A stretch of 33,320 bases of DNA from Craspedostauros australis. Its lineage: Eukaryota. Positions 1 through 33,320 of this stretch are shown here, piece after piece (position 1 is the first letter of the stretch; each line of letters opens with the position of its first letter). A program made the translations under genes and the position numbers. Location of the stretch: positions 1 through 33,320 of the forward strand of contig JALAGF010003714.1 in assembly GCA_030167865.1 (NCBI GenBank), in the 5' to 3' direction. The notes beneath the pieces are model-generated. The model was given only the letters and a program-made list of their open reading frames with translations, had not been told where the DNA came from and made no database searches.

Positions 1-1
1 G

Positions 2-172
2 CGACCGATGGTGGGATACGTCTACATCTTTGTCGGCGACGTCTACGATGTGACGAATTGCGTTTGTTATTACGATGCCATGCCAACCTGCTTGCAGCGG
101 CAACCCCGGATCCTGAATCAACCATCGGTGATGCGGTCGTCCGAGCCGATACCGAATGTGACGTGTTCATGA
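2..172 (+). CDS. 3' end (partial) of a Cys-rich-domain protein, paralog of the genes at 2672-4039 and 4644-5468
   Basis: Frame starting at nt 2 reads RPMVGYVYIFVGDVYDVTNCVCYYDAMPTCLQRQPRILNQPSVMRSSEPIPNVTCS* (TGA 170-172). It aligns with the C-terminus of the 2672-4039 product (RVLIGHLYLLHG..VTNCICYY..SCLQ..VLRSRQAIPQELCS). Not in the ORF track. Confidence 0.8.
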   Translation, partial: RPMVGYVYIFVGDVYDVTNCVCYYDAMPTCLQRQPRILNQPSVMRSSEPIPNVTCS

Positions 173-579
173 TGTGGTGGAGACGCGCCGCTTTGGAGTT
201 TTGTGAGGATCGACCGCAGCGCAGTCAAAATAGCAGCAGTTGCGCATGCTTGATTGCCAACTTCGATCACCTTGTCTTCTTGCGAACTTTGGGATCGTTG
301 ACATGGCCGAACGTCGTGCAATGAGATATCATCAGATGGAAACTATGTTACGAGAGCGCAACGATGCGATGACTCCTGAGGGTTATGCAAATGGGATCAA
401 TCTGGTGGCAGTCTCACAAGCATGTACATACTGCGCGCAGCCAAAGCATGAACGTTTTGTGGGTAAAACACAATGTACTCTTGCATTTGAGTGCTGTGTT
501 GATTTTCTTCCCGCAATAGTCTATTACCCTATACTACTCCGCATTTCACTGTTAGTGTTAGTGTTAGTGTTGTGGTTGT

Positions 580-1905
580 TCACGTCTGCCTCCAATCTTT
601 CCACGTCTTCATGTAGGGCCGAATGGCATCACCCGACCGCTTCCACATGTGCGTCATCAAGATCTCTTCATCGAAACATAGATGCAGATCGCGATCATGC
701 AACACGTCCTGCAACGTCGCAAAGTACGTCTCGAGAACGCGCATCCACGCCGCGCGCGTCCCCAACATGACGCCGGCACGAAATCGGATCTTGCTGTGAT
801 TCCACGTCGTGATGCTGGGTCGGAAGTAGACGACGTCGCCCTGGATCGTGCGGTGGTAGACGCCGTGCAGAAGTTGCGTGGCCAACGCGCCGTCCATCCA
901 GGCGAAGTAGGTTTTGTCGCAGTGATCGTGCAGCGTCTGATTGACGAGATGCATTTTGGAGATCCAAATGGAGATGACGTTGATCCAGTGGCGCAGCGGG
1001 TCGGCTCGTGGCAATATGGATGGAACGATGGCATGGTCGCCACGTAGTTGCATGGCGCGTTGCAACAATCGCGAATGTTGCAGCGCTTTGTCCATCTTGC
1101 CGAACGACGTCAAGTTCTGGTGTTGGCAATGATCCAGCACGAGCCTGCGGGCTTCGTCGTAGCGCAGATCCTCGAGTGGTGTGTACTTGAAGTGGATGGG
1201 CGACTCTTTGCGCACGTATTCCCCAAGGATGGCTTCAAATGGATCGCTGGTTGCCGCTCCTTGCATCGTTGCATGCGTATCGACGTTGGTATGGTACAAG
1301 ATGACGGTCTTGCGGTTGGTCGACCACCGATGAAAGAACTTGAGGGTCTTGGACACATCGTTGGTGAATTGCTGCACATCGTTCTTGACGTTCAATGGGA
1401 TCTTCCAATATCCCGACGTGATCACGAGATCGTCCATGATGCTGTCGATGCGGACGCTCTCGTTCCGTTTGGTGCGGTTCGTGGAGGGGCATACTCGTAT
1501 GTTTGGCTGCGTATAGTGCACATCATTGTCGTTGGCACTGGCATGGCCGTCTGCGGATGATGCGACTGCCATGACATCCGCCTCAGTCTGGACTTGCATG
1601 CGAATCTGAGTGGATTGCAAAGAGACGGCATTCATCTGCTTCACGATCATCACCGCGGCGAAGATGACGATGCAGCAGAAGTACAGGAAACCATGATGGC
1701 ATCGTCGACCTGATGCCTTTCGTTGTTGCGTCATGTCATGGCTGCTGCTGCTTCTGCTGCTGGTGCTGTTGGTTTGGAGAAGTGAGCTGAGATGAGATAG
1801 AACTGGGGAGCCGAAATGAGATGAGATAGATGGATGAGATATGTGTGTCTGTGCGGATTGTGGTTCTGACGGGTTGAGTGGTTCGACTTTCTCGGTGGCA
1901 GTCAT
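580..1905 (-). CDS. Type II membrane protein, putative glycosyltransferase (HtrL/YibB-like), 441 aa
   Basis: Long ORF with one TM (GFLYFCCIVIFAAVMIV), a stem and a globular domain. Motifs VITSGYW, IWISKMHLV, TYFAWMDG, FRAGVMLG and CFDEEILM resemble the HtrL/YibB pattern (SK..., YFAWID.G, GG.FGG, DDQ). The family call is by eye. Confidence 0.65.
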   Translation of the reverse strand: MTATEKVEPLNPSEPQSAQTHISHPSISSHFGSPVLSHLSSLLQTNSTSSRSSSSHDMTQQRKASGRRCHHGFLYFCCIVIFAAVMIVKQMNAVSLQSTQIRMQVQTEADVMAVASSADGHASANDNDVHYTQPNIRVCPSTNRTKRNESVRIDSIMDDLVITSGYWKIPLNVKNDVQQFTNDVSKTLKFFHRWSTNRKTVILYHTNVDTHATMQGAATSDPFEAILGEYVRKESPIHFKYTPLEDLRYDEARRLVLDHCQHQNLTSFGKMDKALQHSRLLQRAMQLRGDHAIVPSILPRADPLRHWINVISIWISKMHLVNQTLHDHCDKTYFAWMDGALATQLLHGVYHRTIQGDVVYFRPSITTWNHSKIRFRAGVMLGTRAAWMRVLETYFATLQDVLHDRDLHLCFDEEILMTHMWKRSGDAIRPYMKTWKDWRQT

Positions 1906-2671
1906 TTCAGGGAGTTGAGGGAGTTAGGCGAATCTTGGCAGAATGCCTCTATTTTGTGTGTTGTGATGGACTTTCCAACACACAACCATGGCTACATGTG
2001 TAGAATACTCCAGAGTACGGTTCTTGGACGCAAAGAGAGGTGATAGCTGCGGTATGTAAGCAACCGTCGCTACGATCATGGCGCATGGCACAAGAAGAGG
2101 TGCCGGCGACACGCAAGAGATTGGCTCTGTCCTTCTTGAATTCCATGTTGTTGCGACAAGGATTGTGTTCATCCTTCTTCACAATGATCCGCACCAGAAG
2201 CGGCTGTCATTAGCCTTGCCATTCTCGTGCAAACCTCCATCGTTCATTAAATGCAATACTCTATCAATGCATTCTGATTCATGACATGCAATGTGTTACT
2301 CCGTTCATGGGCGATCGAACGCAGATGGCGCTCCCAAGTTCGCGTCGTTTGTGTTGTCATGTTCAACCAATCTGTATCAACATTCACGACACACTAACCT
2401 CGAAAGGCTTTCCTGCTCCCAGCTTCAAGGTGAGGTTGGTTTGAATCGAATCGTGTAAAACAGCCTGGGTCACGATTTCGACAAGAATGGATTCGCTTTT
2501 CCACATCGCTTGTTTGCGACCAACATCCAAGGACCCGAACTCTCCCCCCTCCAGCATCGCTTCTCCTCTCTCTGCTGTCTCCATTCATCACATACTCGTA
2601 CACATCCCGTCCCCGGCCATCGAGTGGGTGACGATAGAAGTAAGAAGCGACAACAAGAAGAGAAGCCAACC

Positions 2672-4039
2672 ATGACCAAGTACGCGGAGCATGTCCCGAT
2701 TGTGTTTGCGACGGCGGCCATCGTCGAAGTCGATGATGGCGTGACGCATGCGAACGCGGAAGAGGTCGTCGCTGTGCCTGAGCGGCGTTGCGGCAATAGC
2801 GGCGATGCCGTTGTCGTGGAGATGGGAGGCGATGTCGAGCAGCAATCTCTGAGGGATAGTCGCCAGCATAATCATGTGGATGTCGAAGGAACGGCGACAG
2901 ACTGCCATGTGGACGGAGATTCGGACTATGATGACGATCGAGTTGAGGCACGTGTGTCAACTGAGCCTCCTTGTCCGCAGAACGAACAGAGAGAGGGAGA
3001 GGGGGAAATGGTTGATGGCGATGATAGTGATGATCGTGATGATGATGATGATGATAGTCACGATGATGATGAGCAACAGGCCGATGCTGAATCTCCTTCT
3101 TCCATGTCCCCTCCCGCCGAGGATGGAGCCGGTGTTGGAGGGGTGGAGCTGGTGGAACGGACGAGTTCCATGCGAACTCCTGAGTCGGCCTCGACTCGAC
3201 CACGGCCGCTGTCGCGACCGGAAGAATCCATACCAGAGATTGCGACAGAAGTGGTCGCTTACCAACCAGCCCAGCCAGCATGGACGACACTGCGAGATGA
3301 AGTGCCGGTCCGCTTGGATCCATCCGCGTCCCGGATTGCCTTGGTCGAGATCGACGGTTCCGATGACTGTTTCCGACGCAGCGCATCACGCAATGCCGCA
3401 CCGTCGGAACTGACGACCGCGGGCCAAGCCGGTGTTGCGATGGGGCATGAGTCGAGCGATGCGGATGAGACGTTGCCAGATCACGAACATTCCGAACATT
3501 ATTTCTGTAACATTCGAGAGAAACGCAAGCGAGAACGCGTGGTCATCGGGGGGCTGCTTGCCATCAGCTGCATTGTGGCGGTTGTGTACATCGGTCGGTT
3601 CGTGAAGAGTTTGAAGTGGGATGACGAAGAACAACCAACTCAATCACCCACACCAGAGCCAACGGCATTCTTTGAATTCGACGGAGGCACCGCCAACACC
3701 ATATGGACGATTGCTCCGACGCCATCCCCACTGCCGCTCCTGCACGTCATTGGTGAGGCCAATGCCAGTTTGCCTCTCGTGGACGGTTCGGCCGAGACCT
3801 TCTGTCACATCGAATCGCAGACCGAATGCGGCATCCTGTGCGGTGCCTTCGATCCGCAGCGCGTGCTCATAGGGCACTTGTACTTACTGCACGGCAACAT
3901 ATCAGCCTGCGTCACCAACTGCATCTGCTACTATGAATTCTCCTGTCTCCAAACGCAGGAATCGTCCGGCCTGTCCGATGTGCGCGGCGTGCTGCGATCG
4001 AGGCAGGCTATACCGCAAGAGTTGTGCTCGGAAAGGTGA
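2672..4039 (+). CDS. Single-pass (type II-like) membrane protein with acidic disordered N-terminus, PT stalk and Cys-rich C-terminal domain (~455 aa)
   Basis: First ATG in the long ORF is at 2672 (MTKYAEH). Basic stretch REKRKRER precedes the TM VVIGGLLAISCIVAVVYIG, then PTQSPTPEPT and a domain with CxxxC...CxC...C...C. No introns are needed. Confidence 0.8.
   Translation: MTKYAEHVPIVFATAAIVEVDDGVTHANAEEVVAVPERRCGNSGDAVVVEMGGDVEQQSLRDSRQHNHVDVEGTATDCHVDGDSDYDDDRVEARVSTEPPCPQNEQREGEGEMVDGDDSDDRDDDDDDSHDDDEQQADAESPSSMSPPAEDGAGVGGVELVERTSSMRTPESASTRPRPLSRPEESIPEIATEVVAYQPAQPAWTTLRDEVPVRLDPSASRIALVEIDGSDDCFRRSASRNAAPSELTTAGQAGVAMGHESSDADETLPDHEHSEHYFCNIREKRKRERVVIGGLLAISCIVAVVYIGRFVKSLKWDDEEQPTQSPTPEPTAFFEFDGGTANTIWTIAPTPSPLPLLHVIGEANASLPLVDGSAETFCHIESQTECGILCGAFDPQRVLIGHLYLLHGNISACVTNCICYYEFSCLQTQESSGLSDVRGVLRSRQAIPQELCSER
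3020..3072 (+). repeat. Imperfect (GAT)n microsatellite encoding poly-Asp
   Basis: gatgatagtgatgatcgtgatgatgatgatgatgatagtcacgatgatgat. Confidence 0.8.
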
Positions 4040-4643
4040 CCGGAGACGCAGCGGACGTTCGGATGCTCCACATCACTTCACGTTTCGCTGACATGCAATG
4101 GTCGAACATCAAGTTCGGCCGCTTGCAGATGGCATGGAAGCGTATGAGCACGAACCAACATGGACTCGATCCGGCTTGTACAGGCGTTATGGATGGTGAA
4201 GTGGGTTCTGCTGGGAATATGCACCACCGAACACAGGATTGCACAGAGCGCAGCATGATCGTTCGTACAGCACAGACGAGTATAAAAAGGTGATATCGGT
4301 GAGGCAGTATGATAGTACTCGTAGATGTGTAGTCACTCGAAAACAAAGCACCATCCTGGTCTGCTGATGCTCTCATTCCCATCCATTATGTTCACTTCAC
4401 CTCACGTTTTCAGTGTCTCTGGGTTGCTTCTGGGACAGCACAGAAAGGTGATGTGTCCCAAGTCGTGCCGACCAACGAGAAAGTACTGCCTGATGCGCGC
4501 TCGTAGCCGTAGGTGTCAGTCGCGCGGTGGGACAAAATGTGGGATGTAGAATCACTCACAATTTCCGCCAACCCGAAGCACACAAAATCAAACAGAACAG
4601 ATCATTGCCACCAGTGACAACGAAAGGAACAAACAGAGGCAAC

Positions 4644-5468
4644 ATGACGAACGAGAGCACAAGCAAGTTGACAGTGGTGGAGGCGAAAGCTCGCTGCCTT
4701 CAAAACCACGATGATAGCCACCCCAGCATGGATGATTGCATCATTGCCACAACCATCGACACGCACAACCACGATGATAGCCACCCCAGCATGGACGATT
4801 GCATCATTGCCACAACCATCGACACGCACAACCACGATTGTTGCGACGACACCAATGCCGATGCGGAGATTCCAGAAGCACCCATCTACATGGTCGATCT
4901 GGAAGATCAGACGGTGACGATGGAGCAAGACTCACCCAGCATCCATGGCGACAACGACAACGACGACGCGACGCCCACCATCCTGGAAGCCACAGCGTAC
5001 GCAGATTCCGACGCCTCGTCCTTCTGCTACCGCCACAAGAAGATCGCATTGATCCTATTGATCGCGTTGGGCGCCGTCGTCAGCGTGACCATGGCGGTCG
5101 TCATGACGTCTACCAACGATGACGACGTGCCCACCATGCAGCAGTTCCCCAGGACGCTGCCACCCATGCCAACGACGCAATACACGCGGCGGTTCGCTGC
5201 GTCTGAAACGTTGTTCGTGCCAAAACCCACAGAGACGACGAAGTACGTGATGGGATCCATATCCTCGGAATCCGATTGCGCTGCGTGCTGTTGGAGAACG
5301 CAAAGCCGTGCGTATCTGTACCTAGATCAATCCGACACCGTCGGTTGCGTCTGTTACGAAACCGTCGGCGTTTGTTTCATGGAAAACGACAATCCAAAAA
5401 TCAAGAATACGGCGGGTGCCGTCTTCGTGTCCTACGACGATGTCGAGCCAACGCAGCGATGCACGTGA
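4644..5468 (+). CDS. Single-pass (type II-like) membrane protein with Cys-rich C-terminal domain (274 aa); divergent paralog of 2672-4039
   Basis: ATG at 4644 (MTNESTSK). RHKK precedes the TM IALILLIALGAVVSVTMAVVM, then a P/T stalk and ISSESDCAACC..YLYL..GCVCY..VCF..PTQRCT*. Confidence 0.8.
   Translation: MTNESTSKLTVVEAKARCLQNHDDSHPSMDDCIIATTIDTHNHDDSHPSMDDCIIATTIDTHNHDCCDDTNADAEIPEAPIYMVDLEDQTVTMEQDSPSIHGDNDNDDATPTILEATAYADSDASSFCYRHKKIALILLIALGAVVSVTMAVVMTSTNDDDVPTMQQFPRTLPPMPTTQYTRRFAASETLFVPKPTETTKYVMGSISSESDCAACCWRTQSRAYLYLDQSDTVGCVCYETVGVCFMENDNPKIKNTAGAVFVSYDDVEPTQRCT
4704..4838 (+). repeat. 63-bp in-frame tandem duplication (NHDDSHPSMDDCIIATTIDTH x2 plus partial third copy)
   Basis: Copies start at 4704 and 4767 and differ by one synonymous change (gat/gac). 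A partial aaccacgat starts at 4830. Confidence 0.95.
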
Positions 5469-6072
5469 CACTTAATGCAACTCAATTGGAGATGGCTGGA
5501 AGGATGCAGACATGAATGGATTAGAACTGAATAGATACGATAGATGAGTCGATTACTCCACTACAACTCACACTAATAATAATGCTATCATTGTTACGGA
5601 TACAACATATGACGATACACACGTACAACATGGGAAGGCGAAGACGGATACCATTTAACACGAAAGAAGAGGAACAGAACCGTTTCGTCTGCGTTTCCGT
5701 TTGCTTTTCCCATCATCCAGCAAAATGTGAACGCTCGTTCCCCTTGAATGGAACAGTTCGAGTCGAAAAGATACCTTCCTAAGCGTATAGGAGGACAGAC
5801 GGAATGATTTCGGCAGAAACCAACCGTTTCATTCGTCATCTCGTTTTCGTTCATCTCCGTCACATCCATCACCATCGTCATCGATGTCGTCGTTGTCGCC
5901 ATTTGCCTTCTCTTGCGTGAGCATAGTCGCCAAAGGTATCTCCATCGTCATCATCTTGGTCTCTTCATTTGCATCTGCACCCGGAGTTGCCTCTTCAATC
6001 CGCGACAAGTCTCATCCCACGGCCGATACCGCCACCAGCAGGAGCAGCGGCACGAGCATCCACACGGCCGCC

Positions 6073-8208
6073 ATGCCTTCCACGAAGAAGCGCGAGCTGT
6101 TCGAAGACAGCGAGAACAGTAGCGACAGTGATAGCGATAGCAGCAGCAGCAGCAGTAGTGGTGATAGCAATGATAGTAGTAGCAGCAGCAGCGAAGAGGA
6201 AGACCGCAATGGCAAGAATGCCAACAAGCAATCCTCGACAAAGAAGCCATCCATCCTGAAGGTCAACGAATCGTTCGCCAAAGAGTACACATCGCGCAAA
6301 CAACAGCAGGAGCTGCAGAACAACCGTGATCTCGTGGCCGATGATTCCTTCGATGAGGACTCCTCGTCTGACGAGGAAGACGAGGATCTGGACAAGCCAG
6401 AGTTGGATCTGCAGTTCTTCCAGACGATGAACGCGCTGCGAAACAAGGATCAATCCATTTACGATCCCAGCAGCAAATTCTTTCAGGATGGCGATAATAC
6501 TGCCGGGGTTTCCACGAGCAAGACGCACAAGATCAAGGACATGATGCGTGAGCAGATCTTGGACAAGATGGAGGGTGTCGAAACTGCTGTGGATGATGGT
6601 GGTGATGACAATGATGGCACGCGCAGGAGCAGGAGGATCGTGGAGGAGGAAGATACGTCTCGATTCGCGTATGATGAGCAGCAACGCAAATTGCGTCAGG
6701 ATTTGCTCAAGGGTATCAACGATAACGATGCCGATGGTGACAAGGATAGTGGCAACAATGAGAACGACGATGACGACGACGATCTTCTCGTGCAGAAGAA
6801 GAAAAACAAGAAGAGCGCGTCAACAACGACGCCCGATGAGACGGAACAGAAGCTACGGAAGGAGATCAAGAACGCCAAAAAGTCCTCATCGGTCGCCGAC
6901 AAGGACTTTGTTGACCCACGTGGTGAGATCCAAGATGGTCAAGCCTTCCTGCTGGAGTACCTGTCCAACAAGAAGTGGAAGGACGATTTCGAGAATGACG
7001 CCAATGAGAACAACGGCAACACCAATGACGACGACAACGAAAGCACAGCATCATCCACCGACAAGGCCGACGAATTCGAGGCCAAGTACAACTTCCGATT
7101 CGAGGAGGCTGCCACTGCCACGGGAGCCTCCGGTGCCGATTTCTCCATCCGCACCTACGCGCGCGGCAATCAGATGAACACGCTGCGTCGCAAGGATGAC
7201 ACTCGCAAGCAGAAGCGTCTGGCACGCAAGGAGCGCAAGGCAGCCCAACGCAAGGCCAAGGAGGAACAGCTCAAGCGTCTCAAGAGTGCCAAGAAGGCCG
7301 AGCTGCACAAGAAGTTGGAGCAAGTCAAATCCATTCTGGGTCCGCAAGATGCGGAGGCGGCTGCGAAGGAAGCAGCAACTGCCATCGACGAAACGGCGAT
7401 CCTCAAGATGCTGGAAGGCGATTACGATCCCGAAAAATTCGAACAAGCGATGAAGGATGCCTACAACGACGACTTCTACGCGCAGCAGGATGGCGAATGG
7501 AAGAAGGATAAAGATGTTCGCGATGCCATGCTGCAGGATGCGAATGCCTTGGATTCCGGCGTGACGGAAGAAACGTACGCGCATCAAGATGAAGGCGGAG
7601 AAAATTACAACGGCGGGGACGACGCAGATGGCGAAGAATACTACAACGATCAGAACGAAGGCTACGATGAAGACGGTGATGCACAGCACGACACCACCGC
7701 GACACCCAAATCCCACCTCGAGGTCAAACTCGAAGAGAAGGTCCAGGACGAACTGTACAAGCTGGATTACGAAGACATCATCGCCGGTGATCTGCCAACG
7801 CGCTTCAAGTACCGCCCTGTCGAGAAGAATCGTTACGGCCTCAGCACCGAAGAGATTCTCTTCGCCAAAGACAAGACCCTCAAGCAGTACGTCTCCGTTA
7901 AGTACATGGCGCCGTACCGTGATGAACATGCCAGGGATGGTACAGAATTCAAATTGGATCGCCGACGCAGGAAGAAGTTCCGCGATCTCATCCATGCGGA
8001 CATGGACGAGTTGGTGGAGGCAGGTGCTGCTCCTGCCGGTGCCGCGGATGGCGCTGGCGGCGCCAATGCCGAGGAGAAGAAACGCAGCGCCGACGAACCC
8101 ATCGGTGGTGGAAAGCGCAAACAACGAAGGCGGTTGAAGAAGGGCAAGAAGAAGTCCAAGGTGGCGGCGCAAGAAGATGGCAACGCGGAACTGAAGAGCG
8201 AGGCATAG
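6073..8208 (+). CDS. KRI1: KRI1 homolog (40S ribosome biogenesis factor, Krr1-interacting)
   Basis: Motifs FLLEYLSNKKW, FEAKYNFRFEE, TYAR..RRKDDTRKQKR..RKERK..KEEQLKRLK and the C-terminal YKLDYEDII..PTRFKYR.V....YGLSTEEIL.A.D..L.QYVS.K..APYR. Likely start is MPSTKKR at 6073; an in-frame ATG also exists at 5884. Confidence 0.92.
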   Translation: MPSTKKRELFEDSENSSDSDSDSSSSSSSGDSNDSSSSSSEEEDRNGKNANKQSSTKKPSILKVNESFAKEYTSRKQQQELQNNRDLVADDSFDEDSSSDEEDEDLDKPELDLQFFQTMNALRNKDQSIYDPSSKFFQDGDNTAGVSTSKTHKIKDMMREQILDKMEGVETAVDDGGDDNDGTRRSRRIVEEEDTSRFAYDEQQRKLRQDLLKGINDNDADGDKDSGNNENDDDDDDLLVQKKKNKKSASTTTPDETEQKLRKEIKNAKKSSSVADKDFVDPRGEIQDGQAFLLEYLSNKKWKDDFENDANENNGNTNDDDNESTASSTDKADEFEAKYNFRFEEAATATGASGADFSIRTYARGNQMNTLRRKDDTRKQKRLARKERKAAQRKAKEEQLKRLKSAKKAELHKKLEQVKSILGPQDAEAAAKEAATAIDETAILKMLEGDYDPEKFEQAMKDAYNDDFYAQQDGEWKKDKDVRDAMLQDANALDSGVTEETYAHQDEGGENYNGGDDADGEEYYNDQNEGYDEDGDAQHDTTATPKSHLEVKLEEKVQDELYKLDYEDIIAGDLPTRFKYRPVEKNRYGLSTEEILFAKDKTLKQYVSVKYMAPYRDEHARDGTEFKLDRRRRKKFRDLIHADMDELVEAGAAPAGAADGAGGANAEEKKRSADEPIGGGKRKQRRRLKKGKKKSKVAAQEDGNAELKSEA

Positions 8209-9343
8209 GATACCTGCATACTCGCATGGCACAAAGAGGACTCTCTGGACAGCAAGCACTTTTGGCACACGACCTACTCGTCTTCTGTGGAGTCTCTGCC
8301 TCTTACATACCAATAGGTCGTACACCGTTCCGCCCTCCTCTTCATCTCGCATGCAGCCGCACAGGAACTCCAGCCGGCGTCCCTGTACCATCCCCTTATG
8401 TACGTGCAAGCAAGACACCGTGAGATGCTTTGTCACTGTGCCTATCCCCTTGGTTCCTTAGAAACCCTGCTCCTCTTGGCAAGCTGGAATGGATAGTACA
8501 ACATCGTATACCGTGGCATGGCATGGCGTGGCATAGTCGTAGCACAGCACAACAAAGCATGGCCGATCAGGGTGCTTCTGATGGATATGATATGACTACA
8601 TCGACTAAGTTGATCGTGTTTTGCAGTTTTCCCAAACGTGTCCATTGAGACTCTACCTGTACGTTTTCTTTCCTTCCTCAATCTAGTTTCTCCCTCAACA
8701 GCACTGCATGACTTTTTCGGCCCCATCTGCGATACATAAAATACGAACCCCAACCGTTTCTCCCGTTGGGCCTCTGCTCTTGGACATGATGATGCCACAG
8801 ACAAATGAAGAACATCAGCAGTCAGGAGGCGGGGCGAAGATTCCAACCTGTTCCTGACCTGTTGGCACACCGAAGGCGAGAAGGCAACAGCGGCACCAAC
8901 GGGAGTGAACGGCATTAGCATCGGAAGAAGATGTCACCTCAAAGCGAAGTTCCGAACTCAACAAGTATCAGGCGAGGGAACAACATGTTCGCCCTCCCGA
9001 CGATGAAATAGAACGTTACGTCAAGACACCCAATCGTGGCTGATGGATTGATGGATGGAGGAGAAGTGCGGCGCAGCTTGCAGCGCGGCATTGTGCAATG
9101 TGCGAGCTACTCGTGGCGCAGCACTGTCCATTCTCGCCCGCCAAGAGGGTCGCTGTTCTTTTCTCCTTGAGGACCCGTGCAGCCCGCCTTTTGGTGGTGC
9201 GGAGGGAGCAAGGAGTGGATCGCAAGCTGGAGATGGTGAGATGGGGGCGGAGAGGACGAAGTGAGCGAAGGTGTCAATCAAGAAGGTCTGTTGGATCGCG
9301 GTGTTCGGGTCTTGGGTTCGTGGCCAAGGAGGCAGTCTCTTCT

Positions 9344-9367
9344 CTCCACTCCACTCCACTCCACTCC
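9344..9367 (+). repeat. (CTCCA)n pentanucleotide microsatellite
   Basis: ctcca x4 plus ctcc. Confidence 0.85.
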
Positions 9368-11584
9368 TCTTCGCTAAATCCGGCAGGCGCCGAAGGAACG
9401 AGTGCGTGTCCAGGTTACGACATCCTGGCTGTGACGGAGGTGCCGAAAACGTCGGAATCTGGAGTTCGGTCCGTATCGCCCGTTGAAGGGGTTTCTTCCA
9501 AACAGATGATAAGGCCTCTGCCGGAGCGGATACTCTGCCGCTCCACCAAAGAGGATCGTGGATGGCGAGGATCGCGATGTGGGTTGGTCTCGTCTGTCTC
9601 GCTGGTCGCACTGCTTTCTACGCACTCACGCACTCACGCACTCAGCCTTGTCCTCATCTGTTTCGTTTGCCGTTTGCGTCGTCCGCGTTGATGTGCGATG
9701 TCGATCCTCCCTCGCCGCTTCGGGCGATTCAGAACTTTTGTCTCTGGTGCCCCATTCCACAAGAGTGAGAACCACCTTTCTGTTCAGCGATACTTCATGC
9801 GCTTTGAATGGGGACGGAAAGGGAACGAGTCAATTTATACTCCCTCTGTCCTACCATCCTCTCGTACAAGAATACGTGTTCTGTTCTACTTGTGCTATTG
9901 CCAGTCCTCCAGCAAGTATCTTTCTGCAGGCGATCTTGAAGCCAAGACAGAGACAGAGCGAGAAAGGTGCCAAAGAACCCAACAGCACAAGCAAACACAC
10001 ATCTCCCATCACTCCCTCGCACCGGTGCCTCGGTTCGCACAGGGTCCTTGACGCTGAACGACTTGAGAACGGGTGTCTTGGGGGCAGGTTTCCAGCGATA
10101 GAAAAGTGTGGCAACTGCCATCTGTCAAAACCTGTCAGGGCCATCTGCTTGACAGTTGTTGTTGCCGTCAAGACCAAAATCGAATTATCACGACTTTGTT
10201 AGCGTTACCAGACAGTGCTTCACAATCACAACAGCCAGTCTCACGGGCGTTGCCTGGGCATCCTTCTTCTTCTGTTCTTTTTGTTGCAAGTGACGTGTAT
10301 CTTTTGGGGCTCAGTCGCCGTACGTGACCTCAGTGATGAAGGGCGGTTTTCCGCAATGCCATCGGCTCTTGGTGGCAAACGCAAATTCTATGTGAGCTCG
10401 TAACTTCGCATGCACCCTGCTCCAGACGCCATCGTGTTCGAGCAAAGTGAAGGAGCTCGTACGCACGCTCGGGTTGAGCACGGCGACTCTGGAACTGTTG
10501 CCACTATTTTATCTGCAATTCTACTCAACGTACTCAAACTGTAGCCGCGAGCAAGAGCACTGCAGGTCCGTGCGAACACAGCCGAGTAAGTAATCGTCAT
10601 CATGACCGTAGTCGTGCTTGCACATGGTGCCATTCCTTCACGACATCGGCACGGTGACAGATGAGATCGACGTTGTGTTTGGGGCATTCTCATCCTCATC
10701 GAGGGTGAAGGAAGGGAAGGAGTCAAAATCCTCCTGTCATCGCAACCCAAGGGACATCGCAGAACAGCCCCAGGTGCGGCACAACCTCGCTTCGGATTTG
10801 ATGTTGCCTGGGAACGAAAACCGGGACAGGCACCCCATGCGTTGCGGGCGCGCGAAGAGTACATACTGTGTACGAGTGCAGCCATGGTACATTCTCTAAC
10901 AAGTACTATGGCTTTGTACGACAGGACGGCACACCAACGTGCCACACGAGAACACGAAACATTCCGCGGAGTGCTGGTGGTCGTTGGTTACAGTAGAAGG
11001 GATTTTTTCATCCAGACATCCTCGCAGCTTGTTCGCTTGTCTGCCAGCGGGTGTCACGACAGCGTTTCCTTTTCTTTGGATTTCCGTATCCGCCGCCTAA
11101 ATGATGCAGTCACGCAACGAAGCGTACTTAACAAGTCCATCAACAGGAGTCTTTGACTTTCCCATATTCCGTTCCGTGCTGATATTTCCGCTCGACCGTT
11201 CTGCGGGGCTTATTCGTCGGTCCGGCTTCTGTCCGTCCATCCGTATGCGACGCCCAAGAATGACTTTGCGGCAGGAAAAGAACCCATTCCGCCTGCGTGT
11301 CAACCTGCCGTAGAAATATCACGACAGGCAGTAAGAGTTCACGCAAGCTGCTGGGTTGTAACAAGAGACATTCAGTGTGGTTGTCGATCGTTGTTTTGTT
11401 GGCAGCATGCGTATCAATGTGCGGTGGCAATACCACCGCAGGCACCGAAAGAAACATCGAACGCGACAAACACCGCGACAAAACGAGAAATAGCAACCAA
11501 CAGCGATACAAAAAGTTCATCCACAATCCCCTCCTCCACTTTCATTCTCACAAATCGCAAACTGCCCAAAACTCAAAGCAACGT

Positions 11585-11680
11585 AACAACAACAACAACA
11601 ACAACAACAACGTATCCACAACAAGGAAGCGACGAAGGGAGACCATCATCATCATCATCACCATCACCATCACCACCGCC
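11585..11680 (+). repeat. (AAC)9 and (ATC/ACC)n microsatellites just upstream of the HSF start codon
   Basis: aac x9 at 11585-11611; catcatcatcatcatcaccatcaccatcaccacc at about 11645-11678. Confidence 0.85.
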
Positions 11681-11733
11681 ATCAAGCAATACGATCAACA
11701 AACGACGACAGCAACAGCATCAGACAACCAAAC

Positions 11734-13777
11734 ATGAGTCCATCACCCCAAGGAAGCAACAACGATCTGGAGCCAACTCCAATCAACGAACAGTTCATGG
11801 CACTGCCCAACGTCAGCGTCCCTGGGAATGGGAACGGCGGCAGCAACAGCAGCAACAACAACGGCATCAACGTCAACCTGGGAAACCTCAACGGCGACGC
11901 CGTCATCAGCAGCGCTTCCAACGGAGTCAAACACGAGGGACGCCCTGAGAAAACGAAGATGCACAGCGTCATGGAGGCAGCCAACGCCCTGACGGCGCTC
12001 TGCGACGAAGACGAAGAGGAGGGGAACAACACCAACAACGGCAGCAGCGACGACAACAGCAACAACAGTCCTCAGGACACCGCTCCAAAGCCTGACAGCA
12101 GCAACAGCAACGCCAATGGCAACGGCGAAACCAGCAGCAGCAACAACGGCAGCCCTGCCCCAGAATCCTTGCCAAAACCGACGAAGCGCTTCATCCCCGA
12201 GCACAAGAAACCAGATGCAGCGTTGACATTTCCCGAAAAGGTCAGTGAGCATCTTGCCAAATTTCTGTTCTTGGCTGTTGGCGACCATGGACACGAGTCG
12301 CGTCCTGATTTGTTGTATCGTGGTGTGATGCTGTGTGATGTGATTGCGCCACGCGGTGGCGTTGCGTGGCGAAATTGCATGAGTTGTTTGCCTGCCTTCC
12401 AACGCCAGCCGGTGCCGTTTCGGGCTGAGTCGCACACAGCTGTTCGCCGTGTCGCACTCAGAAACTCGATGTCTGGCCTGGTACCTGCGCTTATGTGTTT
12501 CGCGAGCCACGATGGTAGGGCGCTTGTTTGTTTCGGAACTCGTTACCGGAGGTTTTTATCACCCCCGATAATAACAAACATCACGACTATGGCGGGCATC
12601 TTCGTGAGCTTATCATGCCACAGCGCGTATTGTCATCGCTCGCCCAATCCTAACAGCACATCGACCATGATGTGCACCGCCCCACACCAGAGTCTCACAC
12701 AATCAATTAATCCCTTCCTCCTTGTCTACCAACTCCCACCGACGCCCTTGTTTCATTGACATGCATCTCTTGCTATGTTGTAACCAACTTCTTTGGCTTG
12801 TTGCACCAATGCATCCGCCGTTGCTTCGCCGACGTGTGACAACCACACTCGTACTCTGACCACAGCTTATGAGCCTCATGAAGTTCGCCGACGATCAAGA
12901 AGACAAGCGCAATTACTGCATCTCCTGGTTGGACGATGGCAAGTCCTTCGTCATCCGCGACCCGGATGGCTTCACCCGCCAGGTGCTGCCCAAGTTCTTC
13001 AAGGCCACCAAGTTCTCATCCTTCACTCGCAAGCTCTACCGCTGGGGCTTCCGACAGGTCAACCGCGGCATCGGCCCCGACGACCCGATCATCTTCGGCA
13101 ACGAGTACTTCCAACGCGACGATCCTGAGCAGATGAAGAAGATGAGGAGCGTCACCGCTGCTTCCACCAGGAAGACAGAGCAGGCCAATCTCCTGCTTCA
13201 ACAGCAGCAGCAGCTTCAGCAGCAGCAGTTCACCCTCAACATGATGGGCATGAACAAGCGTCCCTTCGACGCCACAGGCGCCATCGCCGGCAACGACCCC
13301 AAGAGAATCCTCCTCGAACAGTGGATGCAGCAGAAGGCGATGACCCAGCAGAACATGTACAACCCCAACCCAGCCGGGCAGGGCATGAACCTGACATCTG
13401 CGCTCGGTCGCAACCCCCACTTCAACCCTGCCTCGTTGAACACCGGTGGGATGAAGCCATTCGAGATGATGGGATTCAACAACGGCAACCAGGGAGGGCA
13501 GATGGCGCCCAGCAACCCGCTGTTCGGGTCGTTCCAGATGCAGTCGCTTGCCCAGCAGCAGAACGACAACCAGCAGCAACAACACCATCACCAACAGCAG
13601 CAGCACCTCTTCCAGCAGCAACAACAGCAGCAACAGCAACAGCAGCACTTCCAACAGCAGCATCAGCAGCAACAACAACAGAAGCAACAGCAGCAGCAAG
13701 GCAGCGGCTACCCGGCCACAGCCTCCACCGCTGACATCGTGAACGCTGCCATCAACGCCCTCAAGTACGCTTCCTAG
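11734..13777 (+). CDS. HSF: Heat shock factor (HSF)-type transcription factor, 2 exons (11734-12240, 12866-13777), ~472 aa
   Basis: Splicing AAG|GTCAGT...CTGAC CACAG|CTT joins ALTFPEK to LMSLM...ISWLDDGKSFVIRDP..F...VLPKFFKATKFSSFTRKLYRWGF, an intact HSF DNA-binding domain. Asn-rich N-terminus and polyQ C-terminus. Confidence 0.93.
12241..12865 (+). other. Spliceosomal intron of HSF (625 bp, phase 0)
   Basis: GT donor, branch-like CTGAC at 12856 and CAG acceptor; removal restores FPEKLM. Confidence 0.88.
13553..13699 (+). repeat. CAG/CAA polyglutamine tract in HSF
   Basis: Interrupted (CAG/CAA)n encoding QQQNDNQQQQHHHQQQQHLFQ12HFQQQHQQQQQQKQQQQQ. Confidence 0.9.
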
Positions 13778-15677
13778 AGAGAGAGAGGCACTGAGCGGTC
13801 CGCAGGCCGGTCTGGGTCAGGCCACACGACACCAGACCGCGCTCAAAAGACAAGACGGATGAAGTGGCACAGACACACACAAACAAACAATCACACGATC
13901 GCCACATCACAACTCTTCCATGCATTTCGACGGGGGAAACGCGGATGCATGCATCCGCTCGGTCGCAGGTTGAGGGGGATATCTCAGCCCTCGATCCTGG
14001 CAGCCGAGGGATCAACCACAAGAGCTGATGCACATGTCCTTCATCCACGAAGGTGGTGGAGGCGGTAGCATCAGCGCAACAGCCTGGATGTATACTTTGT
14101 GCAGGGCGCGATGATGACGCAGGCAATGGGCGGATAGACGGATGGAGCGCGGGTGGCAACAACGCATTGGCAGCGATGCCGTGTGATGCCACACCACATC
14201 TGACGTCAACCATGCCTACAGGCATCGTGTTCAATTTGTTTCCATTATAACTATCTCAATTACTATCACTACGCTGTAAATCCACCCTGAGGTCTGTGCA
14301 GATGGTACTTCAAGCCAACAAGGACAATGCCAGCAAGTCTCGACTTCGCTCTGGCCCCAGCCCACACCACAAGCACGCCTCTGGGCTATACGATTGGGAC
14401 GTGGCATGCATCGCACACGTCCAAGAATTAACGATCTAAACTAATAGACTGACTGCATACTCCACGAATTCATCACATCGGTCGGTTAGAGCAGAGCACT
14501 TTGCTTCTGTTGATTGGTGGATGGTACTATTTGGCGCAGAGGAGAGTTGCGCTTCCGTCTGTTGCGCCGGTCGTTGCGCGGAGGACTATCGCCTTCCGGT
14601 TTGGCCAGAAGACCCGCGACGCACGTTGGCGACACAGCAACACGGCAACATTGGGACTGACATGTTACGACCCTGCAACAGGTAGTCTCTAACTCTCTAT
14701 CTATCTATTAGTACGCAGTTGCCGGGAAGTCTCTGAGATCGTTCGCACCATGCATACTCACAGCCACAAGTGTCCACAACGAAATGTTTGTGTGGTACAA
14801 AACTAGTCTTATTCGTAGACTCACAGTCGAAAAGTCAGACACGATCTGCGACATTCCACGGCAATCTTCTTCCCTTGTGCTGAAGATGTCACCCTACGGT
14901 GTTCGTGGTAGGGAACGTACGGGGTTCCGTTTTTGGATCCAGAGTGTTCGCAGACAGGCAAACAGAGCAGGAACAAGGCACTCTTTGCTCGAACTCCACG
15001 AGCACCACCCGCGACGACAAGGGAGGCGAAGAGTCAAAGCGAAACAACACGAAGCAGGATACGAAAGAACACAACAGACAACAAAAGCAGCAGGAACAGC
15101 CCACAGACAGAGAGGAGGGAAAATCAAACAGAAGGCAAGGAGAGTGCCATCACACACCCACACACATAGACATACAGGCATCACCCTCCGTGGCATTCCC
15201 CCACAAGTGAAAGCTTTCGCATTGAGACGTTCGCATCATCGACATCGTCCAACGCCCATTGTCACTCACCATCGTCGGGATCTTGCTCTATCTCTCTCTC
15301 TCTCTCTTTCTGCGGTGATCGACGCGAACAGCAGTAGCAACAGTAGTAGCAACAGCAATAGAGCATCAACAATCTCAGGATCGCAGCAAGAGGAGCCCTC
15401 CGTTAGATCGATCCCCAGCCCACAATCTGTAATCCGCGGTCAACGCAGCACAGCACAGCACAGCGAAGAAACCAAACGTCTGAATCCGTGACCCCCAAGC
15501 ACACAGCTGCAAGCCACAGCCATACAAACAACCCCTTATCGTGGTCGCAGACCAGCAAGAGTGCAAGGATAGAACCCTCCACATCTACGTCCACTACACG
15601 CACATACATACACCCTGCGCATATTAACACACAAGAGTCAATCACAGCAATAGCATCAATCACAGCAACCCTTCGCC

Positions 15678-17481
15678 ATGACGTCCCTTTCCGCTGTGGC
15701 TGGATCCACGCAAGCCACGACCAACGCGGCAACCGCAGCGCCGGCGCTGGCCCCGTCCGATCGTGTTGCCGGTGGCGAAGCCGCAGCTACCAGCGGCAAC
15801 GCTGCCGCCAGCAGCACCACCAACGGAGGTGCCGGCTCATCCGCAGCCGCCGCGACGCAACCATCTGCGGCGCCGCACATGCGCATGGGATCGTTGGACG
15901 ATCCAGAGAACATCTCCTACAGCGCCGAGCGCATCATCGGAAACGGCTCCTTCGGCGTCGTCTTCGAAGCGAAGGTCGTGGAGACGCAGGAGGTCGTCGC
16001 CATCAAGAAGGTCCTGCAGGACAAGCGCTTCAAGAACCGGGAGCTGCAGATCATGCAGCAGCTCGTCAAAGACCCGCACACCAACATCGTCAAGCTCAAG
16101 CATTGCTTCTTTTCTCAGGTACGTTCTTGGCTGCGTTGGCGAAGCGTCGCTGCTCTTCTCTTCTCGCATTGGGGCTGATCAACTGTTTGTGCACAATGGT
16201 CTTTCGCGCGTTCTGCACTGTTTGGTGTTCGCATCAATGCTCTGTCACCACCCTCTCTGTCTCTCACACCCATACCACTCCATTCTATTCGTCTCTCCCT
16301 TTCCATTGCACACCTGCGCATCCATACGCACATGCGTATGCGTATGTGGATTGTATTGTATTGTACACAACCCATACGCATTCATATGCATTCATATGCA
16401 CCCAAACACATCCAACCACAGGGCGAACGGGCTGAAGAGCTGTACCTCAATTTGGTTCTGGAGTTTGTGGAGGAGACCGTGCACAGCATCTCTCGCAGAC
16501 ATCAGCGGCACAACACATCCCTGCCATTGCTATACGTCAAACTATACCTCTACCAGCTCTCCCGCGCATTGGCTCACATTCATGGCATGGGAATCTGCCA
16601 CCGCGACATCAAACCGCAAAATCTTCTCGTCAACCCAAACAACCAGCAGCTCAAGCTATGCGACTTCGGCTCGGCCAAGAGATTAGTCAGGGGAGAGCCA
16701 AACGTGGCCTACATCTGCTCCAGGTACTACAGAGCGCCGGAGCTCATCTTCGGATCCAACAATTACACCACGGCCGTCGATGTTTGGAGCCAGGGCTGCG
16801 TCGGGGCGGAGCTGCTTCTCGGACAGCCCCTCTTCCCGGGCGATTCCGGCGTAGACCAGCTGGTGGAAATCATCAAGGTGCTAGGCACACCGACGAAGGA
16901 GGAGATCCGAACGATGAATCCAAACTACATCGAGTTCAAATTCCCGCAGATCAAGGGATGCCAATGGAAGAAGATGTTCCGCGACTCGACGCCACAATCG
17001 GCGATGGACTTCATCGCGGGAACGCTGGCCTACACGCCCGACAAACGCCTCGATCCCCTGGAGGGTTGCGCGCACGAATTCTTCGACGAACTCCGCGAAC
17101 CAGGAAAGCGATTGCCCAATCACGCAGGATCCTTGCCGCCGCTATTTGACTTTACGGATCGTGAGAAGATGGTGGCCCCGGAACTGCTAGAGAAGGTGCG
17201 TTCCAAATGAATGTGGGTCTCCTTCCGTCATGCGCATCTCATCTCGTTCTATTGCTGTGCTGTTGCCGTCGTCGCAGCAAAGTGAAAGTGCTCAAGTCTT
17301 TGGACTGTGATTTATACCATTTCAGTCCATCATACGCACGAATGCAATCTCTCACATCACTCAAACTGCTCTGCTTTATCAACGACTGTATTCCGTTCAT
17401 CGCACTTCGCTCCTGCAACAACAGCTTCTCCCAAGTCATGTCAAGTCTGCCGACACCTCCGCGACGGCTGAATCAGGATGA
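15678..17481 (+). CDS. GSK3: Glycogen synthase kinase 3 / shaggy-like kinase, 3 exons (15678-16118, 16422-17195, 17425-17481), ~423 aa
   Basis: [86 protein letters not shown]. Intron 1 is 16119-16421 (GTACGT..CAG). Intron 2 is 17196-17424 (GTGCGT..CAG) and gives the GSK3-like tail [23 protein letters not shown]. Confidence 0.95.
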
Positions 17482-19927
17482 AAAGATGCAACCAACACAC
17501 TACGAAGAACGCAGCGGAATAAGCTCCGTTCGAATCGATCCGCGTGAATTCCACTCTAGATACCTTCTGCCTCCCATCCAATCACAATCTCCTTACAAAT
17601 CATCCGCTCACTCACTCGACCAAGCCAACGAATCAACTACCTCATTTCGGAATATTGCACGGCGAACTCACCTGCGTTGCAGTGCTACAGAAGCACCCCC
17701 TCGTGCCACCGTCCCATCTGCGAAGTTGGATCGGACCCGTCCTTGCCCACCGCATGATATTGACATCCGCATTACGTCGATCTCTTGCAGCAGCGCGAGA
17801 TGGTCCAAGTAGCCAAACACGTACAGACACAATCCTCCGCGCTCCAGACTTGTCGTCGAACGTCATGCTGTCAGCACCGAGCTGCGTGAGTAGCGCAGGC
17901 TGGACGATAGTTGTATGTCGCCCAAGCAGCAACGAAGGAACCAGTCCACTCCTGCATATTCCATCCGCGTGCGCTTGCTGAGGATGTACATGCCACGGGC
18001 CGCAGTAGTCGGTACGGCACTCGCACTGACGAACATTTCGCACCTGGAGCCGCGTGCCGACAAGAAACGGTGTGAGTCTATGGGCATGTCGGAATGAAAA
18101 AAAAAAGAGTAGCCAGGTGGCTATGGGAAGAACAAGCACACGACAAAGACATGAAAAGGGTGCAGAACGTGGGCGAGGGTGGATGACACGAACATGAAGA
18201 GCATATTCGATTTCTTGCAGGAGCAGAAAAGTTGGCAGGCACACACCAATGAGGAAAGAGAGAGAGAGAGGCATCACTGCAAGGCGCCGAAGGCGGCGGC
18301 GCGACCACTTGCACGGCCAACACGAGTCGTCGCCAATTGAGTTATCAGTTGGCGACGGCGAATCGTTGACGAAGATCACGCGAGAGGAATAAAACTAAAC
18401 CATGACAATTCCTTGCGAACTAATAGTAGACCGCATCGCTGATGGTGCTTCCTGCCCTTGGCGTGGCGAGCGTTGATACCACACGCGATGCTGCGAATCT
18501 CCAGCTCGAGCCAAAAAACGATCTCGCATTATTGGATACACTCGTTTAATCACAAGGATTCGTCTGCCGACTGAGCCAACTGCACACAGCGTCATGCACA
18601 TTTCCCAATCACAGCCATGATCCCTGACAGCATCCTGATCTTGTGTGATGGGATAGTCTGCAAGTGCACGCTTCAATGCGGATGGGTTCAGCGAATTGAG
18701 CAAGCCTGACGCATGTGCGATACCCGAGAAACGAGGCGTTGGTTGCACGGAGAGGAGCGGTCGTTCCACACCGAAGATGGAGGTCTCATCAGTCTGGGGC
18801 ATCGATATTTTGGTCATTGCCAAGATGCCATATGTCGAGAGTTGCTTCTCTTAGCGTCGTCGTTGGCAACACAATTGCGCAACACTTGAGAGTAGTCTCT
18901 CTACTCTAGTTTATTCTAGTTTAGTCCGCGGCACCATCGATCAGTCACACAGGACTGAAAAGTGTATTGATTATTATAGTACAATGTGCAGAGTATCATA
19001 ATTTTCAACGGTCGAACCCCTTTTAGCGCTTCGTGTGACCAATCAAAAATAAGGGGATCCAATATTCTGGGCTCAGGAACAGCCTGAATTAGCCTGTACG
19101 ACTATGGGACCCATGTGAAGTGCTTTTATGTTTGTTAGATCCTCCGATTCGATCGTTTCTCCTCGTTGGACGAATGTTGTGGAAACGGTTACTCTCTCTC
19201 ATGAGTTCTTCAGGAGCTTCATGCGATTCGAGATAAAGCTGTTAGTACAGGCACCTACTCCACATACCAATAGTTCGCTCGAGTGGTTGCAGAATGTCGA
19301 GAACGCAGCCGTTGGTCCGCACGCTGAGTGAACCCAGTTTTGCAGGCAGCCATGGTCGCACTCCTGGTGTTCGGTGTGGCAACGTGTAGGTGAGCGGTCG
19401 CAGGTGAGAAACGAAAGTATCACAGTTTCCTCTTCAGGAGATGAACGTGAACCACTCGTGACCTTCACAAGTCAACAAACGGTACTTTTTTGCTTTAGTT
19501 GCTGATTTTGCATCATGCGGCGCAGTTTCGTGGATGCCTTGGAGATGGGTGAAGGCATTGCAAGGCGCCATACAAGCACTGTTCAAAGAGACGCAACGAT
19601 TGCTGTCGACTTTGCCGTTCCTCATTCGCTACTGCAACAAGGTACGGTTGATGCATGCGGACACTGCGCATGGGTGTTGCTAATAGTCCTGACATGTATA
19701 ATACCACACATAGTTTCCGACGAAGAGCGAGATGCACACTGGTACACGCAGAGCCATCGTACTGCCATACACATACTCTCTGTAGATTATTCTTGGACGT
19801 ACACACTCCAAATACCTCTAGTAGCAACTGGCGTGAGCAACGGAGGCACACTGCGGTTTGATGGTGGGGAGTTGGCTGTTTCTGTTGCTCCGGTTCCTTC
19901 CGGCATTGGGCCCTTGCAAGAACTGCT

Positions 19928-21611
19928 CTAGCGCTGAGTTGGTCCCGCAGGCTCCTCATTCGACCACTCTCCACCTGCCGGCGGCGACCCGAAGCGACGA
20001 ACTGCGCCATCATGGATGATACGAGGCGAGTATTGCGAAGTTGTGGGGTATGGGTACATGCCGACTGGAACCAAGGACAGCGGGGCTGCAGCGTTGTGGT
20101 CGAATCCATAAGGTCCGCCCACACGGATGAGTCTCATGTTGGGATAGTTTTGGAGGGGGACGAACTGTCCCACGCTGTCCTCGATGTTGGCGTAGTGCGG
20201 ATGGCCGTGCATGTACTGCGGCTGCAACTGCAATGGAGGCTGCGCAAGCATAAGCGGACGCTGATGAGCAGCAGCTTGTGGCATACTGAGCCGTGTATCG
20301 ATTTCAGCCCTCGCATTGATCTCCTCGTTTGGATTCAGTGCAGAGGCATCCTTGGTCAGAGTCAGAGCCGCGGGAGCCCCCTGTGGTGATGGCTGTGACG
20401 ACGACTGCGGTACTGGCTGAACACACAAGGCCTGTGGCGCCGAGTCAGCGGTATTCGATTTTCGCTCGATTTCAACAGCATGCGCCTGTGCCGCATCGGC
20501 CATCATTCTGAGCAGCTTGACTCGTTCTCTCAGCTCGTCGATTTGCTCTGATGCCGTTGCTCCAGCTGTCTTTGTGGCTGCTTCTATGGTGAGAGAGATG
20601 GTACCGTGATTCGCTTTGAGCTGAGCTGTGCTCAACTGCATCGCAGGACTTGCTTGATCTGCGATCGGTTTGGATGCATCTTGTGCTGGACAATGCAGGA
20701 AAGCTGTTGGTATGACATGATGCGGTATGATATGATACCGAAATGTGAAGTGCGCAAGTGTGGTGGATCCAAGTTTGTAGGCGAATTAGCGGTGAGTGAG
20801 TATAAGTGTGCATGTGTACGAGTACGCATGCATGTGCGTGCGCACGCGTATGTCAAGGAGAGACGGGACAGCGTTCTCCTGCACGTTCCGTCGCATTTTC
20901 AGGCAAGGTAATGCAGCTAAGGCGACGGAACTTTCACGGGTTGCGCCGATGTCGAGAGAGCGTGTGTTTCTGGTGAAGTCCTTGTATGGTACCAACACAT
21001 GGAGCAGATAGTATAGTAGTCGGCATGCACTGTTATGACGTACCTGGGCGAGACAAGCTGCCACCGCGCGATGCAGTGCTTTCCATTGCGACGCTTTCAT
21101 CATCGGTGGCATTGTCTTGGTCGCCTTCACTGCCGGAAGACGCCGGCGACGATGCATTCACCGCCATGCCTTCAGCGTCCTGGTGCCGCTTACGCTTATG
21201 CATCGTGTAGGTCCGAAGGCGTTGACACGTCTTCTTCCATGCCAACTCATCTCCAATCTCGTAAAACAATTGGTCCTTTTTGTTGTACTTCATGAATCGG
21301 CCTCCGGACTTGCGGATGGCTCGGACGATCGCTTTGGAAATGTCGGGTTTGCGTGGTTTGGCTGCATTTTCGTAGTCAGAAGAGAGCTTCTTGATCAGCT
21401 TGGCGTACACATTACCTCCCGAGCTGCTCCTGCAGCTGCGGCCGCTCTGTCCTGTCCAAATGTCAGAGTCCTTCAGTGCCGTCACCCCCAAATCGGAGGG
21501 AGGCAATGCGCAATCGATGATCTCAGCTCTCACATCTCGCACCAAACTACCGATCGTCGTCGGTCGGTTCATTCCTCCTCCCATCGACTTGCTGGGCTTG
21601 CGCGATGTCAT
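19928..21611 (-). CDS. DUF6824-like domain protein, probably 3 exons (21611-21044; ~20969-20846; ~20660/20635-19928)
   Basis: Exon 1 starts at MTSRKPSK and contains DSDIWTG..GGN.YAKLI....DY....KPDISKAIVRAIRKSGGRFM......FYEIGDELAWKKTCQRLR, the diatom DUF6824 pattern. Donor GTACGT at 21043. A 74-bp intron to a CAG at 20970 keeps the frame. The last exon (ORF 19928-20641) encodes a coiled coil plus a Pro/Gln-rich tail. The second intron boundaries are uncertain. Confidence 0.7.
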
Positions 21612-23560
21612 GTCGTTTGGTCGTGCTGTCGTCTGCTGAGCTGCTATTACCGTGACCGTGATCGTGGCCGTGATTGTAGCCGCTGCTACTCCTGCTGCCT
21701 CTCTGGCGATCGTGCGCGCGGCCGGTCTAACCACTTGCCTGTCGCTTGCACTTCGCACTCTTGAAGAATGAGGATTCCTCTGCACAATATCTCCACTTGG
21801 TGGTTCAGAGTGAACTCTTCTGAGTTTGTGGAACTGCTCCAACGATGATGATGAGACTGCTGCGGAGAGTATGATATGTGCTCGTATTGCATGTGACAGC
21901 GGACGCCAATGACTGTAAAGTACTTGGTTTGGTTGTGTGGTAGCTGCCAGTTGTTGTGCTGGTCTTGCTCTTGCTGTTGGGACGGTGACAGTGATCGTTG
22001 ATGTGAATTGCATTGTGCGCGTGTGCAGACGTCTCACGCTTTCGAGTGCGACCTTCCCCACCCCCGCGAGTGTGGGATGCTACACAGCGATTGTTCTCAC
22101 CCTCGGAGAGTGCCATAACATGCCTTCACACCTGCCACACACATACCGTGCTCCATGAGGATTGGAGCAGAGGCGGAGCTGCGAGTGTGAAGACATGCTT
22201 GGAGTACTGAGGCAGTTGAATGTCAGCGTTCCTATTTCTGTCCGTCTCACTTTTGTCTCCAACCGCGTTCGCCAAAGTAGCTCAACAAATATCACGAGCT
22301 CGTTCATTCGATTTTGCACCATTAGTTGTTGACGCTGGAAATGTCGGATGTGACTCCAAGGACGACACCGACGTTCATTTTTCGGCTTCTGTTAGTCGCT
22401 CGTTTGCTCGGCTCTGCCGCGTCTGGGCTCTCTCTTGGTTGCTGTCGATACAGATCGTGTCTTGGTTGACAGTTAGAGCAAAGAACAAGACGCCAAGTGC
22501 GCCGATTGCTTTGTTCCTTCCTTCCATGAACGCGAGCCACCTTGACCCGGCCTGTGGTACCCAAAATCCTCTAATTTGTCGGTGTCCCATCCGCAAGTAA
22601 AATAGTTCGAACAAGTATCGCATGAGTACCATGCACATGTGTGTGAAGCCTAACACGAAGCGCGTTTGCGTGGAGTACGTACCAGTTTGCGGAACTCAAT
22701 CAAAATCGAGCCAATCCGGCTGCAGGCGCTCGTTTCGCTCTCCGATTTCAACGACAGCAAATGGCACCACATCGACGATGTTGCTCAACCCTCTCTCTGT
22801 GAATGTCGTCAGAAAAAAGGCCCAACAACGATTGTTTCTCGGGAAGTGTGTGGTTGTTTGTTCGCAGCTGAGAGCTATCATCCCCCAGCACACGTACATG
22901 AAAAACAAGGAAGGCACATCGCAGCCTCCCTGTCCGCGCAAGGCCTGCTGCACCGGACTAGAGTATATATATTACATTACAGTACTTTACTATATAGTAC
23001 AAAACGACATAATCCACTAGCGGATGTCATAAATGGCTGATTCGTGTGCATAAGCGAGTCCTCGTCCAACGCTGTTTTGTTCTATGCCACGTGTGGAGCC
23101 AGCATTTCGTGACATGTTCGCGATGCAGACGAGGCGTGCGCCTTGAGTTTCTTTGTGGCGGATGGTTGCGCCTGTCGCCTCGAGTGGCGAAAGTGCGAAC
23201 AAAGAATCTGGAGGTGGTGGCACAACAACAAGAACCAGGGCACACAGAGAGAGGTGCTCGTGCTCTCCGCACAGCTCGCACCTTCTACTAAAAGATGGAG
23301 ACGAGGTCACTCGTGGAAGCACCACGACCCATGTTTCTGGACGATCTGTCTGGTATCGTAGATACGTGCAAGCGCACATCAATCTCCTGACAATCGGCGC
23401 GCCAACGCTCTGATCCTTCCCGAGACTCACAATGTGGTGCAGGGCTCCGCGATGAGGAAGACTTTACTCTTTGGACCCAATGGTCTGTTTCTGGAGAGAG
23501 ATGCATCCATGCTCGTACCCGTGCGAGCTCCGGATGGCAAGGGGTAATTGTTGCTATCGA

Positions 23561-24364
23561 TCATTGAAGAATTTCGAGACTCGTCAACACAGCGCACGTG
23601 AGTACGTGTTTGGGTGTCGGTGTCATGACGGCCTGCTGAGACCCTGGCCGCTGTTTTCCACAGTTGCTGTTGAAATCGATACCCCTGGTTTGCAACCGGA
23701 TACGAACCACGCTGTTCCTATCGCGATCTCCTCGACGAATACTGTTATGAACTTCGTCCTCGTGTGGGGGACGGAATCTCTTTGTGTTGGTGAAGCCGCG
23801 GAGGATTCGTGCGCACCGCAGAACAGACGCGGTTTTGGTGTTTCTCCGACATTGGTGGCATGCGCGCAGGGAAACAACTCTCCGCCGTGTCGACTCCAAC
23901 AAAGTTTGAGATTTCTGCGCAGACGAGCATCGTCGATGGAAAGGACAGAGGGGCTGAGGTACTTTACGCACTTACTCTGGGGTCAGTCACCCTTCGGAAG
24001 CGCGAGGGAGTACCCACATATATCGAGGGCTATCCCATTCCTTGTGGCTGCACTTCCATCACAGTTCCGCGTCTCGAGTAGAAGGCTTACTTTGGAGCGG
24101 AACAGCCTCGAGTATCCCGTTACGAAAGCAATAGCTCTTCGTGTCAACCAAGATAGGAAACGAGCAAGGCCAGTCTTGTCGAAACTCCTTCGCGTTGCTC
24201 TTTCCAGTCGCGTTGCTGCACACATTCGGGCATGTTGTGTTACGGGGCCACAGCGCTTCACGACGAATCGCTTTTTGCGCCTCCCCCACACGGGTAAGGT
24301 GCAAGAATGCAGAGCACTCTCCATTCGTCATACTTGCAGCCTGCTCACCTGTCCAATGGAGCAT
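23561..24364 (-). pseudogene. Possible decayed sulfotransferase-like gene
   Basis: ORFs 24059-24364 and 23561-23971 are in the same frame, separated by a few stops. AFLHLTRVG resembles FLHxxKxG; in a shifted frame, LFCGAH and KFITVF.E...FVSG resemble the downstream sulfotransferase blocks. Confidence 0.25.
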
Positions 24365-24391
24365 TCAGGCATCGGTATGGATGTGCAAAGA

Positions 24392-24485
24392 CTTACTATA
24401 CAATATTCTATTCTATTCTATTATATATAATATTATAATATATTATATTATTATAATGCACTGCAGTGATACTTCATATAATTCA
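24392..24485. repeat. Very AT-rich low-complexity island
   Basis: tattctattctattctattatatataatattataatatattatattattataat, in an otherwise balanced-GC window. Confidence 0.85.
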
Positions 24486-25482
24486 TCTTTCCGCGTTTCT
24501 GTCAGTTATAGTAAATGCTTCTACGACTTCTCTCTGGAGAACCGAGTAGAGCATTTGCGGAGCGGAGGAAAACAGGTACGTAGCTCGTGTGACATGTACC
24601 ACAGAACATGTGGAATCACTACCCAGCCATGATCGGAGAGCGGTGCCGCCTTTGCGGCAACGGGGGGTCTTCATGTTCTCGGGATTCCTCAAGAACGCAC
24701 AGGCTTCGGGACCGATGCGACCACACGCATACCAAACGTTCACCTGCTCGTCCGCTGCTTCTCGCGTCTCTTTCAAGGTTGGCCCTGTTTGGCCTTCGCG
24801 GTTGCTTCTTCCTCGCAGCAACCTGCATGCTTGTCTGACTCTGCATACAACATGAGATTTGCGCGCAGTCAGAGTTGCCTACTGTGTGAATCGCGACTCT
24901 TGCGTTGTTGATGCGATCATTCTTATCCAGTGTGATGCATACGAGTATGGTACCATCCGGCCATGTTCCCCCTCAGGTCATCCTGAAGCAATCCGCACAC
25001 TCGACGCTGAATGAGGCATCATCTTCTGCTGTGTCTGCACACCATCTCTCAGAAGAGTATGCGGGTCCACCAGCAAGATCTAGGCAACAATCCAAGGGTA
25101 TCGACCTATCGTGCATAGTAGGTATTCTACATCACAATACCAACGGTGATGGTGGAATCAGTTGCAGAAGGAGTAGCAGTGCGGTCCGTTGGGGGGCTTG
25201 AGTTTGGATCTTTACACCGCGAATACGCGTCGTTGGTATCTTGGATCATGATTCGTGAATGAAGCGTGACCAATCATCTCTCCTCGCACCATCATTCCCT
25301 CCGCACAAGAAGGGCGCGTCACTTTGGACACCGTGACGAAAATGTTCCTTGATCCGCCCACAGGGAGCAGATCTTCGCCACCACCACCACCACCACCACA
25401 CAGAACTTCTCACCAAAAGCAACCCCATACCCATCAACCTGCCTGTTGTACTCTCCCGAGCAGAAGAAGTCGATACCACATC

Positions 25483-26652
25483 ATGCCGTCTCTGATCGTC
25501 GTACTCCTCTGGTGCATTGCCACTCCAGCCGGGGTGCTGCTTTTGCTGCCGATGGTCCTGGCGGCTCTGTCTTCGTTGATGAAACTGCTGACACCCTCAT
25601 CGTCAACGTCGTCATCGCCATCGCCGTCAATGTCGTCGTCAACGTCGTCCTCCGACGAACTCAAGTACTCGGCCCTGTGCATTGGCAGAGTATGGCATGC
25701 ACGCCTCCTCCCGAAGGTTCACGCTTTCGAATACCCCATCTTCAACTTCACATTGGACTTGGATGAGATCGCGGCCTTCCGAAGGCTGCTGGGTCCGTTG
25801 GGTTGGATCGTCCAGTTCCGCGAATCGGACCATCTCATCAACGGCGAGGGGCTTTCCGAAGCGACGCTTAGTGGCGAGGCACACAATGACACCAACTCAC
25901 TCCGGGAACGGGTCTTCCGATTGATATCTCAAAAGACGAACGGCAAGTTCCAACCGCATGCCACGACGCATCGCGTTGTCATCATGTCGCATCTCTGCTA
26001 CTACGGATACAATTTCAACCCCGTGTCCTTTTACTACATTCTGGAAAAGTCCACATCCCACGAGGACGGCTCGAATGATGCCACACTCAAGATACCGGCG
26101 ATGGTCGCCGAGGTGAGCAACACGCCCTGGTGCGAAATGTACTGCTACGTGCTGCATCCGGATAGCGTCGACAAGGTGCAGTTTCCCACAGACACCAAAA
26201 CAAAGCAGGGTGGCGACGATAACGACACCTTCCACTGCGTCTTTCCCAAGACCTTCCACGTTTCGCCGTTCATGGAAATGGAGTACATCTACGACTGGGC
26301 CTTTGAAGGCATTCCATACCCAAGTGCCAGCAGCAAGAAGCAAATCTCAGTGTGGAATTTGATGAAATCCAAGGATACCGACAAGACCCACTTCCGTGCC
26401 AAGCTGCTGATGGAACCGCATGTCATCACATCGCCATTCTTCGTGGCTTGGCAATTGGTGCGATTTCCGGCCTTCTGTGCCATCATCCAGCTATGGATCC
26501 ACTACGAGGCGGTCCTCCTCTTCCTCAAGGGCATCGTCTACGTTCCACATCCCGAGGGCAGCGAGACGTTTGCCAGCAAACTGATCGCGAACATCATGAC
26601 CCCGTTCTTTGCGATGCGTGATCGGTTCAATCCCAAGTCCAAGACAGCCTAA
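25483..26652 (+). CDS. DUF1365 family protein with hydrophobic N-terminus (~389 aa)
   Basis: GRVWHARLLP..HAFEY, LDLDE, YYGYNFNPVSFYY, VAEVSNTPW.E...Y, PKTFHVSPFM and IHYEA..L..KG....PHP are the DUF1365 signature blocks. Likely ATG at 25483 (MPSLIVVLL); an alternative ATG is at 25342. Confidence 0.9.
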   Translation: MPSLIVVLLWCIATPAGVLLLLPMVLAALSSLMKLLTPSSSTSSSPSPSMSSSTSSSDELKYSALCIGRVWHARLLPKVHAFEYPIFNFTLDLDEIAAFRRLLGPLGWIVQFRESDHLINGEGLSEATLSGEAHNDTNSLRERVFRLISQKTNGKFQPHATTHRVVIMSHLCYYGYNFNPVSFYYILEKSTSHEDGSNDATLKIPAMVAEVSNTPWCEMYCYVLHPDSVDKVQFPTDTKTKQGGDDNDTFHCVFPKTFHVSPFMEMEYIYDWAFEGIPYPSASSKKQISVWNLMKSKDTDKTHFRAKLLMEPHVITSPFFVAWQLVRFPAFCAIIQLWIHYEAVLLFLKGIVYVPHPEGSETFASKLIANIMTPFFAMRDRFNPKSKTA

Positions 26653-27100
26653 ACGACAACCACCAGCGATGAATGTGGGCATCTTCTGTTTCCGGCAAAA
26701 GGATCGAAGCAATCGCAGGTATCAGCATGCGAGTAACGGAACACCAAGCACTGGTTGTGGCCCCATCTCCGTTTAGGTATGTTCAACCCAACTACGTACC
26801 ATGTGCGCAGGTGTACCATATGGTTCATGATATTTTACGTTATAAAGTGTATGTAGGGGGTGAAATGCATTTTTTGATGTCTGCGTGGGTGCATAACTTG
26901 GAAAAGGACACGTGTGGAGTACTCCAAGGTCTCATTGTTCCCTCGAAGTATGCCATGCTGTAACAAAGAGAACGTTGGGAGTATCGCGCGTCCATCTTCG
27001 CATTATGCACACAGTGCCTCCACTTGAAAGTAAAGGACGTCTCTCATCTTCCTTGCTTTTGCTGCAACTCTTCGGACGCAGTGGCTTCTTTTCGATCAGA

Positions 27101-30100
27101 TCACCCGATTCTGTTCCCATCATCCTGGTGAATCGGCGACGCCGTGAAGGTCAATGGTTCACCATTCTCATCCAATGGCATCTCAAATACCTCCGAATCA
27201 ACGGAAGACGCCACCTCCGAATCCGAGCTGCCCGTAGCTCGGAGCAAAGATGGATAGAACTGAGGCGCAGTGCGCGTTTGGTTCTCGCCGTTGGTTGGTC
27301 CGTGCTGTTCGGGTTGTGTGCGTTCCATGCCATCTTCCGTGGCGGGTGATTTCGCAGATGTATCCACTAGAAAGTCGTTGTGTTCATCGATCGGCCCCAG
27401 AACTGCCGGCGTCGATCGGCGTTCGAGCTCAGGCTTGGCGAGGCGCTTCAGGTCATCGACTTGGACGACAACTTTGCTCGCTGCAGCCTCGTCTTTGTCA
27501 TCATCATCGCGGGATTCTGTCTGGACGTAGGAAGGAGGAGGCTGATCGCGTTGGACATCTTTCTCACGACTGTCACCTTCGTCATCGATACGATCAAATG
27601 AGAAATTTCCCTCTTCGATATCGAGCGAGGGGCTGCTGAGGCAGTCGTACTCAAATCCATCGTATTGTGATTCCTTGGACCGTGTGGCATGGATGCCAAT
27701 GTTTTCGAAGCCTGGCGTGACGTCGCTGATGTCATCGGAATCGTTGTCGAACATGGCTGGGTGGCCCGACACAAACCCCTCCGGCAGGTACACATCGGAC
27801 GAATCAAGCGTAGTTGCGGCTGGGATCTCATCGCGGAACGATTCGGCTCGAAGTGTCAGTGCGATCGATGCGGGACTTTTGGCACCGGTGTTGGCGACGT
27901 CCTCAACATTCCAGTTGTTCTTCAATGTCAGGTGAGCCAATCGACCGGCTGTGGTCCCATTTGGTCTCTCCTCGATACTGGCGTTGAGAACGTCGTCGTC
28001 ATCGCTATCGTCGTCCTCGTCACCGTCGCAGTTATCGTGTTCGATTTCGTCACCACTACCATGTACTGGTTTCGCCTCATCTTGGCCGACCGCCGACCGG
28101 AAGGAAGTCACGTTGCGAAAGATATCCTCTCGCGCGGTCGGAAGCCCAGGCGTGTCTTCGCTGGTCATGGATGCCACAAAGATGGGATCATCATCCGAAT
28201 CTGTGTCACTCCCAAGCACCCGCAGATAGGTGGCAGAAAGCATGTTGCTGAGGACGGGCCGGCCTCCCGTTTCCACATCGGTGAAACTCCCATTGGACGA
28301 TTCGATGGACGTGTCGTATTCGTTGTCGTCGTCGTCGTCGTCAATCTCGAACTGCCTGGGTGGCATGGAGAGCTTGCTCATCGGCGATTCCGTGATATCC
28401 GACTCCATATCGATCATGGAAAGGAGCTCGTCCGGGATGTCATGCGATGGGACGAGCAGTGCTGTGCGGAAGATGTCCATGTCATTGCGTGCGCTCTTTC
28501 CAGGGCTGATGTATGGCGAGACTCTTCCGTCTGCTCCAGCGAAATCCATCGTTTGGGAATTTGCCGGTGTGACCACGAAACTCATGAACCTCGTTCCGCG
28601 GCAATGCGCGCAGTTGGTGGACAGGTACTGCGTCCCAAATTGGTTGTAGTGATAGTCACCATCGTGGCAGCTGCGGGGGTGATCGCCGGTTCCGACGTGA
28701 CGATTGGCATCGTGGGAGTTTGCGGCTCCGAGGACCGGCTCGTGGGTTGTTTTCAAGAACAAGAAGCCCAAACCAACCATCAAGGATACTGGGATGAAGC
28801 TCATGACGAAGATGAGCCCACCACCGAAACGGGTTCCACTTCCCGAATTGGTTTGGCCACCGACGACGTCCGGGTTTTTGCTATCCTCGCCGAAATCAAA
28901 CGAATTCTCGCCGACTCCGTTCCCTGGCGTGTCAGAGTTGTCGTCGGCATCGTTGTCACTGTTCGAATCCTTTTCGTCGTCGATGTCGATGTCGCCGTCG
29001 GAGTCTGCGGCTTGATCAGCATCAGCATCTCCGTCCGTATTTTGACCGTCGGCGTCCGCATCAGTACCAGCGTCGTTGTCGTTGTCTCCATCAGAGTCAG
29101 TATCAGATCCGGACCCAGTGCCACCGTCGGTATCTTCATCACCGTCAACATTGGCATCGGTGTCGGTGTCGCCATCGACGTCGGAATCAAGGTCATTGTC
29201 CGCGTCCGCGTCTGCATCGGTGTCTGTGTCGGTGTCGGAATCAAGGTCGCTGTCCACGTCTGTATCGGTATCGGCATCCGTGTCAGTATCGGTGTCAGTA
29301 TCGGTGTCAGTATCGTTGTCAGCATCTGTGTCAGCATCTGTGTCAGCATCTGTGTCGGAATCAAGGTCGCTGTCCACGTCTGTATCGGTGTCGGCATCCG
29401 TGTCAGTATCGGTTTGAGCATCTGTGTCAGCATCGGTGTCAGCATCTGTGTCAGCATCCGTATCGTTGTTCGCGTCAGAGTCGACATCGATATCAGTGTC
29501 GGCATCACTGTCGGGATCAATGTCTCCGTCCGCATCGTCGTTGGCGTCGGTATCGGTGCCATCATCGGCATCCGCATCGTGGTCGTCGGCGTCGGCGTCG
29601 GTATCGATGTCTGCGTCCACGTCAGCATCGGTATCTGTATCGACATCTGCATCCGCGTCTGCGCCGCTGTCGATGTCTACGTCGTTGTCGGTGTCACCGT
29701 CCAAGTCCTTGTCATCGCCAGTATCCGCATCGACATCAGCATCTGTGTCTGCATCAGCGTCCACGTCAGCATCCGCTCCCTCGTCACCGTCGTCACCATC
29801 TTCTCCTGTCGGTCGGCCATGATGGACATCGAAGAAGGGTGGGATTGGCCACTCCAGGTCAAAACCTGCAAGGGAGGTGCCCAACCATCGAGTGGTGCTC
29901 ACGGTTGGAAAGTTCCCAGCAAAGACCAACTCATCCGTTTCAAGCGCACTCTGGATGAGTCGGAGCACCGATTCCTCGACGCTCTCGAATTCTATGTTGT
30001 CAGAATCTCGCGCCATCAGAGTCATTTGGCCAAAGTACACGGTGCAGTTGTTGTCGTTGTACTCGTATGGGCATTCGTCTTTGTTGCAAGGATGGGCATA

Positions 30101-31059
30101 TGAGTAGAGTGCAGTGGCACGGCAGAAGGAAAGACCGCGCAGCAAACAACAACAAACAAGATAGTGTGAGCGGGAAGGAGAGAGCGTGATCAGACGATTG
30201 ATCATGGACAAGTTTTGGAACGAAGAGAAATGGTGCGGAAACTGGGCACGGTATTTCTCATTCAGAGATTCTCTTTCAGCGATTCTCATTCAGAAGAGCG
30301 TTGGCGTATTCATACTTACAATCGACGGCCCTGTACGGACCAGAGCTGATGGCAGCAAATCCCAGGCGTTCGTCGATTTGATCCAGCTTCCTCTGCTTCC
30401 TAGCGAGGGCTGCTGCCGCGACGGCGGAACAATGTTTGGAGCGTGCCGCACGGAGAAACATTGGAAAAGCAAAGAGTGTGAGATGGGCGGGCTTGGGTCA
30501 ACGGCAAAGGATCTGCAACAGCGTTTCACTCGATTCTGTTGCGCTTGGACGGGGCACAACCACCCGCCCTCGACCTATTAGAGTTGAACTTACCATCGGC
30601 CGGCAGTGCGGCGTCACGAGCAAGACCGCGGCGTTGATTCCCCCCGCACAGGATGGTGCTGCGGCGGACGAGGTCGAAGAGACCTTCCGCAAGGCCATCA
30701 ACGACATCCTGATCCGGAGGGTCCGATGACTCGATCGAGAAGAAATATTCGATGGCGGATAGATGGGCCGATGCGATGTCATCGAGAGTTGTTGCATTCC
30801 CATCGACCTCGCCACAGCCGTCGTCGTACTGCACATCGAGACGCTTCCATTCGAAGTCATCCGGTGCAGTTTGGGATGAGGATTCCAGAATGCGCCCGGT
30901 GATTTGCGTTCGATGTGATGCGCCTCTCAGCGATATCGCTGGTCGGGATGGCGCGGCGTTCATCAAAGAACTCAGCGCATGCTGGGCATGGATGGTGATG
31001 ACGAAGATGAAGACGACCACCTGAAAGCAGGGGTATTTGGTGGATGGACGCAAACGCAT
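27101..31059 (-). CDS. Type I membrane protein with signal peptide, RXL motifs, Cys-containing luminal domain, long Asp-x repeat, TM and acidic cytoplasmic tail; 3 exons (31059-30594, 30412-30320, 30078-27101), ~1178 aa
   Basis: GTAAGT donors at 30593 and 30319; acceptors CAG at 30413 (NAGNAG, alternative 30410) and AAG at 30079. Both introns are phase 1 and the exons total 3537 nt in one frame. Signal peptide includes [14 protein letters not shown]; motifs [36 protein letters not shown]. Confidence 0.82.
28930..29800 (-). repeat. Coding Asp-x (DT/DA/DS/DV) dipeptide repeat, including a 120-bp tandem duplication at about 29221-29460
   Basis: [17 protein letters not shown] recurs with 120-nt period (gtgtcggaatcaaggtcgctgtccacgtctgtatcgg at 29232 and 29352); 6- and 12-nt sub-repeats are present. 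Confidence 0.9.
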
Positions 31060-31934
31060 GATGTTTGGTTTGGTTGTGCCCGAAGGAGATCACGGATGGG
31101 ATGAAATGTCGTTTGCGTTGAAGCAATTTTGTGATGCGGAAGGGTTGCTCATCAACCATGCACATGATGCGGTCTCTTGTACCCAGCATTCTATTGTGTG
31201 AGGGCACTCTCGCGGTACCCCACCACGCCGCCCTCCATCCGTATCCGCTTTCGTGGGGATGTGAGTAGGTACAAGTCCATCAACTCATCATGATGATGAT
31301 CATCAACTGCCGTTCAGAGTGTTGGCGCGTCCGCAAAAGCAAAACAACGTTGTCGGTGATCCGTCTTGCCTCGCTATCTCCCTGTGTTTGCCGCAACAGG
31401 TGCCATACCCATGCACATTCTGTCTTCGCCATACTGGTGGCGGGTATGGTTCCCACTGAAGCGGTCCTGTAACGGTATGATCAGTGTGGGGAGAAATCTC
31501 GGCACGCGCGGAGGATCACTTCGCATTTGAAAATGATCGTTGTAACCGAAATATAACGTTCCAGACACATGAAACGCCGTTCAACTGAAACGTGGCAGAG
31601 TTGACATTCATCGAGTGACGTCGTGGTGGGGTGTCAACGCACGACTCGAGTTGATTTCTTCCACGAGACAAATGTGGTGACTCGCGCTAATCGAAGTGTT
31701 TTTGGCGTCAAGACCGATTTTGGCGCCGAAATTGACACGAAAGGAACGGTTTGGGCAAGCAAAAATGCAGTGGCGTTGGGTGGAGAGACATCAACGTCTC
31801 TCTTTGCGAATGCTCTCACAAAAATTGGATGCTCCCTCGTTCGGATGGAACCATCGAAAGGGCAGATAGCAACACTGTGATCCACAACATTGTTGGCGGG
31901 AACGGTGACACCAAAGTGAGCAACATTGGAACGG

Positions 31935-33044
31935 ATGATGGCGAGGCGAGTTCCCTGGATCACGATCGCGTGCATCGTTGCGTGGGCCAATCCTTCGGCA
32001 GGCTTCGCTCCGCATCAGTCGCTGTTGGCATCGCCTCTGCGTCCGACCACCCACGATGCTGTGCATCTCGTGGTGCCGCTGCGAACGCCACGCAGTCTCC
32101 ACCAGGCACAGCACCTCCCACCAAAGAATTCGACCCCAAGATACGCAGTGACTGTGGACGATGCCGACTCCAACCAAGACGATTCTCCGAACGAGACGGC
32201 GAAGGGCATCTTCCCATTCTCATTTAAGTCCTTTCGCAAGCTGTGGAAGTCCACAAGATCCACAAGGGCGGTCATGGCAACGTTCTTCATGGTCTTTGCC
32301 CTCTTTTTCACACCGTTGCCAAGCGAGGCTCGCTCCGGAGGCAGAGTGGGCGGATCGTCGCGATCCAGCATCAATCGCAGCAGCGGCAGTCGCAGCAGCA
32401 GTCGCAGCAGTTCCAGTCGAAGTAGCAGCAGCAGAAGCTCAAGCCGAAGTGCCCCAAGCAGAAGCACACCAAGCCGAAGTGCCCCAAGTCGTCCCAGCAG
32501 CAGCAACAGCGGAAGCTCGAATAGAAGTCGCAGCAATAGTGCTGGTGGCAGAAGCGCCCCCAGTCGTAGCAGCGGAAGTGGTGGCAGCTCCGGAAGTGCA
32601 CCCAGTCAATCCAGCAGCGGTGGCAGTAGCAGCAGCAGCTCATCCAGCCACCAGCCTTCAAGCTCAGCGACGGCGGTCAAGGAAGCGAGACCAGCCAGCA
32701 GAAATGATGCGGGCCCGACAATCATCATTCGACCACAACGCCTATTCTCACCATTCGGAGGCTACGACCGAGGTCCGACAATCCTGTCGGAATCGGTTTT
32801 GTGTCGACCATCAATCCATTTTGTGAGCGCACGAAACCACGACTGGCGACTCGTGACTCGAATCCGAACATCAGATCCGAACCACGAACCCGAACATCGA
32901 TTGAGCAAACACAAAACAACAAAAACAACAATCGGCCAATTCGCGCCAAAACGCACTCAACCAAGACCTTCCATCAGCAACCTGTGCGCTGAGAAGGTGC
33001 CTTGCACATCCAACGCATGGTCCGCTCGTGGGACCATGCCCTAA
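31935..33044 (+). CDS. Plastid-targeted DUF1517/FLAP1-like protein, N-terminal part; probably spliced and continuing beyond the window
   Basis: Signal peptide ending SAG-FAP (ASAFAP-like), then a transit-like region, a second hydrophobic segment ending SEA, then RSGGRVGG, a Ser/Arg/Gly-rich linker and PTIIIRP..FSPFGG. Protein-like character fades after about 32800, where a candidate donor GTGAGC lies at 32823. The conserved C-terminal domain is not visible, so the family call is tentative. Confidence 0.6.
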   Translation: MMARRVPWITIACIVAWANPSAGFAPHQSLLASPLRPTTHDAVHLVVPLRTPRSLHQAQHLPPKNSTPRYAVTVDDADSNQDDSPNETAKGIFPFSFKSFRKLWKSTRSTRAVMATFFMVFALFFTPLPSEARSGGRVGGSSRSSINRSSGSRSSSRSSSSRSSSSRSSSRSAPSRSTPSRSAPSRPSSSNSGSSNRSRSNSAGGRSAPSRSSGSGGSSGSAPSQSSSGGSSSSSSSSHQPSSSATAVKEARPASRNDAGPTIIIRPQRLFSPFGGYDRGPTILSESVLCRPSIHFVSARNHDWRLVTRIRTSDPNHEPEHRLSKHKTTKTTIGQFAPKRTQPRPSISNLCAEKVPCTSNAWSARGTMP

Positions 33045-33320
33045 GTGCTAAGCTTCGTACGGATGGCAACGCAACAAAGAAGTCGTTCGTCTATCTAAGT
33101 TCGTTCATGGAGCGTTATCCTGTCAAGGTCATCTTGCTGAGCTCAACAAACTTCGGCCAGCGAAATTTTCCCAATCTCGCTCCATCTCGATCAACAGCTT
33201 CCTCTCTCTCTGTTTGCCCGCAATCACTCGCACAGCACCGCGATACACCGCACTGAACCTCGCCATGCATCCTGCACCTCAAGCAACTAATCATAAATCA
33301 CTCGTTATCAGTTTACAAGA

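Follow-up and report, generated by a model that had tools for sequence, protein, structure and literature searches.

Lys clusters direct silaffins and cingulins to silica, and silacidins are small, soluble, phospho-Ser-rich peptides that are freed from a precursor at RXL-type sites. Calcifying organisms have Asp-rich matrix proteins, such as Aspein, Asprich, and the coral SAARPs. Weiner and Hood are said to have put forward the idea of an (Asp-Y)n sequence, in which a sheet of carboxylates is presented to cations.

Several membrane-bound systems have been described in diatoms. In the available text of one report (PMC5525289), silicanin-1 (Sin1) is a 426-aa protein with a 341-aa NQ-rich domain containing 18 conserved Cys and a 20-aa cytosolic domain, and its homologs in diatoms are found at E values below 1e-50. 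SAP1-3 of Thalassiosira pseudonana are proteins of 17-40 kDa with 12-25% Ser (PMC5647440, Table S2), and the available portion of the same source describes a conserved 28-aa cytoplasmic domain located directly after their transmembrane helix (PMC5647440). Low complexity, disorder, and restriction to single species are frequent traits of silica-associated proteins, and silica proteomes include 18 proteins that have one transmembrane domain (10.1101/2021.09.18.460806). Membrane proteins that link the lumen of the silica deposition vesicle (SDV) to the cytoplasm, or that do so for the adhesive strands of gliding diatoms, are few or not yet known (PMC5525289; 10.1101/2023.03.06.531300).

Here we analyze a gene of Craspedostauros australis located on the minus strand at 27101-31059 of contig JALAGF010003714.1 (GCA_030167865.1). 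The window, that is, the whole stretch of DNA analyzed, is 33,320 nt long. We hold with about even confidence that the locus is a lineage-restricted nuclear gene of a raphid pennate diatom, encoding a type I membrane protein of ~126 kDa with a tethered polyanion.

Results

Three listed reading frames most likely belong to one gene

The list of open reading frames splits the locus into three minus-strand entries, ORF 1 (30526-31089; 177 aa from its ATG reading), ORF 2 (30276-30497), and ORF 3 (27101-30289; 1062 codons), which the preliminary description had joined via two GTAAGT introns into one protein. When 31059-30594, 30412-30320, and 30078-27101 are joined, the resulting 3537 nt are read as 1178 codons, with the sole stop at the end. 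All features described below are on the minus strand. Exon 1 (30594-31059) begins at the first ATG of ORF 1 (31059), comprises 155 codons plus 1 nt, and encodes the signal-peptide-like segment together with the N-terminal part of the head. It is followed by putative intron 1 (30413-30593; 181 nt, GTAAGT...CAG, phase 1), putative exon 2 (30320-30412; 93 nt, 31 codons), putative intron 2 (30079-30319; 241 nt, GTAAGT...AAG, phase 1), and exon 3 (27101-30078), which ends in TGA at 27101-27103.

The GTAAGT donors start at 30593 and 30319, and the matching AG dinucleotides close the introns at 30413 and 30079. The whole window has five GTAAGT hexamers on its minus strand, and two of these five are at the two frame ends, 65 nt ahead of the in-frame stop of exon 1 and 41 nt ahead of the stop of exon 2. 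By arithmetic from the window count, ~0.01 and ~0.005 hexamers are expected in these two stretches, and the placement of both donors exceeds chance. The acceptors are more ambiguous. With both donors kept, 17 acceptor combinations leave the frame open, and a NAGNAG alternative acceptor is present 3 nt downstream of that of intron 1 (intron end 30410). With exon 2 in its best frame, the 30079 acceptor (AAG) alone keeps the frame open within 400 nt.

We compared 19 splice models by coding log-odds, using a small codon model whose training set included the tail of the target itself; the model of the preliminary description ranks first with 49.6 bits, the exon-skipping model reaches 40.1 bits, so that exon 2 adds 9.5 bits, and the others reach at most 30.4 bits. 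One gene with three predicted exons is most likely. The earlier joining of the three ORFs is borne out in the open frame, the donors beyond chance, and the best score of 19 models, with the acceptors as putative sites.

The arrangement could also represent two genes, a small secreted protein of 177 aa from ORF 1 and an independent gene that starts at an ATG inside ORF 3. The ORF 3 product would then have no signal peptide, its acidic region would be cytosolic, and its helix would serve as a signal anchor or a tail-proximal anchor. ATGs upstream of the proposed acceptor do exist in ORF 3 (e.g., 30289), and the codon scores of frame 2 are mildly positive at 30300-30181. However, all frames have negative codon scores at 30210-30091, and models with a 5' extension of ORF 3 stay within the 30.4 bits mentioned above, compared to 49.6 for the spliced model. 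The ORF 1 stop is only 237 nt away from the first ORF 3 ATG, both GTAAGT donors are at frame ends, and this first ATG, which falls within putative intron 2, is covered by a tandem repeat at 30255-30294 with a unit of 14 nt, not a multiple of three. We consider two genes quite unlikely. As a single three-exon gene, the locus is of practical use mainly in illustrating how a view based on ORFs breaks a multi-exon gene into three pieces.

The joined frame is a real coding sequence

A codon-usage log-odds model, with five ORFs of the window that have Pfam support as its training set, favors the proposed frame in all five segments tested. Exon 1 scores 0.175 in frame, and the two remaining frames of the minus strand give -0.25 and -0.37. 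The score of exon 2 (0.361) is the best of six frames, and the sliding profile peaks in that frame at 30420-30331. Within exon 3, the in-frame scores are 0.159 for the head part, 0.515 for the repeat, and 0.251 for the tail.

The longest run of the acidic repeat, (Asp-x)43, shows a distinctive codon pattern. The GA of the Asp codons is invariant, with 0 of 86 first and second positions differing, while variation at the other four positions of each dipeptide unit is 26-56%, and Thr and Ala are each encoded by all four of their codons. Because the GA of the Asp codons is fixed while the other positions of this run vary, the gene is a real coding sequence. The Asp periodicity exceeds chance, and the alternate-position Asp is under purifying selection.

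This pattern bears on the possibility that the locus is an orphan ORF that is decaying or without function and owes its length by accident to a GAY-rich minisatellite, which we judge to be highly improbable. Such an origin fits the finding that the repeat is open in five of the six frames, one of them holding an antisense ORF of 810 aa, and that no relatives appear in any collection searched. On the other side, the Asp codons are strictly kept as the adjoining positions diverge, ORF 3 is open for ~630 codons outside the repeat, and codon usage in the tail prefers the proposed strand and frame over the antisense ORF (0.251 versus -0.084).

The product is predicted to be a type I membrane protein

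The predicted product of the joined frame has 1178 aa and a mass of 126.5 kDa, with Ser making up 8.7% of its residues. Hydropathy gives just two hydrophobic segments, residues 11-33 (signal-peptide-like) and 603-630, in agreement with the signal peptide and single transmembrane helix noted at the outset. The predicted signal peptide (residues 1-25; 30985-31059) has three basic residues and a 13-residue hydrophobic core (KD19 1.84 for segment 11-33), with likely cleavage after I-H-A. The signal peptide and the helix were called from hydropathy, and the cleavage site was read by eye with the -3/-1 rule. The core of the transmembrane helix (residues 608-628; 28754-28816) consists of 21 hydrophobic residues (KD19 2.37). 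From the signal peptide and the single transmembrane helix we infer a type I topology, with a predicted lumenal part of ~580 aa, a predicted cytosolic part of ~550 aa, and the polyanionic stretch predicted to face the lumen or the outside.

The head (residues 26-265, ~240 aa) contains 4 Cys and 7.5% N+Q. The motif strings quoted in the preliminary description are all found in the sequence, but what it called a Cys-containing domain has only these 4 Cys, no more than chance. The extremely acidic Asp-x repeat, originally noted as ~290 aa, is found as an (Asp-x)n region of 317 aa (residues 266-582; 28892-29842) with 43% Asp, 13% Thr, 13% Ala, 5.0% Ser, 0 Cys, and a net charge of -138. Strict (D-x)n runs with n>=4 account for 218 of the 317 residues, the longest having n=43, and the DNA of the region has periods of 12, 24, and 96 nt.

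The long acidic tail was likewise recovered. The predicted cytosolic tail (27104-28753) is 548 aa long, with 20.8% D+E and a net charge of -73, and carries several Asp/Ser clusters. A Cys/His cluster of the form C-H ... C-x-H-C (residues 657-679; 28601-28669) is located 29 residues past the membrane. AlphaFold2 predictions without an alignment are uninformative, with pLDDT values of 38.6 for exon 1 and 37.0 for 201 aa around the membrane.

RXL counts do not exceed chance

The whole protein contains 5 RXL tripeptides compared to 2.77 expected in shuffles (P 0.14), and the ectodomain contains 4 compared to 1.64 expected (P 0.066). The RXL count is at chance level and not enriched, and this frequency lends no support to the proposal of an RXL-bearing silica-type precursor. 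The R-I-L tripeptide at residues 56-58 (30886-30894), 31 residues after the predicted signal-peptide cleavage, is the sole RXL placed like the RXL domain of silica proteins. The acidic region does not have the build of a silacidin-like multi-peptide precursor, as it is without RXL and its K+R content is just 3 of 317 residues (0.9%).

These counts can be set against the possibility that the product is an SDV or frustule protein whose polyanion would act together with long-chain polyamines during silica formation, as proposed for silacidins or SAPs. The signal peptide, the lumenal low-complexity region, and the one helix correspond to the layout of known SDV membrane proteins, as given in the available portions of PMC5647440 and PMC5525289, and the spacing of R-I-L from the predicted cleavage site is comparable to the 30-aa RXL domain of Sin1 (PMC5525289). 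The low-complexity, disordered, and species-specific character of many silica proteins and the 18 single-helix proteins of the silica proteomes (10.1101/2021.09.18.460806) point the same way. However, the RXL count is at chance and none is inside the acidic region, the silicanin features and the testable SAP features are absent, the 557 lumenal residues of the head and the acidic region contain just 5 Lys, and no diatom homolog was found in the searches run. We regard this function as unlikely. The silica-associated polyanion proposed earlier is not borne out, given the absence of the defining silicanin features and of the SAP features that were compared, the chance-level RXL, and the lack of a detected relative; a role in silica formation is possible, but the analysis gives no support for it.

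No relative is detected among the collections searched

All homology searches used single-exon pieces of the predicted product. The Pfam search with the three exon translations yields noise only (M-factor, E 0.17), and in PDB, P0002 matches low-complexity repeats only (circumsporozoite protein and NELF-E) and exon 1 matches nothing at E<=10. A word-indexed search with the tail (P0002 residues 470-991) finds no relative among 8000 scored candidates of 545-1735 aa, a length range that leaves out SAPs (17-40 kDa), and the same type of search with exon 1 finds none among 1030 scored candidates of 273-2000 aa. Exhaustive phmmer comparison of exon 1 with 1.84 billion protein representatives gives four matches at E<=0.001, all of which were rejected as tandem-repeat translations that multiply a short chance match over 4-9 stretches; the organism's own copy of this protein was not found by that comparison either. 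The ESM Atlas has no usable match for exon 1 or the tail, none of the pattern matches in metagenome contigs (590 for the tail and 490 for exon 1) is confirmed, and tblastn detects no paralog within the window. The best reading is that the gene is lineage-restricted, with no relative detected in diatoms or elsewhere among the collections searched.

The adjacent DUF1365 gene served as a control. The collection contains its product itself, from a contig of 1451 nt and with 100% identity, and exon 1 finds no copy of the protein described here; therefore, the gene described here was not called or not expressed in that data set. The best named relatives of the DUF1365 product are from pennate diatoms, at 42-53% identity, and the host groups with raphid pennate diatoms. 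HSF and DUF6824 genes are also found in the neighborhood.

A raphid host would suit a surface receptor for adhesion and motility, with the head and the acidic stalk bound to mucilage and the tail bound to the actomyosin beneath the raphe. For the adhesion motility complex, 10.1101/2023.03.06.531300 states that the membrane-spanning parts are not known, and the cytosolic tail of 550 aa is far longer than the tails of silica membrane proteins. Nevertheless, Pfam gives no match to an adhesive domain of the GDPH or CAA type, actin- or myosin-binding motifs of known kind were not identified, and no homologs were found in other raphid diatoms, though conservation would be expected of a motility component. 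Such a receptor is very unlikely.

Discussion

The explanation that we favor, at the even confidence given above, is the lineage-restricted type I membrane protein with a tethered polyanion. From the N- to the C-terminus, it would comprise a cleavable signal peptide, a head of ~240 aa for which no relatives are detected, a membrane-proximal stretch of ~320 aa with Asp at nearly every second residue, one transmembrane helix, and an acidic cytosolic tail of ~550 aa that is probably disordered. Judging by composition alone, the tethered polyanion may be a high-capacity, low-affinity binder of cations such as Ca2+, other metal ions, or polyamines, and the long tail may serve in sorting or in coupling to cytosolic partners. 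The protein may reside in the SDV, at the cell surface, or in an endomembrane that stores Ca2+.

A more ambitious proposal is that the protein couples the lumen to the cytoskeleton and so fills a role that models of diatom morphogenesis call for without having a protein to assign to it; we consider this decidedly improbable. A carboxylate sheet a few nanometers from the membrane would organize polyamines or Ca2+, either in the silica deposition vesicle or at the raphe membrane within the adhesion motility complex, and the 550-aa tail would pass on position or force from cytosolic partners. If this were true, couplers of this sort would gain a new design, an (Asp-x)n stalk tethered beside the membrane. 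The combination of a tethered polyaspartate-like stalk with a very long tail makes the protein a candidate worth tagging, if the species is transformable. At present, it is one more species-restricted low-complexity diatom gene.

Comparison with known systems

Like the predicted product, silicanin-1 is a type I protein in which the signal peptide precedes ~30 aa that end in RXL (PMC5525289). The layouts differ in other respects. The helix of silicanins is C-terminal and leaves a cytosolic domain of ~20 aa, whereas here a tail of 548 residues comes after the helix; silicanins have an NQ-rich domain of ~340 aa with 18 Cys, whereas the head here has 7.5% N+Q and 4 Cys and the acidic region has 0 Cys. 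No silicanin similarity is found by the exon 1, tail, or Pfam searches, the 95-aa part of the head encoded by exon 3 being covered by Pfam and PDB only.

Like the predicted protein, SAP1-3 have a signal peptide followed by RXL, low-complexity sequence on the lumenal side, and one helix, with the C-terminal part in the cytosol; SAP1 and SAP3 also have an acidic pI (PMC5647440). The same source gives SAPs as 17-40 kDa proteins with 12-25% Ser, compared to 126 kDa and 8.7% Ser here; their low-complexity region is Ser-rich, whereas it is (Asp-x)n with 5.0% Ser here; and their lumenal part is longer than their cytosolic part, whereas the two are ~580 aa and ~550 aa here (PMC5647440). The protein is set apart from SAPs by size, Ser content, and the proportions of its parts.

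A strongly polyanionic lumenal sequence that could interact with polyamines is common to silacidins and this protein, but the polyanion here is based on Asp, Thr, and Ala, is membrane-tethered, and is without RXL. RXL-processed precursors (silaffins, silacidins, and cingulins) have repeated peptide units set apart by RXL or basic sites, or have Lys-rich clusters, in contrast to the absence of RXL and the 0.9% K+R in the acidic region and the 5 Lys in 557 lumenal residues here. Aspein, Asprich, and SAARPs have long low-complexity Asp-rich stretches, often with alternate-position Asp, as observed here. Those are soluble, secreted proteins of animals that make calcium carbonate, whereas the protein described here, from a silicifying alga, is predicted to span the membrane and to have a large tail in the cytosol. 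The likeness to the Asp-rich matrix proteins is one of shared composition, not of homology.

Selection on the peptide encoded by the acidic repeat

The minus strand carries three open reading frames (ORFs) in a head-to-tail row (30526-31089, 30276-30497 and 27101-30289; ORFs 1 to 3), which were proposed to form one gene at 27101-31059. The repeat encoding the acidic (Asp-x)n region leaves five of the six frames open, so ORF length alone is weak coding evidence there. The minus-strand frame, however, stays open for ~630 codons past the repeat. Opposite the gene, an antisense ORF of 810 aa (27671-30103, +) extends ~1300 nt past the repeat.

A codon log-odds model was trained on five ORFs from this window that have Pfam support, those of Kri1 (5791-8208, +), an HSF-type DNA-binding protein (12860-13777, +), a protein kinase (15407-17210, +), a DUF6824 protein (21033-22079, -) and a DUF1365 protein. 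The kinase gene probably has introns, its ORFs being split over three frames. In each segment the model prefers the proposed frame, with scores of 0.175 for exon 1, 0.361 for exon 2, 0.159 for the exon-3 head, 0.515 for the repeat and 0.251 for the tail, and the training genes themselves score 0.12-0.57. Over the tail, where the sense frame reaches 0.251, the antisense ORF is at -0.084, so most likely it is a shadow ORF cast by a stop-poor gene rich in Asp/Glu.

The longest run, (Asp-x)43, lies at 29153-29410. None of the 86 first and second positions of its 43 Asp codons differs, whereas variation is 26-56% at the Asp third base and throughout the x codon; across the acidic region, Thr and Ala each use all four codons. 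A drifting minisatellite is rejected by this contrast. The fixed GA of the Asp codons beside varying neighbours is selection on the peptide, and the coding frame is selected for alternating Asp. The open frame past the repeat, the codon scores and the constancy of the Asp codons together settle the coding question.

Proposed exon-intron structure

Joining 31059-30594, 30412-30320 and 30078-27101 (-) yields 3537 nt and 1178 codons with a sole, terminal stop; re-deriving the join and checking the translations confirmed the coordinates, length and quoted peptide strings of the preliminary description. As read in the sequence, the putative GTAAGT donors start at 30593 and 30319, and the putative AG acceptors end at 30413 and 30079. 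GTAAGT occurs once on the plus strand and five times on the minus strand, where base composition predicts ~7 per strand. Across the whole window the motif is under-represented and strand-skewed, and GTGAGT is commoner (18 of the 24 GTRAGT sites). Of the five minus-strand copies, one precedes the in-frame stop of exon 1 by 65 nt and another that of exon 2 by 41 nt; arithmetic from the window counts gives ~0.01 and ~0.005 expected copies for these stretches. Because of this rarity and placement, both putative donors were taken as real.

The acceptors are less certain than the donors. With both donors fixed, 17 acceptor pairs preserve the frame, and there are additionally 38 one-intron models. 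We ranked 19 gene models by summed codon log-odds, here with the tail of the gene itself included in the training set. The three-exon model (49.6 bits) and its 3-nt NAGNAG variant (49.4 bits) rank highest, followed by exon-2 skipping (40.1 bits) and all others (<=30.4 bits). Once exon 2 is read in the frame that scores best, no acceptor within 400 nt other than 30079 keeps the frame open. The codon score is negative in all frames at 30210-30091. A 14-nt tandem repeat (2.9 copies; 30255-30294, -) inside putative intron 2 spans the first ATG of ORF 3. We give one or other of the two top models a somewhat better than even chance of being correct; the gene model is plausible, though unproven.

Predicted protein layout and proposed function

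The predicted protein (126.5 kDa, net charge -227) has only two hydrophobic segments, a signal-peptide-like start and a single predicted transmembrane helix. The former (hydrophobic residues 11-33) consists of three basic residues and then a 13-residue hydrophobic core, with a cleavage site predicted by eye after I-H-A at ~residue 25. It is followed by a head (residues 26-265; 26 kDa, 4 Cys, N+Q 7.5%), the acidic region (residues 266-582; D 43%, T 13%, A 13%, K+R 0.9%, net charge -138), in which strict (D-x)n runs hold 218 residues, the predicted helix (residues 603-630, core 608-628; KD19 2.37) and a tail (residues 631-1178; 548 aa, D+E 20.8%, net charge -73) with several Asp/Ser clusters. 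The only Cys-rich spot of the tail is a Cys/His cluster 29 residues past the helix (residues 657-679; 28601-28669, -), with C-H and, 19 residues on, C-x-H-C, which might bind a metal or be acylated. The ORFs, open joined frame, motif strings and acidic repeat first reported are all present, and that observation is sound.

From the predicted signal peptide and single helix, the topology would be type I, placing the polyanion in the lumen or outside the cell, right beside the membrane. A tethered polyanion of ~-138 charge would then lie at most a few nanometres from the membrane on its lumenal or outer side, where it could bind Ca2+, other cations or polyamines at high capacity, and the acidic, probably disordered tail could serve sorting or coupling to cytosolic partners. 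A role in adhesion motility would be a special case of such a polyanion. The components of the adhesion motility complex that span the membrane are described as unknown (10.1101/2023.03.06.531300). The data lend this role no support, and we consider it very unlikely.

Search for relatives

Single-exon query pieces found no relatives in Pfam families, protein representatives, the ESM Atlas, metagenome contigs or the PDB. Word-indexed searches gave none for the tail among 8000 candidates of 545-1735 aa and none for exon 1 among 1030 candidates from longer proteins, and nothing usable came from the ESM Atlas and metagenome contigs (exon 1 and tail) or from the PDB sequence search. An exhaustive phmmer search of exon 1 against 1.84 billion representatives returned four matches at E<=0.001, which were rejected as tandem-repeat translations with one short match counted 4-9 times. 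These entries are near-perfect tandem repeats with units of ~30 to 185 residues, and entries of this kind raise HMMER scores artificially, since a single short chance match is multiplied.

The adjacent DUF1365 gene (25483-26652, +), convergent with the target and with 448 nt between the stop codons, served as control query; its 340-aa product is collinear with 25630-26649. Of 7999 candidates, the control retrieved 1097 proteins at E<=1e-10. The best match is the window's own product (100% identity, on a 1451-nt contig) and the next best reaches 58%; the best matches with a name come from pennate diatoms, namely Fragilariopsis (53%), Pseudo-nitzschia (52%), Cylindrotheca (52%), Seminavis (49%), Nitzschia (46%) and Phaeodactylum (42%). 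By these sequence comparisons the organism belongs to the raphid pennate diatoms and has no close relative among sequenced species; one of its proteins that evolves fast can therefore be expected to appear orphan. Exon 1 is in no called protein of the collection, although some data of the same organism are present there; since the organism's own DUF1365 product is included, this argues mildly against expression in the data set concerned. We regard the target as an orphan acidic-repeat membrane protein.

Comparison with known families

The preliminary description had taken RXL (Arg-x-Leu) tripeptides as a mark of silica-associated proteins. The whole protein has five against 2.77 expected from shuffles (P 0.14), the ectodomain four against 1.64 (P 0.066) and the acidic region none. 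The R-I-L at residues 56-58 follows the predicted cleavage site by 31 residues, a spacing resembling the 30-residue RXL domain of silicanin-1 (PMC5525289); with RXL frequency near chance, this likeness carries little weight. Silicanins are defined by an NQ-rich domain of 341 aa containing 18 conserved Cys, by a cytosolic domain of 20 aa and by strong diatom-wide conservation (PMC5525289); none of the three was found in the target, similarity having been sought with single-exon pieces. Silicalemma-associated proteins (SAPs) range from 17 to 40 kDa, contain 12-25% Ser and share a conserved domain of 28 aa that follows the membrane (PMC5647440); the target has neither a SAP-like size nor a SAP-like Ser content.

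Location in the silica deposition vesicle or frustule would be another special case of the tethered polyanion. In its favour, some proteins of silica proteomes are species-specific and of low complexity and have one transmembrane domain (10.1101/2021.09.18.460806); with RXL near chance and the silicanin and testable SAP features absent, the silica interpretation is unsupported, and we consider it unlikely. Unlike silacidin- and silaffin-type precursors, the target has an acidic region undivided by RXL or basic sites and only 5 Lys in its lumenal part. The closest analogy to this orphan membrane protein is with Asp-rich matrix proteins of calcifiers, in which Asp likewise alternates with other residues, a likeness of composition rather than of homology.
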